Part shown: piece by piece, positions 1 through 64,000 of the stretch | How positions within the stretch are numbered: the first letter of the stretch is position 1 | Layout: the number at the start of each line of letters is the position of its first letter | Sequence record: OR352942.1 | Strand: one strand, 5' to 3' | DNA length: 64,000 nucleotides | Origin: Escherichia phage AV112 | Translations under genes and position numbers: made by a program | The notes under the pieces: generated by a model | The model's database searches: none | Seen by the model: the letters and a program-made list of their open reading frames with translations, nothing else | Told to the model about the DNA's origin: nothing

Positions 1-48
1 ATCTCGCGTTAATTGTTGCGATGGTTTTTGCAGGTCTTACTTAAATTA

Positions 49-450
49 TTATAGATTCGGTTTATATGATTTAAATGTTTCGAATTCGCCTTTATTCATA
101 AGAGCTTTGAATTCGTCAGGACGCATAGCTTTGTCGTCGATAATCCAATCATATACTGGTTTATGTGTTAGCAAATTATGGTACTTCAATCCAATGTTTG
201 CCAAGTTCTGAATCAGACTTGGGAGAATGTCAATTGCTATACGACCAGGACCGACTGACTTCATACCACGAGCAGTGTAAAGCGTTATGGTATGCCCTGC
301 ATCATACAGGGCATTAATGGCAGACACCATTTCGACGTCTGGTTTGAAGTTCACGTAATCACGATTGTTATTCCACTCTGTTATACAATCATCGACATCA
401 AAACAAAGATTAAGCATGTTTTTTACACGGGGCATTAGATTCGTTCCCAT
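49..450 (-). CDS. HAD-superfamily phosphatase (small KdsC-like sugar-phosphate phosphatase)
   Basis: Translation has the HAD motif I FDVDDCIT and a C-terminal IIDDK acidic motif; the likely true start is the internal Met of MLNLCFDVDD. It lies in an operon with the isomerase and the NTase/kinase. Confidence 0.6.
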   Translation of the reverse strand: MGTNLMPRVKNMLNLCFDVDDCITEWNNNRDYVNFKPDVEMVSAINALYDAGHTITLYTARGMKSVGPGRIAIDILPSLIQNLANIGLKYHNLLTHKPVYDWIIDDKAMRPDEFKALMNKGEFETFKSYKPNL

Positions 451-2120
451 TGATGAGTGATATCGCCACCGATTGGACGATAGGAAACACCAGTTTCTTT
501 ATCAGTTAGTACCCATTTACCAGGATTTTTTGTAATCAGAGTAGCCGTTACAGGTTCTGCTACGTCATAACTAATAGAGCCGTCCTGAAGTACACGGCCC
601 ATGTTACGTAATTGCTTAGTCAGAAGTTCCATACCTTTATAATATGCGGCTACCGCTTTAAGTGGATTATTCTTGAAATAACCACCTAATGCAATCCAGA
701 TAATTGCCACTGCCAAATGATGATACTCGTTAAACGAACTCATCTTTCCATATTTGTAAACTAATGGATTGATGTTAATAGTCACATTACAAGTTGTTTC
801 ATCAATAGTAAACTGTCCCCAGGTCGGATTAGCGTTGAATTCATCATACCCTGAAACAGCATAAAGCACTTTAGCTTCGTCATACAATTTTGGTCCGTAA
901 ATCTTGGTTTCGCCAAAATATCCACGAGGGTCGATAAACTTGACTTCGCCGTTATCAGTAATCATAGTATTACTGAAGTTCGGGTCACCATGAATAACAG
1001 AGTACTGTCCCTGAGAACGGTTATGATAACGAATAAGGTGTTCTAAAGCTTGTTTCAACATTGGCTTCAGACGCCCAATCTTAGTGTAGTTCACATGTGT
1101 GATTTTACCAAATGAATCAATCAGTGGTTGAATACTTTCACAACGATCAATAACTTTCGTATAGAATTCTTTAGTGAAATCACGACGAACAGTTTCAGGA
1201 CTTACAAAATAAGTGTCTGTGCTGAATTTCAGTGCGTCTAAAATTGCATCAACAATTTGTGGACGAGCAAGACTCGATTTGGATTTAATATATTCAAATG
1301 CTGGCTTACCTTTAATGCGTTCCATTTCAAAGTTATTTTCATTAACAGAAACTAACTGAGGAACTGAATCTGATTTCACTTTAAGATACCATGAAATCTC
1401 ATCTTTCTGAAGAGCTCGGCCCTGTTCGGTTAATGCGAATTTAGTTACAGTTTCTTCACCAATTTCAACGGCATTAAAACTACGATTAAGTTCACGAACT
1501 TCATGAGCTTTTTCAAGTTTAGGCATATCACCTAAATCAATTAGATTCATAAGCTCTGATTTATTGAATGCACTGCCGTAAAGGAATTCTACGAAATCAC
1601 GTCCTTTGCAGTATTCATGAATTTCCTCATCAGTAGAACCCATATAGAATTCCCAGTCTTTGAACTGATAAATTCCTACAACATTACCACCTGTTGAACC
1701 TACGTTAGTGATATTTTCACCGTCGAAATTATATCGACATTCGTCGCCCTTAACATAGATTGCGTTAACATTCCAAGACCACGAACCAAAATCAGGAATA
1801 ATATCACACCAGTTAACAATTACATTATGGCCGTCTAAATCTTTGTGCAATTTAGCAAGAGCATAAGCAGAACCATATGCTTCATCAACTGTACGAATAG
1901 TCACATTGAACCCTTCTTGCTCACAATAAGCTCGAACAGTTTCAGCAAATTTTGAATGAACTACTACAATAATTTCATCTGCGCCAAGGTCAGAATAAAT
2001 TGTATACAAATTGCTCAGAATAGTGTCTTGTTTATAGTTAACAAGCACCTTAGGAATATGATGCGTTATTGGATACAAACGAGTTGCCAGTCCAGCACCA
2101 AGAATAACAGCTTTTTTCAT
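435..2120 (-). CDS. Bifunctional sugar-1-phosphate nucleotidyltransferase (N-terminal) and APH-fold sugar kinase (C-terminal)
   Basis: N-terminus AVILGAGLATRLYPIT resembles the GxGTRL motif of RmlA/GlmU-type NTP transferases. The C-terminal half carries HGDPNFSN and FIDPRG, the catalytic loop and metal-binding motifs of the aminoglycoside/choline/anomeric-sugar kinase fold. Confidence 0.6.
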   Translation of the reverse strand: MKKAVILGAGLATRLYPITHHIPKVLVNYKQDTILSNLYTIYSDLGADEIIVVVHSKFAETVRAYCEQEGFNVTIRTVDEAYGSAYALAKLHKDLDGHNVIVNWCDIIPDFGSWSWNVNAIYVKGDECRYNFDGENITNVGSTGGNVVGIYQFKDWEFYMGSTDEEIHEYCKGRDFVEFLYGSAFNKSELMNLIDLGDMPKLEKAHEVRELNRSFNAVEIGEETVTKFALTEQGRALQKDEISWYLKVKSDSVPQLVSVNENNFEMERIKGKPAFEYIKSKSSLARPQIVDAILDALKFSTDTYFVSPETVRRDFTKEFYTKVIDRCESIQPLIDSFGKITHVNYTKIGRLKPMLKQALEHLIRYHNRSQGQYSVIHGDPNFSNTMITDNGEVKFIDPRGYFGETKIYGPKLYDEAKVLYAVSGYDEFNANPTWGQFTIDETTCNVTININPLVYKYGKMSSFNEYHHLAVAIIWIALGGYFKNNPLKAVAAYYKGMELLTKQLRNMGRVLQDGSISYDVAEPVTATLITKNPGKWVLTDKETGVSYRPIGGDITHQWERI

Positions 2121-2161
2121 GTTGTGGTCCTCATTGGTAAGTAGGAGTATTGTACACTATT

Positions 2162-2305
2162 CTAGTTAAAGCATTCATACTTTGCTTGTAGTCCAATCAT
2201 AATCCATCCGATTATAAGAGTCGGAATCATTACTGGAGCCGTTAAGCTCCAGTAGATAGTCATGACAAGCATCAATAGTAAAAGTCCTATTGTTATTGCT
2301 TTCAT
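2162..2305 (-). CDS. Small hydrophobic protein, 47 aa (below the ORF-track cut-off)
   Basis: Manual translation gives MKAITIGLLLLMLVMTIYWSLTAPVMIPTLIIGWIMIGLQAKYECFN. Its ATG overlaps the TGA of the isomerase gene (ATGA), with a GAGG box upstream. Confidence 0.3.
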   Translation of the reverse strand: MKAITIGLLLLMLVMTIYWSLTAPVMIPTLIIGWIMIGLQAKYECFN

Positions 2306-2937
2306 TGTTCGCCTCGTAACATGGCACCTAGTGCACCGCCAGGGTGGAACTTAAGGAAGTCATTAGAGGTAAATCCACGTTCAGACGAAAGGTTGATAGC
2401 AAACGTATCGATAAGCGCTAACAACAATGTAGTGGACATGGTCGGAGCCAGAGAATTCTCATCAACCTCTACTGCGATGCCTGTACAGAACGTATAATCA
2501 AAAAGAGCTTCGTATTCTTGTGGAATGTCCGGGTTACAATGCAACAGAATCTGTTTGACGTTCGGACGAATCATTTTAAGATGCTTAGCCACGCCTATCA
2601 TTTCTTCAGTTTTACCAGAACGACTAATATGAATCAACACATCATTAGGCGCAATGAATCCTGCATCACCGTGAGAATAATGTCCAGTGTTCAAGTACAT
2701 ACTCGGGATACCGAGTGAAGCAAATGTCTCAGAAGCTTTAGTTGCAATATTAGCATTCTTACCAACACCTGTAATAATTACTCGGCTTTCATAATTACTA
2801 AGTCCAGGACGTCGAAGAGTTTCTAGAATAGCATTATAACGAGCAGGGTTTTGACTAATTACTTTGGCCATAGCGGCCAAAGAAGAAGCTTGTTTTATGA
2901 TTGCGTCAATAGCGATAGTAATAGGAGTAGTTTTCAT
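2302..2937 (-). CDS. SIS-domain sugar-phosphate isomerase (arabinose-5-phosphate isomerase KdsD/GutQ-like)
   Basis: Contains the SIS signature HISRSGKTEE and the overall SIS-domain pattern; it sits directly downstream of gene 43, where T4 carries imm, 42 and beta-gt. Confidence 0.6.
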   Translation of the reverse strand: MKTTPITIAIDAIIKQASSLAAMAKVISQNPARYNAILETLRRPGLSNYESRVIITGVGKNANIATKASETFASLGIPSMYLNTGHYSHGDAGFIAPNDVLIHISRSGKTEEMIGVAKHLKMIRPNVKQILLHCNPDIPQEYEALFDYTFCTGIAVEVDENSLAPTMSTTLLLALIDTFAINLSSERGFTSNDFLKFHPGGALGAMLRGEQ

Positions 2938-2977
2938 ATTTCTCTCATTTAATTAGTTTGCCGTCCATGTCATTATA

Positions 2978-5689
2978 TCAAAAATCGAACATATCGAACA
3001 GAGATGCTTTCTTCTCGTAATCGAGTTTCGCTGCTGATGTGAATCCTTCAAGTGGTTTAATAAATGTCTTCTCAAGGAGAACAGTGTAGTCCATCCAATG
3101 AAGTACGTCGTCTTTAATTAAATCTGTGATTTCAGTACCAGAAGGCCATGCGATACATTTATCACCGAATGGGTTTCCTTCACGTAAAGGCAGAACATAT
3201 ACTTTTTCACCTTCTACAACTTGTGGTGCATCGATATTACCTTTGATAGCACGGTTATACGTCAGAATTCCACGAATATGGAATGGGCATTTAGGACCAG
3301 GGAATCCACCTACATCATATTTAGCAATGTTATTCGCAGAAGATACTGACGCGATGCTAATATAATTCAATTGACGGAATTCTTTTTCAAACTCTTTAAA
3401 ATATTCTTGTAATGATTCTTCGCCTTCCTGAAGCATACGACGAATACATTCTTTAAGAGCTTTCTGTACTGCTTTAGGAGTCGAAGATTTCTGAGTCTCT
3501 AGACCCATGATTTTGAGTTTAGGCTCAGCGTATCTGGTTCCTTCCATATCCCACACGTTTAATGCATAACGTTTCTTACCAGTCCAGAATCCACCAATAC
3601 CTTTAGAACCGAGTGGAGGCCCAGCGATAGCTTCTCGGTCCATGAACATTAAGTGTTGTTTATTGTTCATGTATTCACACATTTCACGGAAACCTCTATC
3701 AATAGCTGGTTCCATACGTTCACGTGCAAACTTATCTAAGAAGTCTACCCAATGGTTGGTATCACGGAATTTAGATTCACCAACCTTATCGATAATTTTA
3801 TCAGCAGATACGTAAATAGAGTCTGTATCACCATAAAGAACGAAAGCTTCACCTTCTGTGCCACAAACTTCATTCAGATATTCATTAACTTTACGTTCAA
3901 TCCACTGTAAAGCCATTTGCCCGAATGTTGTGATTGCAGTAGCATTACGCAAATCGTAATAACGGAACCAAACGTTGCCAAGTGCACCATAAAGTGAGTT
4001 GATAAGCAATTTACGGTTAATTTGGGCAGTCATACCTGCAACTTCAGTACGTTGAGCTCTAAACAACATTTCATTAAGAGATTTAGCAGACAACTTTTTA
4101 ATCTTTTCTTTAATCTCATCACTGAAGTCGAAACGATAATCAACATCTAATGGTTCGTCAACAGAAAGATTAGGATTATGCAATGCCTCTTTAATTATTT
4201 CACCATTACGTTGAGCTGCAAGCATGTAACCTTTATGTTCTTTACGTTGATTAAAGACCTTAGTGATTTCAGTTGGAACAACACCGTCACGGTCTTTATA
4301 ATACATCATGCCGTTAGGAGAACAACTGTACACATCAGAAGGACGTTCAGCAACAGCGTTAATATAATCATGTAATGGAGCTACTTTAAACGTTCCTGCT
4401 ATTGTTTCTGGGCTAATATTCACTTGGCGAATAATACTTGGATACAGAGATGTAAGGTCGAAACTCATTACATATTTGTATCGATTTGGAATAGGTTCCT
4501 TAACAAAAGCGCCGGGATAAGGTTGAACCGGATGAGAACGACCTTGTGGAATCACCTTGTTCTGCTCTTTAAGGCTATTAAAAATAATAGCATCCCATGT
4601 TTTAATTGGGCTAAACACAGATTGAATCTGTATCTTAGCATAATAACCCATGTCCAAACTCAAGTTGATGAACTGACGTTTAGCATCAATTTGCAATACA
4701 CGATACACGTCGATAATGTTATAAGAAATATATCGTTGGTGATTGCTTTCACGAAGCTTAGAAATAGGGCCGTCATATTTCAGTTTACCAACGTTCAATT
4801 CAAATTCTGAAATGTAATCCAGAGAATACGACGGTTGATTGGTAAAAGAGAATTTTTTGTAAAGGTCAATGTAATCAAGAACAGAGATACCGAACAATGT
4901 AATGATTTCACGAGAACCATACATGTTTTCGATAACTTTAACACGAGTTTTACGATGTGGTGATAAACGTTTCGCAGTAGATTCGCCAAAAATATTCTTG
5001 ATTCGGTTATACACATATGGAATATCAAATGACTCAACGTTCCATCCAGTCAAAATGACAGGAGTTTTCTGTTGCCAGAAGTTGAGATATTCCATCAACA
5101 ATTCTTTTTCGTTATCGAACGGCATATAAATGATTTTATCGATAATTTCGGATGGGACTTCATCACCGCCTTGTTCTTGAAGCTTAGCCGCAATTTCGAT
5201 AGACCATTCTTCCACATTCCCGTATGGAGAATTCAAAAGGTCAAATACGTAGAACCTGTCGTCAATTGAGTCATAATGAGTGATAGCATCAATCGGATGT
5301 TTTGCTTGTGACGGCTCAGGGAACCCGTCTGGAGATGTTACTTCGATGTCGAAGTTAGCCACACGAATTTTTGTATGGTCGTATTTGATTTCATAGTTAT
5401 AAGTGTCAGACAAATACGCCAATTTGAAATCGTCCATGCCAAGTGCTTCAAGTCCGATATCTTCCATGCGTTTAATCCATTGGGAGGCATCACGCATATT
5501 GGCGAACAACTTACGAGTACACGGCTTACCGTAGATATCGAAATATTTCGTAGCCTGACTTTCCGGACAATGAGCAAACAGTGATGGTTTATATTCTACT
5601 TCACGAGTACGTTCACGGCCGTTAGAATCGATGTAACGTTCAAAAATTGAATCACCAATCTGTTCAACCGTTAAGTAAAATTCTTTCAT
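2978..5689 (-). CDS. 43: DNA polymerase gp43 (family B)
   Basis: 903 aa, starting MKEFYLTVEQIGDSIFERYIDSNGRERTREVEYKPSLFAH; collinear with recalled T4/RB69 gp43, with exonuclease and polymerase motifs such as YGDTDS. Confidence 0.97.
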   Translation of the reverse strand: MKEFYLTVEQIGDSIFERYIDSNGRERTREVEYKPSLFAHCPESQATKYFDIYGKPCTRKLFANMRDASQWIKRMEDIGLEALGMDDFKLAYLSDTYNYEIKYDHTKIRVANFDIEVTSPDGFPEPSQAKHPIDAITHYDSIDDRFYVFDLLNSPYGNVEEWSIEIAAKLQEQGGDEVPSEIIDKIIYMPFDNEKELLMEYLNFWQQKTPVILTGWNVESFDIPYVYNRIKNIFGESTAKRLSPHRKTRVKVIENMYGSREIITLFGISVLDYIDLYKKFSFTNQPSYSLDYISEFELNVGKLKYDGPISKLRESNHQRYISYNIIDVYRVLQIDAKRQFINLSLDMGYYAKIQIQSVFSPIKTWDAIIFNSLKEQNKVIPQGRSHPVQPYPGAFVKEPIPNRYKYVMSFDLTSLYPSIIRQVNISPETIAGTFKVAPLHDYINAVAERPSDVYSCSPNGMMYYKDRDGVVPTEITKVFNQRKEHKGYMLAAQRNGEIIKEALHNPNLSVDEPLDVDYRFDFSDEIKEKIKKLSAKSLNEMLFRAQRTEVAGMTAQINRKLLINSLYGALGNVWFRYYDLRNATAITTFGQMALQWIERKVNEYLNEVCGTEGEAFVLYGDTDSIYVSADKIIDKVGESKFRDTNHWVDFLDKFARERMEPAIDRGFREMCEYMNNKQHLMFMDREAIAGPPLGSKGIGGFWTGKKRYALNVWDMEGTRYAEPKLKIMGLETQKSSTPKAVQKALKECIRRMLQEGEESLQEYFKEFEKEFRQLNYISIASVSSANNIAKYDVGGFPGPKCPFHIRGILTYNRAIKGNIDAPQVVEGEKVYVLPLREGNPFGDKCIAWPSGTEITDLIKDDVLHWMDYTVLLEKTFIKPLEGFTSAAKLDYEKKASLFDMFDF

Positions 5690-5770
5690 TTAATTTCCTT
5701 TAGACGAGTTATTGTCTTTTGTTTGTTGATGAACTTATTATACTCCAAATGGGACCGAAGTCCCATTGCT

Positions 5771-6139
5771 TTAATTACCAATTGTATATTTTGCTTTCAA
5801 AGTCCAGTCATCTTTCTGTTTAAAAGAGATAACACGGAAGTTATTAGTCAGACCAAACAGATCTTCACGAGCAGAGTCTTCAATAACAATCAATCCCCAG
5901 TCTTCAAGCAACTGAGCAATCGAATCACGTCGCTGATAGTCTTCACCATCAATATCAACCTGACGTCCATCCATACGCAGCATTTCTTTAAAGTGGACGA
6001 TATAGTATTTACCTTGCTTTTGGAGGATATGACAAGACTGGTAAAGGACTTTATCCTTGTTATTAGCGATGCCCATACGGGTCAAAGTCTCTTTGACTTT
6101 CAGAAAATCTTCAGGGTTCTTCAATTTAATTTCAATCAT
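5771..6139 (-). CDS. regA: Translational repressor RegA
   Basis: 122 aa; near-identical over long stretches to recalled T4 RegA (KETLTRMGIANNKDKVLYQSCHIL...NNFRVISFKQK). Confidence 0.92.
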   Translation of the reverse strand: MIEIKLKNPEDFLKVKETLTRMGIANNKDKVLYQSCHILQKQGKYYIVHFKEMLRMDGRQVDIDGEDYQRRDSIAQLLEDWGLIVIEDSAREDLFGLTNNFRVISFKQKDDWTLKAKYTIGN

Positions 6140-6142
6140 TTT

Positions 6143-6706
6143 TTACCATTCCAATGCTATTTTTTTAAATTGTTTTTGTTCTTTCACATTTTTTGTAACT
6201 TCTTTGAGAAACTCATCAGTGACCATGGCCTTCAGTTCTTTAAGGACTATTGGCAACTTGTTATTTTTTTCAAGGAGCCGCTTATACTCAGTAGCATCAT
6301 TCATGTTTATTGTGTAATGTTTCATCAACAGTTTGATAACTAGTAACTCTGAAGTGTCTTCGACTAGTTTAGCCCATTTAGAGAATCGACGACCACGCGG
6401 AATTGCCGCCATCATATAGTTGAAGTGCGCTTCATCACTTAATTCAGAACCGACTAAGTTCATCATGTAAACAGCTGGCATACATTCTGGGAACTGGGAT
6501 AATGAGTTCTCAACCATAAATTTTGAGTAGTCGACCTGAGCAATTGACATAGATTTCTTTTCATTAATAGCATTAATGATTTTAAAGAATTCGTTCTCAG
6601 GTTTTTCTTTAAACATATCAGCACATTTTTGAATCGCATCAGCGTCATTAGACTTCCATGCAATTTGGTGCTCGTTAAGCCGGACGTCATCATCGAATAA
6701 GTTCAT
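6143..6706 (-). CDS. 62: Clamp-loader small subunit gp62
   Basis: 187 aa, the same length and position as T4 gp62, between regA and 44. Confidence 0.88.
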
Positions 6707-6707
6707 A

Positions 6708-7670
6708 TTATTTCCAAGTCAGTTCGCATGTCAGTTGAAGAAGCATATACATAACATGTAATTCAATATTACTTGCTAATCCATGAAACTTATTGTTTTC
6801 GCCTGCAATTTCATAAAGCGAAATAATACTTTTACCAGGTGCAACTTGGTCATAACATTCTGAAACTAATTTATCGATGAACCATGAATAATCTGCGGCA
6901 TATTTTGGAGCTAATGCACGAAGCTGTTTGATATCTTTGTTCTTCATTGCTTCGATAACATCAGAGACTGTGCCACGGTCATTAGTTACGATAGACAAAA
7001 TACCCGCATCAAGAACACCTTTAGACGAGTACTGGTCTAATTGGCCAATTGTGCGACGAAAGTCCGGGAAGTTCTTTTTAACCAGAGCTGCAACAACTTT
7101 CATATCAGCGATTTCGATATTTTCGTTCTTACAAATTTCAACCATACGATGAATCATTTTCTTCATCATCGATATTTTATCTTCTTCGGTTGGACGTCCG
7201 AATTCGATAACTCGACAACGACTACGTAATGGTTCAATAATTCCATCGATGTTGTTAGCAGTAATAATAATAGAGCAGTTACTAGAGAATTCTTCCATAA
7301 ACGTACGAAGGTGACGTTGTGATTCGGCGAGGCCACTACGGTCAAATTCATCAATAACAATAACTTTCGGCTTGCCTTCCATTGAGACTGAACGAGCGAA
7401 TGCGGTTAACGGTCCCCGTACAAAATCAATCTTACAATCAGAACCGTTGACGAACATCATTTCGGCATTGATATCATTACATAATGCTTTTGCTACGGTT
7501 GTTTTACCTGTACCAGGAGAAGGAGAGTGCAAAATAATATGAGGAAGTTTTCCTTTAGATACTAAAGACTTGAATGTTTCATGGTCATACGCAGGCAGAA
7601 TACATTCGTCAATGGAAGAAGGACGATATTTCTGTTCTAGAATGTGTTCTTTGGAATTGATAGTAATCAT
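6708..7670 (-). CDS. 44: Clamp-loader ATPase gp44
   Basis: 320 aa; Walker [11 protein letters not shown] and Walker B VIVIDEFD; collinear with recalled T4 gp44. Confidence 0.95.
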
Positions 7671-7745
7671 GTAATTTTCCTCATTAACATTAAACTGGAG
7701 GATTTCTCCTCCATAATCATATCACAATAAACGTAAAGCTTTGAC

Positions 7746-8432
7746 TTAGAAGTCGTGAGTAGAATCGGCTTCCATAGCAATAACATAACTTACTTGAGAG
7801 CTTTCAAACTTGGCTGCAACTTTATCACCAGCTCCCCACAACATTACTTTATAGTTACCTGGCTGGATTTTCATATTAGCCATATTGATTACGAAGTTAA
7901 AATTGTTAGAACCGTCATAATCGGTAAGAGTCAAAGAATACTTAGGACGAGTTAGTCCAGAATCTTCAACTTTATTATAGCCATTGATAACAATTTTACC
8001 ATCTTTATTTGTAATAGCAATTGTATCAATCTGAAGACCACGTGAAACTCGAAGCAATTGTTGAAGGTCTTCAGCTTTAATTTCAGTAATCACAGAAGCC
8101 ACTGGGAATTGAATTGGTTTATTAGGAAAAACAATGGTGCTCTTGTCAGCGGCAGGCCAATAAACCGTGGAACGTGTATCTGCAATTTTAATATTACCAT
8201 CGGTGTGCATTGAAATTTCAGCATCATCAGACACTAGACTCAAAATGCTTAAGAAGCTATTCAAATCATAAAGTGCTACGTCAAAATCAATTTCATCGGA
8301 GATATTTGCTTCCGCATAAGTGGTGCCATTAACTGCACGAGTCATAATAAATTTACCTTGACTCAGCAGAATGCCGGAGTTAATAGAGGCAAAGTTTTTC
8401 AGAATAGCGATAGTATCTTTAGACAGTTTCAT
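7746..8432 (-). CDS. 45: Sliding clamp gp45
   Basis: Start trimmed to MKLSKDTIAILKNF (228 aa), which matches the recalled T4 gp45 N-terminus; the ORF track's upstream Met adds 5 residues. Confidence 0.93.
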   Translation of the reverse strand: MKLSKDTIAILKNFASINSGILLSQGKFIMTRAVNGTTYAEANISDEIDFDVALYDLNSFLSILSLVSDDAEISMHTDGNIKIADTRSTVYWPAADKSTIVFPNKPIQFPVASVITEIKAEDLQQLLRVSRGLQIDTIAITNKDGKIVINGYNKVEDSGLTRPKYSLTLTDYDGSNNFNFVINMANMKIQPGNYKVMLWGAGDKVAAKFESSQVSYVIAMEADSTHDF

Positions 8433-8474
8433 TTTATTTCCTTTCAAGACAATTCAAAGTTTATAACAAATTTA

Positions 8475-8891
8475 TTACGCAGCAACCATTTGCTTTTTAA
8501 TAGCTTCAGGCAGTGATTCAATATATTCTGGAATTTTAGAAGCAACAATTTCGCCAGCTGCAATTAGTTGTTCGTCGGCATCAACACAGTAGAAATCTTC
8601 CAGACGCTCAGAACCATCTTTATCAAGAACGATTTTTCCGCCGGCTTCAATAGAATCTTTATAGTGCTTACGCATCAGATGAATCCACATATCAGATACA
8701 TCATTATCAATAAAACCATAAATCATAAAACGAGTTTCTTGTGGCAAAGATTGGAGTTTTTTAGCACTTGCGTCATCACAATGCAGGACCCATGCTTTAC
8801 GAACACGATTATGGTTATGTGGGTTAGCGTCAGTACGGATAGAAGTAACTTTCAGATCAGCAGCGGTGAAACCTTTAGCAGTAGTAAACAT
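8475..8891 (-). CDS. rpbA: RNA polymerase-binding protein RpbA (by position)
   Basis: 138 aa ORF in the T4 rpbA position between 45 and 46; identity rests on synteny only. Confidence 0.55.
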   Translation of the reverse strand: MFTTAKGFTAADLKVTSIRTDANPHNHNRVRKAWVLHCDDASAKKLQSLPQETRFMIYGFIDNDVSDMWIHLMRKHYKDSIEAGGKIVLDKDGSERLEDFYCVDADEQLIAAGEIVASKIPEYIESLPEAIKKQMVAA

Positions 8892-8903
8892 ATTATTTCT
8901 CTC

Positions 8904-9104
8904 TTATTCGTAGAAGTCGGTAACTGTCCATGCGGAATTGCGATTAGACATTATTTTATTATACTCATCTTTAAAAGCAGATTTGAGCATTTGTTCAGTA
9001 ACAATATGTTCTTCACCTGAAAACGTATTGGTCAAAACATATTTTTTAATTTCAGGGACAACGAGAAGATGTTGGCCGGTTGAATACTCCATGTTGTTCT
9101 CCAT
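8904..9104 (-). CDS. Hypothetical protein (T4 45.2 position)
   Basis: 66 aa ORF between rpbA and 46. Confidence 0.45.
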   Translation of the reverse strand: MENNMEYSTGQHLLVVPEIKKYVLTNTFSGEEHIVTEQMLKSAFKDEYNKIMSNRNSAWTVTDFYE

Positions 9105-9146
9105 TTAATTTGATGTGGTCATTATAACCACATCTTGTTAAAGCGT

Positions 9147-10835
9147 TTATGAAACAGTCATTACCGTAAATCGTCCAACTTTGCTCATTTGAAGATGTTG
9201 TCCATAACGTTGAGGGTCATGGTCTCGATGAGAGATAATGAACACATTAGTATTTTGTAAACTTCCAAGAATGGTATCTATAGCCTTAACAGCCTCAGAA
9301 TCGACAGCACCATCAAAAACCTCATCAAGAATCAGAGTGTTGATTTTAACACCAGAGACCTTTTCAGCAATATCTCGCCATGTAAACAACAATGCGATAT
9401 CGATACGTGCCTTTTCACCTTGACTAAATGAAGCATAACTAAAATCTTCACGACCACGTGATTTTATAGATTCATTGAATTCTTCGTCAATAGAAAACAC
9501 GTAATCAGCTTCCATGATTTTAAGATAATAGTTAATCTGCTTGTTGAACAGAGGCACATATTTTTTAATGATAGCACCTTTAATACCAGAATCTTTTAAC
9601 ATATCTGTGATAATACCACGATGGTATTTTTCAAGAACGATATCAGATTTTGTTTTAATGATTTTATCAAGTTCTTTTTGAAGCAAAGCTATCTCATCAG
9701 CATGGTCGATAAATTCCGCCGAGGCTTGTTCTATTGCAGCTTTAACTTTCTTAGCTTTATCAATAGTGGCAATCATTGCTTGTTTCTTGGTACGAATATC
9801 AGATGCAAGGTCCTGTTTAGTCTTAACATTAGCTCTATATTCGTCCACTAGGACACTCAGATTATCTCTGTGGCATGTAAGTTGCTCGAATGAGTGATTA
9901 CATTCGTGAAGCTTATCGGTAATCTTAGAGACAATAGGATCACCCTGGTGCAACTGCGATGCACAAGTAGGACATGTACCACCATCATGATACATCTTAA
10001 TAACTTTGTTATATGAGTCGATTTTAGATTTAATCAAGAATGCTTCTTGTCCGATCTTGTTGAATGCCTCAGTAGGGTCTTCGTCAAGAACGATATTAAG
10101 TAGACGCTCATTAGCTTCTTCAATTTCTGCTTTTAATGAACGAGCTTCTTTGGCTAGGTCGTCATACATATTCTGTAGACGCGCTACATTATCACCAGAT
10201 AATTTCTTTTGTCGTTCGATATTCTCGTTATAAATCTTAATTTGTTGGATAACACCATCTTTCTTGGCATCGAGAACTTGTCCCTGGGAATTAAGTTCTC
10301 GAACTTGAGACTTATTGATTTTATCCATTTCAGCGAGTGTGCCGACTTCTAAAAGGTCTTCGACAAGTTTTCTGCGAGCAGGGGTGCTAAGAGCCATGAA
10401 AGGGGTATACCCTGCCGTCCCAAGCACAACGATTTGTTTAAAAGACGCGTATGACATTCCGATGCTGCGTTCAAATTCTTCTTGGAAGTCACGACTGCTG
10501 GCAGATTCATCAAGACGAACACCGTCAACGGAGATTTCGAAAATATTGGGCTTTTGGCCACGTTTAATGAAGTATTTTTTACCATCGAATTCCATCCAAA
10601 GCTCAACTAAGAGCTCTTTCTTGTTCGTGCTATTAATGATTTGCCCTTTCTTAACATCACGAAATGGTTTACCGAAAAGTCCGAAAGTAATGGCTTCTAA
10701 CATCGTAGATTTGCCACCACCATTTTTACCAGTGATTAATGTCTTTTGGACTTTATCTAATTGGATATCGATAAAATTTTGCCCAACAGACATTATATTT
10801 TTATAACGAACACGATTTAATTTAAATGTTTTCAC
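9147..10835 (-). CDS. 46: Recombination endonuclease subunit gp46 (SbcC/Rad50-like ATPase)
   Basis: 562 aa; N-terminal Walker A GKNGGGKST, a long central coiled coil and a C-terminal ABC signature region; position matches T4 gene 46. Confidence 0.92.
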   Translation of the reverse strand: MKTFKLNRVRYKNIMSVGQNFIDIQLDKVQKTLITGKNGGGKSTMLEAITFGLFGKPFRDVKKGQIINSTNKKELLVELWMEFDGKKYFIKRGQKPNIFEISVDGVRLDESASSRDFQEEFERSIGMSYASFKQIVVLGTAGYTPFMALSTPARRKLVEDLLEVGTLAEMDKINKSQVRELNSQGQVLDAKKDGVIQQIKIYNENIERQKKLSGDNVARLQNMYDDLAKEARSLKAEIEEANERLLNIVLDEDPTEAFNKIGQEAFLIKSKIDSYNKVIKMYHDGGTCPTCASQLHQGDPIVSKITDKLHECNHSFEQLTCHRDNLSVLVDEYRANVKTKQDLASDIRTKKQAMIATIDKAKKVKAAIEQASAEFIDHADEIALLQKELDKIIKTKSDIVLEKYHRGIITDMLKDSGIKGAIIKKYVPLFNKQINYYLKIMEADYVFSIDEEFNESIKSRGREDFSYASFSQGEKARIDIALLFTWRDIAEKVSGVKINTLILDEVFDGAVDSEAVKAIDTILGSLQNTNVFIISHRDHDPQRYGQHLQMSKVGRFTVMTVS

Positions 10836-11697
10836 TTAAATTTTTCCTCATGAATTCAGAAACTAAAGCCTGTAAAGAACTTTGTATAGGATATCCTAAA
10901 TTGACTAAATTTTTAGAAAAAGTCACATATTTAGGTTTGTTCATTTTAACCCATTCATCGTAAAGCATATCAAAATTTTCCCAATGATATCCTTTTCTTC
11001 TAGATTTCAAATGAGTGTCTCTAACTTTAGGATTTTTCCAACTGCGTGAAACTCCAGCCGATAATGATTCTCTATATTCGGCTGTTTTAGATATTTTACG
11101 ACAAGCATCCAAATGTTTTTGTTTATTAATAGGGTCACTAAACCACTTTTGGGTCATAATAGAGACGGTTTCTTTAAATTCCTTTGAACTTGTCATAATT
11201 CTGTGTTTCTTTAAATTTTCCGGATTTTTAAACCATGCTTTTAAAGCTTGACTAATCTTAATTCTATTATCCTGATTGGAATAGTATAATGTCATTTTTA
11301 TAGAATTAACTTTACAAACATTTTCGAATTCTAAAGAATACGCCTCGGCTATATTATTTAGTTCATGCGTTGTACAATTTAAATTAAATCGCCCGGTATA
11401 CATTCTTTGAAGCGCGTTAATCATCTTGTGGTTGCCAGTTTTTGCCAAAATGCTATGTGCAATAAAATGGTTATAATGACTTAAATGACACAAGTTCCAT
11501 TTACATGTTTTAAAATCTGGAAAAATAGATTTTGGTAGTATATGGTGAACCTGAGTCAGTCCTTTTACTTTATTAGTTGAATTAGTTTTTATAAAGTTTA
11601 AATACTCATCAAGTCCTTCCCACGAAGGGAAGGAGGTTTTAAGAATTTTATAAATTTGAGTTTCATAATCAGTCTTCGTCATTATACGCGTCCTCAA
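10822..11697 (-). CDS. HNH homing endonuclease (free-standing, Mob-like) with NUMOD-type DNA-binding repeats
   Basis: HNH core QVHHILPKS...CKWNLCHLSHYNHFIAH, followed by repeated WFKNPE / WFSDP / WKNPK helix motifs. It is inserted between 46 and 47 and overlaps the gp46 start by 14 nt. Confidence 0.8.
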   Translation of the reverse strand: MRTRIMTKTDYETQIYKILKTSFPSWEGLDEYLNFIKTNSTNKVKGLTQVHHILPKSIFPDFKTCKWNLCHLSHYNHFIAHSILAKTGNHKMINALQRMYTGRFNLNCTTHELNNIAEAYSLEFENVCKVNSIKMTLYYSNQDNRIKISQALKAWFKNPENLKKHRIMTSSKEFKETVSIMTQKWFSDPINKQKHLDACRKISKTAEYRESLSAGVSRSWKNPKVRDTHLKSRRKGYHWENFDMLYDEWVKMNKPKYVTFSKNLVNLGYPIQSSLQALVSEFMRKNLSENI

Positions 11698-11926
11698 TAC
11701 ACGCTTCAGCCATTTTAAGAATAGAGCCAGGAGTATCGTTGTCCATTATATTAAAGCTAAATTCAACAGCCCAGTCGGTGCAGACATGAACTGCTTTAAC
11801 TTCATTACCTTCAACGCGTAATGGCTCAATCCAATACTTGATAGTGTTCTCGAATCCATCATCATCTTTAACGTCCATTTCAACTTCAAGCCTGAGTCCA
11901 GCATTGTTAAATTCATCTAAAGTCAT
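11669..11926 (-). CDS. Hypothetical acidic protein
   Basis: 85 aa ORF between gene 47 and the HNH gene. Confidence 0.45.
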   Translation of the reverse strand: MTLDEFNNAGLRLEVEMDVKDDDGFENTIKYWIEPLRVEGNEVKAVHVCTDWAVEFSFNIMDNDTPGSILKMAEACIEDAYNDED

Positions 11927-12942
11927 TGTGTTGCCTCAATATAAAGTTCGTTGGAATATTTGACCAGCGCTTCTCTGTCTTCGTCTGAGATATCTGGAAT
12001 CGCGTCAATATATTCTTTAATGATATCTTGAAGAGATTTAATCTCGATTTCCTGGTCGTCATCAGATTCAACACTGTTATCAACTTTAGAAACCATACGA
12101 AGAGAGTGAACTACTTTTTCAAGTTCAGATTCAAACTTAGTCAACTCTGAATCAATTTCTGATACTATAACACGTACGGCTAGATTAGTATAATCAGAAT
12201 AATTGATTTTGCCTTTAAACGGATAAGTGATTCGTCGATGCCATGTTGTTTCGTTAGGAATAAATTCCATACGTTCAACATCAGTGTCAAATACCCAAAA
12301 TCCGCGCGGGTCGTTCTCATCACCTGCAGTAAGGGTCCATGGTGTCCCAATATATTTGACGTTAGCAGCTTCAGAGATTGTGTGGAAGTGGCCGGACCAG
12401 ACTTGTTTATAGGTCTTTAAGAAATCAGGTTCAAGCCCATGAGACTTCATTCCTTTATAGAAATAAAAACCATTCAGTTCCCAGTGCCCAACACAATACG
12501 CTGCGGAAGAAGTCTTGATGTGCTCTAAGATTTCACCTGTATTTTCTTCGCACATCCATGGAACGATATCAATCAGACATCCGTCAAAATCTACAGTAGT
12601 TGGATGCTCGTAAATAGTAAAGTTTTCAAATTGAGTTAACAATTCAGAAACAGTGTTAGGTGTTATTGTATTCTTAAACGCCATGTCATGGTTTCCTATC
12701 GTGACATGAACGTGAATGCCTGCTTTAGAAATCATATCAACGATTTCACGATTGAATTCCATTGTACGATGTGTTATTGCTTTACGGACGTCAAACCAAT
12801 CACCGTACTGAATCCAAGTTTTAATCCCATGTTTCTTAGAGTATTCAATTGCTTGACGAATACCATCACGTTGAATATCTTGAACCCATGGGTCGTCTTG
12901 TTTGACTCCGATATGGAAGTCGCCTAAGTGCAAAATTTTCAT
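11923..12942 (-). CDS. 47: Recombination endonuclease subunit gp47 (SbcD/Mre11-like)
   Basis: 339 aa; MKILHLGDFH...GNHD phosphoesterase motifs; collinear with recalled T4 gp47. Confidence 0.94.
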   Translation of the reverse strand: MKILHLGDFHIGVKQDDPWVQDIQRDGIRQAIEYSKKHGIKTWIQYGDWFDVRKAITHRTMEFNREIVDMISKAGIHVHVTIGNHDMAFKNTITPNTVSELLTQFENFTIYEHPTTVDFDGCLIDIVPWMCEENTGEILEHIKTSSAAYCVGHWELNGFYFYKGMKSHGLEPDFLKTYKQVWSGHFHTISEAANVKYIGTPWTLTAGDENDPRGFWVFDTDVERMEFIPNETTWHRRITYPFKGKINYSDYTNLAVRVIVSEIDSELTKFESELEKVVHSLRMVSKVDNSVESDDDQEIEIKSLQDIIKEYIDAIPDISDEDREALVKYSNELYIEATQ

Positions 12943-12986
12943 ATTATTTCCTCATTAGTTAATTCATTCTATCATCCGCTTATAAA

Positions 12987-13013
12987 GCAAAAAAAGGAAC
13001 TCCGAAGAGTTCC
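12987..13013 (-). terminator. Rho-independent terminator (minus strand)
   Basis: Plus strand reads aaaaaaa-GGAACTC-cgaa-GAGTTCC: a 7-bp stem with a 4-nt loop, followed by a U-run on the minus-strand transcript. Confidence 0.6.
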
Positions 13014-13186
13014 TATCCACATAGTACACCATACAGAGGCTCATTTGAACTTTTAAATCGAATGGGCTTGTATGTAATAGTTCCTTCGGCTTTAGCTTTA
13101 TCATAAGACTCTTTAAAACGCCTCATTCTTTCTGCTTTGCCTTTACGGATTTTATCGAAATTTTCAGAGGTCAGGTCGTTCGTCAT
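13013..13186 (-). CDS. Small basic protein, 57 aa (below the ORF-track cut-off)
   Basis: Manual translation gives MTNDLTSENFDKIRKGKAERMRRFKESYDKAKAEGTITYKPIRFKSSNEPLYGVLCG; GAGGTG sits 7 nt upstream of the ATG, and the terminator follows directly. Confidence 0.35.
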   Translation of the reverse strand: MTNDLTSENFDKIRKGKAERMRRFKESYDKAKAEGTITYKPIRFKSSNEPLYGVLCG

Positions 13187-13406
13187 GCATAATCACCTCT
13201 CAGAAAATACCTAAATCGATTTCTCTCATCGTTTCCACCATTTCTTAACTTGAAATGAGTCAACCCACACGAGTTGTTTTGGGTCGGCCCTTACAACAGG
13301 TGGACAAATTTCTGTAATAGAACTGTCGTGATATTCCTTTTCAGAGATTTTAACACAAAGAGGACCTCCCAATTTAAGGGTGAACCCTGCGTTCAGCTTA
13401 AGACGT

Positions 13407-13730
13407 TTAAACTTTGTTTGAACTAGCGCCATTAATGATGTCCTCAATAGCCTGACGAGTAGTAACCCACTGGATTTTAATTAACTTGTCATTATATGGT
13501 TGTCGTAGAATATCCCGAGATTTCTTAATAGCATATTCGTAAGCTTCGAAGTTGTTTTGAATTGCTGCTTCTTGAGCATGAGCATAAAGACGGTTTAGTT
13601 CAAAACGATTCTTTTTAAGAATCTTTTCGGATTTTTTACGTGCTTCAGCTTCATTTTTCTTTTGGATTTCTTGTAGCATTTTAGCTACTGCATCTTCTGC
13701 TTCTTTATTTTCAATAATCTCGGTAGTCAT
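13407..13730 (-). CDS. Hypothetical protein
   Basis: 107 aa ORF in the interval where T4 carries alpha-gt and 47.1; no glycosyltransferase-sized ORF is present here. Confidence 0.5.
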   Translation of the reverse strand: MTTEIIENKEAEDAVAKMLQEIQKKNEAEARKKSEKILKKNRFELNRLYAHAQEAAIQNNFEAYEYAIKKSRDILRQPYNDKLIKIQWVTTRQAIEDIINGASSNKV

Positions 13731-13731
13731 A

Positions 13732-14025
13732 TTATCTCATTAAATTAAAATAAAAACGTCCATCCTCTTCAATACGGAACTCATACTCAACCGGAGTCCC
13801 ATTTATCGAAAATGACACGTCATGTGGGTTCAAAGGGTCGATGTCAAAATTAATTTTAAATTCACGACCCAACAGTTTTACCAAATAAGGGATTGCTTCG
13901 TCAAAAGGTTCTTCTAAGTAGTTAGAGATGTCAATTGTCATCCTCATATAAAAAATCCAAACTAGGCGAATCGCTAACAACTTCCTTCTTTTCAGCCCCA
14001 GGAGCTTTATAAGCGGATTCTTCAT
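13732..14025 (-). CDS. Hypothetical protein (start uncertain)
   Basis: 97 aa ORF whose 5' part overlaps the 3' end of gene 55; internal Met codons at 13945-13947 and 13939-13941 are alternative starts. Confidence 0.4.
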
Positions 14026-14488
14026 AATGCGTCATTTTATCGTAGATGTCTTGAATAAACGTTTCATCTACCAACGCTACCATATCATCGTCATGACTGT
14101 CGTAGACGTTATGAACGAAGTAACTATATTTCTTTGCAACTTCCTTACGTTCTTTTTTGATACGTTGGACAAAAGCATTAAAACAAGCTCGAGTTATGTA
14201 TGCATGTGGGTTATTGTACTTAGTTTCGTCGAAATTATGAAGTCCCTTAATAGAGGCTTCAATCCCATCTGCAATCATCTCCTGCTTCCAAGACTGGGTA
14301 TATCCTGAAAAGTTGAAACGTTTGGACAGGCCTTCGGCGATAAGCATAATTGCTAAACCGATGGTATCATTCTGACGAATAATTTTGTTTGGGTCTTTAT
14401 TATTTAAGAGCTCCTTTTTCCACTCGATTATAGCGGCGAGAAGCTCTTTATTATTCACATAGTTATTTTTAGGTTTTTGTTCAGTCAT
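13931..14488 (-). CDS. 55: Late-transcription sigma factor gp55
   Basis: 185 aa; near-identical to recalled T4 gp55 over NYVNNKELL...[25 protein letters not shown]. Confidence 0.94.
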
Positions 14489-14643
14489 AAGTACCTCTTA
14501 GCTCAATTCATAGGTCTATTATATCATAATATTTAGAGACCTATCTTAAAGCACGAGATACTACCAAAGATACGTAACTTTCATAAAGTTGTCGACTTAA
14601 AATTCACCAAACTTTTATTCGGTTATAGTAATTCGAGATAGTT

Positions 14644-14871
14644 TCATTCTATTTCCTTTGCTGCAAATAAGGCAGCATCCAACGAATCAAATTGGTCAAC
14701 GAAATCAATATTCAATGCATCGTCATCCGTAGCATATAACCACCATTGTTTGAATTCGTATTCTAGAATAAATCCAGGACCTTCAATCTGAGGAAGACCT
14801 AGACTATTTGTACTAACTTCATAACCAGCTAGACGCAGGTCATTAATCAAAGTTTCTGTTAATACGTTCAT
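14644..14871 (-). CDS. Hypothetical protein
   Basis: 75 aa ORF upstream of gene 55 (T4 55.x region). Confidence 0.45.
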   Translation of the reverse strand: MNVLTETLINDLRLAGYEVSTNSLGLPQIEGPGFILEYEFKQWWLYATDDDALNIDFVDQFDSLDAALFAAKEIE

Positions 14872-15200
14872 TTTACCGCCTTAACAATTTTCAGGTCAAC
14901 GAATTTTTTCTTACGTTGATTTTTCATACGACGGATAGTCTTTTCAGAGATTTCATGTTTCTGATAAGCTTTAGATTCAACACCAAATGCAGCAACGTCA
15001 AATTCAGAAAGAATATATTGTACTAGAATTTCACGAATAGAATTACGTCCAATTTTCTGGTCGTGTTTTTGCATGATTTCATAAAGACGGAATTCCCACG
15101 CGTCAAGAACTTGAGGAGTAACAATATTGCCGGATTCAAGAAGAGCAACAACTTTATCGAAAGCGAAAGAATTAACTACGTTTTTGATTTTAGTAGACAT
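14868..15200 (-). CDS. Hypothetical protein
   Basis: Start placed at MSTKIKNVV, preceded by GAGGAAAATAAT-ATG; the longer ORF-track start would place the ATG inside the -10 element of the promoter repeat. Confidence 0.5.
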   Translation of the reverse strand: MSTKIKNVVNSFAFDKVVALLESGNIVTPQVLDAWEFRLYEIMQKHDQKIGRNSIREILVQYILSEFDVAAFGVESKAYQKHEISEKTIRRMKNQRKKKFVDLKIVKAVK

Positions 15201-15218
15201 ATTATTTTCCTCGGTTAT

Positions 15219-15264
15219 TTTATTATCCAATGAGAGCATTATACTCTGCTCTCAAGAGTTTGTA
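15219..15264. repeat. 46-bp exact direct repeat, copy 1 (second copy at 45853..45898)
   Basis: tttattatccaatgagagcattatactctgctctcaagagtttgta occurs identically at both sites, each about 20 nt upstream of a minus-strand start codon. Confidence 0.8.
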
Positions 15265-15266
15265 AA
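15238..15266 (-). promoter_or_regulatory. Sigma70-type early promoter inside a 46-bp repeat
   Basis: Minus strand reads TTTACA, a 17-nt spacer, then TATAAT; the -10 hexamer sits in the loop of the palindrome TGAGAGCA/TGCTCTCA. Confidence 0.55.
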
Positions 15267-15269
15267 TCG

Positions 15270-15482
15270 TTATCCGAACTTTTTAGCGCCTTTCCAGCCT
15301 TCGTACATAACTGCACAAGTCAGTAATACAGCGTGCTGGCATTCTTTGTATTTGTAAATCCAGAACCAGCGTAAAAAGTCTTCATCCTCAACACCGTTGA
15401 GTTTCATGTTGGCAAAGAATTCGGCACGTTCTTCACGAAGTTGCCATGACACAATATTTTCAGGATTCATTTTGTGTTCCAA
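15270..15482 (-). CDS. Hypothetical protein
   Basis: 70 aa ORF. Confidence 0.4.
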   Translation of the reverse strand: MEHKMNPENIVSWQLREERAEFFANMKLNGVEDEDFLRWFWIYKYKECQHAVLLTCAVMYEGWKGAKKFG

Positions 15483-15608
15483 GCCCCGTTTTCGTCGATG
15501 AACTTAATCCAGTCATTTACAGACCATTTAGTTGTATCACCCTTTAGATTAACATTTAAAGTATATAATCCCTGCTTAAAAAGCATTCGTTTGATATTCA
15601 TAATTTCC

Positions 15609-15929
15609 TCAACTGTAACGATAACATTCGTTAGCTTTACGTTTGGCTTCAGTATGAGAAGTATTATAATCATAATCTTCTTTACTGTAAACATCTTTTT
15701 TCAACTTACGAACTTCTTTGCGGAGTTGTCGATTCATTTCGTTCTTGACTTCAGAATCAACGCCTTTCATACGTTTCCATTTATCCGAGCGGAAAATGTT
15801 TTCAACCATGTCTTTGTGGCTAACACCGTCAGGAGCTTTACGTTTACCAAAATAGTCGTAATCACGAACTTTCAAATCTTTACGACGATACGTTTTACCC
15901 ATAAGTACCTCAGAGGTTGATTGATACAA
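15609..15929 (-). CDS. Hypothetical basic protein
   Basis: 106 aa, Lys/Arg-rich ORF. Confidence 0.45.
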   Translation of the reverse strand: MYQSTSEVLMGKTYRRKDLKVRDYDYFGKRKAPDGVSHKDMVENIFRSDKWKRMKGVDSEVKNEMNRQLRKEVRKLKKDVYSKEDYDYNTSHTEAKRKANECYRYS

Positions 15930-16278
15930 TGCGTTTGATAAAATTCACTTCACTTACTGAAAGGTCTTTAAGACCGATTGATTCTAAACGCTGAGTAAGC
16001 GTCAACATCGGGATATAGTCCCAATGTGTTTTAGACGTTTGATAAGTACGGGCGCCATTAGCAATTTCAACGTTCAAATCAGAAATGGTAATGAATACCA
16101 GACGTTCGTTGTTTACATTAAGAGTTAGAACAACTTTCTTCGAATTCAGACTAATCATTTTGTTTTCCTCTATAGTAGATGGTTTAATCTTAACACATCT
16201 ATTGAGGATGTAAACTGTTTTATGAAAATATTTTCGATTTGAGAGGGGCACAAGGAGATAGTGAAGTGAAGATTCCAA
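15910..16278 (-). CDS. Hypothetical protein
   Basis: 122 aa ORF. Confidence 0.45.
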   Translation of the reverse strand: MESSLHYLLVPLSNRKYFHKTVYILNRCVKIKPSTIEENKMISLNSKKVVLTLNVNNERLVFITISDLNVEIANGARTYQTSKTHWDYIPMLTLTQRLESIGLKDLSVSEVNFIKRIVSINL

Positions 16279-16323
16279 TGGATTATATTAGAAATGAGAT
16301 AAAGAAGACCAGGCGGCACCTGG

Positions 16324-16647
16324 TCAATCTTCTATGATATCAGAGTCATATCCTAATGAAATCAAGGACTTTTTAAACTCTGCAATATTCTTTTGTTTCT
16401 TATCATTTAAAAATATGACAGGATAACGAATATTAAGTGAAGTGAATCCTGCACGTTTAGCAAGAGATACGATTAAAGGACGGTCATATTCAATCTTACC
16501 ATTATTAGTGAGGACTTTATAAAATGTATAAGGAGCATTGAGCTCCTTTAAAAGTTTTGTAACAGTATAACATCCTGGACAACGTCCTACTTCTTCAGGG
16601 ATGCCATAGATTTCAATCTTGTTCTTTAAGTTCGAGTTTTGTTCCAC
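16324..16647 (-). CDS. nrdH: Glutaredoxin-like redoxin (NrdH position); start uncertain, possibly GTG
   Basis: Thioredoxin-fold signature IEIYGIPEEVGRCPGCYTVTKLL with a CxxC pair; the first 40 residues of the ORF-track translation overlap the upstream ORF and are probably not translated. Confidence 0.5.
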   Translation of the reverse strand: MEQNSNLKNKIEIYGIPEEVGRCPGCYTVTKLLKELNAPYTFYKVLTNNGKIEYDRPLIVSLAKRAGFTSLNIRYPVIFLNDKKQKNIAEFKKSLISLGYDSDIIED

Positions 16648-16930
16648 GAGAAATAATTCCTTGGTAAGCCCAATAAGGAGGATTAACAGAATCCTCGCCA
16701 GAGTTTTCTTCAGGAAAATAAACCTGGATAACAAATCCAGATTCATCAAAGGTAAAATAAACTGTAGGTAATTCACCTAACAATTCAGCACGATTATTAA
16801 TTTCTTCGAGTTCTCGTTCGCATCCAGCCCAAAAACTAGGATTTAGACTACATTCATAGAAATAATAGTCATTACCGAACATATCAAAACCATTCCAACT
16901 CTCAACCACATACCGCTCAAAACTAATCAT
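16613..16930 (-). CDS. Hypothetical protein
   Basis: 105 aa ORF. Confidence 0.45.
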   Translation of the reverse strand: MISFERYVVESWNGFDMFGNDYYFYECSLNPSFWAGCERELEEINNRAELLGELPTVYFTFDESGFVIQVYFPEENSGEDSVNPPYWAYQGIISRGTKLELKEQD

Positions 16931-16932
16931 AA

Positions 16933-17172
16933 TTAAGCCTTTTTATCAAGAACAGAATTCAGTTTATTAGTAATTTTGTCCAAACGTTCATTGAATTCGC
17001 TGGAAGATAAACCCTTTTCAGGAGAAATTAAACTAATCACGAAAAATACAACAGTAAAAGGAATAAGAAAAATAGCTCCAACTGCCATAAACAAAAAGAA
17101 CGTTACAGTTGTAAGAAAATCAGCTAAACCTTTACGAAATTTATACATATTTACCCTTAATTGATTAACCAA
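16933..17172 (-). CDS. Small membrane protein
   Basis: 79 aa with one long hydrophobic segment (FLTTVTFFLFMAVGAIFLIPFTVVFFVISLI). Confidence 0.5.
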   Translation of the reverse strand: MVNQLRVNMYKFRKGLADFLTTVTFFLFMAVGAIFLIPFTVVFFVISLISPEKGLSSSEFNERLDKITNKLNSVLDKKA

Positions 17173-17262
17173 ACATTGATAAACACTAAACTATATTGCG
17201 AATAAAATTCTGGACCAAAACGAAAAATCATATCATTTATAGTATCCATAGTGTAATTCAAT

Positions 17263-17733
17263 TTAATCATGTTTCCACACCCCGTCGGTATTTGTCCAAA
17301 GTCGCTGATTATCTGATCCTCGCCACAGTTTTTTGGTCGGAAGATTTTTCTCATACTTCCCATCAATAATAACATCAACATATTTAAGCATTTCTAGTTG
17401 TTTAATATCTTCAAACTTATATCCTGTCCACAACCAAATGCTTTTATTGGGATAAAGTTTTTTTACTGTTTGAACAATGCAATGAACAACATCTTGGTTA
17501 TCAGGATAGAGAGGGTCTCCTCCAGTTATAGTTAATCCTTCTATATAATCATTATTCAAACATTCAATTAATTGTTCCAGCGTTTCACCGGTGAATGGGA
17601 TACCATTTCTAGCGTTCCATGTTGATTTATTATAACACCCCTCGCATTTATGCAAACAACCTGTAACGAAAAGAACGACCCTGCAACCGGGGCCATTCAC
17701 AAAATCGCAAGGATAAAATCTATCATAATTCAT
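17263..17733 (-). CDS. nrdG: Anaerobic ribonucleotide reductase activating protein NrdG (radical SAM)
   Basis: 156 aa with the CxxxCxxC cluster CLHKCEGC; immediately downstream of nrdD. Confidence 0.92.
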   Translation of the reverse strand: MNYDRFYPCDFVNGPGCRVVLFVTGCLHKCEGCYNKSTWNARNGIPFTGETLEQLIECLNNDYIEGLTITGGDPLYPDNQDVVHCIVQTVKKLYPNKSIWLWTGYKFEDIKQLEMLKYVDVIIDGKYEKNLPTKKLWRGSDNQRLWTNTDGVWKHD

Positions 17734-19547
17734 TGGTGTTTAACCCTATGCATGATTTCTTTATTTTTGCCGAGATTAAATCCGCGTTCGTTCGGATTTC
17801 CAAGATAACCGCATGTTCTTCTTATTGTGTTCATCTTTTTAGGATCAGTTTCTCCGCAAACTGAACAAACAAATCCGGTTTCAGTAGGAGTCATTTCATG
17901 AGTACTTCCACATGTAAAACATTTATCTACTGGCATATTAACACCAAAATAATCTAAATGTTGTGCAGCATAATCCCATACAGCCTCAAGACCTTTTAGG
18001 TTATTTTTCATATCAGGAAGTTCAACATAAGAAATGTGACCACCAGTCGCAATGAAATGATATGGCGCTTCACGAGAAATCTTTTCAAACGGAGTAATAT
18101 TTTCTTCTACTGAAACATGGAAACTATTAGTGTACCAGCCTTTATCAGTAACATCTTTTACACTTCCATATTTTTCTGTATCAAGTTTACAGAAGCGATA
18201 ACAAAGGTTTTCAGCAGGAGTAGAATACAAGCTAAAAGCAAAACCGGTTCTTTCAGTCCACTGCTTAAGACGAGCATTCATTTTAGTTAAAATTTCTTGC
18301 CCAATATCACGTCCGGCAAGAATATTCAATTCGTGAATACCAATGTATCCTAAAGACACTGAACTTCTACCGTTTTTAAATAACTCAATTATATCGTCAT
18401 CAGGTTTAAGACGAACCCCGAATGCACCTTCTTGGTAAAGAATAGGAGCAACAGTAGCTTTAACTCCTTTTAAGGAACTAATTCTACACATCAAAGCTTC
18501 AAAACACAAATCCATTCGCTCATTGAACAATTCGATAAATTTCTGTTCATTGAACTGTGTTCCAATATAAGAATCTAACGCAATGCGAGGAAGATTCAGT
18601 GTTACAACACCGAGATTATTACGTCCATCAAGAATTTCATTACCAGTCGAATCTTTCCATACGCTCAAGAAACTACGGCAACCCATTGGAGAAACAGGAA
18701 TAGACGAACCAGTGATAGCTTTATTGTTCTTAACTGAAATAATATCAGGATACATTCTTTTGCTTGCGCATTCTAAAGCAAGCTGTTTAATATCATAGTT
18801 CGGGTCGTCTTTATAAAGATTAACACCCTCTTCAACGAACATAACAAGTTTAGGGAAAATAGGAGTTATTCCATCACGACCAAGGCCTTTAATACGATTT
18901 TTCAGAATTGCTTTCTGAATCATTCGTTCAGTCCAGTCAGTTCCAGTACCAAATGTAATTGTTACAAAAGGCGTTTGTCCGTTTGAACTAAAGAGAGTAT
19001 TTACTTCGTATTCATACGCTTGGAATGCATCATATACGTCTTTTTCTGTTTTAGATTGAGCATAATTCAACGCATCAGCGATTTGCCATTTTTCTGCATC
19101 TTCAATATGTTTTGCATAGGTGCGTTTAACATAAGGAGAAAGAACTTTATCGACATTCGCAAATGTAGTTCCACCATACTGATGCGAAGCAACCTGTGCG
19201 GTAATTTGTGCCATAATTGCAGTAGCAACACCAATCGATTTAGGCGTTTCAATTTGAGCATTGCCTAATTTAAATCCATTCTCAAGCATTCCTTTTAAAT
19301 CTACTAAACAGCAATTAGTAAAAGGCAATGATATACTGTAATCTAAATCATGAAAATGAATTAATCCAACATTATGTGCATTTACAATATGACTTGGAAG
19401 AATACGACAAGCGATATGTTTAGAAACAATACCGGCCATTAAATCTCTTTTTGTTGGAAAGACACGAGAATCTTTGTTGGCGTTTTCGGTATTTAATTCT
19501 TTATCTTTATTTGAAATAAAATTTAAAACATCTTTCTCTAAAGACAT
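17730..19547 (-). CDS. nrdD: Anaerobic ribonucleoside-triphosphate reductase NrdD (glycyl radical enzyme)
   Basis: 605 aa with the C-terminal glycyl-radical motif RRTCGYLGNP and a Zn-ribbon CxxC pair; one uninterrupted ORF, so no intron. Confidence 0.95.
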   Translation of the reverse strand: MSLEKDVLNFISNKDKELNTENANKDSRVFPTKRDLMAGIVSKHIACRILPSHIVNAHNVGLIHFHDLDYSISLPFTNCCLVDLKGMLENGFKLGNAQIETPKSIGVATAIMAQITAQVASHQYGGTTFANVDKVLSPYVKRTYAKHIEDAEKWQIADALNYAQSKTEKDVYDAFQAYEYEVNTLFSSNGQTPFVTITFGTGTDWTERMIQKAILKNRIKGLGRDGITPIFPKLVMFVEEGVNLYKDDPNYDIKQLALECASKRMYPDIISVKNNKAITGSSIPVSPMGCRSFLSVWKDSTGNEILDGRNNLGVVTLNLPRIALDSYIGTQFNEQKFIELFNERMDLCFEALMCRISSLKGVKATVAPILYQEGAFGVRLKPDDDIIELFKNGRSSVSLGYIGIHELNILAGRDIGQEILTKMNARLKQWTERTGFAFSLYSTPAENLCYRFCKLDTEKYGSVKDVTDKGWYTNSFHVSVEENITPFEKISREAPYHFIATGGHISYVELPDMKNNLKGLEAVWDYAAQHLDYFGVNMPVDKCFTCGSTHEMTPTETGFVCSVCGETDPKKMNTIRRTCGYLGNPNERGFNLGKNKEIMHRVKHQ

Positions 19548-20359
19548 AATTCTAATTTATCCTTTTGAAATTCTTCGTCTAAATATGGGTTCCAACCCAT
19601 TTTAAACCTTTTGATGAAATTATCAATTCTAAATTTCGGTAAGTTTAAATCCGCAAAAATAGATGATTTACTTTTAAAATCTGGACCTAAATAATCATAT
19701 AAAATTTCTGCGTATTTTAACCATAATATACAAGTACCAGATTTAATTGCGTTCGGAGTTTTCCAAGGTTTTACACCATACATCGGATTTCCACTTCCTT
19801 TATGCCTGATAGAAGATGAAATTCCAATTTTAATTTTAGCTTCCTTTGTATGCGAAAATCCACGATGCGGATTTTCTTTCCAGTATTTTTTAGAAGCTTC
19901 TGATATTTTCTTTCTGGCTAAATTAGTATGATGCTTTCCATAAAATCCATGATTTTTGCCTTTATTACGATTTCTTTTAATCATGGTTATTGATTGCTTT
20001 TCTCTAGTTTCTTTAGAAGGAGAAATACCATATGTCGTAAATTTGCCATCAGCATATGCTAAATTAAAATACTCTTTATTCCATACATCTTTTTCTATAT
20101 TCTTTTGAAATTCAGCTTCAATGCTAGTTATTTGTTCATCTCCGACTAATTGAAAATATAATATTTCAACTTTCGGCGTTTCTTTCAATAAGGCTTTTTG
20201 AAATTCGGAAGATGACGAAGACGAATAATAAAATTTACCATTTTTATCAATAATATTCGTTCCATCAAAAGTGCAATTGGTTTTACTTCCAATGTAATAA
20301 TATGGTGGGGTTTTAGCATTAATTCTATTAATAAATGATAGTTTATATACTACATTCAT
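19538..20359 (-). CDS. GIY-YIG homing endonuclease (free-standing, Seg-like) with NUMOD3 repeats
   Basis: N-terminal VVYKLSFINRINAKTPPYYYIGSKTN (GIY-YIG core); C-terminal repeated KNHGFYGKHHT / ENPHRGFSHTKEAK / GSGNPMYGVKPW helices. It sits between 49 and nrdD and overlaps both. Confidence 0.75.
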   Translation of the reverse strand: MNVVYKLSFINRINAKTPPYYYIGSKTNCTFDGTNIIDKNGKFYYSSSSSSEFQKALLKETPKVEILYFQLVGDEQITSIEAEFQKNIEKDVWNKEYFNLAYADGKFTTYGISPSKETREKQSITMIKRNRNKGKNHGFYGKHHTNLARKKISEASKKYWKENPHRGFSHTKEAKIKIGISSSIRHKGSGNPMYGVKPWKTPNAIKSGTCILWLKYAEILYDYLGPDFKSKSSIFADLNLPKFRIDNFIKRFKMGWNPYLDEEFQKDKLELCL

Positions 20360-20829
20360 TTTAAACTCTTTCTAAGCTGCTTTTTGAATGAAGCTATTAA
20401 TTGTGTTTTGGTATCAGATTCATTATATTCAAATCCTCTTTGAAGCATCTCGGCCATCATTTCCTCTTTACCTAGTCTTGAGAACTCTTTAGTTTTGTCT
20501 GGAACAAAATTAGGATGGATATTATTATCAGAATAATCTTGTTTCAAATAAGCGAGAAGAGCTTCAAGCCATTCGAGGTAGTCGACATCACGTCCTTTAA
20601 GACCGGAACGGTTGAACTTATGCTTCATTTGACCTTCTGCTGCGTTGCACAGATTACAGAGTAATCCACGAACTCTACCGGCTTTTGGCCCGTTTAATTC
20701 ATGGTCGTGGTCAAGATGGTTACCTTGAACATCAGGGTCTAATTCACGGTGGCAAATAGGACACTTACCGTTCTGTGCATCATAAAATTTTTGTTTTTCT
20801 TCTTTATATTTTGCGCCTGATAATAACAT
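20356..20829 (-). CDS. 49: Endonuclease VII (Holliday-junction resolvase) gp49
   Basis: 157 aa; near-identical to recalled T4 endo VII, including CPICHREL...HLDHDHELNGPKAG...CNLCN. Confidence 0.94.
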   Translation of the reverse strand: MLLSGAKYKEEKQKFYDAQNGKCPICHRELDPDVQGNHLDHDHELNGPKAGRVRGLLCNLCNAAEGQMKHKFNRSGLKGRDVDYLEWLEALLAYLKQDYSDNNIHPNFVPDKTKEFSRLGKEEMMAEMLQRGFEYNESDTKTQLIASFKKQLRKSLK

Positions 20830-20864
20830 GATAAACCCTTACCTTAAATAGATAAGGGTATTTA

Positions 20865-21290
20865 TTAACTTAAACGTCTTTCTAAATATTCAATGTATTC
20901 TGCGGCTGCTTGCATCAGGTTACCTTCATAGCCGTCGTTATTTTCTTGTCCAGCTAATTTAGCTAATGCATAAGAAATTCGTTCACCTTCGAATTCACCA
21001 AGTTTACTACCTAGCACATCCGCAATATCAGCCGAATCAATTTCTTCGAGTTCATCTATTGAATGGGATTCCCAGAAGCACCAAAGAGAAGTATCACGGT
21101 CATAGATGCAAAGTTTCTCACCTGTGTTCAACATCACTTCGATAATGCCATGGCCGCCATAACCATCTTCGGTAGTAGTACCAATTACCTTGATGATTGT
21201 TCCTTTCTTTAATTCAGGAAACTTGTCTTGTAGTTCTTCATCTTCTTTAACAATCTTGAACCATTTACCGCGAGTTTCAGAAATATTCAT
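20865..21290 (-). CDS. Hypothetical acidic protein
   Basis: 141 aa ORF between 49 and nrdC. Confidence 0.45.
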   Translation of the reverse strand: MNISETRGKWFKIVKEDEELQDKFPELKKGTIIKVIGTTTEDGYGGHGIIEVMLNTGEKLCIYDRDTSLWCFWESHSIDELEEIDSADIADVLGSKLGEFEGERISYALAKLAGQENNDGYEGNLMQAAAEYIEYLERRLS

Positions 21291-21590
21291 ATCAATATCC
21301 TCTATAAAAGTTGCGATGCGTGCGTTTCGCTTTGCGAAGCTGACGTTTAGTTGGTCGAACCGTAAATGGTCGTCCGGAGAAAAAATTTGGTTCAGTTTTA
21401 ATCAACACATACCAATCGTGTTCGCCACTTTTTAATAAACGGTACAATAATTTAACTTGCATAATAATCTCTTCCCATTTCCAAATCAATCATATCGTTT
21501 ACTGTAGGTTCATCATAACACGTTTCTTTGTCGTTGTAAACTGTTTCGACGTCTGGCTCGACAGTTTCCCATCGAGCCGAATACCATGGT

Positions 21591-21926
21591 TTAACCCCGG
21601 AGTTTATTGAGCTCTTCATAATCAATCCAGGATTCTAGCCCTGACGGCAGGTCACATTCAATGTTCCACAGAAGCTCTTCGATGGCTTGTAGGCGATTAT
21701 ATTCTTCAACAGTAATAGTAACCATTGTTTCAGGCTTTTTAACCATCATGTCATTCATCAGAATGTACAGGTCTTCACAAACAGCCGGGTCGTCCCATGT
21801 CCATATTTCAGCATCTCGAACTAATGAAGTCGGAATCGAATTTAAAACTTCAAGCTTAGTAGGAGCGTCAGGGCCGAGAAGAGTTGCTACAAATTTATAC
21901 GCTCTGGCGAAATCAATATCATTCAT
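21591..21926 (-). CDS. Hypothetical protein
   Basis: 111 aa ORF. Confidence 0.45.
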   Translation of the reverse strand: MNDIDFARAYKFVATLLGPDAPTKLEVLNSIPTSLVRDAEIWTWDDPAVCEDLYILMNDMMVKKPETMVTITVEEYNRLQAIEELLWNIECDLPSGLESWIDYEELNKLRG

Positions 21927-22186
21927 TTAAAATATTCTCGCAGTTGGTCGAATCCACCAATGTGACTTCCGTCAGGAGCAAACACTTGAGGCATAGTCAA
22001 TCCGACTTGTGATTCACGTCCAAGCTTAACCAGAAGCTCAGCAATTTTCTCATCATCAAAAACACCTTTTTCTGGCATAACATTAATGAATTCGAATGGC
22101 TGTTTCTTAACAGTCAGTAATCGTTTCGCATTATCGCAATAAATGCATTTATGAATAGTAGAGTCATACCCGTACACTTTAAACAT
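21923..22186 (-). CDS. nrdC: Glutaredoxin NrdC (T4 thioredoxin)
   Basis: Start trimmed to MFKVYGYDSTIHKCIYCDNAKRLL, which is near-identical to recalled T4 NrdC (87 aa). Confidence 0.9.
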   Translation of the reverse strand: MFKVYGYDSTIHKCIYCDNAKRLLTVKKQPFEFINVMPEKGVFDDEKIAELLVKLGRESQVGLTMPQVFAPDGSHIGGFDQLREYFK

Positions 22187-22592
22187 TATTTTTCCTTTCA
22201 TCGATTAAATATGCAACGCCAAATACAATACATGTAATAAAACCTGTGATACAGATAGAAACCAACAACACTGTACCAAAGAACCAAATCAAGTTATCTT
22301 TAGTAGTTTGTTTGATATCCATCTCACGAATTTCTATAGCTATTGTATCACCTTTATTCAGAAGCGTATAAAACGACGGTGATACATGCCTGTCAAAAAC
22401 TCGACCTTGTTCATCTTTATAAACTGCAATAAATTCCAGTTTAGAATATTTTCCTGTAGATTGACCTGAAATTAATTCCACTACCTCCACAGGAATTACT
22501 TTAGTTTCCATGTAAGTATTCTGGCTGTTCCAAATGAATGGAATGATGGCAAAAACTAAAGCTACAATAAAACAACGAAGGCTATATCTCAT
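22179..22592 (-). CDS. Membrane protein
   Basis: 137 aa with N- and C-terminal hydrophobic segments. Confidence 0.5.
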   Translation of the reverse strand: MRYSLRCFIVALVFAIIPFIWNSQNTYMETKVIPVEVVELISGQSTGKYSKLEFIAVYKDEQGRVFDRHVSPSFYTLLNKGDTIAIEIREMDIKQTTKDNLIWFFGTVLLVSICITGFITCIVFGVAYLIDERKNNV

Positions 22593-22897
22593 TATAATGT
22601 TCTCTCAAATTTGTGGAAGCATTTACGGCATTTCAATTTCAAGTTATCAGTGGTCCAGTTAACCAGTTGGACTTGGATAGTTCCACATTCCGGGCATGGA
22701 TGTTTTGCTGCCGATTTGGCAGCATTTTCACGTCGTTCAACCATTTTCATTATTTCGTTCCATGCCGGAGGAACGAACTCTTCTTCACCGTGGATTTTAT
22801 CTCGCTGAACAAATTCAATCTTTGAACTATCGTCAATAAACTTAACCAAGCTGTGATTAGTGCTCATGTCAATATCCTCTAAAAGACGTAGTTTCAT
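22592..22897 (-). CDS. Zinc-ribbon protein
   Basis: 101 aa with CPECG...CRKC. Confidence 0.45.
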   Translation of the reverse strand: MKLRLLEDIDMSTNHSLVKFIDDSSKIEFVQRDKIHGEEEFVPPAWNEIMKMVERRENAAKSAAKHPCPECGTIQVQLVNWTTDNLKLKCRKCFHKFERTL

Positions 22898-23847
22898 TAT
22901 AAAACCTCAATGGCATTTCGTAAACCATCCGCTTTTGCATTCAGAGCTTTTAATGATTTAGTTTGTTCTGCAATCTGGGCTTCAACTTCTTTCAGACGAG
23001 ATTTGAGGTATTCGCGTTCTTCTCTTAAGTTATCAACTTTTTCTGCTTTAGGCTCTTTAATAGGCTTAGGTTTATACGTATTAGGGTTCTTCAGTTTAAT
23101 TAGAATGCGTGAACTGTACAGCATTGAACCATTATCTTCGGTTTCGTCATACATTTCCACTACGTCCATCATCTCCACCATCGTGCAGAGTTTATAAGAC
23201 AACGAACGAATAGTTTTGTTGTGCTTATTAATTTCTTTAGAGTTCATGGTGCCTAGATTACGCGAGTAGTAATAAGGAACCTGGATATCAACTGACAATG
23301 ATGCGTTACCATTGCCAGTTGGTTTGAATACTGCAGTAACCCAATCTTTAACATGAACTTTATTTGTACGGCCATCACCGCCAGTGAATAATTTACGAGA
23401 ATGTTTAAAAAGCATATTCACTTGGTTATTGAATTCACAAGCAAATTTATCAGCAAATTTAGTTTCAGGAATGGTAGATAACCAATCAGCTAAATGAGTC
23501 TTTTTAACATCGTTAATAATAGTAAATTCAACCAAATCAGTTTTAGATGTCACAGATTTAATAAAGCTCGGCTTCATAAAGTTTTTAATGTTATCGCGAG
23601 CTACAGTAGAAGATAATAAACGAGAACGTTTGAACCATTGAAGCAGTGTCCCTAATGAATGAGAATACGCATTCTGAGTATCTTTACAGATATGATTTTC
23701 TTGGCCTGTGTATGTACCAAAATCGCGAAGAATACCGCTTACTACAACTCGGTGTGGAACATCAAATCCTAATGAACCAGAAGCACGTTGGGCATGAACG
23801 TTAGCGATAAGACCTGCAAAATAATCAATGTAATGTGAACGTGTCAT
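22897..23847 (-). CDS. Hypothetical protein with coiled-coil C-terminus (tandem paralog 1 of 3)
   Basis: 316 aa; the C-terminal ~45 residues are heptad-rich (LREEREYLKSRLKEVEAQIAEQTKSLKALNAKADGLRNAIEVL). Confidence 0.55.
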   Translation of the reverse strand: MTRSHYIDYFAGLIANVHAQRASGSLGFDVPHRVVVSGILRDFGTYTGQENHICKDTQNAYSHSLGTLLQWFKRSRLLSSTVARDNIKNFMKPSFIKSVTSKTDLVEFTIINDVKKTHLADWLSTIPETKFADKFACEFNNQVNMLFKHSRKLFTGGDGRTNKVHVKDWVTAVFKPTGNGNASLSVDIQVPYYYSRNLGTMNSKEINKHNKTIRSLSYKLCTMVEMMDVVEMYDETEDNGSMLYSSRILIKLKNPNTYKPKPIKEPKAEKVDNLREEREYLKSRLKEVEAQIAEQTKSLKALNAKADGLRNAIEVL

Positions 23848-23875
23848 AATATTTTCCTCTCGTTAAGATAGAAAG

Positions 23876-23905
23876 ATTATACTCCAACCGTCCTTGGTTG
23901 TAAAC
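23876..23905 (-). promoter_or_regulatory. Sigma70-type early promoter
   Basis: Minus strand reads GTTTAC, an 18-nt spacer, then TATAAT. Confidence 0.5.
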
Positions 23906-23909
23906 TGAT

Positions 23910-24842
23910 TTATGATTTTAATGCATTCATTGCGTTAAAAAGTTTAGAGTACTGCAACTGGAGCTTGGTAACTACTTGTTGAGCATCACGAAGCTTAGCT
24001 TGTGCTTTGTCAAGTTCAACAGACAGTTGATCCACAGTGCCTTTGATTTGATTATAATAGTAATCTTCGGCAGGAAGAAGGCCGTTAGAGATTTCCAGTT
24101 TAGTCGTCGGTGTGCCGTTAAACATAACAGGTTGTGCTGAAGCTGCATTAATCTTACCGATAGTCGGGGCGACAATAATTGACGCTTCGAACGTTGCATT
24201 TTCCTTTTTAAGATTTTGATAGTATTCAGAGTCTTTGTGCCACCATGGCGCAGGAACCTTTTTACCAATAGATACACGAGCCTGGATAGCGATATGGCCC
24301 TTATTCTTGATAACGTCGATAATATTAAGCTCACGAGAATAAATTGCTTTAATCTGGTGAATATTATCACCTAACACTTCCAACGCTTGGTGGAATACAC
24401 GAGCAACGTTATCATTCTTAGGTTTATACGTAAGAGTGAACTCGTTCTCACTGATAACCATGATTTCTAACTTATCGTAAGTATATTTCAAATGTTTCAT
24501 GTTAATTGCTTGAGGACGAATACGAGAAGCAATGGCCATCAGATTGTTAAGGTTATTCCGGAACTGCTTAGCGAAATATTGTCCTTCACCACCAATACAA
24601 AAATTACGAAGTTTCTGTTTGGCTAATAAACGGCTGAACTCACCGTTTTTAATGAACTCTTTAACGGGTGTGTTAGTAACGCATTCAAATTGAGTAAACT
24701 TACGAGAAGTAATCCCATAATATGAACAGATTTCCTCAATCTCTTCAGGAGTCTTTACAGGCATACGGATAGGATTAGGACCTGGGGTATATGCGTTCGA
24801 GGTAAATTCTTTGATAAGTTCTCTACGTGTAATAGAAGCCAT
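23910..24842 (-). CDS. Hypothetical protein with coiled-coil C-terminus (tandem paralog 2 of 3)
   Basis: 310 aa; C-terminal coiled coil (VDQLSVELDKAQAKLRDAQQVVTKLQLQYSKLFNAMNALKS). Confidence 0.55.
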   Translation of the reverse strand: MASITRRELIKEFTSNAYTPGPNPIRMPVKTPEEIEEICSYYGITSRKFTQFECVTNTPVKEFIKNGEFSRLLAKQKLRNFCIGGEGQYFAKQFRNNLNNLMAIASRIRPQAINMKHLKYTYDKLEIMVISENEFTLTYKPKNDNVARVFHQALEVLGDNIHQIKAIYSRELNIIDVIKNKGHIAIQARVSIGKKVPAPWWHKDSEYYQNLKKENATFEASIIVAPTIGKINAASAQPVMFNGTPTTKLEISNGLLPAEDYYYNQIKGTVDQLSVELDKAQAKLRDAQQVVTKLQLQYSKLFNAMNALKS

Positions 24843-24897
24843 TTTATATTCCTCATGTTGAAAAATTTATTATACTCCAACCATCCTTGGTTGTACA

Positions 24898-25893
24898 TCA
24901 TTCCTTAAGAAGTTTTACTACTTGAATAAGATTAGCTCGTTCTGTTTTATTTTTACCGTTTAAGCCTGCTAATCGTGAGATTTCATCGTCAGTCTGTTGA
25001 ATAGTTACATTAAGTTCGTTAATCAAAGCTTCAAAGTATTTGATTTGCTCAGCATGTTTTGATTCAAATTTCTGAACCGGAATAACGTCTTGGTTTAGTT
25101 CATCAATAAGGTCTTTAAGAGCATCTTCTTGATTGATATCATATTCAACTTCTTTTATTTCTTCAACGAGCTCGTCTTTATATCTAACGTCTTTTAGTCC
25201 TGGTGCTGGTCCTGAAATCTCTTCTTTAAGAGTACAAACATATCCAATACGGTATCCAATGCCGTCTCGCTTGATATCAACTTCGTCAATAAATCCACAA
25301 TGTTTAAGACCAGAGCCGATTAAGTCAAAATATCCTTGACGACGTCCTTCAAACGTTACACGAACTACTAAGACAGTTTTACCTGCAACCTTTTGAAGCT
25401 CACATTTATAAAAGTTTGTTGAACCTGAATAACGTGGATGAGTTTTAAAGTTCATCTGACGATCTAGGCCCATTTGTAAGCGTGCTGATACGGCCATAAA
25501 ACGTGTTTGGTTCTCGTTAAGATGAGCAACAATCCATTTCAAAGGCATTTTACACTGTTCACGACCGAACAAATCAGTACGTCCTAGATTACGCAGGATG
25601 TTGTTAGAGTTAATCATCGACAGAACATTAAGTTTATTCAGCGCGCTGAAGATTCCATCAGCCATTGATTTTCCGTAACCTTTACACGCTTTAATAAGCG
25701 CTCGCGGTAGATTAGCATAGATTTCAGACGGCATATGAAAATCAAATTTACTAGTCAGTAATTGATGAACTTGGATAGCAATTTGCTCATAATTAAGTGC
25801 TCTGCGATCATTATGATCTTTAAACCACACTTTAATCTGTGAAGCACATAAACCGTTAATTTCATGTTTTACCGCATCAGATGTAATGCTCAT
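24898..25893 (-). CDS. Hypothetical protein with coiled-coil C-terminus (tandem paralog 3 of 3)
   Basis: 331 aa; C-terminal coiled coil. Confidence 0.55.
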   Translation of the reverse strand: MSITSDAVKHEINGLCASQIKVWFKDHNDRRALNYEQIAIQVHQLLTSKFDFHMPSEIYANLPRALIKACKGYGKSMADGIFSALNKLNVLSMINSNNILRNLGRTDLFGREQCKMPLKWIVAHLNENQTRFMAVSARLQMGLDRQMNFKTHPRYSGSTNFYKCELQKVAGKTVLVVRVTFEGRRQGYFDLIGSGLKHCGFIDEVDIKRDGIGYRIGYVCTLKEEISGPAPGLKDVRYKDELVEEIKEVEYDINQEDALKDLIDELNQDVIPVQKFESKHAEQIKYFEALINELNVTIQQTDDEISRLAGLNGKNKTERANLIQVVKLLKE

Positions 25894-25928
25894 ATCTATT
25901 TCCTCAGATTGAATTGGAACTCAAAACC

Positions 25929-25953
25929 ATTATAACCCGTCCTTGGGTAAAGC
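25929..25953 (-). promoter_or_regulatory. Candidate MotA-dependent middle promoter
   Basis: Minus strand reads cGCTTTA (MotA-box-like), a 13-nt spacer, then TATAAT. Confidence 0.4.
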
Positions 25954-25955
25954 GT

Positions 25956-26483
25956 TTATGCGTGAACCGTCTTTAAACGTTCTTCAAATTTCCGAAGAGT
26001 ACTAATACGTTCTGCTTTCTGTTTTGTATAGTTTGCAATACGTTCTGAAGTGAGAGCGTATCGTTCGTTTACTGTTTCTTTCATGAAGTCAGGGATTTCA
26101 CGAGAAGCTTTAATTTCATCAAACTTATCGAGTACTGCCTGGTCTTCAGCGATTAAATTTTCGTACATCTCGATATCTTTCTTGATGAAGTCGATATCTT
26201 CCTGGGTTACTTTGGATAAACGAGATGCTTTATCCTTTTTGTATTGCTCGTTAGTTTCACGAGACCAGAATAATGTACGTTTTTTGTTAGTGTTTTTGTA
26301 GACTTCCACAATTCCAACTGAATCGATGATAGCAATCCAATTCCAGCGAGATTTGAAAATCTGACCTCCGTCCACGGTAATCTCGTTACCATAAGCAACA
26401 TCATTAAAGAACTTGCTTTGTGCTTCAGATTTAAATTTACCGTCGTTATAATTTACCAGGTTGAAAATATCTTTAGCGTTCAT
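25956..26483 (-). CDS. Hypothetical protein
   Basis: 175 aa ORF. Confidence 0.5.
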   Translation of the reverse strand: MNAKDIFNLVNYNDGKFKSEAQSKFFNDVAYGNEITVDGGQIFKSRWNWIAIIDSVGIVEVYKNTNKKRTLFWSRETNEQYKKDKASRLSKVTQEDIDFIKKDIEMYENLIAEDQAVLDKFDEIKASREIPDFMKETVNERYALTSERIANYTKQKAERISTLRKFEERLKTVHA

Positions 26484-26510
26484 GTTTTACCTCCAGTAGT
26501 TGATAGGTCT

Positions 26511-26539
26511 ATAATAACACAACCATAGACCTTGTAAAC
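26511..26539 (-). promoter_or_regulatory. Sigma70-type early promoter
   Basis: Minus strand reads GTTTAC, a 17-nt spacer, TATTAT, then AGACCTATC. Confidence 0.55.
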
Positions 26540-26541
26540 AA

Positions 26542-26829
26542 CTAAAAGAAACTTTTTTCGGTATTTTTTCCACTGAACCAAACCGACTTCGGGACTTTCT
26601 GTAATTTTTCGGATTTAAGTTTCTCTTCCTGTTCTTTCTTATATGCATCCTTGTCGTACTGGAACAATTCTAAGGCATTCTTTTGTAGACGGTCTAAGGT
26701 AATTAAGGCTTTAGTTTTTCCTTTCAAGGAAGAGTCCTGGCGAACCTCCTCGCTATATTGCATCGTAGAACTAACCATACGATGAGCATACAGTTCGACT
26801 GCGGCTTTAATTTTTTGCATAAAATCCAT
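26542..26829 (-). CDS. Hypothetical protein
   Basis: 95 aa ORF. Confidence 0.45.
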   Translation of the reverse strand: MDFMQKIKAAVELYAHRMVSSTMQYSEEVRQDSSLKGKTKALITLDRLQKNALELFQYDKDAYKKEQEEKLKSEKLQKVPKSVWFSGKNTEKSFF

Positions 26830-26967
26830 AACATATCCTCTTTGATTTGTACACCATTATTTTTAAATATTTCTATGCCCTCAGTAGGTTCCTGGTGTCC
26901 TTCTTTGAGGTAAGCCATATGATTATTCATCTTTATGGCTTTTGTTACCTCAGAACTTCCTATAAGC

Positions 26968-27969
26968 TTATTTCAGTAAAGTAACTTCAGAGATTTCCTC
27001 CCAACCATCTTTATCAGTTGAAATAAAATCTGCTACATAAAGAGCCGTACGTAATGATACATTGCGAAGACGAGATACATTAGCCTTCATCCAGGACAAT
27101 GCTTTATACGTTTCTGCATCTGTCAGACCACGTTTCTGCATCATGTCAGTAGATAATATTACATCTTCAACTCGAACCATAATCTCTTCATTAGAGTGTA
27201 CTCCAAGGTCGAGATACACTGAACGAGATACTAAAGCTTGAAGGTGTGGGGCAAGTTTCGAACCGCGTTCTAACTCTTTATCGATATCAACGTTTGTAAT
27301 GAAAACGATAGTACCTTCAAACTCAAATTCTTTATCAATACCCTTATCATCGAGATAAGATGACGCAGTGCTCCAACAAACTTTGCGTTTATCTCCAGTA
27401 TCTAATGCTGCTTTAAGAAGGTTCAAGATGTCCATATCTGAGAATACGTCAACGTCGTCGATTAAGAGAACGCTGTCTGCATCACGGTTGAGCCAAAGTT
27501 GTTCGTAAAGGCCAATACCGGAGATTTTACCATTAATGCTTTTGTATTTGATGAAACCATTATCATTAGCGTTATTAAGTGCTTTATCCAGAGAATACGT
27601 CTTACCAATACCGGCTGCACCTGAAATAATGAGTGAACGAATTTTGCCATCGATAATGCCATTCGTCATCATGTTCATTACTTTAAAGCGTTTGTTGATA
27701 CGAGTTTTCATATCTTCAGTGCTTTCAACAACTGCAACTGGTGACGTCTCAACTCCTTCCATTACGATGTCTGATTTGAAGACCCATACTCCACGTTCAG
27801 ACCCATCAATCATAACGAAAATTTTACCATCACCTAAGTGGGAACATTCAGGATTAAGCTTTGCTGGGAACCATGTCTTTGTGGCAACATAAGAACCAGA
27901 GATTTCGTTATTACGATAAATACCTTTTTTGATTTGAACGTTGAACATTTTATTCTCCAATTTACTCAT
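26968..27969 (-). CDS. P-loop NTPase (AAA-like ATPase)
   Basis: Walker A IISGAAGIGKT and Walker B VLLIDDVD. Confidence 0.6.
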   Translation of the reverse strand: MSKLENKMFNVQIKKGIYRNNEISGSYVATKTWFPAKLNPECSHLGDGKIFVMIDGSERGVWVFKSDIVMEGVETSPVAVVESTEDMKTRINKRFKVMNMMTNGIIDGKIRSLIISGAAGIGKTYSLDKALNNANDNGFIKYKSINGKISGIGLYEQLWLNRDADSVLLIDDVDVFSDMDILNLLKAALDTGDKRKVCWSTASSYLDDKGIDKEFEFEGTIVFITNVDIDKELERGSKLAPHLQALVSRSVYLDLGVHSNEEIMVRVEDVILSTDMMQKRGLTDAETYKALSWMKANVSRLRNVSLRTALYVADFISTDKDGWEEISEVTLLK

Positions 27970-27986
27970 TTCGTTTCGATAGGTCT

Positions 27987-28015
27987 ATAATAACATGTTT
28001 AAAGCAAAAGTAAAC
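27987..28015 (-). promoter_or_regulatory. Sigma70-type early promoter
   Basis: Minus strand reads GTTTAC, a 17-nt spacer, then TATTAT. Confidence 0.55.
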
Positions 28016-28017
28016 AA

Positions 28018-28236
28018 TTATTTGCGACGAGATTTTTTGGTAAGAGGTTGAAAGAACACTGCTTTACCTGCTGGGGTTAAGGTGACTCGTAATGCATTAC
28101 CGATTCCTAAGGATGCTTTAACTAGACCTTTAGCTTTCAGTTCACCGAATGCTTGACGTTGGTCTGCATCACGAGTGTTAACCATAAGACCTTTATCACC
28201 TGCTTCACGAATCATTTCTAACATTTTGGTTTTCAT
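28018..28236 (-). CDS. Small hypothetical protein
   Basis: Start placed at MKTKMLEMIRE, preceded by AGAGGAGAACAAA-ATG. Confidence 0.45.
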   Translation of the reverse strand: MKTKMLEMIREAGDKGLMVNTRDADQRQAFGELKAKGLVKASLGIGNALRVTLTPAGKAVFFQPLTKKSRRK

Positions 28237-28344
28237 TTTGTTCTCCTCTTGTTTTGATAGGTCTATAATAACATATCCTAAAAGCATGTACACTACTTTT
28301 TAAAAATATTTTAACCCCCTAAAGGGACCCGAAGGTCCCCACAT

Positions 28345-28626
28345 TTACTTATCGCACTTAGCAACATAATTAGGCATATCACAGAATACGGAGCGAGTAA
28401 CTACTCGGCCCTTTGACCATGCTTCAGTTGCTTGTCCGGCTGTGCTATTAATATAGCTTGATCTAATGTTCTCAATACCCTGAGAATGTGATGCATTTAC
28501 CGAACCATTAGAAGACCCAGAAGACTGGTTACCACCAGCTCCTGCGCTACCGCTGGCTGCACCCGTGGTAGCACCAACAGAGAATGCCATCATTACTGCG
28601 AATAAACCAATTACTATTTTTTTCAT
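28345..28626 (-). CDS. Secreted Gly/Ser-rich small protein
   Basis: N-terminal signal peptide MKKIVIGLFAVMMAFSVGA, followed by a Gly/Ser/Asn-rich region. Confidence 0.5.
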   Translation of the reverse strand: MKKIVIGLFAVMMAFSVGATTGAASGSAGAGGNQSSGSSNGSVNASHSQGIENIRSSYINSTAGQATEAWSKGRVVTRSVFCDMPNYVAKCDK

Positions 28627-28657
28627 ATTTACCTCAAGTTAATGGTTATTTATCTAC

Positions 28658-29647
28658 TTATTTATAGTAAGAATTATGATTTTCGAGATAGACTTGTTCA
28701 AGGAAGTCATCCCAGAAACTCATATCTACTTTTTGTTGCATACCGTTCTTGGCAGCTTGTTCTGATGCATGTTCAACTTGGTCAACGATATCTTCTAGGA
28801 ATTCTTGTACAGTTTTAAACGTATGTTTACCAAGCTTAACATCGAGAATAAATGGAGCATCCTGAAGTGGGTAAACCAGGTCGCCGGTTTTATAAATTTC
28901 TAATAGTTGAAGTCCACCACGACATGCATGACTCAATGCTTTCCAGTCAATACCTTCGTTAGCTTCTGCCTTACGAGCACGTTCACCATAGTTCTCTTCC
29001 AGTTTAACCAGGATGGCATTGAACTCTTTATTGGTTAACGTGTCTTGGAATTTACGGTCTAACAGATTATAGAATGTTTGCTTACCTGTTTTCTCGTTTT
29101 CAGTTTCAACCCACGAAGCAAATTCACCTACAGGCAGAACATTCTTCATATGTGATAAACGAATTACTGCACCATTATCAAAGTATTGTCCCCATTCATT
29201 AGAACGTTTAAGGGCTTGACGAAGAACAGCCAGTCGAGAACCCTTGACACCGTATTTAGAAGCTTGTTTACGGACATACCCTAAATAAGATTTCATGTTA
29301 GTGGTATAGAAACGAGACCTGTTATCTTGAATATACTTCCATACATCAGGCAAATCGGATTTAACTACTAAACTTGGTGGAGTGTGAAGCATATCTAATG
29401 CGACGGTTTCGCCATCTGCAGCTAGTTTAAAGAAATATTTGAGACTATACAACTCATGGTCCACGTCGTCTTTTGTGTTCTTAGAAGATGTGTTATTTGT
29501 GTTCTTGCTCATATGTTCTTTAACGTTACCGGTCAAGATATCACGAGCATGAGGGACATAAATTTCTTTAAAATCGACGTCAGATTCAGGAGTAGACGTT
29601 CCATAAAGGTGGCTACCAAAGTAGCCTTTCATAATTGTTTTCATCAT
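28658..29647 (-). CDS. Nucleotidyltransferase-fold protein (Pol-beta superfamily)
   Basis: N-terminal GSHLYGTSTPESDVDF matches the GS-x(10)-DxD active-site signature of minimal NTases and of the OAS/CD-NTase families. Confidence 0.5.
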   Translation of the reverse strand: MMKTIMKGYFGSHLYGTSTPESDVDFKEIYVPHARDILTGNVKEHMSKNTNNTSSKNTKDDVDHELYSLKYFFKLAADGETVALDMLHTPPSLVVKSDLPDVWKYIQDNRSRFYTTNMKSYLGYVRKQASKYGVKGSRLAVLRQALKRSNEWGQYFDNGAVIRLSHMKNVLPVGEFASWVETENEKTGKQTFYNLLDRKFQDTLTNKEFNAILVKLEENYGERARKAEANEGIDWKALSHACRGGLQLLEIYKTGDLVYPLQDAPFILDVKLGKHTFKTVQEFLEDIVDQVEHASEQAAKNGMQQKVDMSFWDDFLEQVYLENHNSYYK

Positions 29648-30117
29648 TTGGCCTTATATTCGAGAGTAGGACAGATTTTTTCTTTACGAGCTTTAAGGTA
29701 TTCACCTATTAATGATTTCTTACGTTCAATAGGCTCAAGACCATTTTTAATTCGTTCTTGGTTTTGTGCAATGAGCTCAATTTCTTTATAATATTTTCTG
29801 TCGTTATATTTGTCTAACAACCAAGACGGACCAATTACCAACCCGGTAGCAATAAAAGCCATGACTGCTACCATTAAAATGCCTACACCAATTGAGGCCG
29901 GAACTAATGTCCATAGACTGCTAAAAACAAAGAATCTAGTTAAAATTTCCTGGCCAATGATTACTACTGCTGCTAAAATAGCAAATCCAATAATTGAAAC
30001 AGACAATACTGGGATTAACGTTTTCCAAAAATAAGCACACAACGTTTTCGGGCGATTCCATGTACTATTGAACGCGGCATAAATTTTAAAGTGCCAAGAG
30101 TTTTCATTGATAATCAT
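29644..30117 (-). CDS. Membrane protein
   Basis: 157 aa with two to three predicted transmembrane helices. Confidence 0.5.
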   Translation of the reverse strand: MIINENSWHFKIYAAFNSTWNRPKTLCAYFWKTLIPVLSVSIIGFAILAAVVIIGQEILTRFFVFSSLWTLVPASIGVGILMVAVMAFIATGLVIGPSWLLDKYNDRKYYKEIELIAQNQERIKNGLEPIERKKSLIGEYLKARKEKICPTLEYKAK

Positions 30118-30126
30118 AATAATTCC

Positions 30127-30657
30127 TTATTTCAAAGTCGGGATAATAGAATCAAGATAAGCTTTAAGAGCAACTGCTTCATCTTTGTCTAATGTAATGA
30201 TATGTTGACGAAGGTCATCAATTTGACGAATAACTACGACATCGCCATCTTCATAAGAAGGATTAACGCCTAAGACCGTTGTAGAGTCAGGGTTGGCCGG
30301 ATTTGTAATAAAAGCATTACGGCATTTAGCCCATTGAAGTTTGGCCTTTTTGGCTGTTTCAGATTCCACGAATTCTTTCACCTTAGTGACGAATGTTTTC
30401 CAATTATTAATAGAAAAACATTCGTCTTCAGTTTCGATATTAACCCCACTATAAAGTCCATGATAAAAACGAACTTGAAGGTCTTCGTCAATGTTAATTA
30501 CAGATGCATGGCCCGGTGGATTGAGTTTCAAAATCTTGTCCAGTTCCATAGGAAGAATAGTAGCAGCATCATCTTCTTGTGTCAGAACATACACATAACC
30601 ACGTTTTTCGATACATAAATCACCAAACAACTCGGTTGTTTCAATTACAGTTTTCAT
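30127..30657 (-). CDS. Hypothetical protein
   Basis: Start placed at MKTVIETTELFGD; the ORF-track start is a TTG codon. Confidence 0.45.
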   Translation of the reverse strand: MKTVIETTELFGDLCIEKRGYVYVLTQEDDAATILPMELDKILKLNPPGHASVINIDEDLQVRFYHGLYSGVNIETEDECFSINNWKTFVTKVKEFVESETAKKAKLQWAKCRNAFITNPANPDSTTVLGVNPSYEDGDVVVIRQIDDLRQHIITLDKDEAVALKAYLDSIIPTLK

Positions 30658-31216
30658 ATTATTCACCAATTAAAGTTTCAACAAAATTCACCAAAGCATT
30701 CTGGCAAGCATCAACCTGATTTTCATAAAAGTCTCCGTTATCATTTACCGCATGATAAGCTACATCATTCAAATCTGAATCGGCTTCACGTAAGTCACGG
30801 ATAAGGTCCATCAATTTATTAGCTTGTTCACGGGTCATTTTACCATACTCGTTTCAATAAGATTCACTATGCCGTTTACCATGTTATAAGTAAACATCGG
30901 ATAATTGTATTGTACTACAACATAAGCGATAAGCAAAAGTTTCATTTTGTTCTCCATTTGTTTTGGTAGGATTACTATATCATAGTCCTACCAAGACGTA
31001 AACTACCGATTGTGTTTTAAATGTTGATAAAGTTCTTCAACTTGTTTAGGGTCCAAAACAATTAAGTCATTTTCTTGGCGAAGATAAATCCATCCCTTAT
31101 CCCCAGGGCCATTTTTACAAAACATCACCACCGTATCATCATCTTCAGCGCTTTCAGGTAAAAGTTCAAGTACACCGTCTTCAGATTTTCCAGTATAATC
31201 GTAAAGCATAATGTCC

Positions 31217-31396
31217 TCACATAATCTCGTTAACATACATTTGTAATTCGGTGTGGGCTTCGGCCATCTTTTTCATAGCTTTGTTAATGTCGATGTCTCC
31301 ATCTTCGCATCCATGAGCATTTTCCCAATCAGATACCGCATTAGCGTACTCTTCAATCAAAAACATTAACTTAGAAATTTTTTCTTTACGTGTCAT
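31217..31396 (-). CDS. Small hypothetical protein
   Basis: Start placed at MTRKEKISKL, preceded by GAGGAGAACGTT-ATG. Confidence 0.4.
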   Translation of the reverse strand: MTRKEKISKLMFLIEEYANAVSDWENAHGCEDGDIDINKAMKKMAEAHTELQMYVNEIM

Positions 31397-31462
31397 AACG
31401 TTCTCCTCTAGTAAGTAAAGACTACTATAACACAACCTGAGGAGAAGTAAACTGCTAAACGC

Positions 31463-31490
31463 AAAAAAGCCCCAACCATAAGGAAGGGGC
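31463..31490 (-). terminator. Rho-independent terminator (minus strand), copy of a recurring hairpin
   Basis: Plus strand reads aaaaaa-GCCCCAACC-ataa-GGAAGGGGC; it lies downstream of rI. Confidence 0.6.
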
Positions 31491-31497
31491 TAGTAAA

Positions 31498-31800
31498 TTA
31501 GATAGATGTAGGCTCTAATTTTATTTTCATGAACTCGGCAAATTGTCTGGCAGTTTTTATGCCTTGTTCATGACATTCAAATGCATCATCACAGGGGCTA
31601 TTTTTGTAATGCTTTGCCATATACTTATAGAATTTTTCAGAATTCTCGACATTTTGAATTTCAAACAAAGTATATACGTTTTTAATCCCTGATTCCATAA
31701 AGTTATCAAAATATGGGTCGGTATACGCAGTACCAACGTTAGGAGTTGTTGCTGCAAAAAACCCCAGCATCGCCATGACAGCTATCGCTCTTAAGGCCAT
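31498..31800 (-). CDS. rI: Lysis-inhibition regulator rI
   Basis: 100 aa with a signal anchor; MALRAIAVMAMLGFF...DPYFDNFMESGIKNVYTLFE resembles recalled T4 rI; it sits adjacent to tk as in T4. Confidence 0.75.
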   Translation of the reverse strand: MALRAIAVMAMLGFFAATTPNVGTAYTDPYFDNFMESGIKNVYTLFEIQNVENSEKFYKYMAKHYKNSPCDDAFECHEQGIKTARQFAEFMKIKLEPTSI

Positions 31801-31812
31801 ATAGGCCTCCTG

Positions 31813-32025
31813 TTAATTTTGGCCAGTATTTATTTTTCGCCTTTGGACGGCCTTAACATCTGTGAGGTATTTTTCCAGCTTGCGCTTGCGTGTATAATCA
31901 GCTTTAGAACCAGTTTGACGGATATCCTCGTTTAAATGAGAAATAGAATGTCCTAATTCTCTTCGGATTTCATCCAATTGGGTTACAGTAAGATTACGAA
32001 GTTGTCTTTCGTTTAATTGCTGCAT
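31813..32025 (-). CDS. Hypothetical protein (rI.-1 position)
   Basis: 70 aa ORF. Confidence 0.4.
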
Positions 32026-32052
32026 ATATACCTCTTGGTTAGATATTAGTAT

Positions 32053-32634
32053 TTATAACAACCCTGTCAAATCATTCCAATGCTTCCGGCATAATGACAC
32101 ATATCTATCAGTATCACCAATTTCAATTTGACTGCCATCTGTAATTGGAAGTCCGTCTTCCGTGACTCTAGCTACCATTGTGGCCTTTTTACCACAGTGA
32201 CAGACACCTTTAAGTTCAACAAGCTTATCAGCAATAGCCATTAACGCTTGAGAACCTTCAAATAGATTACCTTTAAAATCTGTTCGTAGTCCATATGCCA
32301 TTACCGGCACATTGTATACGTCAACAATACGACTAAGTTGATACACCTTTTCAGTAGTTAAGAACTGAGCTTCGTCAACAAATACACAATGAATATCCTT
32401 TTGTGCTGCAGCCCATTTATAGAATTCAAAGATATCCATGTCTTTTGTAATTATATTGGCGTCCTGACGAATACCAATACGAGAGACTATTTCACCTTTT
32501 GAATCACGAGTATCAATAGCCGGTTTAAGAACTAATACACCCATGCCACGTTCTTTATAGTTATGTGCGGCAGTAAGTAATGAAGCAGACTTACCAGCGT
32601 TCATAGCGGCATATGTAAAAATTAAACTAGCCAT
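32053..32634 (-). CDS. tk: Thymidine kinase
   Basis: 193 aa; P-loop AAMNAGKS and a C-terminal Zn-ribbon CHCGKKA...C; collinear with recalled T4 Tk. Confidence 0.93.
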   Translation of the reverse strand: MASLIFTYAAMNAGKSASLLTAAHNYKERGMGVLVLKPAIDTRDSKGEIVSRIGIRQDANIITKDMDIFEFYKWAAAQKDIHCVFVDEAQFLTTEKVYQLSRIVDVYNVPVMAYGLRTDFKGNLFEGSQALMAIADKLVELKGVCHCGKKATMVARVTEDGLPITDGSQIEIGDTDRYVSLCRKHWNDLTGLL

Positions 32635-32635
32635 T

Positions 32636-32824
32636 TTAATCCTTAGTTAAATTTTCTAAATATGTTTTTAAATCATTTTCAGCTTTATCGATAGATTTTA
32701 CTAATTCGTAATATGTTTCGGCATCTCCATATTCAGAAGATAATTCAAAAGACAAATCCTTTTCTAAACTAATAATTTCACCAACTAAAAATAATATTTC
32801 GTTCTTTTGTTCGCGAGTAATCAT
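32636..32824 (-). CDS. Small acidic protein (tk.x paralog)
   Basis: 62 aa; similar to the neighbouring 63-aa ORF. Confidence 0.4.
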   Translation of the reverse strand: MITREQKNEILFLVGEIISLEKDLSFELSSEYGDAETYYELVKSIDKAENDLKTYLENLTKD

Positions 32825-33012
32825 AAGGAATTTATATAATCAATGAGTTCTTGTTCTTTATTATCGAATTCTTTAGAAAGTTCTTCGTACTCGTTTGCAC
32901 TAAAAGGACCGCATTCATTACAAACTTTTTCCAATTCACTATTTTTATCCATAACTTCATGGATAAGAGAAAAGAGTTTGTCTTTTTGTTCTTTACTTAA
33001 ACTCATAACCAT
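32821..33012 (-). CDS. Small acidic protein (tk.x paralog)
   Basis: 63 aa. Confidence 0.4.
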   Translation of the reverse strand: MVMSLSKEQKDKLFSLIHEVMDKNSELEKVCNECGPFSANEYEELSKEFDNKEQELIDYINSL

Positions 33013-33230
33013 GTCACCTTTAAGCAGTATTCTTCTACATGCTGTTTACGACCTTTCTTATCAATAAAGGTATATTCAACGAATGTTCCGATGTAGTCTT
33101 TATCTACATCATGTGGACTATTAATTGGACATTTGGTACGACAAATGCGTTCCCATTGACGAATAATTACTGCCTTATTCTTTGGGTCATATGGATGTGG
33201 ATAATGTATATTCATAATAATGGTTCCCAA
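33003..33230 (-). CDS. Hypothetical protein
   Basis: 75 aa ORF. Confidence 0.4.
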   Translation of the reverse strand: MGTIIMNIHYPHPYDPKNKAVIIRQWERICRTKCPINSPHDVDKDYIGTFVEYTFIDKKGRKQHVEEYCLKVTWL

Positions 33231-33709
33231 TCAACAATCACAATTTCTAGTTTAGTGGAATACGTATCTAAAATCTCTTCGATGACATCCCAGTTTCCAC
33301 CACCGATACCTGCACCAATTCTTGGCATATAAATTACAGGCTTTGTTATCTTATTCTTTCCGAATTCATTTAATTCTATTATACAATTCATTAAAGCATA
33401 GTACTCAAAATTAGGTCCAGGCTCAAACTGTGTATAAAGATTAAAGCAATAAGCTTTATGGGTCTTAAAATATTTTTCATAAACCGAATAAGTCCCGAGT
33501 TTAGACTCGTCTCCGAATTCGGTTTGAAGTTTATCGGCTTCTAAAATTTTTGGATAAGCCTTTGCTAATTGTCCTGCCACACCAGCGCCCATTGTATGAA
33601 AACAATTACACCCATGAGCAATATTATTACCTTTAGAAAACAGGGCGACAATATCGCCCTTGATATAGTTTTTAATCACTTGCTGCAAGTCCTCTAGTAT
33701 AAGAGTCAA
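33212..33709 (-). CDS. Macro-domain protein (ADP-ribose binding/processing)
   Basis: Gly-rich motifs NIAHGCNCFHTMGAGVAGQLAK and IGAGIGGGNW are characteristic of macro domains. Confidence 0.5.
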   Translation of the reverse strand: MTLILEDLQQVIKNYIKGDIVALFSKGNNIAHGCNCFHTMGAGVAGQLAKAYPKILEADKLQTEFGDESKLGTYSVYEKYFKTHKAYCFNLYTQFEPGPNFEYYALMNCIIELNEFGKNKITKPVIYMPRIGAGIGGGNWDVIEEILDTYSTKLEIVIVDWEPLL

Positions 33710-34019
33710 CTAGACGGTCCACCATAGAATTGCATGCTGCCTTATCTTTAGGTTCCGCCACCGAGCATTCTAATATTTGCCATTTTTTATAGTATCTTTT
33801 AATTAAGGTAGACGCCTTGAACCTACTAGTCGCCCCATCTTTTTCTCCGTCTTTATACGCATATAACAATTTTTGTGAAAAATCTACTTTACACTCTTGA
33901 CTTTTACCACAATAATCAGACGCTGTTCTGTTTGTATACTCCGTTACATCAGTATATGTAGTATTAGCAAGAGCGTTAAATGAAACCAAGCCAACTATTA
34001 AAGCCAACATTTTGGTCAT
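33672..34019 (-). CDS. Secreted protein (T4 vs position)
   Basis: 115 aa with signal peptide MTKMLALIVGLVSFNALA; assignment is by position only. Confidence 0.4.
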   Translation of the reverse strand: MTKMLALIVGLVSFNALANTTYTDVTEYTNRTASDYCGKSQECKVDFSQKLLYAYKDGEKDGATSRFKASTLIKRYYKKWQILECSVAEPKDKAACNSMVDRLVDSYTRGLAASD

Positions 34020-34558
34020 TCTTTTATTTCCAGTAGTTTGTTTGATTTAAGGTAATTAGCCTTTTCTAGGACTTCAGAAGCATATTTACTTCCAGCACTT
34101 GTCTTCCATCCCGCATTATATGAGGATATAGCTTTTCTTATATCCCCGTTATGTATATTTAACCAATAAGAAAATTCGATATAAGCCCATCTGGCTGAAT
34201 TAGACCGCTTAGATAGCATTTTCTTAATTTGGGCATCAGTCATATTATAACCAAGCTGGTTAATTCTTGCCCTCATTGTTGGTAGATAATTTTGGAACAT
34301 TCCATACGCATGGTGACCTTTCTTATCTTTAAGATTAATACCGGCAGATGATTCCTGCCATAGTATTGCGGCCATTATGTATCCAAGTCCTTTCTTATGC
34401 ATGTTTTCATGCGTTTTAAATTTTCCATCCTTAGAAAACTGTTCCCCAAACTGATAAGCATAATTCAAGTTATCGAGTTGGACATTACTAAAAGTATGCT
34501 CGGAGCTATGTGCTGATAATGAAAGAGCAAATAGACCAGCGAGTAGTGCTTTTCTCAT
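34016..34558 (-). CDS. Periplasmic lytic transglycosylase-like protein (SLT domain)
   Basis: Signal peptide plus LWQESSAG and GMFQ motifs typical of SLT-family catalytic sites. Confidence 0.55.
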   Translation of the reverse strand: MRKALLAGLFALSLSAHSSEHTFSNVQLDNLNYAYQFGEQFSKDGKFKTHENMHKKGLGYIMAAILWQESSAGINLKDKKGHHAYGMFQNYLPTMRARINQLGYNMTDAQIKKMLSKRSNSARWAYIEFSYWLNIHNGDIRKAISSYNAGWKTSAGSKYASEVLEKANYLKSNKLLEIKE

Positions 34559-34566
34559 GTTTACCT

Positions 34567-35025
34567 CTAGATTTTAATCACTGCTTTAGAAGCTTTTCCT
34601 GGTAGTCGTTTACTGTTAATAATAGCCATTCTGCATTGAAGAGTCTTCATTTTGAACGCTGGATTTTCGCGACAAACTGTAAGTCCTAACCAAAGATTTC
34701 CGTCAGTTATTTCTAAACGGCCTGGGCGATATTCGACACCTTCGACAAAATCTTCATCAACATCTGGACGTGCCGGCATTGATAAAAATTCTGTAACTTC
34801 TTTAACATGATTTTTTACTTTACGAAATAATTCAAAAACGTAGTTCTCATCTATTTCTCTCTGGATGGCACGATCTAAGAGATGTTGAGAATACTTGATA
34901 TGAAAGCCTGGTAGTCCAAGAGACTTTGCAGCATCTTTTATACCGGCATTTATTTTGCGGAACTCCGTTTCAAAGATTCGACGGAGTTTATTACGGCGGA
35001 TAAAAACGTCAGAATTGATAGTCAT
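34567..35025 (-). CDS. regB: Endoribonuclease RegB
   Basis: 152 aa; MTINSDVFIRRNKLRR...YSQHLLDRAIQREIDE...RMAIINSKRLPGKASKAVIK is near-identical to recalled T4 RegB. Confidence 0.88.
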   Translation of the reverse strand: MTINSDVFIRRNKLRRIFETEFRKINAGIKDAAKSLGLPGFHIKYSQHLLDRAIQREIDENYVFELFRKVKNHVKEVTEFLSMPARPDVDEDFVEGVEYRPGRLEITDGNLWLGLTVCRENPAFKMKTLQCRMAIINSKRLPGKASKAVIKI

Positions 35026-35054
35026 TTTTTATTTCTCCTCTAGTTGACAGGTCT

Positions 35055-35083
35055 ATAGTAACACATCTAGAGGAGAAGTAAAC
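35055..35083 (-). promoter_or_regulatory. Sigma70-type early promoter upstream of regB
   Basis: Minus strand reads GTTTAC, a 17-nt spacer, then TACTAT. Confidence 0.5.
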
Positions 35084-35087
35084 TACT

Positions 35088-35303
35088 TTATTGATAAAAT
35101 GGAGTTAAAGCCCAAGATTCTTTAGATACCATATCGGCGAAATGCCTCATCTCTTCGATTTGGCGACGACGCTGGTCAGCATAGTCTTCTTCGCCTTCTT
35201 CCTTACAATCTTCAAGGTCTTCTTCAAGATACTTTAAGTATTCACTACAAATTTTGTTGATCTTTTCTTGAAAGTCCAATAACCCTGTAATAGTAGAAGC
35301 CAT
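35088..35303 (-). CDS. Small acidic protein (vs.3 position)
   Basis: 71 aa ORF. Confidence 0.4.
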   Translation of the reverse strand: MASTITGLLDFQEKINKICSEYLKYLEEDLEDCKEEGEEDYADQRRRQIEEMRHFADMVSKESWALTPFYQ

Positions 35304-35569
35304 TAGTATTTTTCCTCAGGTCGAAATACTGCACGACACGCCCACATGCTGGCTTCTTTTAGATGTTGCTTAGCATACTTAAGAGCCTGCACTGCATCCA
35401 TATCTTCTTTGGTTTGTTGCTCTGATTCATTTTCTTTCAAGATATATGCTTCTTCAATCAGAGCATCAAACATCAATCCAAGACGGACTTCTGCATCTTT
35501 AATAGCGTTCACTTTACTGATTTTATCATCGGTATGCGGCTTGTAGCCTTTGATGTCTTCAATCGACAT
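35303..35569 (-). CDS. Small protein in the T4 vs.4 position (candidate Acb2-like cyclic-nucleotide sponge)
   Basis: 88 aa from MSIEDIKGYKPH, preceded by GAGGAAATTCCTT-ATG; identity is by position only. Confidence 0.35.
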   Translation of the reverse strand: MSIEDIKGYKPHTDDKISKVNAIKDAEVRLGLMFDALIEEAYILKENESEQQTKEDMDAVQALKYAKQHLKEASMWACRAVFRPEEKY

Positions 35570-35783
35570 AAGGAATTTCCTCATCGGTGGCAAGGTCATA
35601 TTCGACCAATTGGATAGGCTCATTAATACCGTATCCGCGTACAGTGATATCGGTTGACGGATATTTTCCAGTAATATCACCAATTCTAAATGATTCAATG
35701 AATGATTGCTCGCCTGAGCAACTAAACCAGGCGGCAAAACATTTTAAAACATCTTCAGACCCTTCTATAATCAATTTAGCCAT
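35559..35783 (-). CDS. Hypothetical protein (vs.5 position)
   Basis: 74 aa ORF. Confidence 0.4.
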   Translation of the reverse strand: MAKLIIEGSEDVLKCFAAWFSCSGEQSFIESFRIGDITGKYPSTDITVRGYGINEPIQLVEYDLATDEEIPYVD

Positions 35784-36145
35784 TATAGGCTCTCAGTAAA
35801 GGTACGAGCGATAACGTCGCGCTGCTGTTCCGGAGTCAGAGAGTTAAAGCGAACTGCATAACCGGATACACGGATGGTCAGCTGTGGATATTTTTCCGGA
35901 TGCTTAACTGCATCTTCCAGAGTTTCACGACGCAGAACGTTAACGTTCAGGTGTTGACCACCTTCAATTTTAACTTTAGGTTGATGTTCAATTTCAATTT
36001 CACGGGCATTCAAACCGTAGAAAATTTCTGGGTCTACAATAGCGTCTTCTTTAAAAGTCTTAGAGACAATAATCCGGGCTTGAGCACCGTCTTCAAAATA
36101 AATAGTGCCTTTATGTACACCTTCAAGAATTTGATATGCTTTCAT
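35783..36145 (-). CDS. Autonomous glycyl-radical cofactor protein (GrcA/YfiD-like)
   Basis: C-terminal 60 residues are essentially identical to recalled E. coli GrcA ([59 protein letters not shown]), including the RVSGY glycyl-radical motif. Confidence 0.8.
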
Positions 36146-36151
36146 ATAACC

Positions 36152-36508
36152 TCAATTAGAAAATAAATTTATCCAAGATTTTTCTTTAATCAAAAATGGG
36201 TCGGAATTAAACGCCATTAAACTTTGGGTGATTAATCCCTTAAATGGTCCATCAATAAATTCCATTTTGAAATGTGGAATACTAGTCATCAACCGTGCAT
36301 TAGGAGCAGTACAAAGAACCTGCTGACCTGCGAACGGACCTTTAGTCAAACGATATCGTTTAGGTTTAAAATGGTAAATCTCGTAATTTTCTACAAGAGC
36401 CCTTTTATTGCATACTGGGCTGTTATAACAATACTCAAAAACTTCAATAGTGGTCATCATTGCATTCCAATCACAAAAAATTGAGGACGAGCAATACCGC
36501 CGATGCAA
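36152..36508 (-). CDS. Hypothetical protein
   Basis: 118 aa ORF. Confidence 0.4.
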   Translation of the reverse strand: MHRRYCSSSIFCDWNAMMTTIEVFEYCYNSPVCNKRALVENYEIYHFKPKRYRLTKGPFAGQQVLCTAPNARLMTSIPHFKMEFIDGPFKGLITQSLMAFNSDPFLIKEKSWINLFSN

Positions 36509-37032
36509 TATTTGCTTTTGCAGCAGTGCTGTATTGCTTTAATATGGACATTGTAAATCTTATCCATATCAGGAGCTTTAATAGGCTCGTCAATTATATA
36601 CAGAATACGAGAAAGCGTTAATCCACGGAATTTAGAACCTTCATTACCAATAAAACTACGGACAGAATCAGTAAATAAACGGAATCGAATATCATCGCTA
36701 GAATAACGTGAAAATTCTTTTTTAATGTTGCCAGCAGAAATTTTAGCATAAGCTGAAGTATTAGAAAGAACAATAACTGTTCCACCATCGAGCAGCCAAT
36801 TAGCGGCAAAATTAGTTACTGCGGTAGATTTACCAGATTGTCTGCCACCGTCTAAACGAAGTGTACAGTACTGCTTGAGTACGTCTTCAAATGGTGGGGC
36901 ACAACCGTTCTTACAAATTTCTTCTACTCTAGCATCAGAATGGTGTGTAAAAGCATTCATCAGGGATAGATAAGGTCCAGTTAAAAATGTTCTCATATTA
37001 TTTCTCTTAAGGTTTGGGCCATTCCATGGCAC
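36457..37032 (-). CDS. P-loop protein
   Basis: Walker A DGGRQSGKST. Confidence 0.45.
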   Translation of the reverse strand: MPWNGPNLKRNNMRTFLTGPYLSLMNAFTHHSDARVEEICKNGCAPPFEDVLKQYCTLRLDGGRQSGKSTAVTNFAANWLLDGGTVIVLSNTSAYAKISAGNIKKEFSRYSSDDIRFRLFTDSVRSFIGNEGSKFRGLTLSRILYIIDEPIKAPDMDKIYNVHIKAIQHCCKSKYCIGGIARPQFFVIGMQ

Positions 37033-37274
37033 ATGTTAGGTCCTTCGATTCGCTATGTAAACCCATTACCGCACTTGGGCTCGACCTTATTACAGGTTGG
37101 CGGGAATCCCTCATAGAATCATGAGGTCCAGGTTGTTCCCATGTTATTTGAATGTAAATATTTTTGCCGTAATACTTATACCAGTGTGGCTTCGTTAAAA
37201 TTTTTTCATCGAGTCATTTTACCTCTCCAAGTAATTATGAATATACTATCACAATTTTAGGAGAAAGTAAACTG

Positions 37275-37577
37275 TTATTTACCTTTAATTACTTTAGCTG
37301 CTTCGATAGCCGCTTGCTGAAGGTCATCCATCGACATACCGAATTTAGAAGCAAAGTTATCAATTTTCTTTTCGACAGCATTCAAAGGCTTGGCCTGTTT
37401 ACCTTCATTAGCGCCAGGAAGAGCGAGAATACGCTCTTTGTCAATATAAAGGCTTACAAGTTTCTTACGGTCTTTATCGGACAAATCATGAAATGAATGG
37501 GCCTTTTTATTTATAGCGGCTTCTAATTTACCTGCACTCACTCGCGCTTCAGTAATAAATTCTTGATATGTTTTCAT
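37275..37577 (-). CDS. Internal protein (IP) with capsid-targeting sequence; ipII position
   Basis: Starts MKTYQEFITEA, matching the T4 internal-protein capsid-targeting consensus MKTYQEFIAE; 100 aa as for T4 IPII. Confidence 0.65.
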   Translation of the reverse strand: MKTYQEFITEARVSAGKLEAAINKKAHSFHDLSDKDRKKLVSLYIDKERILALPGANEGKQAKPLNAVEKKIDNFASKFGMSMDDLQQAAIEAAKVIKGK

Positions 37578-37618
37578 ATGTTTCCTTTAAATGTAAATAG
37601 GCCTAAATATAGGCCTTA

Positions 37619-38197
37619 TTAATTACCACGGGCTGCATTAGCAACGGCGTAAGCGTACTGAACATTAGCGTCTTTAAACGTACCTTTAGAGGTATCTAGT
37701 TCTGCCTTAAAGCCACCTTTAGCCATAACATCGGCAAATTCTTTACGGAAGGCCATTGCATCAAGACCTTTCCATGATGATTTGTGCTTGGCGAATTCAA
37801 GACCAGCGTAGTTGACAGCCTTAGCTAATTTATTATCAATGACCCATTTACCGGCTTTAGGCACAAACACCGGGCCTTTCTGTTTAGAGAATAGTTTTAA
37901 ATTCCAGCGACGAAGATCACTGTCGGCTTTAACAAAAGCTGCGTCTAAGTTACTAGCAACAACATCTTGAATATGGCCAAATTTAAGCCCATCAACTTCA
38001 ATATTTAAATCGGTACGCCAGCGAAGTCCTTCCCAAGCGAAGGCTTTAAAATCAGAAGCTTTTGTGGCTAGATATCGTTCAAGTGGAGCAGTTTTAGGGT
38101 CAAAGCCGTTACCGCCACGATAAGTCCACTCGTCCTTATTAATGCCTTGAGCTTTTCCTGCAAAGGCCTCGGCGATAAATTCTTTATATGTTTTCAT
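37619..38197 (-). CDS. Internal protein (IP) with capsid-targeting sequence; ipIII position
   Basis: Starts MKTYKEFIAEA; 192 aa. Confidence 0.65.
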   Translation of the reverse strand: MKTYKEFIAEAFAGKAQGINKDEWTYRGGNGFDPKTAPLERYLATKASDFKAFAWEGLRWRTDLNIEVDGLKFGHIQDVVASNLDAAFVKADSDLRRWNLKLFSKQKGPVFVPKAGKWVIDNKLAKAVNYAGLEFAKHKSSWKGLDAMAFRKEFADVMAKGGFKAELDTSKGTFKDANVQYAYAVANAARGN

Positions 38198-38260
38198 TTT
38201 TGTTTCCTTGTTTGTTTTGATAGAGTAATTATACCATATTAATACTTAAGCGTAAACTGT

Positions 38261-38521
38261 TTAAGCTTTACCGCCGGAAATAATTCCGAAGTTGTTAAAA
38301 TCGTATCCAATATCGTCAACATCTACTTTAGGACTTGTAGCAACATAAGCAATTTCACTACGTTTTGCATAGGTGTTGATTTCTTTACCATCGCCACCTA
38401 AGAAAAAATACCCATTACGTTTTAATGAGCCAAAGTCTTCCGCATCACCAATGAAAGCTTTAACTTTAAATTTAGGACCTTTGGCATCTGCTTCAGCGAT
38501 AAATTCTTGATACATTTTCAT
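38261..38521 (-). CDS. Internal-protein-like small protein
   Basis: Starts MKMYQEFIAEA. Confidence 0.55.
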   Translation of the reverse strand: MKMYQEFIAEADAKGPKFKVKAFIGDAEDFGSLKRNGYFFLGGDGKEINTYAKRSEIAYVATSPKVDVDDIGYDFNNFGIISGGKA

Positions 38522-38527
38522 TTTTCC

Positions 38528-38941
38528 TTAGTAAATTGATTTACCATAGTATTTGTACCAAGTAGGACGTTGAGCAATTTTTTCATCTAAGCGTGCTTGA
38601 CTTATCGCAATGGACGCTTCGGACGGGACATAATTATTACGAAATTCGGCAGGGATGTCGGAAATATCCTGGACAGTCGTGTCCTTGATTTTGAAACCAC
38701 GTTTCAAGCATTCAGCGATTAGCTCGATTTGTCGTAAACGTAAAAATTCGAGTTTGTCGTAAAAGAATGTTACGTGGCCGGTGCCTAAGATAAATGTTGG
38801 AGAGATTTTAAAATCCTTTACACGTTTACCATTTTGAACATGTTTACGGACTGCACCGAATACACGAGGTAATTCACGATACTCAGCCATAAGATGTTGG
38901 TCGGTCAGTTCAGAAACAAGTGTTAAATTGATACGGGTCAT
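38528..38941 (-). CDS. denV: Endonuclease V (pyrimidine-dimer DNA glycosylase)
   Basis: Start trimmed to [12 protein letters not shown]; near-identical to recalled T4 DenV across its length. Confidence 0.93.
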
Positions 38942-38968
38942 AATTTCCTCCAAGTAGTTGATGAATGT

Positions 38969-38998
38969 ATAGTATCAAAACCCTTGGAGGAAGTAAAC
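38969..38998 (-). promoter_or_regulatory. Sigma70-type early promoter upstream of denV
   Basis: Minus strand reads GTTTAC, an 18-nt spacer, then TACTAT. Confidence 0.5.
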
Positions 38999-38999
38999 A

Positions 39000-39281
39000 C
39001 TATTTTTCTGAAGCGCCTGAAATATATTTTTCAAGACGTTGTTTCATCAGCGAGCCGTTCTTAGCGATTTCTTCCGGTTTATCGCACATACGCAACAAGG
39101 CTTCAAGCTTAACGATATCACTGGTGCGTTCAAATTTGCGAGTATCTATCTTACTAGCAAGTTCAGAAATACGTGCTAATAGACTTTCGGCTTCAACCAA
39201 AGCTGCACCTAGCTTAGTTGCAAATGTGTCAGTAGCTTCGTTAAGAATAGATTCTGATAAAAATTCACTATATGTTTTCAT
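39000..39281 (-). CDS. Internal-protein-like protein
   Basis: Start at [10 protein letters not shown]; its ATG overlaps the stop codon of gene e (ATGA). Confidence 0.55.
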
Positions 39282-39766
39282 ATATACGCTTTCCAAGTTC
39301 CTGTTTTAAATGTTGAGATTACGCGTTTCGCGCGATTAGGTGTCTGACGATACCATTTAGATTGGGCTAGATTTACTGCCGCTTCGTCCCAACGTTTCTG
39401 TTGAAGCATACGAAGAGAATTAGTAAAACCGGCGACGCCTGCTACACCCATTTGGAAGACCATATTGACCAGTGCACATCGACGAACCGCATCTAAAGAA
39501 TCGTATACCGGTTTAAGTTTAGCATTACCCAAGATTCCGCGAACGGCTTTATCAACGTCTTCATTAAATAACTTTTCAGCCTCATCAAGGGTAATTGTAC
39601 CGTTGCATTTACGTCCGATCATTCTGTCAAGTTCAGCTTTAGCTACGGTTAAAGACGGGTTCTTTGTTACTAAATGACCTATGCCAATCGTCCAAAAGCC
39701 TTCAGTGTCTTTGTATAAAGTCAGTCTAAGACCTTCGTCATTACGAAGCATTTCAAATATATTCAT
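39278..39766 (-). CDS. e: Endolysin (T4 lysozyme)
   Basis: Start trimmed to [15 protein letters not shown], preceded by GGGAGGTATT-ATG; near-identical to recalled T4 lysozyme. Confidence 0.95.
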
Positions 39767-39800
39767 AATACCTCCCACGTTTATAGGAGGTATTTATTAC

Positions 39801-40259
39801 TTATAGGAGGGTAGTGAGCACCTTATATAATGATTTGCCCATTACATATTCCCATTGAGAAGGTTTAATTAAAGCGAATGCATCAAATTCAGGAATCTGA
39901 CGTCCGTCTTGGAATGTATGATAGGAATTACAAACACTGTTTCTGAATTGCTCGTGCTCTACAGGGATGGTATATAGGAACAGATGAATATTCTTATTGT
40001 CTGAGTAATGATGTTCACCTAGGTCTTTCAGGAAGGCAGGGTCATATTGTGTAAACCCAGTTTCTTCTTCGCATTCACGAACAGCGGCTTCGATAGGAGA
40101 TTCACCTGGCTCGACACGGCCTTTAGGAATATCCCACCGATGAGCTAAAGAACCTTTAGGACGAGAACCAGTTACACGCCCCATGAATAATTCTTTATCT
40201 TCGGTAAGGAAAATAATACCGGCTGATAGTTCTTTCACTTTATTTTTCTTACTCATCAT
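39801..40259 (-). CDS. nudE: Nudix hydrolase NudE
   Basis: Nudix box GRVEPGESPIEAAVRECEEETGF; lies next to e as in T4; the start among the two or three adjacent Met codons is uncertain. Confidence 0.85.
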   Translation of the reverse strand: MMSKKNKVKELSAGIIFLTEDKELFMGRVTGSRPKGSLAHRWDIPKGRVEPGESPIEAAVRECEEETGFTQYDPAFLKDLGEHHYSDNKNIHLFLYTIPVEHEQFRNSVCNSYHTFQDGRQIPEFDAFALIKPSQWEYVMGKSLYKVLTTLL

Positions 40260-40747
40260 CTCAAATTCCTGCATTCGGTAATAAAACGTTCAACTTCATT
40301 ATTCTTGGCCTTTATCTTGTCTTTACGTTCCTGTAAACTACTTTTAACAAGATTAATAATGATGGCGGCGGTACCGCCGCCAATGATGCCACCAACAACA
40401 CTTATGATACTAGATGCTAATAAGATAGCAATAATATCAACAAAACCGAAAGAACTCACCTTAGTACTGAAAAACCATATAGACGGCACAAATATAATCC
40501 ATCCTGTTATCCATTGGCACTTATTGAAAAACTTTTCAAGCTCAGCTTGAGTTGTTCGTATTACTTCATCGATAGGTTTATATCCATTAATGTATCTGTT
40601 CACGATAATACCTGCTGGCTGGTCGATTTTAAATTCTTGGCAAATATGTTTAACTAAGTAGGATGGACATCCTGTCCAATCTACTGAATAGTATGAAATA
40701 CCTTCATTGCCATCGTCTATATTAGACCAATATGTTTTGTTAATCAT
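40256..40747 (-). CDS. Membrane protein ending in a FITECR motif
   Basis: 163 aa with a C-terminal transmembrane region; ends ERFITECRNLR. Confidence 0.5.
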   Translation of the reverse strand: MINKTYWSNIDDGNEGISYYSVDWTGCPSYLVKHICQEFKIDQPAGIIVNRYINGYKPIDEVIRTTQAELEKFFNKCQWITGWIIFVPSIWFFSTKVSSFGFVDIIAILLASSIISVVGGIIGGGTAAIIINLVKSSLQERKDKIKAKNNEVERFITECRNLR

Positions 40748-41418
40748 TACCAGCCTTCCATAGGGAATTCCAGATAAACTTGAGCATTGACACGAATTTC
40801 ATTGGTAATCTTTTTAACTCGGTCTGTATTACGAGATACACGTCCGAACCAACGCCATCCATTACTAATTGCACGAGAACCAGTGTGCCATGTTTGCCAA
40901 TCAAACTGAAGAAGAGTACGATCTGGAGCTTCCCATTTCTCTAGTTCACCTTTTTCGATTTTTTCGAGGACTTCTTTGTGCCACTGGCGATAGATAAGTT
41001 CGCCATCAGGAATCTGACTGAACTCTGCAGTTCCTGTTGCAAAATGAGTAGGACACACATCAGCGTTAACAAGACCAAGAATATGTTCAGAATGGTAACG
41101 AGGGTTGTCATAGTCAGGTTGTCCTGCAGTAATAAAGTGTTGACCAACTGGAATATCAGGGCGTGGTACGTCATCATGGTGATAGCCTGGGATTGCAGGA
41201 TACCAACCAGGCATCAGCATGTGGACTCGTGAATCAAATACAACCTGGTCGGTGTTCCAATCATCAGGAAGATTTTGGATAAAGCTACGAGTAATTGGGC
41301 CACCATTATCAAAAGCAAAATTCAAATCGCAGTTAAAGAACATAGGCTCGTTTTTAATCTGGTTGTTTTTAATCTCATGAGCAAAACCACCTACTGCACG
41401 AGCTTGGCTATTAAACAT
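40747..41418 (-). CDS. Hypothetical protein
   Basis: 223 aa, His/Asp-rich ORF with no recognisable family. Confidence 0.5.
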   Translation of the reverse strand: MFNSQARAVGGFAHEIKNNQIKNEPMFFNCDLNFAFDNGGPITRSFIQNLPDDWNTDQVVFDSRVHMLMPGWYPAIPGYHHDDVPRPDIPVGQHFITAGQPDYDNPRYHSEHILGLVNADVCPTHFATGTAEFSQIPDGELIYRQWHKEVLEKIEKGELEKWEAPDRTLLQFDWQTWHTGSRAISNGWRWFGRVSRNTDRVKKITNEIRVNAQVYLEFPMEGW

Positions 41419-41434
41419 ATTATTTTCCTCGATA

Positions 41435-41740
41435 TTATTTTCCTCGGCATTCTTTAATGAAATTTTCTAGATTGGTAGATTCAATAGCTTTTTTACGAGC
41501 TTCTGCGTGTTCTTCTTCAGACAATTTACATTTATAATTGACCCAGGCATTATGGTCGAAACTAGTCGTGGCATATAATAACAATGCTCCGACGAATAAT
41601 AAAAACGGTGATAAGAATACAAAACCAGGAACACCATCCATATCGTAAGCCTTTTGTAATACTGCAACAGAAAGGGCCGCGTAAAAAGGTGATGCAAATA
41701 TTGTTAAAAGACCAATTCGGTTGGTTTCTGTTAATTTCAT
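41435..41740 (-). CDS. Membrane protein ending in a FIKECR motif
   Basis: 101 aa with two transmembrane helices; ends ENFIKECRGK. Confidence 0.5.
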   Translation of the reverse strand: MKLTETNRIGLLTIFASPFYAALSVAVLQKAYDMDGVPGFVFLSPFLLFVGALLLYATTSFDHNAWVNYKCKLSEEEHAEARKKAIESTNLENFIKECRGK

Positions 41741-41768
41741 ATTATTCTCCTCATGTTTTAATAGGACT

Positions 41769-41798
41769 ACTATAACATAGTCCTATCATGTTGTAAAC
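41769..41798 (-). promoter_or_regulatory. Sigma70-type early promoter with palindromic -10 region
   Basis: Minus strand reads GTTTAC, an 18-nt spacer, then TATAGT, embedded in the inverted repeat ATAGGACTA/TAGTCCTAT. Confidence 0.5.
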
Positions 41799-41810
41799 AG
41801 TTTTGTGAAG

Positions 41811-42767
41811 TTATTTGAAAGGTTTCACCATATGAAAATTTTCTTTAAACCGTTTGATGTAATCATTTTTGCCGAGCTTATGATACATAGCCACTACTTC
41901 ATAATAGTTCTCGTATGCGTACTCACGGAACCAACCAGAGGTGATGCTTGTACAGACCTTTTCCAATGCCATCATGAAACTGGCTTCAGGGTTAATTTTA
42001 AAGTCATTAGGAATCTGAGAACGTTCTAATGCTAGTACACATGATTCTTCGTATACACCGGCCAATTTGACCATTTCTGGTAATGATTCGAACTTCTCTC
42101 GTGAGGTCATGACTTCAGAACCGTCTTTCATATAAAATGTATACGCTGGACGGTCTGTTAGCGCAATGGCTTCATGAATAGTATCATGGTCATATGTATA
42201 GATGTCATCTTTAAAGAACGCACTTTTAGAAGTGTCAAGAACTGGGTGAGCATAGTTCAAGGTTTCTTTCTGGCGTTTCAGCATAATTTCAGTAAGTTCA
42301 TCGTTCAGTGTAACACCTTTACCGCGAAGATACTGAATATGGTTCATAGTCTTTAAAAAGAATGGATTATTTTTCTTGAAACGATGAGACATCTTAATTG
42401 CAAGACACATCTCAGGAGTTGCCCAGTAAAACCCGTTCAAACGGTCTTTAGTCAAATTTTTCTTGGCGTATTTTAAAAGGTCATAAGAAGACGTGAAATC
42501 TTCAGGAGTGAGTTCACCGACTAATTCACGGACATTAGTGATTGCCGGAACAATATATGCTTCAAAATGAGTTTCGCGTCCGTTATGGAAACATTTGAAA
42601 ACTTGGACACCAGGGTTATCTTGATGAACGTATACACCCATCATTTGATTTTTGAATGCATTCCAAGAACCTTGGTCTGCAATAAAGTCCCAGTCACTAT
42701 TTTTGATAGCGTTAGAATCAATAAGACCGTGATAGTGAAGTGCACGAGAACCAATAACTAACATCAT
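41811..42767 (-). CDS. Hypothetical protein
   Basis: 318 aa ORF. Confidence 0.5.
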   Translation of the reverse strand: MMLVIGSRALHYHGLIDSNAIKNSDWDFIADQGSWNAFKNQMMGVYVHQDNPGVQVFKCFHNGRETHFEAYIVPAITNVRELVGELTPEDFTSSYDLLKYAKKNLTKDRLNGFYWATPEMCLAIKMSHRFKKNNPFFLKTMNHIQYLRGKGVTLNDELTEIMLKRQKETLNYAHPVLDTSKSAFFKDDIYTYDHDTIHEAIALTDRPAYTFYMKDGSEVMTSREKFESLPEMVKLAGVYEESCVLALERSQIPNDFKINPEASFMMALEKVCTSITSGWFREYAYENYYEVVAMYHKLGKNDYIKRFKENFHMVKPFK

Positions 42768-42795
42768 AATATTTTCCTCGGATTAATTCATTAAC

Positions 42796-43047
42796 TTAAA
42801 TTTCACGACATGCGATATCATATTCATCCCATAGGTCATCGTGTGAAGCCTCTACTAATGGAACGATTGTACCATTTATGTCTTCATTATAAGGGCAAAT
42901 TGTACAGTGTGCATCTTCGAATCGGATGCCTTTGTGTTCAGATTTTTTATAACGCATATCGAATATCTTTGCAAACTTTTCACGAGTAATGGTTTTAGCA
43001 ACCACTTTGGTTCCAACACTTTCGTAATAAATCATTGTGGACTCCAT
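42796..43047 (-). CDS. Small Cys/His-containing protein
   Basis: 83 aa; HCTICPYN...ACREI. Confidence 0.45.
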   Translation of the reverse strand: MESTMIYYESVGTKVVAKTITREKFAKIFDMRYKKSEHKGIRFEDAHCTICPYNEDINGTIVPLVEASHDDLWDEYDIACREI

Positions 43048-43063
43048 TTAATTTGATAGGACT

Positions 43064-43093
43064 ACTATAACATAGCCCTATCTTGTTGTAAAC
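43064..43093 (-). promoter_or_regulatory. Sigma70-type early promoter with palindromic -10 region
   Basis: Same architecture as the promoter at 41769, with the palindrome TAGGACTA/TAGCCCTA. Confidence 0.5.
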
Positions 43094-43097
43094 TGTT

Positions 43098-43295
43098 TTA
43101 GCAAGAATAACTAGATGATACCCAGCCTTGAACAGTAATACTATTATTTGATACCGAGATTGCATTCTGGAGATTCAAACCTGCATTATCTTCAATCCAC
43201 AATGTAACTTCTTCGCGTTCTTCTGTTGCAATTTGGAACAGGTTTTCTAGGGCAGCTACTGCCGTACGTACAGCACAATCCAATTCACGAGACAT
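43098..43295 (-). CDS. Small protein, C-terminal W-V-SSS-x-SC family (member 1)
   Basis: 65 aa; ends QGWVSSSYSC. Confidence 0.45.
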   Translation of the reverse strand: MSRELDCAVRTAVAALENLFQIATEEREEVTLWIEDNAGLNLQNAISVSNNSITVQGWVSSSYSC

Positions 43296-43304
43296 GTAGT
43301 TTCC

Positions 43305-43577
43305 TTAGCAAGTGTGAGAAGATGCAATCCAACCACCAGTTTCAAGGCTCAGGTTGTAGTCGTATTGGTAAACGTCAGCCCATTCAGCATAGCCGTTTTT
43401 TGTACAACGTTCAAGATCGGCTTTAAGTTGTCCGGGTGAATGATATGTTCCACCCATACCATAAGCTGGATACAAGTCGAATGTTGTGTTTTGTTTATCA
43501 GCAATTTCTTTGGCAGCCTCAATAGCTGCATAGATTTTTGCTACGGCTTCAGCCAGTTCGGTTTGTTCTTTAGACAT
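43305..43577 (-). CDS. Small protein, C-terminal W-I-ASS-x-TC family (member 2)
   Basis: 90 aa; ends GGWIASSHTC. Confidence 0.5.
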   Translation of the reverse strand: MSKEQTELAEAVAKIYAAIEAAKEIADKQNTTFDLYPAYGMGGTYHSPGQLKADLERCTKNGYAEWADVYQYDYNLSLETGGWIASSHTC

Positions 43578-43586
43578 AATGATTCC

Positions 43587-43892
43587 TTAGCACAACGCAG
43601 AAGACGAAACCCAAGCACCTTCAGTAATAACGTAACCATTACCTTCACGCTTAACATCGCCACCATTATTTTCAATTTCATCTTTCATCCACTGGGATAC
43701 GATTTCACCCTTAGGATAATAAGTACGACCGCTACCATAATCACCTACAGAAAATGATACGGCGTATTGGTCTGCGATCTTTGTTGCTTCTTCTTCGATA
43801 CGTTCAGCTTGATTCAGAAGTTTATAAATTGCATCTGAAGCGGATTTGGCATCATTAAACTCTGGTACTTTAATTTCAATAATCTTACTCAT
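43587..43892 (-). CDS. Small protein, C-terminal W-V-SSS-x-LC family (member 3)
   Basis: 101 aa; ends GAWVSSSALC. Confidence 0.5.
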   Translation of the reverse strand: MSKIIEIKVPEFNDAKSASDAIYKLLNQAERIEEEATKIADQYAVSFSVGDYGSGRTYYPKGEIVSQWMKDEIENNGGDVKREGNGYVITEGAWVSSSALC

Positions 43893-44248
43893 TTTCTACA
43901 TTCCTTAATAAAGTTTTCGATTGTTTCATTTTCACGTCTAGCTAGGAGTTCATTATAACTAATCATTTGAGAAGCGTAAACCTTTTTATTTTTCTTGTTA
44001 TGGTTTATAAAATCGTAGTAAAAATAGACTACAGTACAAAATGATGCGATGGATGCAAAGGCTTGGGTATACCGTAAGTCCTGCCATTGGTCTGTGAATC
44101 CACCAGTGTTCCCTATAAATCCTAACACAACGCCGTCAATAAGAAATCCAACTAATCCAAAGGCAAATCCCATGCCAATACTCATAATAAAAATTAGAAT
44201 GTTCTCACCAAGAGAAGGCCATACGGTTAAGAGTTGAGGCTTTTGCAT
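43889..44248 (-). CDS. Membrane protein ending in a FIKECR motif
   Basis: 119 aa with two transmembrane helices; ends ENFIKECRK. Confidence 0.5.
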   Translation of the reverse strand: MQKPQLLTVWPSLGENILIFIMSIGMGFAFGLVGFLIDGVVLGFIGNTGGFTDQWQDLRYTQAFASIASFCTVVYFYYDFINHNKKNKKVYASQMISYNELLARRENETIENFIKECRK

Positions 44249-44622
44249 CTTATTTCCTTAACGAATTCCATAGCTTCTTCATATTCGTACTTTTTAACAG
44301 CTTCATCATACTGAGCTTGGGCTTTTGCGCACTGAACTTTCCATTCTCTTAATCGGGCTCTATAATGACGTCCTTGGTGCCAATATCCTACCCAATTAAT
44401 AGGCATTAATAAAAACGGTACAATAAGTGGTGCGACGAACATTAATGAAAATGCTGCATCAGACGATATAACTTCACTAGAATCTAAAACAGCTCCTATA
44501 ATCGTAAAGATTAAAAATGCTAAAGCTAAAATAGGGCCAAATAGTACTTCGTTTGGGATTAATTTACGCTTGTATTCATACGCCCAGGGCTTAATTGGCA
44601 TGTATAGGGTTGGCTTTGACAT
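44227..44622 (-). CDS. Membrane protein
   Basis: Start placed at MSKPTLYMPIK; two transmembrane helices; ends EFVKEIRCKSLNS. Confidence 0.45.
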   Translation of the reverse strand: MSKPTLYMPIKPWAYEYKRKLIPNEVLFGPILALAFLIFTIIGAVLDSSEVISSDAAFSLMFVAPLIVPFLLMPINWVGYWHQGRHYRARLREWKVQCAKAQAQYDEAVKKYEYEEAMEFVKEIRCKSLNS

Positions 44623-45208
44623 ATTCTCTACATTCCATAATAAATTGCTCAAGGATTAAATTGTTAGTGAAATTAGGACTAACAACCATGGTTTCATAAA
44701 GCGCATCAATAGCACTTAAAGCATCAACTCTTTTAAGCAAAGGCTTGCCTTCATACATAGTTTCAGAATCGACGATTAACGTAAAGTAATATTTTTTATT
44801 ATTGACCAGAACTTCTGTATCAATATAAAACATGTTAGATCTTAAAAGCTTATCTCTAAAACCATAATAATCTTCAGAGCGTTCGCTGATATATTCCAAT
44901 TCAGTGTTTAAACAACAAACAGACCACGTAGGAGCAACGAAATCAGTGAATCTAATATCATGGTCTGCAACTAGTTTAGCAATAGCTCCGATATCATGAA
45001 TCATAATACCTGGGGCTAATAAAGATTTTCGGTTATTTGCATATTCAGTTGTCTCATAAGAAGACGACCAGTACCATTTACGTCCAGTTGCAACATATCG
45101 TAATGAATCAACTAAAGACGTAGGTGGATTTACCTTATTTCGGAACTCTTCGAACATTGAGTCAATATCATTATTTTGGTTTCGCATGTTAACTCCTTTA
45201 TTATCCAA
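44591..45208 (-). CDS. Hypothetical protein with FIMECR near the C-terminus
   Basis: 205 aa ORF. Confidence 0.45.
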   Translation of the reverse strand: MDNKGVNMRNQNNDIDSMFEEFRNKVNPPTSLVDSLRYVATGRKWYWSSSYETTEYANNRKSLLAPGIMIHDIGAIAKLVADHDIRFTDFVAPTWSVCCLNTELEYISERSEDYYGFRDKLLRSNMFYIDTEVLVNNKKYYFTLIVDSETMYEGKPLLKRVDALSAIDALYETMVVSPNFTNNLILEQFIMECREYVKANPIHAN

Positions 45209-45236
45209 AAGGAGGACCGGAGTCCTCCGTATTATT

Positions 45237-45830
45237 TTATTTCAAAGAGTTAATATATTCTTGTACATCAGCAGAAGTGGTTTCGACACCAGCTGGAGTG
45301 CCATTGAACGTTTCAACACGAGTCAGAGTGTCTTCGATATCAACCTTAGTCAGTGCAGCGATTTCAATTACATCGTCAGCCGTAGAGATACCAAGGGCAT
45401 TGGCTGCTCGAGTTTCACGAATGTATTCGAGTTTGATTGCCAGGTTCTGACGAGCATCGTCAAGTTCAACCACCTTACGAGCAATTTCAATTCGCATAGC
45501 AGCGTACCCGTCAGCTTTTGTATTAAGTTGTTCGGCGGTTCGACGATACAGAAGACCAAGCTTAGCATGCATGGTAACATCTTGTCCTTCAGCCAGGAGC
45601 TTACGAATTTCAAGTTCCTTAGAAGCGGCTTGCTTATTCTTTTCATTAACAAGTTCGCGAATACGTTTTTCTTCATTAATAGATTTAACAGAAGCCGTTT
45701 TTAGTTCTTTGATTTGGGTAATCAACTTATCTGCGGCTGCGTTATACTGTTCTTCGACAGTCAGATTTTTAGCCATAGCAGTACCCAGTTTAGTGCGGAT
45801 GAATTCAACAAGTTTCTTCAGTGTGTTCAT
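45237..45830 (-). CDS. Coiled-coil protein (possibly PspA/IM30-like)
   Basis: Start placed at [10 protein letters not shown]; long heptad-rich helices; the PspA resemblance is by overall pattern only. Confidence 0.4.
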
Positions 45831-45852
45831 ATTATTACCTTTCAATTGGTGG

Positions 45853-45898
45853 TTTATTATCCAATGAGAGCATTATACTCTGCTCTCAAGAGTTTGTA
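45853..45898. repeat. 46-bp exact direct repeat, copy 2 (first copy at 15219..15264)
   Basis: Identical to copy 1; contains a TATAAT hexamer in the palindrome loop on the minus strand. Confidence 0.8.
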
Positions 45899-45901
45899 CA
45901 C

Positions 45902-46183
45902 TTATTTGTACGAATTAATAATCTCTTCCATTTTATCCAGAACATGGATATCGATTATACGAGGAAGTGCCGAAAGATTAGAACCGTCGAAAGATTTAAG
46001 GTCTTCCAAAATAATATTTTCAATGGCCTTTAAAGCTTCCGCAGATTCTGATGCAGAATTAAATTCAGGAATTTCTCCAAAAAGACGTAAGAATGAACCA
46101 AAGTATTCTGCGGCGATTTCTTTAGCTTGTTCGATATCAGACTTAAACATTTTGTTTTCCTCATTTGTTGGTGGAGTAATCAT
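45902..46183 (-). CDS. Hypothetical acidic protein
   Basis: 93 aa ORF. Confidence 0.4.
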   Translation of the reverse strand: MITPPTNEENKMFKSDIEQAKEIAAEYFGSFLRLFGEIPEFNSASESAEALKAIENIILEDLKSFDGSNLSALPRIIDIHVLDKMEEIINSYK

Positions 46184-46207
46184 ATCACCATCCTTGGCGT
46201 TTGTACA

Positions 46208-46711
46208 TCATTTATTTTTAATTTTGCAAATTTTTTCTGCTTCAGCAATTGCAGCGTCAATGATGCTTTGTGCAATTTTATTACTAGTTGACCTGGCAAT
46301 CACACTAAGAACAATTTCTTTTTCTTCACCACCCCAACCCCAAGTCCTTTGTTCGTGGGTACCTTTAACTACAGCTGAAACTTCAACAGAACGTCCACCA
46401 TCAGAAGTTTTAACATCTACAACCCAATCACCATCTTTCTCTTCTACCCTTGATTTATCCCAAGAAATACTAATATATGATTCGTTGTCAATAGAAGTCG
46501 CCGGGTTTTTCTCTACCGTAAGACCTTCACTTTCCAGCCATTCAATAGTATTTGCGCATAAATCGGAGGAACACCTCATCGGGAACCGGCAAGATTTTTC
46601 ACCTTTAGATGCGGCGTTATACATCTTTTCTAAAATACGCTTTTGCACGTTTTTAAAAATAGTTTCAGCAGATTCTTCAGATTTTTTATTCAGTTCAGTA
46701 TAAAGACTCAT
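46208..46711 (-). CDS. Hypothetical protein
   Basis: 167 aa ORF. Confidence 0.45.
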   Translation of the reverse strand: MSLYTELNKKSEESAETIFKNVQKRILEKMYNAASKGEKSCRFPMRCSSDLCANTIEWLESEGLTVEKNPATSIDNESYISISWDKSRVEEKDGDWVVDVKTSDGGRSVEVSAVVKGTHEQRTWGWGGEEKEIVLSVIARSTSNKIAQSIIDAAIAEAEKICKIKNK

Positions 46712-46801
46712 AACATTTTCCTATGTTGTTGATAAGTCTATAGTATCATGTCCTTAGAAGAAGTAAACATCTTTATGAAATATTTTTATGCCCTAGATAC
46801 C

Positions 46802-46828
46802 AAAAAGCCCCAACCGTAAGGAAGGGGC
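46802..46828 (-). terminator. Rho-independent terminator (minus strand), copy of a recurring hairpin
   Basis: Plus strand reads aaaaa-GCCCCAACC-gtaa-GGAAGGGGC. Confidence 0.6.
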
Positions 46829-46834
46829 ATTCTA

Positions 46835-47299
46835 TTATTTAATTTGTTTAGCAGACCAGATACGGTCTTTAATAAGTTTTTGGATATCTTCAACATACTC
46901 AAGGCTATGAGCGTGAGGATTATCTTTGAAGCTATGTGCTCGTGCCAGTTTCTGGCCTTCTGTTTTGATTACTAAAAGCTCTTTAAGAATTGCTTCATAC
47001 TTAGAAATAATTCCTTTGGCGATATTTTTTTCTTGAGCGGCTTTAGGGTCCGCTTTTGGCGCAGGTGCTTTACCTGTAGCTTTCTGGAACAATTCACCTG
47101 ATGCAGCTAGGCTTTTAAAAACTCGGCTAACAGTATTAGCATTAGTAAAACCTTCGGCTTTAAAATCTCTAATAAAACGGAAACGTTCTTCATCAGAGGC
47201 GTCTTTGTAAGAATATTTACCTGCTCTAATTGCTGCAATCGCAGCGGCTTTTACATCTGAACTAGATTGTTCAGTCAAAAATTCAGCGTATGATTTCAT
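46835..47299 (-). CDS. Internal-protein-like protein with capsid-targeting sequence
   Basis: Starts MKSYAEFLTEQ. Confidence 0.5.
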   Translation of the reverse strand: MKSYAEFLTEQSSSDVKAAAIAAIRAGKYSYKDASDEERFRFIRDFKAEGFTNANTVSRVFKSLAASGELFQKATGKAPAPKADPKAAQEKNIAKGIISKYEAILKELLVIKTEGQKLARAHSFKDNPHAHSLEYVEDIQKLIKDRIWSAKQIK

Positions 47300-47343
47300 G
47301 TTGCTTTTCCTAAGTTAATTAACTTATCTATTTATTATTATGC

Positions 47344-47371
47344 AAAAAAGCCCCAACCTTTCGGAAGGGGC
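47344..47371 (-). terminator. Rho-independent terminator closing the tRNA/stable-RNA transcription unit
   Basis: Plus strand reads aaaaaa-GCCCCAACC-tttc-GGAAGGGGC. Confidence 0.6.
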
Positions 47372-47423
47372 TATGCCTTGCGGCAACCTTGTCGGGGTTC
47401 CACCTGCTAAGGCAAGTGTTTGT

Positions 47424-47515
47424 ACGAAACGCCGGGATTCGAACCCGGTTATTAAGCAGTTGACGCTACTCAATATTTTTAAAAGGCCATATCTCGACCA
47501 TATCCGAACGTTCCG
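47424..47515 (-). ncRNA. tRNA-like element or small stable RNA (T4 rnaC/rnaD position)
   Basis: Minus strand has a canonical T-arm CCGGG-TTCGAAT-CCCGG and a 7-bp acceptor-like stem (CGGAACG pairing with CGTTTCG), but the ~60-nt body does not fold as D and anticodon arms. Confidence 0.3.
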
Positions 47516-47683
47516 TCAAAAACGCTACTCGGCTTACGGCAAAGATATTTCCTCGAATCGATAATTCTGTGCGCCGTTTCAGCTGTGATAGTAAAGAACC
47601 AGAACACAGTAAAACTGTGGGAGGAACTATACTCCAGGGAACATCAGTCCGACGACTTACCGGTAGCGACCCGGTTTCTTGTT

Positions 47684-47759
47684 TGGTCGAGACAGTAGGG
47701 GTCGAACCTACGACCTAGGACTTAGAAGGTCCTTGCTCTTCCTTCTGAGCTATGCCTCG
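47684..47759 (-). tRNA. tRNA-Arg (anticodon TCT)
   Basis: Manual cloverleaf: acceptor CGAGGCA/TGTCTCG, D-arm GCTC-AGAAGGAA-GAGC, anticodon loop CTTCTAA, T-arm GTAGG-TTCGACC-CCTAC, encoded CCA. Confidence 0.85.
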
Positions 47760-47763
47760 GATT

Positions 47764-47838
47764 TGGCGGACATGCATGGATTCGAACCATGGACCAATTG
47801 ATTAACAGTCAACTGCTCTACCACTGAGCTACACATCC
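47764..47838 (-). tRNA. tRNA-Asn (anticodon GTT)
   Basis: Manual cloverleaf: acceptor GGATGTG/CATGTCC, anticodon loop CTGTTAA, T-loop TTCGAAT, encoded CCA. Confidence 0.8.
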
Positions 47839-47842
47839 AAAT

Positions 47843-47929
47843 TGGTTGGGAGTGATGGAGTCGAACCACCTGAGTCGCAATGACAATGGATTTACAGTCC
47901 ACACCGCTACCTCTACGGGATAACTCCCC
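47843..47929 (-). tRNA. tRNA-Tyr (anticodon GTA), long variable arm
   Basis: Anticodon arm GTGGA-CTGTAAA-TCCAT, long variable arm, T-arm GGTGG-TTCGACT-CCATC, encoded CCA; the 5' acceptor boundary is uncertain by 1 nt (a 1:72 mismatch if the start is 47929). Confidence 0.6.
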
Positions 47930-47938
47930 AAATTAATT

Positions 47939-48013
47939 TGGTGGCCCTGGGTGGAATTGAACCACCATCTGGCGATTATGAGTCGCTTGCTTGAACCTTC
48001 CAGCTACAGGGCC
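47939..48013 (-). tRNA. tRNA with CAT anticodon (Ile-lysidine type as in T4, or Met)
   Basis: Acceptor GGCCCTG/CAGGGCC, anticodon loop CTCATAA, T-arm GGTGG-TTCAATT-CCACC, encoded CCA. Confidence 0.8.
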
Positions 48014-48014
48014 T

Positions 48015-48090
48015 TGGTGCTGATTGACGGAATTGAACCACCGACCTTCTCATTACAAGTGAGTTGCTCTACCTACTGAGCTAAATCAGC
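48015..48090 (-). tRNA. tRNA-Thr (anticodon TGT)
   Basis: Acceptor GCTGATT/AATCAGC, D-arm GCTC-AGTAGGTA-GAGC, anticodon loop CTTGTAA, encoded CCA. Confidence 0.85.
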
Positions 48091-48095
48091 AAAAC

Positions 48096-48185
48096 TGGCG
48101 GAGGCGATAGGATTTGAACCTATGAGTCGCCGGAGCGACTGCCGGTTTTCAAGACCGGTGCATTAAACCACTCTGCCACGCCTCC
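48096..48185 (-). tRNA. tRNA-Ser (anticodon TGA), type II
   Basis: Acceptor GGAGGCG/CGCCTCC, anticodon arm CCGGT-CTTGAAA-ACCGG, long variable arm, T-loop TTCAAAT, encoded CCA. Confidence 0.85.
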
Positions 48186-48187
48186 AG

Positions 48188-48261
48188 TCTCCATACAAGG
48201 ATTTGAACCTTGGACCTCCTGATCCCAAATCAGGCGCTCTACCAAACTGAGCTACACGGAG
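48188..48261 (-). tRNA. tRNA-Pro (anticodon TGG)
   Basis: Acceptor CTCCGTG/TATGGAG (C1:G72), anticodon loop TTTGGGA, T-loop TTCAAAT; CCA is not encoded. Confidence 0.8.
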
Positions 48262-48271
48262 TAAATTAAAT

Positions 48272-48345
<74 letters not shown>

Positions 48346-48350
48346 AAATT

Positions 48351-48437
48351 TGGTGCGAGAAGTGGGACTCGAACCCACAAGGAAATCATTCCGCAGCATT
48401 TTAAGTGCTGTGCCTTTACCAATTTGACCATTCTCGC
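48351..48437 (-). tRNA. tRNA-Leu (anticodon TAA), type II
   Basis: Acceptor GCGAGAA/TTCTCGC, anticodon arm CAGCA-CTTAAAA-TGCTG, long variable arm, T-arm GTGGG-TTCGAGT-CCCAC, encoded CCA. Confidence 0.85.
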
Positions 48438-48438
48438 G

Positions 48439-48511
48439 CTGGGAATAAAGGACTCGAACCTTTGCATCCTGGAATCAAAATCCAGTGCCTTACCAACTTG
48501 GCTAATTCCCA
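48439..48511 (-). tRNA. tRNA-Gln (anticodon TTG)
   Basis: Acceptor TGGGAAT/ATTCCCA (U1:A72, typical of Gln), anticodon loop TTTTGAT, T-loop TTCGAGT; CCA is not encoded; only 1 nt separates it from tRNA-Leu. Confidence 0.85.
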
Positions 48512-48608
48512 ATTATTAACAAAGGCTCTCAAGCAAGAACCCTTGATGATAGAGGGTATTAATCAGTGCGATATGAGTTAATAATAACAAATAATTCTTA
48601 AAGCATAT

Positions 48609-48902
48609 TTACCATTTATGATAATACATATTTACGATGCATTCAAGACCCAAAGGATTCTTGAAAATATCATATTCAAGAGGACCTTTTTCCGTTTCAA
48701 TAAAGAAATCAAAGTTAACTGTGTTAAATTTACGGTCTTCCTTTACTAATTTAACTTGAGAAGATGAACGGTCAATGTAAACCTTTTCAACTTCAAAACA
48801 TGTTAAAATGCCATAATCATCAATCAAGGCTTTAGCCGCATCTTGATCATATTTATATCCATTTTCAATGGATGATACTTTCGCATAAAGAATCATTATC
48901 AA
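48609..48902 (-). CDS. Hypothetical protein
   Basis: 97 aa ORF upstream of the tRNA cluster. Confidence 0.45.
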   Translation of the reverse strand: MIMILYAKVSSIENGYKYDQDAAKALIDDYGILTCFEVEKVYIDRSSSQVKLVKEDRKFNTVNFDFFIETEKGPLEYDIFKNPLGLECIVNMYYHKW

Positions 48903-49318
48903 CCTTCATCAACAATAGTATGCGTATTGGCATTTACAATTTGCCACCAATCAAAGCGATTAGAACCATACATCAGTTTGTTTTCATTTTCTTTGATAAT
49001 ATCACGGAGTTCATCTTCAGTGGCGGCTTTCGCGATTAAATCAGCATATCCACCACGAGGATAATAATTATCACCTGCAAAAAGTAAAAAGTTTGGTTTA
49101 ATGTTATTGAACTCTTCAAGAGTAATAACTTTTCCTGACGGTTGAACAATCTCTACATATTTATATCCCAATTTTTGAGCAGCATCTACTGCTTCAAGCA
49201 AAGTATCATGAGCCCATCCAATTTGACAACCTGGCTTTTCAGATGGATTAGCCTGATAATCCGCATACACTTTGTACATTCTATTCACCTTTAGAAATTT
49301 TATCCATAACGATAGCAA
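48899..49318 (-). CDS. Hypothetical protein
   Basis: 139 aa ORF. Confidence 0.45.
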   Translation of the reverse strand: MLSLWIKFLKVNRMYKVYADYQANPSEKPGCQIGWAHDTLLEAVDAAQKLGYKYVEIVQPSGKVITLEEFNNIKPNFLLFAGDNYYPRGGYADLIAKAATEDELRDIIKENENKLMYGSNRFDWWQIVNANTHTIVDEG

Positions 49319-49466
49319 TTAAACCAATTAAAAATGCTACTACAAGTGAAAACACATTTTCTGCTGTAGTTAATAATCCGCATATAAATCCAACAAACAT
49401 TGAAAAACTAAAAGCGGAAGCAGAAATTGCAATAGCAACATTTCGAATTAATTCACAACGTTTCAT
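49281..49466 (-). CDS. Small membrane protein
   Basis: 61 aa, almost entirely hydrophobic. Confidence 0.4.
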   Translation of the reverse strand: MKRCELIRNVAIAISASAFSFSMFVGFICGLLTTAENVFSLVVAFLIGLIAIVMDKISKGE

Positions 49467-49524
49467 TTTATTCTCCTCTGTAGTTGATAGGGTAATAGTA
49501 TCACTACCCCATCTAAAAGTAAAC

Positions 49525-49797
49525 TCATTTTAAATAAATTGCGTATTTTTTATAGCCACCAGGCTCGTGTCGAAGACCCTTATCATTAGCAAAACGCTCA
49601 ATGTTGTTAATTTGATTCTGGTCAAGTTCAGAGATGTCAAACACGAAATAGTTACGTTTGTTACCAACTGTTACATAGTCAGTTAAATCAATACCATATA
49701 GGTAATTGATGTCAGCAATCATAGTCTTGACAGCTTTGCTAATTTTTACTTTTTCGTTAAAAGTAGCTTCATTGATAAATTCTTTAAATGTTTTCAT
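49525..49797 (-). CDS. Internal-protein-like protein with capsid-targeting sequence
   Basis: Starts MKTFKEFINEA. Confidence 0.55.
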   Translation of the reverse strand: MKTFKEFINEATFNEKVKISKAVKTMIADINYLYGIDLTDYVTVGNKRNYFVFDISELDQNQINNIERFANDKGLRHEPGGYKKYAIYLK

Positions 49798-49828
49798 TTT
49801 ATTTTCTTAATTAATTTTGATAGGACCT

Positions 49829-49858
49829 ACTATAACATAGTCCTATCAACATGTAAAC
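49829..49858 (-). promoter_or_regulatory. Sigma70-type early promoter with palindromic -10 region
   Basis: Minus strand reads GTTTAC, an 18-nt spacer, then TATAGT, within TAGGACTA/TAGGTCCTA. Confidence 0.5.
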
Positions 49859-49860
49859 TA

Positions 49861-50124
49861 TTAAATACCTGCTTCGCGCTTAACATAAGCAACATAAGCT
49901 TCGATAGCTTTCTTGCTGGTAATTTTTACCTGACCGCGTCCGTTGCCTTCTTTAGAGTTTTTCTTAACAACTACATTACCATCTTTAACACCCCATACAT
50001 GGACATAAGTACCGATGTTTCGGTCGTAGAACATTGCATGGTCGTTGTTGTAAGAGAATGATTCGTAGTTCTCTGTCAGAGTAGAAGATTGAGATTCAGC
50101 GATAAATTCTTTATACGTTTTCAT
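49861..50124 (-). CDS. Internal protein, ipI position
   Basis: Starts MKTYKEFIAES; adjacent to 57B as in T4. Confidence 0.6.
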   Translation of the reverse strand: MKTYKEFIAESQSSTLTENYESFSYNNDHAMFYDRNIGTYVHVWGVKDGNVVVKKNSKEGNGRGQVKITSKKAIEAYVAYVKREAGI

Positions 50125-50158
50125 TTTATTTCCTTGAGGTCGTTTATTTGATAGGATG

Positions 50159-50188
50159 ATAGTAACACACCATCATCCTTATGTAAAC
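50159..50188 (-). promoter_or_regulatory. Sigma70-type early promoter
   Basis: Minus strand reads GTTTAC, an 18-nt spacer, then TACTAT, within the palindrome AGGATGATGG/CCATCATCCT. Confidence 0.5.
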
Positions 50189-50200
50189 TGTTTTGTGAAA

Positions 50201-50886
<686 letters not shown>

Positions 50887-50890
50887 TTTA

Positions 50891-51625
50891 TTACCTTAAG
50901 ATTGTTTCAATTTTAGAATAAAGCTCTTCTAAAGAGCCGTCGTTTGTAATAACTAAATCGCCTTCTTCAATAGGCAATCCAGCTTCTGTAATATGTTTAT
51001 CAGTGGATTCCGTACCAGAGCGAACCACATGAATAACTGTAGCACCCATCGCTCTAGCGGTTTCCATTTCATGGACTTGGCGTGTATCGGTTACAACATA
51101 GTAATCGAAATCACTTCCAATATAATCCATATAGTTTAATGCAAAAAGTTTAACCCAATACATACGGTCAAATAAATTAACGACAACATCCGTACCGAGG
51201 GCTTGCATAAGACGGCGGATTGACCATGTGTCGTTGATATTATTTATAGCTTCACGCAGTGCTTCATATGGTTTAATATCTAGATATGAATACCCACCTT
51301 CTAATGATGATAATACTTTAACATTATTAATTGGTAAATATTGACTTTGTAAATAAATTAGCGCTTCTTCAATTAATTCAATAACATCCAACTTATTGAT
51401 ATTTAATGGTGTTTCACGGTCATATCCAATACCTTCAAAGTATTCATATTTCAACTCAGTGAATACAGCAGGGTTTTCGGCGTGTCTACGTCCCCAGGCT
51501 ATTGCTAGAGCGTCTTTAATCGGATATGCCAATTGGTATTTTACGGATTTAAAGTTTGAATTGATGTAATCAGCAGTAGTGTCTTTACCACTACGTTTGA
51601 TGCCGCTTAAAAAGATTAGCTCCAT
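50891..51625 (-). CDS. 1: Deoxynucleoside monophosphate kinase gp1
   Basis: 244 aa; P-loop LSGIKRSGKDTTAD and overall collinearity with recalled T4 gp1. Confidence 0.93.
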   Translation of the reverse strand: MELIFLSGIKRSGKDTTADYINSNFKSVKYQLAYPIKDALAIAWGRRHAENPAVFTELKYEYFEGIGYDRETPLNINKLDVIELIEEALIYLQSQYLPINNVKVLSSLEGGYSYLDIKPYEALREAINNINDTWSIRRLMQALGTDVVVNLFDRMYWVKLFALNYMDYIGSDFDYYVVTDTRQVHEMETARAMGATVIHVVRSGTESTDKHITEAGLPIEEGDLVITNDGSLEELYSKIETILR

Positions 51626-51678
51626 AGGTTTTCCTCATATAATTTATGAGTGATTATAACATACGGAGCTAGAAGCGA

Positions 51679-52269
51679 TTAACGCAAGGAAGGGTGTCTA
51701 GAAATGGAGTTAGATTCGACTGCTTGACGTGGTTGTTGAGATACAATGACCTCGCCATCCTTTTCTATCGTCATATACGCGTAGTGAATAGTTGCTACGC
51801 ACGTAACGGCAGGGTCAGAGTCTTCGGTGTAACTAAATTCAATTTCACTCAAATCAGAAATCCATGGTTTATAGAAATTTGCTGTCAAAACTACTTCGGT
51901 CTTATTGTTGTTTAAAATGTGCAAAGTAACAAACTCAGGACCATCGGAGTGGGCCGTATTATGTCCGGTTATATAGTTATTAGTGCTGAGCATCCATTTA
52001 TACATGTTCATCCAGGACGTCATGTCTTCATCAACTATAAATCGTACAACAAAAGGGTCGTATTCAAATGTGGTGCCTGCACGCATTGCACGTCCTAGCC
52101 CCATTGTGCCTGTCACAGTTTCAACAACAGGAATTCTCACACCTGGTAATGGAGCCGTTTGGGCATTGAGCACAAAACCTGAAGTTCGTGTACTATCTGG
52201 GATATCCACAACAAAGTTTGTTATATTTGTTTGGTTAAAAATCTGTCTCGCTGGACGAGTCATAAGCAC
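51679..52269 (-). CDS. 3: Tail completion protein gp3 (by position; start uncertain)
   Basis: 196 aa ORF between gene 1 and gene 2, as in T4. Confidence 0.6.
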   Translation of the reverse strand: MLMTRPARQIFNQTNITNFVVDIPDSTRTSGFVLNAQTAPLPGVRIPVVETVTGTMGLGRAMRAGTTFEYDPFVVRFIVDEDMTSWMNMYKWMLSTNNYITGHNTAHSDGPEFVTLHILNNNKTEVVLTANFYKPWISDLSEIEFSYTEDSDPAVTCVATIHYAYMTIEKDGEVIVSQQPRQAVESNSISRHPSLR

Positions 52270-52365
52270 CTCAAAAACGCTTTAATAAAAATGCAGTATA
52301 ATGGTTTTAGGTCTCTTCCATTAATCTGGTTCAACAGAATATCAGAAGAACGGAAGAGAATAGAA

Positions 52366-53187
52366 TTAAGATTTCCAAACAGTATTCGCAGAGAAACGTT
52401 TTCCTTTTGACATAAACTGCTGAGTAGGTAACATGATTATGTTAGCCCAGTCTTTAGGAGCTATTTCTGTTATTGTTCCTCTAATGTGGCCTGGCAGGTA
52501 TGCTTTAATCATTTTGTCAGCACCTTGAAATCCTTTCACCTTGCTCCAGTCTATCTTCAACTTTGTGTTATTAGTAATAGTAGTTGTGCTAGCATATTGC
52601 TTCAGCAATTCTTCAAGAAACTGTTGACGTGCTTTAGGTGGGATATAGTGCAAGTTTAACCCATACATCAAATTATGTTTACCTAATCCTAAATAAATAA
52701 TCAAAGGATATCGGTCCCAGTATGGCAGAGTATCTTTATGTTTAGCATCATACACGTAGGTATAAATTTTGCCTGGCGTAGGCTTGACTACTTTATGACC
52801 TTTTACACTTTTCTTAATTGTTTCAACAAACCACTTAGATGATTTGTTGTTTACTGCTGCACCTTCATTTCTAATCTTTTCTCGTATTGAACTGCGAAAC
52901 GAGTTTATCATCAGAAGTTGACGTTCTTGCTTATTTAGTTTATTTTTAGGTTTAGATTCAAGCGTTTCAATTTTCTGTTCAGTTTTAATAGCTGATGCAT
53001 ATTTAGACATTGCAGACTTAAACGTCGAGTATTTTATTCCTTTTGATTCTGCAAATGCTTTTGCAGTGATTCCTTTCTCTTTAGCTTTCTTGTACTCTAA
53101 TCCTACCTTAATCCATTTTCTTTCGTTAATAGACCTTGCGATCTTAACTACTTGCACCCCTTCAGATATAACTTGGAATATACTCAT
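52366..53187 (-). CDS. 2: DNA end-protector gp2 (by position and size)
   Basis: 273 aa, in the T4 gene 2 position (T4 gp2 is 274 aa). Confidence 0.65.
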
Positions 53188-53189
53188 AA

Positions 53190-53639
53190 TTACCCCTTGT
53201 ATCCGAGTTTTCTAAGACCATCTTCGGTTAGAACTCGGAATTTTATATTTCTCTTTTCAGCAACAGCTGAGGCAGCTTTCCATTTGTCGCAGTTCACAGA
53301 CCAGGTATATATTTCATTCATATAACGTTTCTTTGCTGCAGTCGTAAGATTTGCAGGCTTAATAGGTGGTTGAGTTTCTTTCTTTGGTTTTATTTCTACA
53401 AAGAACTCTTGACCTGATGCATCTTTCATCCATATGTCCATAAAGTATCGACGTTTCTTACCTTCAGCATTACAAAAATATGGAATTACTGCCGTTTCGC
53501 TGCCCCATGCAATAATTTCTGGATTTTTATCTAACCATTCGAAAAAGAATTTTTCCCAGTTTGAACGATACGTTATTTTGGTATGGTCTCCACGGTATTT
53601 TTTTAAATTTTTTGGGACCCATTTACCAGAGTAGGCCAT
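53190..53639 (-). CDS. 4: Head completion protein gp4
   Basis: Start trimmed to [14 protein letters not shown] (149 aa, as for T4 gp4); a late promoter lies 27 nt upstream. Confidence 0.75.
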
Positions 53640-53650
53640 GTTGTCCTCCT

Positions 53651-53658
53651 TATAAATA
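53651..53658 (+). promoter_or_regulatory. T4-type late promoter TATAAATA for gene 53
   Basis: Exact TATAAATA about 40 nt upstream of the gene 53 start. Confidence 0.7.
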
Positions 53659-53665
53659 GTATTAT

Positions 53666-53673
53666 TATTTATA
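53666..53673 (-). promoter_or_regulatory. T4-type late promoter TATAAATA for gene 4 (divergent)
   Basis: Plus strand tatttata is the reverse complement of TATAAATA, 27 nt upstream of the gene 4 ATG. Confidence 0.65.
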
Positions 53674-53700
53674 CCAATTTCATATTGGAAGGAGACTATC

Positions 53701-54276
53701 TTGTTATTTACATTCTTCGACCCAATAGGATATAGTGCTAAAACAGTTAATAAGAATGCACCTACTATTCCTATGACAGACATATTTCGTAACTATAAAG
53801 AGTACTTTAAACGTGTTGCTGCCAATTATAGATTACGTTCTTATTACATTAAAGGCTCTCCGCGTCCTGAAGAACTAGCAAACATAATTTATGGCAACCC
53901 TCAATTATACTGGGTCCTTTTGATGTGTAATGACAACTATGATCCGTATTATGGCTGGATTACATCTCAGGAAGCAGCGTATCAAGCTTCTATTCAGAAA
54001 TATGCTAATGCCGGCGGCGACCAAGTTCTTTATCATATTAATGAAAATCATGAGAAATTTTACAATTTGGTTTCATATCCGGACGAGCCTTTAGTGTGGT
54101 ACGATAAAGGTGATGAAGCTCGTAAGTATCCGCAATATAAAGGACCTTTAGCTGCAGTAGATACTTATGAAGCGGCAGTATTAGATAATGAAAAACTTCG
54201 TAAAATAAAAATTGTTGCAAAAGAAGATATAAACTCGTTTATCACAGATTTGATTCGTGAGATGGAGATTGCATAA
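53701..54276 (+). CDS. 53: Baseplate wedge protein gp53
   Basis: 191 aa; MLFTFFDPIGYSAKTVNKNAPTIPMTDIFRNY is near-identical to recalled T4 gp53; the apparent start is TTG with AAGGAG upstream. Confidence 0.93.
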   Translation: MLFTFFDPIGYSAKTVNKNAPTIPMTDIFRNYKEYFKRVAANYRLRSYYIKGSPRPEELANIIYGNPQLYWVLLMCNDNYDPYYGWITSQEAAYQASIQKYANAGGDQVLYHINENHEKFYNLVSYPDEPLVWYDKGDEARKYPQYKGPLAAVDTYEAAVLDNEKLRKIKIVAKEDINSFITDLIREMEIA

Positions 54277-56009
54277 TGGAAATGATTAGCAGTAGCCTTA
54301 ATTGGTTCGTTGGTGTTGTCGAGGACAGAATGGACCCATTAAAACAAGGGCGAGTTCGAGTTCGAGTCGTTGGTCTTCATCCGGCGCAGAGAACACAAGG
54401 TGATGTACAAGGTATTCCTACAGAAAAACTTCCATGGATGACTGTTATTCAACCTATTACGTCTGCATCAATGTCAGGTATTGGTGGTTCTGTTACAGGT
54501 CCTGTTGAAGGAACTCGAGTATATGGTCATTTCTTAGACAAATGGAAAACAAACGGGATTGTACTTGGTACATACGGTGGAATAGTACGTGAAAAGCCTA
54601 ATAGACTTGAAGGTTTTTCAGACCCGACAGGCCAGTATCCGCGACGTTTAGGTAATGATACGAACGTACTAAACCAAGGTGGTGAAGCTGGTTATTATTC
54701 GAACTCTAACGTAATTCAAGATAACAACTTAGATTATGGTATAAACCCAGACGATACAGATTTAGCAAATATTCCAGAAGATGATGACCCTAATTTTACA
54801 ATAACAGAAATGTTACGTCGTGACGAAGGTCTTCGTGATAAAGTGTATTGGGACCATCTAGGGTATCCTACAGTAGGTATTGGACACCTTATCGTAATGG
54901 AAAAGACCCGAGACATGACTCGAATTAATAAATTGTTATCCGATCAAGTAGGGCGTGAAGTAACAGGAAATCCGGGAACTATTACATTAGAAGAAGCAAC
55001 AGCGTTATTTGAGAAGGACCTTGCTAAGATGCAGAAAGACATTCGTTCTAATTCTAAAGTAGGTCCTGTTTATGCTAAAATGAACAGATCTCGCCAAATG
55101 GCATTAGAAAACATGTGCTTCCAGATGGGCGTTGGCGGTGTAGCAAAATTCAATACTATGCTTAAAGCAATGGCCACAGGCGATTGGAAAACCGCATACA
55201 AATCTGGGCGCGATTCGTTATGGTTCCAACAGACTAAAGGGCGTGCTTCACGTGTAACAACAATTATTTTAACTGGTAACATGGAATCATATGGCGTTCC
55301 TGTTAAAACACCACCTTCACCAGGAGTTGGTGCCGATTTAGTTACTAGAAATACCGATCCAGAAGACCCAGCTGGTCCTCCTGTTCCGTTAGATTCACGT
55401 ATCCTTTTTAAAGAACCGGAATCAAGTTATCGTGGTGAGTATCCATATGTTCATGCTATGGAAACAGAAAGCGGTCATATCCAAGAATTTGACGATACTC
55501 CAGGTAATGAACGTTATCGCTTAGTTCATCCAACAGGGTCATATGAGGAAGTTTCTCCGTCTGGGCGTCGTACTCGTAAAACTGTAGAAGACCTTTTTGA
55601 CATCACTAATGGCGACGGGAACTTCTTGATTTCTGGTGATAAACTTGTTAACGTTGGTGCTAATGAAATATATTATAATATGGCAGACCGCCTCCATCAA
55701 ATAGACGGCAATGACACAATCTTTATTCGTGGTAACCAATCTAAAACTGTTGAAGGTGATGGAACTCTTTACGTTAAGGGTAATATCAAAATAGTCGTTG
55801 ACGGAAATGCAGATATTCTTGTTAAAGGTGATGCTAAAACTCAGGTCGAAGGGAATCATGATTACACCGTCAACGGAAACGTTAAATGGACTGTTAATGG
55901 TAATGTTGATATGACTGTTGCTGGGGATTGGGCAGAAACAATGTCTACAATGAGCTCAGTAGCTTCAGGACAATACACTGTTGACGGATCTCGTATTGAT
56001 ATTGGGTAA
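54276..56009 (+). CDS. 5: Baseplate hub and tail lysozyme gp5
   Basis: 577 aa; N-terminal OB domain, central lysozyme domain (GLRDKVYWDHLGYPTVGIGHL) and C-terminal beta-helix repeats (VEGDGTLYVKGNIKIVVDGN...). Confidence 0.95.
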   Translation: MEMISSSLNWFVGVVEDRMDPLKQGRVRVRVVGLHPAQRTQGDVQGIPTEKLPWMTVIQPITSASMSGIGGSVTGPVEGTRVYGHFLDKWKTNGIVLGTYGGIVREKPNRLEGFSDPTGQYPRRLGNDTNVLNQGGEAGYYSNSNVIQDNNLDYGINPDDTDLANIPEDDDPNFTITEMLRRDEGLRDKVYWDHLGYPTVGIGHLIVMEKTRDMTRINKLLSDQVGREVTGNPGTITLEEATALFEKDLAKMQKDIRSNSKVGPVYAKMNRSRQMALENMCFQMGVGGVAKFNTMLKAMATGDWKTAYKSGRDSLWFQQTKGRASRVTTIILTGNMESYGVPVKTPPSPGVGADLVTRNTDPEDPAGPPVPLDSRILFKEPESSYRGEYPYVHAMETESGHIQEFDDTPGNERYRLVHPTGSYEEVSPSGRRTRKTVEDLFDITNGDGNFLISGDKLVNVGANEIYYNMADRLHQIDGNDTIFIRGNQSKTVEGDGTLYVKGNIKIVVDGNADILVKGDAKTQVEGNHDYTVNGNVKWTVNGNVDMTVAGDWAETMSTMSSVASGQYTVDGSRIDIG

Positions 56010-56012
56010 CAT

Positions 56013-56528
56013 ATGGCACAAATACTTCCTTTAAATACCGACTTAGGAGAAGACATGGAAGGGGCGTCTATTGACGTCCTTTTTACTCCACAGTTAGAAA
56101 CAACCGAAACTTTAGTGTCAATAAATATAACAGATTATGAACCGACACAAGGCATTACGGTAGATGGTAATCGTTTATATGGAACATATGAAAGTGTGTT
56201 TAGCTTTTCTTCGGATGCATTGAAATACCGATTAAATGACGATTTTGAAACCGCATCTTCATGGGACGATTTACCAAAAGATGAATCCACACAGTTATAT
56301 TTGTGGAGAGCTCCTCAGAATCTTCGTAAAGTGTTTAGTTATACGGTTGAAATGATTTATAACTACCAAGAAGAAAGTTCATCAGGCGGCTCTAGAAGTG
56401 ACTCTGGTACAGAACCTCCACCGGCTCCAGTACAAAAAACTCTTACTAAGGTTTATACAAAAACTATAGTAGGAAATTGGAGCAAATGGGCTCGACAATT
56501 ACGAAACTATGTTTATGTGAGGCCGTGA
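56013..56528 (+). CDS. Hypothetical protein gp5.1 (by position)
   Basis: 171 aa ORF between 5 and 5.4. Confidence 0.55.
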
Positions 56529-56530
56529 AA

Positions 56531-56824
56531 ATGTCTGGCTTAAGTTACGACAAGTGCGTTACAGCAGGTCATGAAGCATGGCCTCCTACTGTAATAAATG
56601 CTTCCCAATCTAAAGTGTTCACCGGTGGTATTCCTGTTCTTGTGGCAGGAGACCAAATAACACCTCATACAGAAACTAAAAAACCATACGAGACTCATGG
56701 AGGTGTTACTGAACCTCGTACATCTAAAGTATACGTCACCGGTAAAAAGGCCGTTCAAATGGCCGACCCAATTTCATGCGGGGATACTGTTTCTCAGGCC
56801 TCGTCAAAAGTCTTTATAAAATAG
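56531..56824 (+). CDS. 5.4: PAAR-repeat spike-tip protein gp5.4
   Basis: Start trimmed to [19 protein letters not shown] (97 aa); PAAR-like repeats. Confidence 0.8.
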
Positions 56825-56832
56825 GAATTAAA

Positions 56833-58806
56833 ATGGCAAACACTCCTGTAAATTATCAATTAACCCGAACAGCGAATGCTATTCCCGAGATTTTTATCGG
56901 GGGCACATTTGCCGAAATCAAACAGAACATTATCGAATGGCTCAATGGACAGAATGAATTTCTTGATTATGATTTTGAAGGTTCGCGTTTAAACGTATTG
57001 TGTGACCTTTTAGCATATAACACTCTTTACATCCAACAGTTCAGTAATAGTGCAGTGTATGAAAGTTTTATGCGTACTGCAAACTTGCGTAGTTCTGTTG
57101 TACAAGCGGCTCAAGATAACGGATATCTGCCTTCATCTAAATCAGCAGCACAAACAGAAATTATGCTCACATGTACGGATGCATTAAATAGAAACTATAT
57201 CACCATTCCACGCGGCACTCGTTTCTTAGCATACGCTAAAGATACTTCTGTTAACCCGTATAACTTTGTTTCTACTGAAGATGTCATTGTAGTTAAAGAC
57301 AAAAATAACCAATATTTTCCACGTCTTCGATTAGCTCAAGGACGTATTGTTCGCACTGAATTAACATTTGATAGATTAAAACCTATCATTATTCGTGATA
57401 AGAATATTGACCGTAATTTGGTTAAGTTGTATGTTGACGGAGCAGAATGGATTAACTGGACTCGTAAGTCGATGGTTCACGCTGGTTCTACGTCAACAAT
57501 CTATTATATGCGTGAAACAGTTGATGGGAACACTGAATTTTATTTTGGTGAAGGCGAAATTTCTATTAACACATCAGAAGGTGCGTTAACATCTAACTAT
57601 ATTGGTGGCCTTAAACCTGTTCAGGGTTCTAAAATTGTAATTGAGTATATTTCTACTAACGGCGCAGATGCTAACGGTGCTGTAGGATTTTCTTATGCCG
57701 ATACATTAGCTAATATCACGGTAATCGGTATTAACGAGAACCCTAGCAATAACCCAGACTTTGTTGGGGCTGATGGTGGTGGCGACCCTGAAGATATTGA
57801 ACGTATCCGCGAATTAGGCACAATTAAACGCGAAACTCAACAACGTTGTGTAACTGCTTCCGACTATGACACATTCGTCTCTGAGCGGTTTGGTTCTATT
57901 ATTCAAGCGGTTCAAACATTCACAGATTCATCTAAGCCTGGGTACGCATTTATTGCTGCTAAACCTAAGTCTGGGTTGTATTTGACTTCTGTTCAACGTG
58001 ATGATATCAAAAACTATTTAAATGATTATAACTTAGGGACTATTACACCTGTTGTTATTTCGCCTGATTATTTGTTTATCAAAATGAATATCAAAGTTAC
58101 GTACGCGTTGAATAAACTCCAAGAATCAGAACAATATCTTGAAGGGCAGATTATTAATAAAATAGACCGTTATTATATTGAAGATGTAGAAATTTTTAAC
58201 TCATCATTTGCAAAATCTAAAATGCTAACTTATGTCGATGATGCAGATATTTCTATTATTGGTTCTTCAGCTACTATTCAAATGGTTCGCGAAGTACAAA
58301 ACTTCTATAAAACGCCTGAGGCCGGTATTAAATACAATAATCAGATTAAAGATAGATCGATGGAATCTAATATATTCTCGTTTGATTCACACAGACCTAA
58401 TCCAGAAAATGCAAACGAAACTATTAAATATGGTGTTCGCATAGTATCTTCTGACCGTAATGACCGTGGCATAGGTCAAGTTATTATTGGTCCATTTGCA
58501 GACGGCGATGTTGTTGAAAACGAAAATATACAACCTTATACAGGTAATGATTTTAATAAACTTACTGTTACTGACGGACGAAACAAATACTATTCAATTG
58601 GTGAAGTGAATTATCCTGCCGATTCGATTTATTGGAACATTGCTAAAATTGACCTCACTTCAGACCGTTTTGAAGTTCAAACAATTGAACTTTATTCCGA
58701 CCCTGCAGATGATATTATTTTTACAAAGGATGGTTCTTTAATCGTATTCGAAAATGACTTACGTCCTCAGTACTTAACTATAGATTTGGAGCCTATTTCA
58801 CAATGA
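56833..58806 (+). CDS. 6: Baseplate wedge protein gp6
   Basis: Start trimmed to MANTPVNYQLTRTANAIPEIF, which matches the recalled T4 gp6 N-terminus. Confidence 0.93.
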   Translation: MANTPVNYQLTRTANAIPEIFIGGTFAEIKQNIIEWLNGQNEFLDYDFEGSRLNVLCDLLAYNTLYIQQFSNSAVYESFMRTANLRSSVVQAAQDNGYLPSSKSAAQTEIMLTCTDALNRNYITIPRGTRFLAYAKDTSVNPYNFVSTEDVIVVKDKNNQYFPRLRLAQGRIVRTELTFDRLKPIIIRDKNIDRNLVKLYVDGAEWINWTRKSMVHAGSTSTIYYMRETVDGNTEFYFGEGEISINTSEGALTSNYIGGLKPVQGSKIVIEYISTNGADANGAVGFSYADTLANITVIGINENPSNNPDFVGADGGGDPEDIERIRELGTIKRETQQRCVTASDYDTFVSERFGSIIQAVQTFTDSSKPGYAFIAAKPKSGLYLTSVQRDDIKNYLNDYNLGTITPVVISPDYLFIKMNIKVTYALNKLQESEQYLEGQIINKIDRYYIEDVEIFNSSFAKSKMLTYVDDADISIIGSSATIQMVREVQNFYKTPEAGIKYNNQIKDRSMESNIFSFDSHRPNPENANETIKYGVRIVSSDRNDRGIGQVIIGPFADGDVVENENIQPYTGNDFNKLTVTDGRNKYYSIGEVNYPADSIYWNIAKIDLTSDRFEVQTIELYSDPADDIIFTKDGSLIVFENDLRPQYLTIDLEPISQ

Positions 58807-61800
58807 CAGTAAAAGCGCCAGCAGTCACAAGTCTCAGAATATCCAAGTTGTCCGCTAACCAAGTTCAAATACGCTGGGATGACGTTGGTGCTAATTTCTA
58901 CTATTTCGTAGAAATCGCTGAGACTAAAACGTCAGACGGGGAAATAATTCCACCTGCCAACTACAGATGGGTAAATTTAGGATATACTCCTAATAGCAAC
59001 TGGTTCGAAAATAGCTTAGACCCATTAACTTCTTATATTATTCGTGTATCAACTGCCGCCGAAGGCTTCGAGAGATCTGATTGGGTATATACCGAAATAT
59101 TTGAATCATTTCAGACCAACGCGTATACATTTCAACATATGATTGAAATGCAATTGGCTAACAGTTTTATTAGAGAAAAATTTACAAATAACAACATGGC
59201 TTATGTCGATTTTAATAACGACACTATAATGGCAGCTCTAATGAATGAATCGTTCCAATTTAGCCCTGCTTATGCGGATATTTCATCTATTAAAAATTTC
59301 ATTATTGGCGAAAATGAGTATCATGAAATTCAAGGTTCGATTCAACAGGTGTGTCATGATATAAACCGTGTTTATTTGATGGAATCCGAAGGAATTCTTT
59401 ATTTGTTTGAACGGTATCAGCCTGTGGTTAAAGTCTCTAATGATAAGGGACAAACCTGGAAATCGGTTAAATTGTTTAATGACCGTGTAGGGTACCCTGT
59501 ATCAAGAACAGTGTATTACCAGACGGATCACACCACGTATGTTCTTGGGTATGATAAATTATTTTACGGCCGTAAATCAACCGACGTTCGTTGGTCTGCC
59601 GATGATGTGAGATTTAGTTCTCAAGATATAACATTTGCTAAAATTGGCGACCAATTAAATTTAGGATTTGATGTAGAAATATTTGGTAACTACGCATCAT
59701 TACCTGCTAACGTATCACGTATTGCAGAAGCTATCGTTTGCAATGACGATTATGTATACGTTGCTGCTCGAGATAAAGTTCGTTTTATTAAAACTAGTAA
59801 TGCCCCTATTGATTCGGACCCGTTATCTCCGACATATTCCGAACGTTTGTTTGAACAAGAAACATTTAACATCACAGGTAACCCTAAGGCAGTTTGCTAT
59901 AAAATGGATTCTGTCGGTGGTAAAATATTTGCACTGATTGTCGGTGAAGTTGTTAATCTTAATGACGACCCGAGGACCACTCCTATTGTTGATTCTGCTG
60001 ATAAGGGTGTTTACGTTCTAGACCATGATGCTGGCACATTTAAACGTGTGTTTGGTAATACTGAAGAAGAACGCCGTCGTATTGAACCTGGGTACACCAG
60101 TATGTCTACTGATGGTGTTGAGTTATCTATTTCATCTAGTAATTTTAAATTTTTAGAATCAGATATTGTTGATGACCAAAAAACACAAGTCAAGTACGGT
60201 TTAAACGGTGCTGTTAAATACGAGTATCCTCGCGAATGGTTGGCTGATAAACATTATCATATGATGTCATTTATTTCAACTGAAGACTCTCAATGGGAAT
60301 CGTTCACTCCTCAACCGATGGAATACTATGCTGAGCCATTCTTTAGTTATTCTAGAAAGTCTGGTACTCGTTGTTGGATTAATAACTCAGACAAGGCCGT
60401 TGTAATTTATTCTGATTTACTTTACACTAAGGTTATTGAGAGTCATCCACTTAGTTCTCCAGACCGTGAAGTTCATGAATATTGGAAGGACGGTGACTGT
60501 ACAATAGTGATGCCTAACGTAGATTTCACCGGATTTAAAAAATATGCATCTGGCATGATTTTCTATAAAGCATCAGGTGAGATTATTTCTTATTATGATT
60601 TTAGTTACCGTGTTAGAGATAATGTTTCTATAATTTGGAAGCCTACTAATGTATTCTTAACAGCATCGTTACAAAACCAAGAAAAAGATACCACATGGTC
60701 TCCTGTGGAAGAGAACGGTATTGCGGACCCAGATTTACGACCATTGCTCACTACAATGATGCCGGAGTCTTATCTTTTAGATAATACAAACTTCGAAGCA
60801 TTCTGCGAGGCTTATATTCAGTATCTTTCTGACGGCTATGGGACCCATTATAACAACCTTTTAAATCTTATTAAAAATCAATATCCGCGAGAAGAACATG
60901 CGTGGGAATATTTATGGTCTGAGATTTATAAACGAAACATTTACTTAAACGCCGAAAAACGCGATTTAGTGTCTCGTTTCTTTGAATCAAGAAGTTATGA
61001 CTTCTATTCAACTAAAGGAACTGAAGCATCATATAAATTCTTGTTTAAAGTGCTTTATAATGAAGATGTTGAAATTGAAATTGAATCTAGTTCCGGGACC
61101 GAATATGATATCATCATTGAATCTGATTCGTTGACAGAAGATTTGGTCGGACAAACCATATACACCGCTACAGGACGTTGTAATGTGACGTATATCGAGA
61201 GAAGTTACTCTAAAGGTAAATTACAATGGGCTGTAACAATTCACAACCTCTTAGGTCGTTTAATCCAAGGACAGGAAGTTAAAGCTGAAAGACTCCCTGG
61301 TTTTGAAGGTGAAATTGTTCGTGGTATTAAAGGTAAGGAGCTTTCTCAGAACAACATCGATTACATAAATCGTGGTAGAGCATACTACGTAATGAAGATT
61401 AAATCTAAACTTCCATCATCTCGTTGGAAATCAGACGTATTACGTTTTGTTCATCCGGTTGGATTTGGATTTATCGCAATTACCCTTCTCACAATGTTTA
61501 TTAACACCGGATTAACACTTAAACATGTTGAAACCATTATTAATAAATACAAAAACTATAAGTGGGATTCTGGATTACCGACTAAATATGCAGACCGAGT
61601 GGCTAAATTAGACCCACAAGGAAATGTTGAGTTTAACCCTATTACAGGTGAAGCGATATATGAAATAGGCCCTATGGCTGGTCAAGATTATCCATTGCCT
61701 GAAGATTATAACGCTGAAAACAATAACTCCATATTTCAAGGTCAACTTCCATCGGAACGACGTAAACTGATGAGCCCATTATTTGATGCGTCCGGAACAA

Positions 61801-61901
61801 CATTCTCTAGATTTAGAGATTTGGTTGAACAACGGTTAATCGATAATGTAGGAAATCCAAGAGACCCCGTGAATCCACCACAGGTTAAATTAGATGAATG
61901 A
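58803..61901 (+). CDS. 7: Baseplate wedge protein gp7
   Basis: 1032 aa, the same length as T4 gp7, in the same position. Confidence 0.9.
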   Translation: MTVKAPAVTSLRISKLSANQVQIRWDDVGANFYYFVEIAETKTSDGEIIPPANYRWVNLGYTPNSNWFENSLDPLTSYIIRVSTAAEGFERSDWVYTEIFESFQTNAYTFQHMIEMQLANSFIREKFTNNNMAYVDFNNDTIMAALMNESFQFSPAYADISSIKNFIIGENEYHEIQGSIQQVCHDINRVYLMESEGILYLFERYQPVVKVSNDKGQTWKSVKLFNDRVGYPVSRTVYYQTDHTTYVLGYDKLFYGRKSTDVRWSADDVRFSSQDITFAKIGDQLNLGFDVEIFGNYASLPANVSRIAEAIVCNDDYVYVAARDKVRFIKTSNAPIDSDPLSPTYSERLFEQETFNITGNPKAVCYKMDSVGGKIFALIVGEVVNLNDDPRTTPIVDSADKGVYVLDHDAGTFKRVFGNTEEERRRIEPGYTSMSTDGVELSISSSNFKFLESDIVDDQKTQVKYGLNGAVKYEYPREWLADKHYHMMSFISTEDSQWESFTPQPMEYYAEPFFSYSRKSGTRCWINNSDKAVVIYSDLLYTKVIESHPLSSPDREVHEYWKDGDCTIVMPNVDFTGFKKYASGMIFYKASGEIISYYDFSYRVRDNVSIIWKPTNVFLTASLQNQEKDTTWSPVEENGIADPDLRPLLTTMMPESYLLDNTNFEAFCEAYIQYLSDGYGTHYNNLLNLIKNQYPREEHAWEYLWSEIYKRNIYLNAEKRDLVSRFFESRSYDFYSTKGTEASYKFLFKVLYNEDVEIEIESSSGTEYDIIIESDSLTEDLVGQTIYTATGRCNVTYIERSYSKGKLQWAVTIHNLLGRLIQGQEVKAERLPGFEGEIVRGIKGKELSQNNIDYINRGRAYYVMKIKSKLPSSRWKSDVLRFVHPVGFGFIAITLLTMFINTGLTLKHVETIINKYKNYKWDSGLPTKYADRVAKLDPQGNVEFNPITGEAIYEIGPMAGQDYPLPEDYNAENNNSIFQGQLPSERRKLMSPLFDASGTTFSRFRDLVEQRLIDNVGNPRDPVNPPQVKLDE

Positions 61902-62898
61902 TTCAAGTGTTATCTATCGTGCAATAGTTACATCAAAATTTAGAACAGAGAAAATGCTGAATTTTTATAATTCAGTCGGGGATGGAGATGATAAGAACTC
62001 CATTTATATTACGTTTGGACGTTCAGAGCCTTGGGCGTCAAATGAAAATGAGGTGGGCTTCGCCCCACCTTATCCTACAGATTCTGTTCTTGGTGTTACT
62101 GATATGTGGACCCATATGATGGGTACCGTTAAAGTTTTACCTTCAATGTTAGATTCTGTTATTCCTAGACGTGATTGGGGAGATGTGCGATATCCAGACC
62201 CTTACACGTTTAGAATTAACGATATAGTCGCATGTAATACTGCTCCGTACAACGCGACAGAAGTTGGAGCTGGTTGGTTAATTTACCGTTGTTTAGATGT
62301 CCCTGACGTAGGGCTCTGTTCAATAGAATCTTTAGATAATAAAGATGAATGTCTTAAATTAGGTGGTAAATGGACTCCGTCTGTTCGTTCTATGTCTCCT
62401 CCTGAAGGCAGAGGCGATGCTAATGGGGTTATCGAAACTGGTGATGGATATATTTGGGAATACCTTTATGAGATTCCTGCCGATGTGTCAATTAACCGTT
62501 GCACTAATGAATATCTTGTAGTTCCATGGCCGGAAGAAATTAAAGAAGACCCAACCCGTTGGGGATATGAAAATAACTTAACTTGGCAACAAGACGACTA
62601 TGGCTTGATTTACCGTGTTAAAGCCAATACGATGCGGTTTAAAGCATATTTTGATTCTGTTTATTTCCCTGAGGCAGCTTTGCCTGGTAACAAGGGTTTT
62701 AGGCAGATATCAATTATCGCAAACCCGTTAGAAGCTAAGAAAAATCCAAATGACCCTAATGTTAAAGCAGAAAAAGATTATTACGACCCTAGAGACCTGC
62801 AGCGTCATTCCGGTGAAATGATTTATATGGAAAACCGACCACCTGTTATTATGGCAATGGACCAAACAGAAGAAATTAACATTTTGTTTATGTTTTAA
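61894..62898 (+). CDS. 8: Baseplate wedge protein gp8
   Basis: 334 aa, the same length as T4 gp8. Confidence 0.9.
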   Translation: MNDSSVIYRAIVTSKFRTEKMLNFYNSVGDGDDKNSIYITFGRSEPWASNENEVGFAPPYPTDSVLGVTDMWTHMMGTVKVLPSMLDSVIPRRDWGDVRYPDPYTFRINDIVACNTAPYNATEVGAGWLIYRCLDVPDVGLCSIESLDNKDECLKLGGKWTPSVRSMSPPEGRGDANGVIETGDGYIWEYLYEIPADVSINRCTNEYLVVPWPEEIKEDPTRWGYENNLTWQQDDYGLIYRVKANTMRFKAYFDSVYFPEAALPGNKGFRQISIIANPLEAKKNPNDPNVKAEKDYYDPRDLQRHSGEMIYMENRPPVIMAMDQTEEINILFMF

Positions 62899-62901
62899 TT
62901 A

Positions 62902-62925
62902 GGGAGCCTTCGGGCTCCCATTTTT
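62902..62925 (+). terminator. Rho-independent terminator after gene 8
   Basis: GGGAGCC-ttcg-GGCTCCC hairpin followed by aTTTTT. Confidence 0.7.
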
Positions 62926-62930
62926 GTATC

Positions 62931-62938
62931 TATAAATA
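62931..62938 (+). promoter_or_regulatory. T4-type late promoter TATAAATA for gene 9
   Basis: Exact TATAAATA 33 nt upstream of the gene 9 ATG. Confidence 0.7.
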
Positions 62939-62970
62939 GAATATAATATCGGACAACAAAAGGCAGAATT

Positions 62971-63843
62971 ATGGCATTTTTTAAGCAAACTCCTAAACAA
63001 TTAATCGATACCGGCGAAATTGGTAATGCCTCAACAGGTGATATCTTATTCGACGGTGGTAATAAAATAAATGACGATATCAACGCTATTTACAATGCAT
63101 TTGGCGATCAACGTAAAATGGCTGTAGCAGATGGAACCGGACCTACAGGTCAAACTATTCATGCCACAGGTTATTATCAAAAAGGAAAGGCGGTCGATTA
63201 TCAAACTCCTATTAAACCCGGCACCATGCATGATATTGATGCTTCTGATGGTGGTGTGATTGTTATTATTGACCGTCCTGAATTAGGTGACTCTGTAGAA
63301 TTCATAAACTCTAATGGGTCTATTTCTGTTAACAATCCTTTAAGTATCCAAGTAACCGATGGTTCAATTAAAGGCGTTCTTAATAATCTTGTTATTTCCA
63401 CCCCTTATACCCATGTTGTTCTTCGTTGTATTGAACTTAATGGGACAACTTCAGTATGGAATTATTCTACTGATAGCATGTTTGGGCAGAAAGAATCTCC
63501 TGTCGATGGGACCTGGAGTCTTACAGGAAACACAGTTTCTATTCCTCTGTTTTATCGCACAGATTATAACATGGCTAAATTGCTTGTTACATGTCAATCC
63601 GCCGACGGTAGAAAAATAAAAACATGCGAAATAAATATTCTAATAGATACAATTAACTCAGAAGTTCTTTCTACCGAATTTGCAGTAATGCGAGTTGGTA
63701 ATGTAGATGAAACCGACGAGATTGCTAATATTAGCTTTAGTATTATTAACAACTTTGTTACTATGACGATTACATCTGATATTATTGGATTACGTTCAGC
63801 AGTTAAAATTATCTCAACTCAGAAAATTGGGGTCGCTCAATAA
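62971..63843 (+). CDS. 9: Baseplate wedge / tail-fibre socket protein gp9
   Basis: 290 aa (T4 gp9 is 288 aa); position between 8 and 10. Confidence 0.88.
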   Translation: MAFFKQTPKQLIDTGEIGNASTGDILFDGGNKINDDINAIYNAFGDQRKMAVADGTGPTGQTIHATGYYQKGKAVDYQTPIKPGTMHDIDASDGGVIVIIDRPELGDSVEFINSNGSISVNNPLSIQVTDGSIKGVLNNLVISTPYTHVVLRCIELNGTTSVWNYSTDSMFGQKESPVDGTWSLTGNTVSIPLFYRTDYNMAKLLVTCQSADGRKIKTCEINILIDTINSEVLSTEFAVMRVGNVDETDEIANISFSIINNFVTMTITSDIIGLRSAVKIISTQKIGVAQ

Positions 63844-64000
63844 TGAAACAAAATATTAAAATTGGTAACGTCGTTGATGACGGACAAGGCGATTACCTTC
63901 GTCGAGGTGGTGAAAAAATAAATGAGAACTTTGACGAAATCTATTATGAATTAGGTGATGGTGAAGTTCCTTATTCCGCTGGTGCATGGAAGACTTATGA
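63843..64000 (+). CDS. 10: Baseplate wedge protein gp10 (5' partial, runs off the window)
   Basis: Translation MKQNIKIGNVVDDGQGDYLRRGGEKINENFDEIYYELGDGEVPYSAGAWKTY matches the recalled T4 gp10 N-terminus; the ATG overlaps the gene 9 stop (TAATG). Confidence 0.85.
   Translation, partial: MKQNIKIGNVVDDGQGDYLRRGGEKINENFDEIYYELGDGEVPYSAGAWKTY

Follow-up and report, generated by a model that had tools for sequence, protein, structure and literature searches.

The stretch of DNA analysed here, referred to as the window, comprises 64 kb of Escherichia phage AV112, an RB69-like T-even phage (Mosigvirus). Five of its genes, all on the minus strand, encode proteins with a similar short C-terminal tail, which is canonical in the e.2-like protein, orf101, e.3 and e.5 and present as a variant in e.4. 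In T4-type phages this tail set, which consists of early proteins, is encoded between e.6 and nudE. The genes and the motif copies within them are as follows.

40256..40747, minus strand: e.2-like gene, 163 aa (ORF list; phrog_2203, 'membrane protein'), ending in ERFITECRNLR
40268..40285, minus strand: FITECR motif of the e.2-like gene (six-frame scan), 3 residues before the stop
41435..41740, minus strand: orf101, 101 aa, two-TM protein (phrog_9798; FAM14), ending in ENFIKECRGK
41444..41461, minus strand: FIKECR motif of orf101 (six-frame scan), 2 residues before the stop
43889..44248, minus strand: e.3 homologue, 119 aa, membrane protein (phrog_2330), ending in ENFIKECRK
43895..43912, minus strand: FIKECR motif of e.3 (six-frame scan), 1 residue before the stop
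44227..44622, minus strand: e.4 homologue, 131 aa (ATG at 44622), two-TM membrane protein (phrog_2604), ending in EFVKEIRCKSLNS
44248..44265, minus strand: variant tail FVKEIR(C) of e.4, with Ile in place of Cys
44591..45187, minus strand: e.5 homologue, 198 aa, soluble, no TM segment (phrog_2607; PF26876), ending in EQFIMECREYVKANPIHAN
44627..44644, minus strand: FIMECR motif of e.5 (six-frame scan), 11 residues before the stop
45237..45830, minus strand: e.6, 197 aa, predicted long helical hairpin, the conserved neighbour upstream of the e.5-like tail-bearing gene

The five proteins belong to five different PHROGs. The e.2-like protein combines a soluble N-terminal domain with predicted TM segments (one to three across the family, which was found in 23 loci) and a K/R-rich tail that holds the motif; its homologues include RB69 e.2 and PF26896. 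The e.3 homologue is identified by the ATK47 annotation 'similar to T4 e.3', and T4 e.3 itself ends in EFVIDCRKIK. The e.4 tail reads KFVKESRCKSQS in T4 and EFIKEVRNGTA in Gaprivervirus. All four near-identical peptides and the e.4 variant named in the original prediction were found on the minus strand where it had placed them, the quoted positions 40256, 41435, 43889, 44227 and 44591 being the stop-codon ends of the ORFs. Its description of the tail as borne mostly by small membrane proteins also holds, with TM segments predicted in four of the five proteins (e.5 has none).

Chance does not explain the copies of the motif in the window. When the 64 kb are translated in six frames, the pattern FI.ECR has four matches, situated 1–11 residues before stop codons, whereas 200 shuffles that preserve dinucleotides gave 0.035 on average and 1 at most; the relaxed pattern F[IV].E[CI]R has five matches compared to 0.195 expected. 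The six-frame scan found no further copies elsewhere in the window. The search of related phages that had been proposed along with the motif extends this result: F[IV]xxC[RK] has 121 matches, compared to 3.3 expected, in a set of 45 loci that represent several T4-type genera and contain 2,043 genes, and all 121 lie 0–15 residues from the stop. In RB43 the distance from motif to stop is 24 residues. The whole T4 genome contains three matches, all of them in the e cluster. The fuller consensus of the tail is hydrophobic-E-x-F-I/V-x-x-C-R-basic, with L, F or I at position −3 and E at −2 of the motif logo, and the Cys and the Arg are each conserved at about 90% across families. In membrane proteins the motif follows the last TM segment by 28–53 residues (81 in one one-TM family) within a K/R-rich stretch, and the tail is therefore presumably cytoplasmic.

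The DNA of the motif had also been read as a translational-coupling or ribosome-binding signal shared by the gene junctions. Under that explanation, TTTATTnnnGAATGYMGN would be a shared element that initiates or couples translation of the next gene, with the peptide as a by-product. The window itself is favourable to this notion, as each copy is located no more than 25 nt from the next start with the SD sequence of the next gene in or just past the motif, and the e.3 and e.5 tails are identical at 20 of 22 nucleotides. The distance of 8–25 nt originally given was approximate; measured from the end of the Arg codon (of the variant motif in e.4), the gap is −1 nt from e.4 to e.3, whose ATG is held by the Cys codon after the variant motif (AGATGC), 2 nt from e.3 to the next gene, whose SD (AAGGA) lies inside the K-E codons, 4 nt from e.5 to e.4, 8 nt from the e.2-like gene (Arg codon AGG) to nudE (ATG at 40259), and 25 nt from orf101, where the SD (GAGGA) lies directly 3' of the Arg codon CGA, to the start of a 223-aa ORF.

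Codon usage in 104 unique family/DNA instances of the motif points in a different direction, with amino acids fixed and synonymous sites free. The invariant Phe is encoded by TTT in 72 instances and TTC in 32, the Ile by ATT, ATC or ATA, the Cys by TGC (50) or TGT (47), and the Arg by all six of its codons (CGT 31, AGA 27, AGG 20, CGA 10, CGC 9, CGG 1). Usage is close to background except for an excess of AGR codons (48% compared to a background of 22%), an enrichment that could by itself be counted in favour of an RNA-level signal. Nucleotide conservation independent of the reading frame was not found: third positions vary like background, and the motif always occupies a single frame and the C-terminal position. 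The spacing is equally variable, as across families the next ATG follows the Arg codon at anything from 1 to over 80 nt instead of a fixed 5–10 nt. Some families (FAM6, FAM10, FAM26 and part of FAM3) retain the motif although the next start is 38–115 nt off, behind an intergenic promoter. Thus the overlap with the next gene's ribosome-binding site (RBS), which had been part of the original prediction, stands in the window and does not always hold in related phages.

The SD content varies with the distance to the ATG and not with the motif. An SD core is present in the codons of the two free positions (x1 and x2) in 17 of 22 cases where the ATG is at most 5 nt away, compared with 1 of 29 and 0 of 39 farther off, and the Arg codon is AGR in 21 of 26 cases at 6–12 nt but in 9 of 38 beyond 12 nt. 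The SD in x1x2 is threaded through residue pairs such as KE, KG or EE, and these two codons, which hold the SD site in the window, are where the motif varies from family to family. The purine-rich core complementary to 16S rRNA is thus an overlay that tracks the ATG distance and is otherwise absent, and it does not form the core of the motif. The junctions show no RNA structure (z from −0.15 to +2.1), and an Rfam search of them found no family matches. Taken together, the conserved residues with free codons, the variable spacing and the distance-dependent SD indicate that the RBS is overlaid on the peptide motif and not the reverse. On the strength of these sequence comparisons, selection is shown to act on the amino acids F, I/V, C and R and not on the RBS of the following gene. 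The latter is secondary and is superimposed only where the start is close, by way of either the two free positions or the Arg codon used. The coupling-signal reading is largely refuted by the codon variation, the range of spacings and the distance-tracking SD; we reject it and regard an RNA-level origin of the motif as very improbable.

If the peptide is selected, the question arises whether the proteins share more than the tail. BLAST comparisons restricted to the protein bodies yielded about 25 motif-bearing families, which hhalign joined into at least five or six profile-level groups, some of soluble and some of two-TM membrane proteins (the merges include e.2-like F0/F18/F21/F22/F5, e.3-like F2/F16/F24/F4/F20 and e.5-like F1/F3/F7/F23). 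When the e.5-like (soluble), small soluble, e.2-like and e.3-like groups are compared with one another, most of the listed alignments are confined to 11–20 columns of the tail, and neither BLAST nor hhalign aligned the bodies in the manner of a single whole-length paralogous family. In FAM1, 8 of 231 columns are conserved at 90% or more, and four of these eight are the dF...CR residues. Within the limits of such profile comparisons, the tail is shown to be kept on bodies that mostly have no mutual similarity beyond it.

The joining of many families by hhalign, and a cluster in which tandem paralogy is common and genes are adjacent and often overlap, could be taken to mean that the tail is a passive relic. 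One ancestral small protein would have been duplicated in tandem, and a functionless tail would have diverged slowly by virtue of its overlap with the next initiation region. Such an overlap would place the constraint on nucleotides, but the conservation seen is one of amino acids with varying codons, and it extends to tails without any overlap. The tail is among the few conserved stretches, and the sole one common to families whose bodies have diverged nearly completely; it occurs on two-TM proteins as well as on soluble ones of about 190 aa and about 95 aa, between which mostly nothing else can be aligned. We consider the passive relic quite unlikely. Duplication of a gene-end module, as originally suggested, is plausible as the origin of the tails in view of the profile merging and the tandem paralogy; it leaves their maintenance unexplained. 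Duplication, together with recombination at gene ends, is the probable route by which the module spread, and an interaction of the tail probably keeps it in place.

The position near the stop codon is also compatible with a nascent-peptide or processing signal, which might arrest the ribosome or modulate termination, act as a degron, or be cut by the prohead protease. The cleavage consensus of the T4 prohead protease gp21 is L/I-x-E, and the window motif, I-x-E followed by C, resembles it. The distance to the stop codon is not fixed, and this variability cannot be reconciled with a constant register inside the ribosomal exit tunnel. Cleavage by gp21 was rejected as a candidate: E occupies x2 in just 29% of families, and others have G, M, Y, Q, N, D, L or S at this position. 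The tailed proteins are, moreover, early proteins, many of them integral to the membrane, and no head components. Signals of this kind therefore appear highly improbable.

The explanation that we favour, and hold to be somewhat more probable than all others together, is that the FI-x-x-CR tail is a peptide-level C-terminal motif working as a cytoplasmic amphipathic docking or assembly helix. The tail would form a short amphipathic helix. One of its faces would be made up of F, I, C and the hydrophobic residue at −3, with R lying on the adjacent face. By means of it the proteins would dock onto one shared partner, or bundle together, at the cytoplasmic face of the inner membrane, and the Cys would serve as a small packing residue with no thiol chemistry. 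We infer this function from the anatomy of the tail alone. The mean hydrophobic moment of the tails is 0.40 compared to 0.25 in control 13-mers from the same proteins, which is a moderate value with family means between 0.10 and 0.72, and the AF2 model of e.5 places the motif in a C-terminal helix (177–192) at low confidence (pLDDT 59.7).

The near-invariance of Cys and Arg exceeds the demands of simple helix packing and leaves room for a chemical role of the pair, for example an intermolecular disulfide, metal or Fe-S coordination across tails, or modification of the Cys or Arg such as ADP-ribosylation by Alt/Mod. The presence of several single-Cys tails per genome and of a second family in the same cluster ending in SSSxxC directly before the stop may be seen in the same light. 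Against this, whole lineages carry the rest of the motif with another residue in place of Cys (V in FAM4 and FAM25, I or S in e.4, A in Serratia phage WSPA), several lineages have Lys for Arg, the cytoplasmic site expected from the positive-inside rule speaks against disulfides, and no enzyme partner was identified. Cys-Arg chemistry is accordingly an unlikely alternative to the docking helix.

A docking helix calls for a partner, and the neighbouring e.6 protein is the leading candidate, albeit a weakly supported one. A gene directly downstream of e.6 was called at 37 e.6 loci, and at most of these, including those of Aeromonas phages and RB43, it bears the motif; of the exceptions, two have an e.5 gene that is truncated or frameshifted, one has an unresolved neighbour and two have Arg-less variants. 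The four most distant nudE loci have neither e.6 nor the motif. Speaking against the link, a CC31-like locus (L029) has four canonical tail genes and a fifth with the Cys-to-Ile variant FIQGIR, and no e.6 or e.5-like gene was found within 10 kb of it, its contig not being recovered in the e.6 scan. The co-occurrence could be plain synteny in one phage lineage.

The best sequence-profile and Foldseek matches of e.6 are to Vipp1/PspA. A profile of 12 e.6 homologues compared with PDB sequences gave Vipp1 as the top four matches (collinear over 5–147, E 0.0036–0.06), hhalign against a Vipp1 fragment gave a probability of 55.7% over 60 columns, and single-sequence Pfam scans of e.6 gave no PspA_IM30 match. 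Judged by these similarities, e.6 is possibly PspA/Vipp1-like. The tailed set evolves fast and consists of one soluble e.5-like protein, almost always adjoining e.6, and one to four small membrane proteins. One may speculate, though we think it doubtful, that the block from e.6 to e.2 is a phage Psp-like membrane-maintenance or remodelling system, in which e.6 would be the PspA/Vipp1 (ESCRT-III-type) component and the tailed proteins interchangeable adaptors recruiting e.6 or host PspA to the inner membrane via their shared helix.

In T4-type genera, some 20 other families share one short C-terminal signature with e.2, e.3, e.4 and e.5. For T4, which is among the best-studied viruses, a row of 'hypothetical proteins' thereby becomes one candidate functional module that has a four-residue handle. 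If the link to e.6 is true, a phage-encoded PspA/Vipp1-like system would be indicated. The junctions also provide a clean example of dual coding, where a peptide motif and the next RBS share the same bases and the RBS is limited to free positions and synonymous choices, which matters for annotation and for the interpretation of conservation at gene junctions.

Several known systems resemble parts of this arrangement. MinD and FtsA have C-terminal amphipathic membrane-targeting helices, and the FIxxCR tail is likewise short, C-terminal and predicted to be amphipathic; unlike them, most of its bearers are already integral membrane proteins, and an invariant Cys-Arg pair is not known from the helices of MinD and FtsA. 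The sliding-clamp-binding C-terminal tails of T4/RB69 gp43, gp55 and gp33, and the acidic tail of SSB, are similar in being very short conserved peptides at the extreme C-terminus of otherwise unrelated proteins of one genome. Those tails are read by one hub protein, for which the phage FIxxCR counterpart is only a candidate, and they differ in sequence from FIxxCR, most of whose bearers are membrane proteins. The stop/start coupling junctions of T-even phages are comparable in that the final codons of one gene contain the SD and start of the next (ATGA overlaps, AAGGA in K-E). They account for the variable positions and for which Arg codon is used, but not for the conserved F, I/V, C and R.

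PeSLs are mobile regulatory cassettes of T4-type hyperplastic regions, DNA elements consisting of an intergenic early promoter that overlaps a stem-loop, which are situated at gene boundaries of variable regions and were proposed to mediate modular shuffling (PMC2839356, PMC4122927). The FIxxCR tail is also a short conserved sequence at gene boundaries of variable T4-type regions, but it lies in coding sequence, keeps to one reading frame and is conserved as a peptide, and no promoter hexamers were found in the motif. Two separate 48-nt PeSL-like repeats do occur inside the cluster (41757–41804 and 43052–43099), with the PeSL features TTTACA-17-TATAGT and a stem ATAGGACTA/TAGTCCTAT, and a PeSL-like promoter/stem-loop precedes orf101.

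In the enterobacterial phage-shock system, the small inner-membrane proteins PspB and PspC bind the PspA-type coiled-coil via a helical C-terminal region; in E. coli, the PspC 40–119 fragment and its leucine-zipper motif are required for the interaction with PspA (PMC3068692). The phage cluster differs in that soluble proteins are tailed as well and one lineage has tails without an adjacent e.6, but it is alike in that small membrane proteins with a conserved, predicted cytoplasmic C-terminal helix are encoded beside e.6, a predicted helical hairpin.

The five C-terminal peptides listed in the original prediction, all of them forms of the motif F-I/V-x-x-C-R, were located exactly at the positions given there, and their number exceeds chance expectation by a wide margin. 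Translating the 64 kb window in all six frames gives four occurrences of FI.ECR, which share a strand and a 4.4-kb stretch and each lie 1–11 residues ahead of a stop. In 200 shuffles that preserve dinucleotide frequencies, the mean count is 0.035 and the highest is 1. A fifth copy, that of e.4, has the variant sequence FVKEIRC. As had also been proposed, the tail lies mostly on membrane proteins (predicted transmembrane segments in four of the five bearers, none in e.5), and the initiation region of the next gene overlaps the motif or follows it shortly, with gaps of −1, 2, 4, 8 and 25 nt between the Arg codon and the next start. Escherichia phage AV113 matches the region at 99.8% identity; HX01 and most of the remaining close matches in the Mosigvirus (RB69-like) group do so at about 96–97%. 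The genes of interest all lie on the minus strand.

Genes and elements around the motif copies, in order of transcription
45237–45830, minus: e.6
45211–45228, minus: hairpin between e.6 and e.5, G+C-rich GGAGGACTCCGGTCCTCC followed by TTTT
44591–45187, minus: e.5
44227–44622, minus: e.4
43889–44248, minus: e.3
43098–43892, minus: three small paralogues
after the paralogues, minus: promoter-like repeat, an 83-aa ORF, then the gene of a 318-aa DUF7275 protein
41435–41740, minus: orf101, preceded by a second promoter-like repeat
40747–41418, minus: 223-aa ORF (phrog_1843)
40256–40747, minus: e.2-like gene
after the e.2-like gene, minus: nudE and lysozyme e

The motif was also sought in related phages, and it is present in T4, Kanagawavirus, Gaprivervirus and many other nudE loci. 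In T4 the tails read ..EFVIDCRKIK-stop in e.3, ..KFVKESRCKSQS-stop in e.4 and ..EKFVKECREYVK.. in e.5, while a Kanagawavirus carries five copies and a Gaprivervirus four, on partly different proteins. When 41 further loci around nudE were taken from IMG/VR, bringing the total to 45, and same-strand genes were called, F[IV]xxC[RK] was found 121 times in 2,043 genes compared to 3.3 occurrences expected from composition, in all cases 0–15 residues from the stop. A six-frame scan of the complete T4 genome finds the strict motif at three places, all within the e cluster (e.5, e.3 and an unannotated e.2 remnant). In the T4 reference, e.2 (102 aa) is a broken form of the gene that encodes 162 aa in other Tequatroviruses (locus L003; T4 67475–67960), with about 30 codons readable in another frame only and an intact, unannotated tail ..NLNNFITECRKLK-stop (67484–67501); its two frameshifts make it a pseudogene, unless they are an old sequencing error. 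A profile covering 36 positions of the five window tails, searched against 1.84 billion representative proteins, returned the source Mosigvirus families, one spurious ankyrin protein and no further families; the motif is too short to be detected library-wide. Degenerate tails occur in some lineages (L029 9098–9460; L088/L089 6650–7932; L055 7652–8745): Cys is replaced by Ile in ..NFIQGIRGTR, Arg is lost in ..SFINYCIVNVRG and ..SFVEYCIEMNK, and ..SIIHQARTRV has Ile for Phe and Ala for Cys. These natural variants are useful for asking which residues matter.

The recurrence at gene junctions had suggested a shared signal for translational coupling, in which case the nucleotide sequence would be the conserved entity. 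The data do not bear this out. Over the 104 unique family/DNA instances, TTT encodes Phe 72 times and TTC 32 times, TGC encodes Cys 50 times and TGT 47 times, ATT, ATC and ATA encode Ile in background proportions, and all six Arg codons are used. Across families, the next start lies anywhere from 1 to over 80 nt past the motif, and in several families that retain the motif it is 38–115 nt away, beyond an intergenic promoter. The placement of the Shine–Dalgarno (SD) core follows the distance to the ATG. Where the ATG is at most 5 nt away, the core falls within the codons of the two free positions x1x2 in 17 of 22 cases, encoding K-E, K-G or E-E; at 6–12 nt it does so in 1 of 29, and AGA or AGG serves as the Arg codon in 21 of 26; at more than 12 nt the corresponding counts are 0 of 39 and 9 of 38, the latter at background level. 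RNA structure at the motif was considered and rejected: folding of the junction RNAs is no better than that of shuffled sequences, and they match no Rfam family. Codon variation, variable start distance, SD placement and unstructured junctions together make it clear that the peptide is conserved and that the ribosome-binding site of the next gene is overlaid on its free positions and on the choice of Arg codon. An SD or coupling element, the promoter–stem-loop element of T4-type genomes (PeSL), a prohead-protease site and an arrest peptide were each considered as the identity of the tail and rejected, the tail lacking a defining feature in each case.

The conserved tail is attached to diverse proteins. 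With the tail removed, the bearers form about 25 families by BLAST, which profile–profile comparison reduces to five or six groups. One holds the e.2-like proteins, which have an N-terminal domain and predicted transmembrane segments; beside it stand the e.3-like proteins, e.4, the e.5-like proteins (soluble, about 190 aa), a set of soluble proteins of about 95 aa and a few others. The alignments listed between groups mostly cover only 11–20 columns of the tail. Each of the five window proteins falls into a PHROG of its own, labelled "unknown" or "membrane protein", and none has a match in the Pfam copy searched; searches of Pfam, NCBIfam and PDB sequences were uninformative for every tail-bearing protein, and the precomputed Pfam identifiers are PF26876 for e.5 and PF26896 for e.2. 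The family-weighted consensus is L, F or I at −3, E at −2, any residue, F, I (83%) or V, two free positions, C (90%) or V, R (90%) or K, and then a basic or polar residue. In the 15 membrane families the motif lies in K/R-rich sequence, 28–53 residues past the last transmembrane segment, or 81 residues past it in the one of them with a single predicted segment. By the positive-inside rule, the tail of the membrane families would be cytoplasmic.

Several other features of the cluster deserve mention. Two 48-nt direct repeats (41757–41804 and 43052–43099; 92% identical) each contain an early-promoter-like TTTACA-17-TATAGT and a PeSL-like stem-loop (ATAGGACTA..TAGTCCTAT), and adjoin the 5' sides of orf101 and of the 83-aa ORF, so that inserted gene blocks are bracketed. 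The 83-aa ORF itself (..YDIACREI-stop) was excluded as a sixth bearer, as its Kanagawavirus homologue ends in ..NTYCYEI-stop and keeps only C-x-E-I. The three tandem paralogues (phrog_899; 43098–43295, 43305–43577 and 43587–43892, minus strand) end in W-[VI]-[SA]-S-[SH]-x-x-Cys-stop (SSSYSC, SSHTC and SSSALC); up to five copies of the same terminal-Cys proteins occur in Kanagawavirus, Gaprivervirus and Muldoonvirus loci, and their junction DNA (TGY TAA GGAA..ATG) is likewise repeated. A 15-nt ribosome-binding-site unit, ATATTATTTTCCTCG, is exactly duplicated in tandem at 41417–41446, past the orf101 stop and ahead of the 223-aa ORF, and takes the place of the first five codons that this ORF has in a relative (L008); the AV113 annotation starts this ORF at a non-canonical ATC. 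Its C-terminus, ..GWRWFGRVSRNTDRVKKITNEIRVNAQVYLEFPMEGW-stop, is extremely conserved across the Mosig-, Gapriver-, Kanagawa- and Muldoonvirus loci examined, and T4 does not have the ORF. The annotated or longest nudE start (MQEF.., MQEIKM..; window 40257–40274, T4 67490) is an ATG within the Glu-Cys codons of the e.2 tail (GAATGC); the second ATG, after AGGAA at the usual spacing, is more likely the start. The hairpin between e.6 and e.5, which has a comparable counterpart at this place in T4, may be a terminator or RNA-stability element that sets e.6 apart from the tail-bearing genes. At least four tRNA genes are clustered at 47687–48000 (minus strand) upstream of e.8/e.7-type ORFs, as in T4.

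The literature searched turned up papers on PeSL and Psp and no description of the motif or of any e.2–e.6 function. Positions −3 (hydrophobic), 0 (F), +1 (I) and +4 (C) of the tail are spaced as on one face of a helix, and the hydrophobic moment of the tail is 0.40 compared to 0.25 in other segments of the same proteins. An AF2 model of e.5, built from a shallow alignment of 13 sequences (pLDDT 59.7), places the motif inside the terminal helix 177–192; a Foldseek search of this poor model found no PDB match with E under 0.02, and TM-scores were around 0.15. As whole lineages that otherwise keep the motif have V, I, S or A in place of Cys, the comparison favours a packing role for this residue over thiol chemistry. 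Several of the tail-protein genes are direct neighbours, and the stop codon of one often overlaps the start codon of the next. Such an arrangement is usual for subunits made in fixed proportion, and the tail-protein genes may be a further case. The best explanation of these observations is that the tail would serve as a cytoplasmic docking or assembly helix, by which the proteins that bear it would bind a common partner or one another.

A candidate for such a partner is the product of e.6. It is far better conserved than the tail proteins (mostly 51–88% identity to the window protein, 26–28% in the two most distant loci). Its gene lies directly upstream of the e.5-like gene, and of the 37 e.6 loci in which a following gene was called, most have the motif in that gene. 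This gene is the sole bearer in Aeromonas phages; in Aeromonas phage avDM5 and in RB43, which were examined separately, it carries the tails ..LFVDYCRRTASKK and ..KFIHSCKK.. (24 aa ahead of the stop), respectively. The four best PDB sequence matches to a profile of 12 e.6 homologues are Vipp1/IM30 (E 0.0036–0.06), with a collinear alignment from residue 5 to 147, and a single-sequence AF2 model of e.6 is a long helical hairpin whose best Foldseek matches are Vipp1 structures. The hhalign probability for Vipp1 is 56%, Pfam scans of e.6 gave no PspA_IM30 match, and a CC31-like locus has four canonical tail genes and one Cys-to-Ile variant with no e.6 nearby. For these reasons we regard a role of e.6 as a Psp-like partner of the tail-bearing proteins as rather improbable. 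Shared C-terminal docking peptides are known from other systems, clamp-binding tails being one example, and the tail described here can be likened to them. For e.6 together with the tail proteins, the parallel is the Psp system, where PspC, a small membrane protein, binds PspA through its C-terminal part (PMC3068692).

Follow-up and report, generated by a model that had tools for sequence, protein, structure and literature searches.

Promoter/stem-loop cassettes (PeSLs) were described from the phages RB49/phi1, PST/T4 and nt-1/KVP40 (Arbiol et al., 2010, PMC2839356; Comeau et al., 2014, PMC4122927), in which they are concentrated in hyperplastic genome regions and have been implicated in modular shuffling (PMC2839356; PMC4122927). 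Their stem-loops are mostly located between the -35 box and the -10 box or overlap the latter, and in a lacZ test one stem-loop of RB49 had the behavior of a strong terminator (PMC2839356). The elements of T-even phages were regarded by Arbiol et al. (PMC2839356) as analogs, not homologs, of the RB49/phi1 PeSLs. According to Repoila et al. (1994), in the account that PMC2839356 gives of that work, T-even elements of the internal-protein locus consist of T4 early promoters combined with stem-loops that are weaker, AT-rich and variable in size. RB69 is mentioned nowhere in Arbiol et al. (2010, PMC2839356), and Mosigvirus phages were not analyzed in either of the two PeSL papers.

Another combination of a promoter and a hairpin is represented by the T4 genes e, soc, 49 and I-TevI, whose long upstream transcripts are translationally silent and whose promoters lie inside a hairpin sequestering the Shine-Dalgarno (SD) sequence (PMC3014915). 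The shut-off of T4 early promoters, which occurs ~3 min after infection, proceeds by a mechanism that is still unknown (PMC3014915, PMC2988021), and, as the same reviews state, is not explained by AsiA or ModA.

Early Promoters of the AV112 Window

The window analyzed here is a 64,000-nt stretch of Escherichia phage AV112 (OR352942.1). A 3-kb piece around the focal site displayed 99.7% identity to AV113 and 95% identity to RB69, which puts the phage into the genus Mosigvirus. As judged from the syntenic RB69/T4 annotation, the minus strand at ~13-53 kb is a large early, hyperplastic region with the gene order gene 47/55, nrdC, tk, regB, denV, internal-protein genes, e, tRNAs, and then genes 57, 1, 3 and 2; late baseplate genes are located on the plus strand from ~53.7 kb onward. 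The motif GTTTAC-N16-19-TANNNT was matched 23 times in the window vs. 4.1 times expected, with 22 of the 23 matches on the minus strand, and 21 minus-strand early promoters, all located between 15 and 50 kb, were curated. These promoters are intergenic and of the sigma-70 type (-35, -10), with an SD sequence and a start codon downstream, and their layout begins with an A-rich upstream element and GTTTAC, followed by a spacer of 17-18 nt, by TGn and TAnnnT, and then by CCT-A(+1)TCAAA. The DNA directly 5' of GTTTAC is A/T-rich (e.g., cacaaaact, ctaaaaca, atttaata, cacaaaaca). As early promoters of the sigma-70 type, the cassettes are all very strong.

The stretch CCT-A-TC-AAA (-3 to +6) was found in nearly all curated promoters, including those without the left arm of an inverted repeat (27992, 28270, 38233 and the RB69 promoter 33317), and agrees with the preference for C at -3 to -1 reported for RB69 early promoters (PMC1524935). 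Since the right arm CCTATC thus occurs also in promoters possessing no left arm, it is an element of the promoter and not a half-site, so that the variable, selected part comprises the spacer and positions -6 to -4. Altogether 336 phage records contained a 45-nt cassette, of which each Mosigvirus genome had 6-11 copies. Rfam analysis of the window revealed ten tRNAs alone, with no match at the hairpins described below, and a search of IMG/VR with the 101-aa downstream protein as the query returned only two near-identical loci.

Hairpins Enclosing the -10 Box

Two kinds of complementarity were distinguished among the 21 curated promoters. At nine of them (50164, 49834, 49500, 45877, 43069, 41774, 30979, 26516 and 15243; class A) a hairpin encloses the -10 box, at five (38974, 37248, 35060, 31429 and 16192; class B) pairing involves the spacer's 5' end and the SD sequence of the downstream gene, and nothing significant was detected at the remaining seven. 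All the cassettes described here are on the minus strand. The focal class A cassette (41759..41798) reads GTTTAC aacatgATAGGACTAtgt TATAGT AGTCCTAT, with the -35 box at 41798-41793, the -10 box TATAGT at 41774-41769, an 18-nt spacer and TGn; it drives the ORF at 41435-41740, the start being predicted at the A in position 41762, as inferred from the T4/RB69 promoter logos. Its inverted repeat ATAGGACTA/TAGTCCTAT (41761-41788) is a perfect 9-bp one, exactly as the initial annotation had it, and the hairpin (5' arm 41788-41777, 3' arm 41770-41759) folds with -15.3 kcal/mol (z -5.4).

Three further promoters had been grouped with the focal one in the initial annotation, and all four indeed read as GTTTAC, an 18-nt spacer, TGn and TATAGT or TACTAT, with the -10 box inside an inverted repeat. 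They are orthologs of promoters that were predicted as early in RB69 by Nolan et al. (2006, PMC1524935), namely Pe:67959 (focal cassette), Pe:69254 (43055..43093), Pe:76812 and Pe:77187 (50153..50188), for which neither palindromes nor stem-loops were mentioned by those authors. The cassette at 43055..43093 (-35 at 43093-43088, -10 at 43069-43064; -16.0 kcal/mol, z -6.4) has the arms GATAGGGCTAT (43082-43072) and GTAGTCCTATC (43065-43055) with one internal G·U, the core being ATAGGGCTA/TAGTCCTAT; the repeat claimed near 43060 is therefore present, with one G·T pair. The one claimed near 49821 is present with one bulge: the cassette at 49817..49858, which precedes an ipI-like internal-head-protein gene (-35 at 49858-49853, -10 at 49834-49829), forms a hairpin spanning 49849-49817, in which ATAGGACTA pairs with TAGgTCCTAT leaving one G bulged (-14.0 kcal/mol, z -3.8). 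The cassette at 50153..50188 precedes a second internal-head-protein gene (-35 at 50188-50183, -10 TACTAT at 50164-50159; -15.4 kcal/mol, z -4.8) and possesses the arms AGGATGATGGTG/TACTATCATCCT with the dyad centre at ~-14; here too a repeat exists near 50150, its core AGGATGAT/ATCATCCT making 8 Watson-Crick pairs and not 10; the 10-bp arms that had been proposed contain one mismatch, or G·U pairs in RNA.

The family for which at least four members had been claimed is larger, as the nine class A promoters demonstrate, and its hairpin arms are not one shared sequence. The cassette of a trna.4-like gene (49486..49524) carries the arms GATGGGGTAGTG/TATTACCCTATC (-16.1 kcal/mol, z -5.0), that of a mobD.2a-like gene (30963..31003) the arms GGTAGGA/TCCTACC (-14.4 kcal/mol), and the cassette at 45861..45901, with the -10 box TATAAT in the loop, the arms TGAGAGCA/TGCTCTCA, which recur in a second copy 30 kb away (15227..15267). 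The ninth one (26505..26539; 17-nt spacer, -10 TATTAT, arms AGGTCTATGGT/ATTATAGACCT centred at ~-14.5, -13.4 kcal/mol, z -4.6) belongs to a second sub-family defined by the motif TATTATAGACCTATC. This motif had been assigned to four promoters; it is exact at three of them (26502-26516, 27978-27992 and 28256-28270) and has two mismatches at the fourth (35046-35060). The promoter at 27978..28015 carries no hairpin (MFE 0.0), and that at 28256..28293 no significant one, a separate GC-rich terminator-like hairpin being located upstream of it at 28313-28329.

The genes that follow class A promoters extend beyond the internal-protein loci and include nrdC.8-like, mobD.2a-like, trna.4-like, RB69 ORF133/135-like and other genes. 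Between the stop codon of the upstream gene and the -35 box there are -1 to 12 nt. The distance from the end of the 3' arm (+2/+3) to the ATG is 11-34 nt, and the SD sequence and the start codon are not part of the hairpin.

Selection for Complementarity

The stems are modest (3-5 G·C pairs), and their reality was assessed in several ways. The class A folding energies ranged from -13.4 to -16.1 kcal/mol (z -3.7 to -6.4), and 0 of 200 shuffles were as good at any of the eight sites tested. Among the strong local hairpins of the 40.5-kb early region, 9 of 41 enclose a promoter -10 box, while the stretches in which this is so make up ~1.8% of the sequence (~12-fold enrichment). When left and right halves of different promoters were joined into chimeras, 9% of these folded with -8 kcal/mol or lower vs. 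43% (9/21) of the real promoters, and 0 of 5000 permutations were as good.

The nine stems of the window comprise at least six unrelated arm sequences, ATAGGACTA, AGGATGAT, GGTAGGA, AGGTCTAT, TGAGAGC and GGGGTA among the arms, and TGATGAGGTA, TTGACAAGATT and TGGGACC appear at orthologous promoters, which were compared by a position-weight scan of the syntenic RB69, T4 and JS98 regions. The ipI promoter, whose flanks are orthologous, has GATAGGACTA/TAGgTCCTATC in AV112 vs. TGATGAGGTA/TACCTCATCA in T4, and the mobD.2a-like one GGTAGGA/TCCTACC vs. TTGACAAGATT/AATCTTGTCAA. The T4 trna.4 promoter has kept the right arm, with the left arm displaced 6 nt further upstream (ATAGGGT/ACCCTAT). The JS98 counterparts of the TGAGAGC/GCTCTCA cassette (45861..45901) read TGGGACC/GGTCCCA and GAGGAC/GTCCTC, and the JS98 site orthologous to 41774 reads AGGTCTAT/ATAGACCT. 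Conservation of the palindromes at the orthologous promoters of related phages had been named as the test of the operator proposal discussed below; what is conserved is the palindromic property, and not the sequence. Retention of the dyad with a changed sequence agrees with a structural element and speaks against an operator of the sequence-specific type.

An independent set was obtained by scanning IMG/VR with GTTTAC-N15-TGN-TANNNT-NNN-CCTATC, a pattern which fixes the promoter elements but places no constraint on the left arm and on positions -6 to -4. Among the 82 distinct promoters collected in this way, which include those of Acinetobacter T4-like phages, 50% folded with -8 kcal/mol or lower vs. 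17% of chimeras, and 39% vs. 2.7% with -12 kcal/mol or lower. At 17 of the 82, all three free positions were Watson-Crick paired with -17 to -19 (register -23), the mean of 1000 permutations being 3.4 and their maximum 10; registers centred near -14 gave a weaker pairing signal at the free positions. In a gapless alignment of the 10-pair helix in this set, 48 cells were changed on both sides vs. 23 ± 7.6 in shuffled data, a value reached in 0 of 500 shuffles, and 52.8% of the cells were paired vs. 32-41% with the partners slid. The complementarity of the hairpin is under selection: the arms vary among promoters and orthologs, and the pairing is retained.

Pairing of the Spacer with the Shine-Dalgarno Sequence

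In class B it is the 5' end of the spacer and the SD region that are complementary. At the promoter of a regB-like gene (35033..35083) the spacer end TTCTCCTCTAG pairs with CTAGAGGAGAA (duplex -18.4), and at that of denV (38945..38998) TTCCTCCAAG pairs with CTTGGAGGAA (-17.5), the spacer/SD pair of T4 denV being CTCCTGTAG/CTACAGGAG. Pairing with the SD sequence was likewise revealed at 31388..31452 (TTCTCCTC with GAGGAGAA) and at 16166..16215 (CCTC..TAGATG with CATCTA..GAGG). A class B-like cassette (37222..37272, promoter 37248) is followed only by a 3-codon denV remnant (ATGACTCGATGA) and marks a deletion joint relative to T4. At T4 nrdC.8, the ortholog of the class A promoter at 26505..26539, the spacer pairs with the SD sequence instead. 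Spacer-SD pairing of -10 kcal/mol or lower was found at 12 of the 48 promoters of the window, T4 and JS98 vs. 7.9% of cross pairs (0 of 5000 permutations), and covariation extends outside the SD core (CTCTAG/CTAGAG, CTGTAG/CTACAG, CCAAG/CTTGG). Class B is the arrangement of T4 e, soc, 49 and I-TevI, and can work only in RNA.

Strand Bias and Terminator Features

The 5' arm of the class A hairpin lies at ~-25 to -16, and +1 is predicted to be an A located 7 nt after the -10 box, as inferred from the T4/RB69 logos. The predicted start is hence 3' of the 5' arm, local transcripts lack this arm, and the hairpin, being impossible in locally started RNA, can form only in read-through RNA or in single-stranded DNA. 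In the 82-promoter set the sense fold was more stable than the antisense one in 39 of 41 hairpin promoters, although part of this asymmetry may be incidental, arising where the G/T-rich TGn region pairs with the -10 hexamer, both of which are constrained by the promoter. The outer stem contained 12 internal G·U vs. 1 A·C mismatch in this set, and 0 vs. 2 in a small second set, an excess that is suggestive only, considering the small count, the selection bias and a construction which favours G·U.

No U-tract follows the stem at any class A hairpin, the T fraction at +4..+6 being 0-0.05; the DNA 3' of the stem is AAAA-rich and identical to the consensus of hairpin-less promoters. None of the class A hairpins was called in consensus terminator scans of the window, and TransTerm called none of these hairpins a terminator in RB69. 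Canonical intrinsic termination is thus unlikely. Termination on the opposite strand was considered and rejected as well, since no T-run follows the hairpin on that strand either. A separate GC-rich hairpin is located upstream of three hairpin-less promoters (46745, 28270 and 21517) and of one class B promoter (31429), which, within these small numbers, fits a boundary role shared by both kinds of hairpin and packed into the promoter at class A. Predicted early promoters of RB43 contain about ten TransTerm terminators. A literature search for maps of T4 transcript 3' ends retrieved none.

Discussion

Comparison of the elements of AV112 with PeSLs revealed several shared features. Both are intergenic early promoters with A/T-rich upstream DNA and with an SD sequence and a start codon downstream; both carry a stem-loop within or overlapping the -35/-10 region; both are present in many copies in early hyperplastic regions, adjoining small genes of unknown function. 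PeSLs are associated with indels and gene replacements that distinguish related genomes, as the present elements may be. The RB49/phi1 PeSLs have TTGACA-type promoters and G-run/C-run stems, whereas here the promoters are of the GTTTAC type and the stems AT-richer, and for the PST/T4 PeSLs a figure legend shows the promoter with the stem-loop immediately 5' of it, unlike the present stem-loops, which enclose the -10 box. The T-even elements of the internal-protein locus, as far as the second-hand account of them reaches, are GTTTAC-type promoters next to internal-protein genes, as are 49834 and 50164 here; the elements of the window, unlike those, are not confined to internal-protein loci. Our finding is therefore a member of the PeSL kind in a lineage (RB69/Mosigvirus) outside those papers. 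What it lacks are the defining features of the RB49 sub-type, namely TTGACA, stems made of G/C runs and a demonstrated termination.

Likeness to the other described systems is partial. In the SD-sequestering hairpins of T4 e, soc, 49 and I-TevI the promoter is inside the hairpin, so that long upstream RNA folds and local RNA cannot, and the same holds here. Those T4 cases, however, involve late or middle internal promoters and delay expression, whereas the internal promoter here is early, and the class A hairpins differ from them in that the 3' arm contains neither SD sequence nor start codon, a feature which class B does possess. Intrinsic terminators resemble the class A hairpins in that a stem-loop stands where a cistron ends, but A-rich DNA and no U-tract follow the stem here.

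We therefore consider, with moderate confidence, that the cassettes are T-even/RB69-type versions of PeSLs, whose hairpin acts at the RNA level as a cistron boundary and whose repeated sequence serves also as recombination homology. The spacer part at ~-25 to -16 has been selected as the complement of -7 to +3. RNA reading through from an upstream promoter would then fold the hairpin and mark the boundary of the cistron, by which read-through may be attenuated or the upstream message protected at its 3' end. Homology for the modular shuffling of genes might additionally come from the repeated cassette. Both the action of the hairpin in RNA and its effect there are inferred. Class B would follow the same logic as class A, i.e., telling read-through RNA from locally started RNA, and offers the clearest hint at the RNA level.

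The initial annotation had noted that palindromes overlapping the -10 box could mark promoters shut off by a phage or host repressor. Operators of this kind, overlapping the -10 box, are those of lambda, LexA and lac O1, and they share with the present elements a dyad over the core promoter. We know of no cognate protein for the palindromes. A dimeric repressor occluding the -10 box would be an attractive solution for the obscure early promoter shut-off, and one arm sequence (GATAGGACTATGTTATAGTAGTCCTATC) does recur almost unchanged across many phages. Yet, unlike in the lambda, LexA and lac O1 operators, no half-site is conserved: the half-sites differ widely among promoters and orthologs (window, T4, JS98, IMG/VR) while complementarity is retained, and the right arm CCTATC is present where no left arm exists. 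Nor is the dyad centre constant, being at ~-11.5 (i+j = -23) or at ~-14 to -14.5 (-28/-29), with a weaker signal at -25, and the pairs include tolerated G·T ones, with a strand-biased signal of the G·U type. Finally, the hairpin is found at only ~40-50% of early promoters, while all early promoters are shut off, so that it cannot be the general shut-off site. The operator proposal thus does not stand up to these data, and we regard it as very unlikely. An effect intrinsic to the promoter DNA, in which complementarity between the spacer and the start region tunes RNA polymerase binding, melting or escape, or the response to Alt ADP-ribosylation, has in its favour that the loop corresponds exactly to the extended -10 element in the commonest register, and T4 early promoters conserve information beyond -35, TGn and -10, which also do not explain stimulation by Alt (PMC2988021). 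Direct readout of bases is hardly compatible, though, with covariation of arbitrary arm sequences, and the core elements are equally good in hairpin-less promoters; such an effect is in our view improbable. In the open complex the left arm region (-25 to -16) stays double-stranded, and an intrastrand hairpin cannot form there, for which reason hairpin formation in the open complex was rejected as the main mechanism. It is even harder to believe that the palindromes have no function and were inherited passively with duplicated cassettes, or emerged by chance from the conserved promoter sequence: some copies are near-identical (41774, 43069 and 49834; 15243 and 45877), consistent with duplication or gene conversion, but the number of mutually unrelated arm sequences in the window (six or more), the compensatory changes in orthologs and the significant covariation at unconstrained positions make this extremely unlikely.

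A role in DNA recombination deserves separate consideration. The hairpin, in single-stranded DNA or as a small cruciform, might be cut by gp46/47 (SbcCD-like) or endonuclease VII and form a hot spot which drives shuffling of the PeSL type. Homology blocks end at most 15 nt from a cassette in 8 of 50 cases relative to T4 and in 8 of 52 relative to JS98 vs. ~2.2-2.3 expected for random points not confined to intergenic DNA, an above-chance coincidence in favour of a hot spot which may only reflect breakpoints falling between genes, where they are expected anyway. A hot spot would agree also with the different gene that JS98 carries downstream of the promoter orthologous to 41774, as if replaced after it, with the degraded cassette whose 3-codon denV remnant marks a deletion joint, and with the single cassette copy located between unrelated genes in a Vequintavirinae phage. 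The genes flanking the latter have no homolog at the T4-like loci compared, which means that this copy was not brought in with a T4-like gene. Homologous recombination, however, needs the repeat only and not the dyad, arms of 8-12 bp with loops of 3-8 nt are poor substrates for cruciform extrusion, and the sense-strand G·T bias would not be expected of a symmetric role in DNA. Considering this, we assess the hot spot as rather unlikely, with cruciform extrusion rejected as a main mechanism since the arms are short. The more specific proposal that the hairpins are programmed substrates of a structure-specific activity, be it cleavage by gp46/47 or endonuclease VII in single-stranded DNA or a structure-recognising factor in early promoter shut-off, seems to us a long shot; if its cleavage form were true, each cassette would be a hot spot actively driving gene shuffling, even between phage families. 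The recombination model and the preferred RNA-level reading are compatible and do not exclude each other.

The embedded hairpins do not reveal a new kind of system, and classical operators are removed as a tempting candidate for early-promoter shut-off. What follows for the T-even-type phages is that the spacer of their very strong promoters is not free sequence: at about half of the early promoters selection has made it complementary either to the region of the start site or to the ribosome binding site downstream, and by this pairing RNA started upstream folds unlike RNA started locally. By quantitative evidence of covariation, the PeSL concept is thereby extended to the lineages of RB69/Mosigvirus, T4, Dhakavirus and the Acinetobacter T4-like phages, and defined sites are now on hand at which the action of the stem-loops can be tested.

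Early promoters with spacer/Shine-Dalgarno complementarity

Besides the hairpins that enclose the -10 box (class A), a second class of early promoters (class B) was recognized, in which the spacer begins with 8-11 nt (TTCTCCTC...) complementary to the Shine-Dalgarno (SD) region of the gene that follows. Cassettes of this class, i.e., early promoters with a built-in stem-loop, are located on the minus strand at 38945-38998, 35033-35083, 31388-31452, 16166-16215 and 37222-37272, and the genes downstream of class B promoters include denV, regB and others. In the window, T4 and JS98 taken together, spacer/SD pairing was found in 12 of the 48 promoters, as compared with 7.9% of cross pairs, the difference being significant, and the class B pairings display covariation among these three sequences. 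Owing to this complementarity, the ribosome binding site would be hidden in read-through RNA, while it would be exposed in RNA started at the promoter of the gene itself. The known T4 cases of SD-hiding hairpins (genes e, soc, 49 and I-TevI; PMC3014915) involve late or middle promoters, whereas the class B promoters of the window are early ones.

Stem-loops embedded in promoters are also predicted in phage RB43, where about 10 TransTerm terminators with 8-9-bp stems fall within the 51 nt listed for each of the respective predicted early promoters, e.g., Pe:4005 with the terminator 3977-3995, Pe:11463 with 11434-11454 and Pe:95419 with 95389-95409 (PMC1524935 supplements). The promoter-embedded stem-loop arrangement is the same as in the window, the RB43 stems being strong enough for terminator calls.

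The canonical terminator AGCCCCTTCCTTAYGGTTGGGGCTTTTT occurs in the window in three minus-strand copies (31467-31500, 46801-46834 and 47348-47381) and is a repeated terminator cassette; two of the three copies lie directly upstream of the early promoters with -10 boxes at 31429 and 46745. Ten tRNA genes are clustered at 47687-48511 (minus strand); in the corresponding region eight tRNAs are annotated in T4 and only two in the RB69 record.

Repetition, decay and distribution of the cassettes

Two promoter/hairpin cassettes on the minus strand, 15227-15267 and 45861-45901, are identical (aaactcttgagagcagagTATAATgctctcattggataataaa) and 30 kb apart; their -35 hexamers (ATTTAC and GTGTAC) are weaker, and the arm changes in the JS98 versions are compensatory. 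Three paralogous minus-strand genes (49861-50124, 49525-49797 and 37619-38197) share the MKT(Y/F)KEFI N-terminus, which is the internal-head-protein leader, and each possesses its own early promoter cassette, of class A in two of the three. The minus-strand stretch 37210-37272 contains a strong early promoter and an SD, followed only by ATGACTCGATGA (Met-Thr-Arg-stop), which represents the first codons of denV; approximately 350 nt of denV are absent at 37210 in comparison with T4, and the full denV with its own promoter is located at 38528-38998. The 37210-37272 element looks like a degraded cassette left behind by recombination.

Two IMG/VR contigs (L001 and L002; 120,938 and 121,442 bp) carry the cassette as well, together with a gene whose product is 96-97% identical to the 101-aa protein (41435-41740) encoded downstream of the focal promoter, 41774; these contigs may be partial T4-like genomes or a further instance of exchange. 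A near-identical cassette copy, GTATAC aagcgGATAGGACTATGTTATAGTAGTCCTATCaaaacaaatgaggagaacaaaATG, was also detected in Escherichia phage vB_EcoM-LTH01 of the unrelated subfamily Vequintavirinae (601-695 of the collected sequence L005 and 31510-31580 of L009), being the only one in the 50 kb covered. The genes flanking it have no homolog among the T4-like loci compared. These observations suggest either that the promoter cassette was transferred on its own from one phage family to another or that convergence was strong.

Follow-up and report, generated by a model that had tools for sequence, protein, structure and literature searches.

Three tandem genes for small proteins in an RB69-like phage

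The window (the whole stretch of 64,000 nucleotides analysed here, from Escherichia phage AV112, sequence record OR352942.1) is, as judged by nucleotide comparison, that of a T4-type, RB69-like phage (Mosigvirus, Straboviridae), its region 42700..44300 giving in megablast 100% identity to Escherichia phage AV113 and about 97% to RB69. In this region three open reading frames follow one another in the transcription order 101 aa (43892..43587), 90 aa (43577..43305) and 65 aa (43295..43098). An earlier reading made from the sequence only had recognized the three tandem frames with their correct sizes and C-terminal ends, while the location of the genes on the minus strand had gone unremarked. The RB69 counterparts, RB69ORF139c/138c, ORF137c and ORF136c, are situated between e.3 and ORF135c/ORF134c, and all are annotated as "hypothetical". 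The features of the locus are as follows.

43952..43980, minus strand: promoter-like site TTTACG-17-TATAAT inside the 3' part of e.3, the nearest one truly upstream of the trio (consensus match only)
43889..44248, minus strand: e.3, the upstream gene, encoding a predicted membrane protein (ORF and RB69 annotation)
43587..43892, minus strand: type-A tail protein of 101 aa, equivalent of RB69ORF139c/138c (ORF; phrog_899, E=1.3e-22; family HMM, E=4e-24), with N-terminal helix, GDYGSGRTYYP hairpin and tail GAWVSSSALC
43590..43613, minus strand: tail codons W-V-S-S-S-A-L-C of the 101-aa protein (sequence)
43305..43577, minus strand: type-B tail protein of 90 aa, RB69ORF137c (ORF; phrog_899, E=1.9e-18), with core AYGMGGTYHSPG and tail GGWIASSHTC
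43308..43331, minus strand: tail codons W-I-A-S-S-H-T-C of the 90-aa protein (sequence)
43098..43295, minus strand: type-C tail protein of 65 aa, RB69ORF136c (ORF; phrog_4882, E=1.6e-36; family HMM, E=4e-5)
43101..43124, minus strand: tail codons W-V-S-S-S-Y-S-C of the 65-aa protein (sequence)
43064..43092, minus strand: sigma-70/T4-early-like promoter TTTACA-17-TATAGT (consensus match)
42796..43047, minus strand: ORF135c, located between trio and transferase gene, 83 aa in its longest open frame (phrog_3723 aligns with residues 5-83)
41811..42767, minus strand: ORF134c, 318 aa, with DUF7277 at residues 2-101 and DUF7275 at residues 120-305 (Pfam domain matches)

Translation of ORF135c probably begins at the GGAG-preceded ATG at 43035, and the product would then have 79 aa, the length annotated in RB69. 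The description of the trio as otherwise diverged small proteins agrees well with BLASTP, in which they behave as diverged paralogues (90-aa versus 101-aa protein, E=3e-6; 65-aa protein versus the other two, E=4e-4 and 2e-3). The 65-aa protein, in which the YGxGG hairpin is missing, is reduced to the helix, a hairpin and the tail, QGWVSSSYSC. The window has 1663 stop-to-stop segments 20 aa or more in length, and the ending W.[SA]SS..C is confined to the trio, indicating that the shared tail did not arise by chance. The type-A gene is frameshifted in the RB69 reference strain, and should thus be dispensable in the laboratory.

Translational coupling and promoter assignment

Both spacers within the trio are exactly 9 nt long and are followed by ATG, in agreement with the earlier estimate of about 10 nt from each stop to the next start, and the TAA stops overlap with an AAGGA Shine-Dalgarno sequence (TAAGGAATCATTATG and TAAGGAAACTACATG). 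The first ATG of the trio overlaps the stop of e.3 in the sequence ATGA at 43892..43889, and the trio is therefore considered to be translationally coupled to the upstream genes e.5-e.4-e.3. The single upstream promoter that had been assigned to 43064..43093 turned out to lie downstream of the trio, pointing to ORF135c and ORF134c: on the minus strand this promoter-like site (43092..43064) begins 6 nt past the stop codon of the 65-aa gene (43098..43100), after the last stop of the trio, and should therefore serve ORF135c and ORF134c rather than the trio. Sites like the consensus match at 43980..43952, the nearest one upstream of the trio, are as numerous in this region as expected from shuffled sequences.

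A phage-restricted family of small proteins with a conserved C-terminal tail

The trio matched PHROG 899 and PHROG 4882, two families that carry no function, and scans of the trio and of typical family members against Pfam, NCBIfam and PADLOC gave no match. A profile search against 1.84 billion representative proteins yielded 180 matches at E<=1e-3, and a word-indexed search 688 clusters, all unnamed or "hypothetical", including Myxococcus phage Mx1 and many phage-sized contigs. These searches place the three proteins as paralogues within a large family that is confined to phages and whose members are small (about 65-120 aa) and acidic (median pI 4.4, net charge -8.5). The consensus order of the family is an N-terminal helix (..EAExIADExG..), F-x-F, a hairpin of the type YGMGGTYYP or GDYGSGRTYYP, an acidic linker rich in Trp and Ser, and a final strand that ends in the tail (consensus G-W-x-S-S-S-x-x-C; in general W-x-[S/A/P]-S-S-x-x-C-COOH). 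Some large proteins with Ig/PKD repeats also appeared in the deep search, including P0022 and P0049 (the latter with Ig, PKD and Listeria-Bacteroides repeat domains); the YGxGG-type core motif was present at the matched stretch in none of seven such proteins, and these matches were discarded as repeat-driven false positives.

For the statistics of the tail we used 153 proteins, composed of the 150 matches listed among the 180 plus earlier homologues, of which 146 are small. The exact end W-x-[S/A/P]-S-S-x-x-C was found in 133 of the 146 small homologues, and nine more carry one residue beyond the Cys. Conservation of the tail, for which the sequence-only reading had looked to homologues from other phages, is also borne out at more than 100 viral loci. 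Each of W(-7), S(-4), S(-3) and C(0) is present in at least 132 of the 133 exact-motif tails. The C-terminal Cys, on which that reading had laid emphasis, is indeed invariant, but so, to the same degree, are the Trp and both Ser. An autonomous metal site finds no support here: each protein offers a single Cys, and the small proteins have no other conserved metal ligand. In divergent members the spacing between Ser-Ser and Cys varies from 0 to 2 residues (for instance, WQPSSC and WYTSSC), and about 25% of the members carry in the linker one or two extra internal W-x-S-S-[D/E/N] units, such as in RWESSSEGWESSSEGWVSSSSQC.

Among 107 distinct DNA sequences of the tail, both invariant Ser positions are encoded by all six Ser codons, from the TCN as well as the AGY box, and the Cys by both TGC and TGT. 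Since the same Ser is drawn from two unlinked codon boxes, selection must act on the amino acids of the tail and not on an overlapping DNA or ribosome-binding signal. The possibility that the tail is a DNA-level ribosome-binding site of the next gene was rejected also because no gene begins behind the 65-aa gene, which has the tail all the same.

Predicted structure of the small protein

With an alignment of 125 sequences, AlphaFold2 gave for the 101-aa protein an alpha+beta fold (pLDDT 91, pTM 0.78), in which a conserved helix of 29 residues (15-43) is followed by a small sheet including the Gly-rich hairpin, and the Trp of the tail lies in the last strand (93-96). The final five residues of the tail, modelled with pLDDT 55, are probably flexible. 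A profile search of the PDB with the family alignment returned only designed helical bundles at E>1e-3, and a fold search of the PDB gave no known structural relative; the fold matches in BFVD were members of its own family only. The sponge proteins Acb2/Vs.4, Tad1 and Tad2 gave no fold match in the PDB search and no Pfam match for the small proteins.

Linkage between the tail genes and a DUF7277/DUF7275 gene

The first sign of a partner was a gene for a DUF7277 plus DUF7275 protein, located immediately downstream of the tail genes in two unrelated metagenomic phage contigs. The linkage was then counted in both directions. In the forward set, composed of 42 IMG/VR loci retrieved solely through the small-protein peptide YGMGGTY together with 4 other loci, the DUF7275 gene was found downstream and on the same strand in 44 of the 46, the two exceptions being contig ends. 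In the reverse set of 80 loci, retrieved solely through peptides of the transferase, tail genes were detected upstream by HMM in 72, and three more carry divergent tails (WVQSSC, NWDSSTC and WDSSSANC). After collapse of identical transferases, a total of 98 loci remained. In 90 of these the tail genes lie upstream and on the strand of the transferase gene; a downstream or opposite-strand position was seen in none. The number of tail genes in these 90 loci ranges from one to five (one in 36, two in 33, three in 18 and more in 3), and the median gap to the transferase gene across the loci is 331 nt. The remaining 8 of the 98 loci are without detectable tail genes, as are the shorter transferase homologues of actinophages. 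Conservation of the neighbourhood, one of the checks suggested from the sequence, is therefore confirmed by a partner, ORF134c, that lies outside the interval to which the earlier reading referred.

When ORFs from 126 loci were clustered de novo, the tail proteins and the transferase were the only families common to more than 100 loci, the next real family being found in 43. ORF135c was present in 19 of 127 loci and, like e.3 and ORF133c, is clade-specific. The same pairing is found in annotated genomes of Phapecoctavirus, Otagovirus and Acinetobacter T4-like phages; in T4 the whole block of trio plus transferase is absent, and e.3 abuts e.2. When 185,579 species genomes were scanned for the transferase, only five matches were obtained, four on MAG contigs of phage size, 73-167 kb, and one on a 2.3-kb fragment, and the module is thus essentially phage-only. 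At the level of gene order, these counts establish a conserved two-component phage module, in which tail genes are placed directly upstream of the DUF7277/DUF7275 transferase gene in very diverse phages. The presence of tRNA genes in 27 of 136 loci and of RNA ligase genes in 15 loci gives a weak hint of a link to tRNA repair for a minority of loci.

ORF134c as a predicted Pol-beta-type nucleotidyltransferase

ORF134c belongs to phrog_2141, and is predicted to be a Pol-beta-type nucleotidyltransferase of MenT/AbiEii-like fold, encoded by the partner gene of the tail family. Its modelled fold is that of a bi-lobed Pol-beta nucleotidyltransferase resembling the solved MenT structures, and the nearest structural neighbours are MenT1 (the best), MenT3, MenT4, ANT(2'') and LnuA, all of which transfer NMP to a hydroxyl group, either the 3'-OH of tRNA (MenT1, MenT3 and MenT4) or an -OH of an antibiotic (ANT(2'') and LnuA). 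Along 62 homologues with 47-75% identity to the window protein, G6, S7, D25, D27 and E69 are invariant, and this combination of G-S...D-x-D with E69 constitutes the signature of Pol-beta nucleotidyltransferases. The helical C-terminal domain carries many invariant polar residues, including C243 and C272, together with several invariant His. For ORF134c and the 62 homologues, Pfam returned only DUF7277 and DUF7275, with no match to AbiEii/DUF1814 even at E<=10; ORF134c gave no match in PADLOC and no sequence or profile match in the PDB. An assignment of DUF7275 as an HD phosphohydrolase domain was dropped for want of Pfam support. Homologues of ORF134c form more than 2000 protein clusters, all unnamed, and were found by tblastn in 733 phage records. 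The annotations returned for phrog_899, phrog_4882, phrog_2141 and DUF7277/DUF7275 mention neither the tail motif nor the gene pairing.

Comparison with known nucleotidyltransferase systems

The MenT toxins add nucleotides to the 3' ends of tRNA, and MenA1, a 68-aa helical antitoxin encoded upstream, blocks the active sites of MenT1 (PMC10435456); the N-terminal helix of MenA1 triggers inhibitory auto-phosphorylation of the active-site Thr of MenT1, the G-[S/T] residue (PMC11375011). The phage module resembles MenAT1 and the MenT/AbiEii DUF1814 systems in having a small upstream gene, a bi-lobed Pol-beta nucleotidyltransferase with G-S...D-x-D and a helix in the partner. In contrast to MenT1, however, ORF134c is about 120 residues longer, has a conserved helical domain of its own (DUF7275) and is not a member of AbiEii (PF08843) by sequence. 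The tail proteins, in one to five copies, differ from MenA in their unrelated alpha+beta fold and in the W-x-S-S-x-x-C tail, which is absent from every MenA; comparison with the helix-loop-helix fold of MenA1, with its sequence and with COG5340 gave no similarity. The module occurs in phages only, mostly virulent ones, and not in bacterial chromosomes, unlike MenAT. ANT(2'')/AadB and LnuA, on the other hand, are single-gene resistance determinants that act on small-molecule substrates without partner proteins.

A precedent for modification of a partner protein is HepT-MntA, a type VII toxin-antitoxin system (HEPN/MNT) in which a minimal nucleotidyltransferase adenylylates its partner, a HEPN RNase, on Tyr. 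The likeness lies in a Pol-beta-fold nucleotidyltransferase next to a small partner that is nucleotidylated on a side-chain hydroxyl, as in the mechanism favoured below, but the tail proteins do not have R-x4-6-H, and both gene order and size of the nucleotidyltransferase differ. The family alignments contain no conserved column of Arg or His, and no HEPN-like fold was matched. GlnD and GlnE are also nucleotidyltransferase-fold enzymes, which reversibly uridylylate PII and adenylylate glutamine synthetase, respectively, on Tyr in an internal flexible loop. These pairs share with the phage module a small regulatory protein, a flexible acceptor segment and an enzyme that combines the nucleotidyltransferase fold with an extra helical domain, whereas homology was not detected and the acceptor there is an internal-loop Tyr, as opposed to Ser-Ser-x-x-Cys at the C-terminus here.

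Possible roles of the tail proteins

A functional partnership between the tail family and the transferase family is very probable, and on balance we consider it likely that the tail is the element contacting the transferase. Tentatively, the best explanation overall is that the small proteins are cognate partners of the transferase, with a Ser of the tail as acceptor of NMP. As envisaged from synteny and chemistry, the flexible tail would enter the acceptor/active-site cleft of the transferase, where the enzyme would attach a nucleotide monophosphate to the hydroxyl of one of the two invariant Ser; the Trp would anchor the tail, the terminal Cys and the carboxylate would serve for recognition or follow-up chemistry, and the paralogues would represent a set of clients having one enzyme tag in common. 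We favour nucleotidylation of the tail Ser because NMP transfer to a hydroxyl is common to all structural neighbours of the enzyme, because the invariant Ser-Ser is exposed and flexible on a Trp-anchored tail whose motif is sometimes repeated, and because several ancient paralogue types lie beside one enzyme, the shortest of which keeps the helix, a hairpin and the tail. The extra internal W-x-S-S-[D/E/N] units fit, as expected, with repeated acceptor or docking sites. The earlier suggestion that the tail is a modification site thus receives indirect backing from its adjacency to a transferase with NMP-to-hydroxyl relatives. In addition, active sites of the MenT family can modify the hydroxyl of Ser/Thr in a protein, as seen in auto-phosphorylation (PMC11375011).

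The covalent step itself may nevertheless be doubted, and we hold it as a possibility somewhat below an even balance. The closest structural relatives use tRNA or small molecules and not proteins, their partners are inhibitors, and a small gene placed upstream is the classic antitoxin-toxin order. The terminal Cys is accounted for by no model, Ser nucleotidylation included, and its spacing from Ser-Ser is variable in divergent members. In AV112 a promoter and the clade-specific ORF135c intervene between the trio and the transferase gene, and tail genes were undetected in a minority of loci and next to the actinophage homologues. An unlikely extension of the same model would take the tail as an encoded tag, O-nucleotidylated or bearing a nucleotide-primed extension on the Ser pair, possibly with subsequent chemistry at the Cys, the resulting protein-nucleotide conjugates being directed at host targets, for instance at tRNA-directed or nucleotide-signalling defences.

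Rather unlikely in itself, but a close second to Ser nucleotidylation, is the view that the acidic proteins are antitoxin-like or pseudosubstrate inhibitors, which hold a MenT-like transferase inactive or tune its specificity without covalent change, binding either through the long N-terminal helix, as in MenA1-MenT1, or through the acidic linker and the tail, which would plug a basic acceptor cleft. It agrees with MenT1 as the best structural match of ORF134c, with the position of the small genes, always upstream where present, with the conserved 29-residue helix and the strong acidity, and with the invariant S7 of ORF134c, which is the equivalent of the G-[S/T] residue of MenT1. One inhibitor would suffice, however, whereas two or three paralogue types of ancient origin have been maintained together in different genera, and the 65-aa type retains the tail but not the body. 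The invariance of Ser-Ser and Cys, under protein-level selection and across deep divergence, looks more chemical than steric; the proteins lack similarity in sequence or fold to MenA1 or the COG5340 antitoxins, and virulent phages have no obvious need of an addiction module.

It appears still less probable that the small proteins are independent effectors on a host target (an anti-defence decoy, a nucleic-acid mimic, or a sponge for nucleotides or small molecules through hairpin and tail), with the transferase being a neighbour in the cassette that does not interact with them directly. Small, acidic, early-region proteins in tandem arrays of paralogues are typical of phage counter-defence genes, and in the phage nieznany a homologue of vs.4, which we take to be the anti-CBASS sponge Acb2, is interleaved among the tail genes; the promoter between the trio and the transferase gene in AV112 and the frameshift in the type-A gene of RB69 point in the same direction. 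Against this stand the order and strand kept in 90 of 98 loci, from T4-like phages, Phapecoctavirus, Otagovirus, jumbo phages and metagenomic phages that have no other neighbourhood gene in common, a constancy for which an explanation other than a functional link is hard to find, and the lack of fold similarity between the tail proteins and known sponges or mimics.

A role of the C-terminal Cys in metal binding, disulfide formation or RiPP-type processing (a lanthionine/AviCys-like ring made by dehydration of Ser and addition of Cys, or an intermolecular clasp, by metal or disulfide, with the two invariant Cys of ORF134c) is highly improbable. In its favour, the AviCys ring of epidermin-type peptides arises from the arrangement S-x-x-C-COOH, multi-copy tandem precursor genes beside one enzyme resemble RiPP clusters, and C243, C272 and several invariant His of ORF134c could join with the tail Cys in a metal site or a disulfide. 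But the transferase is the sole shared neighbour in 126 loci, LanB/C/M/KC/L, LanD/HFCD, YcaO and radical-SAM enzymes are not conserved nearby and do not appear among the Pfam labels of the neighbouring genes in the two metagenomic contigs, the proteins are confidently folded domains (pLDDT 91) and not leader-core peptides, the spacing from Ser-Ser to Cys is variable and the motif also occurs internally, one Cys alone cannot make a metal site, and the cytoplasm is reducing. Microcin C, in which a nucleotide is joined at the C-terminus of a peptide by MccB, an E1-like and not a Pol-beta enzyme, is similar, as are the precursors of epidermin, in its C-terminal chemistry and in multi-copy small genes beside an enzyme; in contrast to both, the phage module is without the defining enzymes and consists of folded domains with variable motif spacing.

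Implications

A literature search on the tail family and on the transferase found no paper on either, and neither the family of small proteins and its tail nor the pairing appears to have been described. By its fold the transferase is related to a known family of toxins; should the tail prove to be a covalent substrate, the module, a nucleotidyltransferase with a small cognate partner, could realistically be new in kind. It ranges over T4-like phages of Escherichia, Klebsiella, Enterobacter, Aeromonas and Acinetobacter, Phapecoctavirus, Otagovirus, jumbo phages and many environmental contigs, and several of these genera are in use for phage therapy. The presence of a MenT-like enzyme in virulent phages suggests that the tRNA-targeting toxin chemistry of bacteria has been turned to phage purposes. 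If the favoured nucleotidylation of the tail Ser holds, the tail would represent a new kind of viral protein modification with multiple clients per enzyme; if the tail is instead an inhibitor, a new class of antitoxin with a pseudosubstrate tail would be at hand. Either outcome would provide an annotation for hundreds of "hypothetical" genes.

Location of the module relative to the T4 genome

The genes e.2 and e.3 directly adjoin each other in phage T4 (67652..68319; positions 7653..8320 of the comparison locus L137), and compared with T4, RB69-like phages carry an accessory insertion that comprises the three paralogous small genes of AV112 (the trio), ORF135c, the predicted transferase gene ORF134c, ORF133c and ORF132c. 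Within the 20-kb T4 stretch examined, no match to the transferase was detected, and the tail family, i.e., the small phage proteins with the C-terminal W-x-[S/A/P]-S-S-x-x-C, gave a single weak match (E=9e-4), which covers the core only, without the tail, and is located in the tk.1/tk.2 region (L137, about 347..717).

On both sides of the module of trio and transferase, we identified a second C-terminal motif, common to several minus-strand proteins of the window. The genes concerned, together with ORF135c and a hairpin upstream, are as follows.

Features of the window around the module
40256..40798, minus: ORF occupying the RB69 e.2 position, C-terminal end ERFITECRNLR
41435..41740, minus: ORF133c, C-terminal end ENFIKECRGK
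42796..43047, minus: ORF135c, longest ORF, start at 43047, between the trio and the transferase gene
43889..44248, minus: e.3, C-terminal end ENFIKECRK
44227..44652, minus: e.4, C-terminal end EFVKEIRCKSLNS
44591..45208, minus: e.5, EQFIMECREY followed by 9 further residues
45211..45228, bidirectional: strong terminator-like hairpin of 7 pairs, GGAGGACCGGAGTCCTCC, between e.6 and e.5

For e.2, e.3 and e.4, the annotation is that of a predicted membrane protein. The same motif was found again in a T4-like locus, L068 (ENFIRMCRKN, FINDCRKARK, FITECRGKNE and ENFISRCRIKR). Since these C-terminal ends are positioned at gene junctions with ATGA-type overlaps, the motif may in part be a translational-coupling signal. 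The transcription unit holding e.5, e.4, e.3 and the trio probably starts at the hairpin between e.6 and e.5, after which a T run follows on the minus strand.

Variability of ORF135c and the type-A gene

ORF135c was present in only 19 of the 127 loci. The 79 aa annotated in RB69 and the part aligned to the PHROG family (residues 5-83) both agree with an alternative ATG at 43035, which has GGAG 7 nt upstream. The protein carries the sequence H-C-T-I-C-P. In the RB69 reference (AY303349, 69734..70040; L001, 5888..6194), a frameshift divides the type-A gene of 101 aa, the longest of the trio, into a 71-aa ORF139c and a 33-aa ORF138c. This gene is intact in most other Mosigvirus records, and at least 126 of the 394 matching records showed 99% or higher identity to the intact protein. 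The frameshift represents either a loss in the laboratory strain or a sequencing error; the split suggests that the type-A gene is dispensable in laboratory culture.

Transferase homologues and their neighbourhoods

Among 62 transferase homologues, C243 (context GVYEExCVLALER) and C272 (context EKVCTSITSGWFREY) of ORF134c (41811..42767, minus) are invariant, as are H128, H174, H194 and H198. Judged from this conservation, these residues could form a site for metal binding or redox chemistry, which may bear on the terminal Cys of the partner tail proteins. Shorter homologues (248-263 aa) are encoded by two actinophages.

Transferase-homologue loci of actinophages
L130, 2851..3893: Streptomyces phage Wakanda
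L131, 2809..3893: Gordonia phage Smoothie

No tail-family gene was found upstream of the homologue at either locus; directly after it, with overlapping stop and start, both phages encode an acidic, Trp-rich protein of 97-99 aa belonging to another family. In Smoothie a tRNA cluster begins about 1.2 kb downstream. Within the fetched stretches of 6-16 kb each (L001-L136), tRNA genes were identified in 27 of 136 loci, several of them not T4-like, and Rnl1- or Rnl2-type RNA ligase genes in 15 (examples of this survey are L008, L025, L068, L116, L125, L131 and L135), counts that are not independent because many loci are mutually related; they give a weak hint that the module is located in tRNA-related neighbourhoods.

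In Escherichia phage nieznany (Phapecoctavirus, MN850598; L127, 1929..2913), three tail-family genes precede the transferase, their products ending in NWHPSSLSC, VWHSSSC (this protein also carries an internal DWQSSSC) and VWISSSSMC. Interleaved among them is a gene annotated as a homologue of T4 vs.4, the product of which is Acb2, an anti-CBASS sponge. With SIR2-family and Dcm genes also close to the tail genes and transferase, these surroundings look like a counter-defence neighbourhood.
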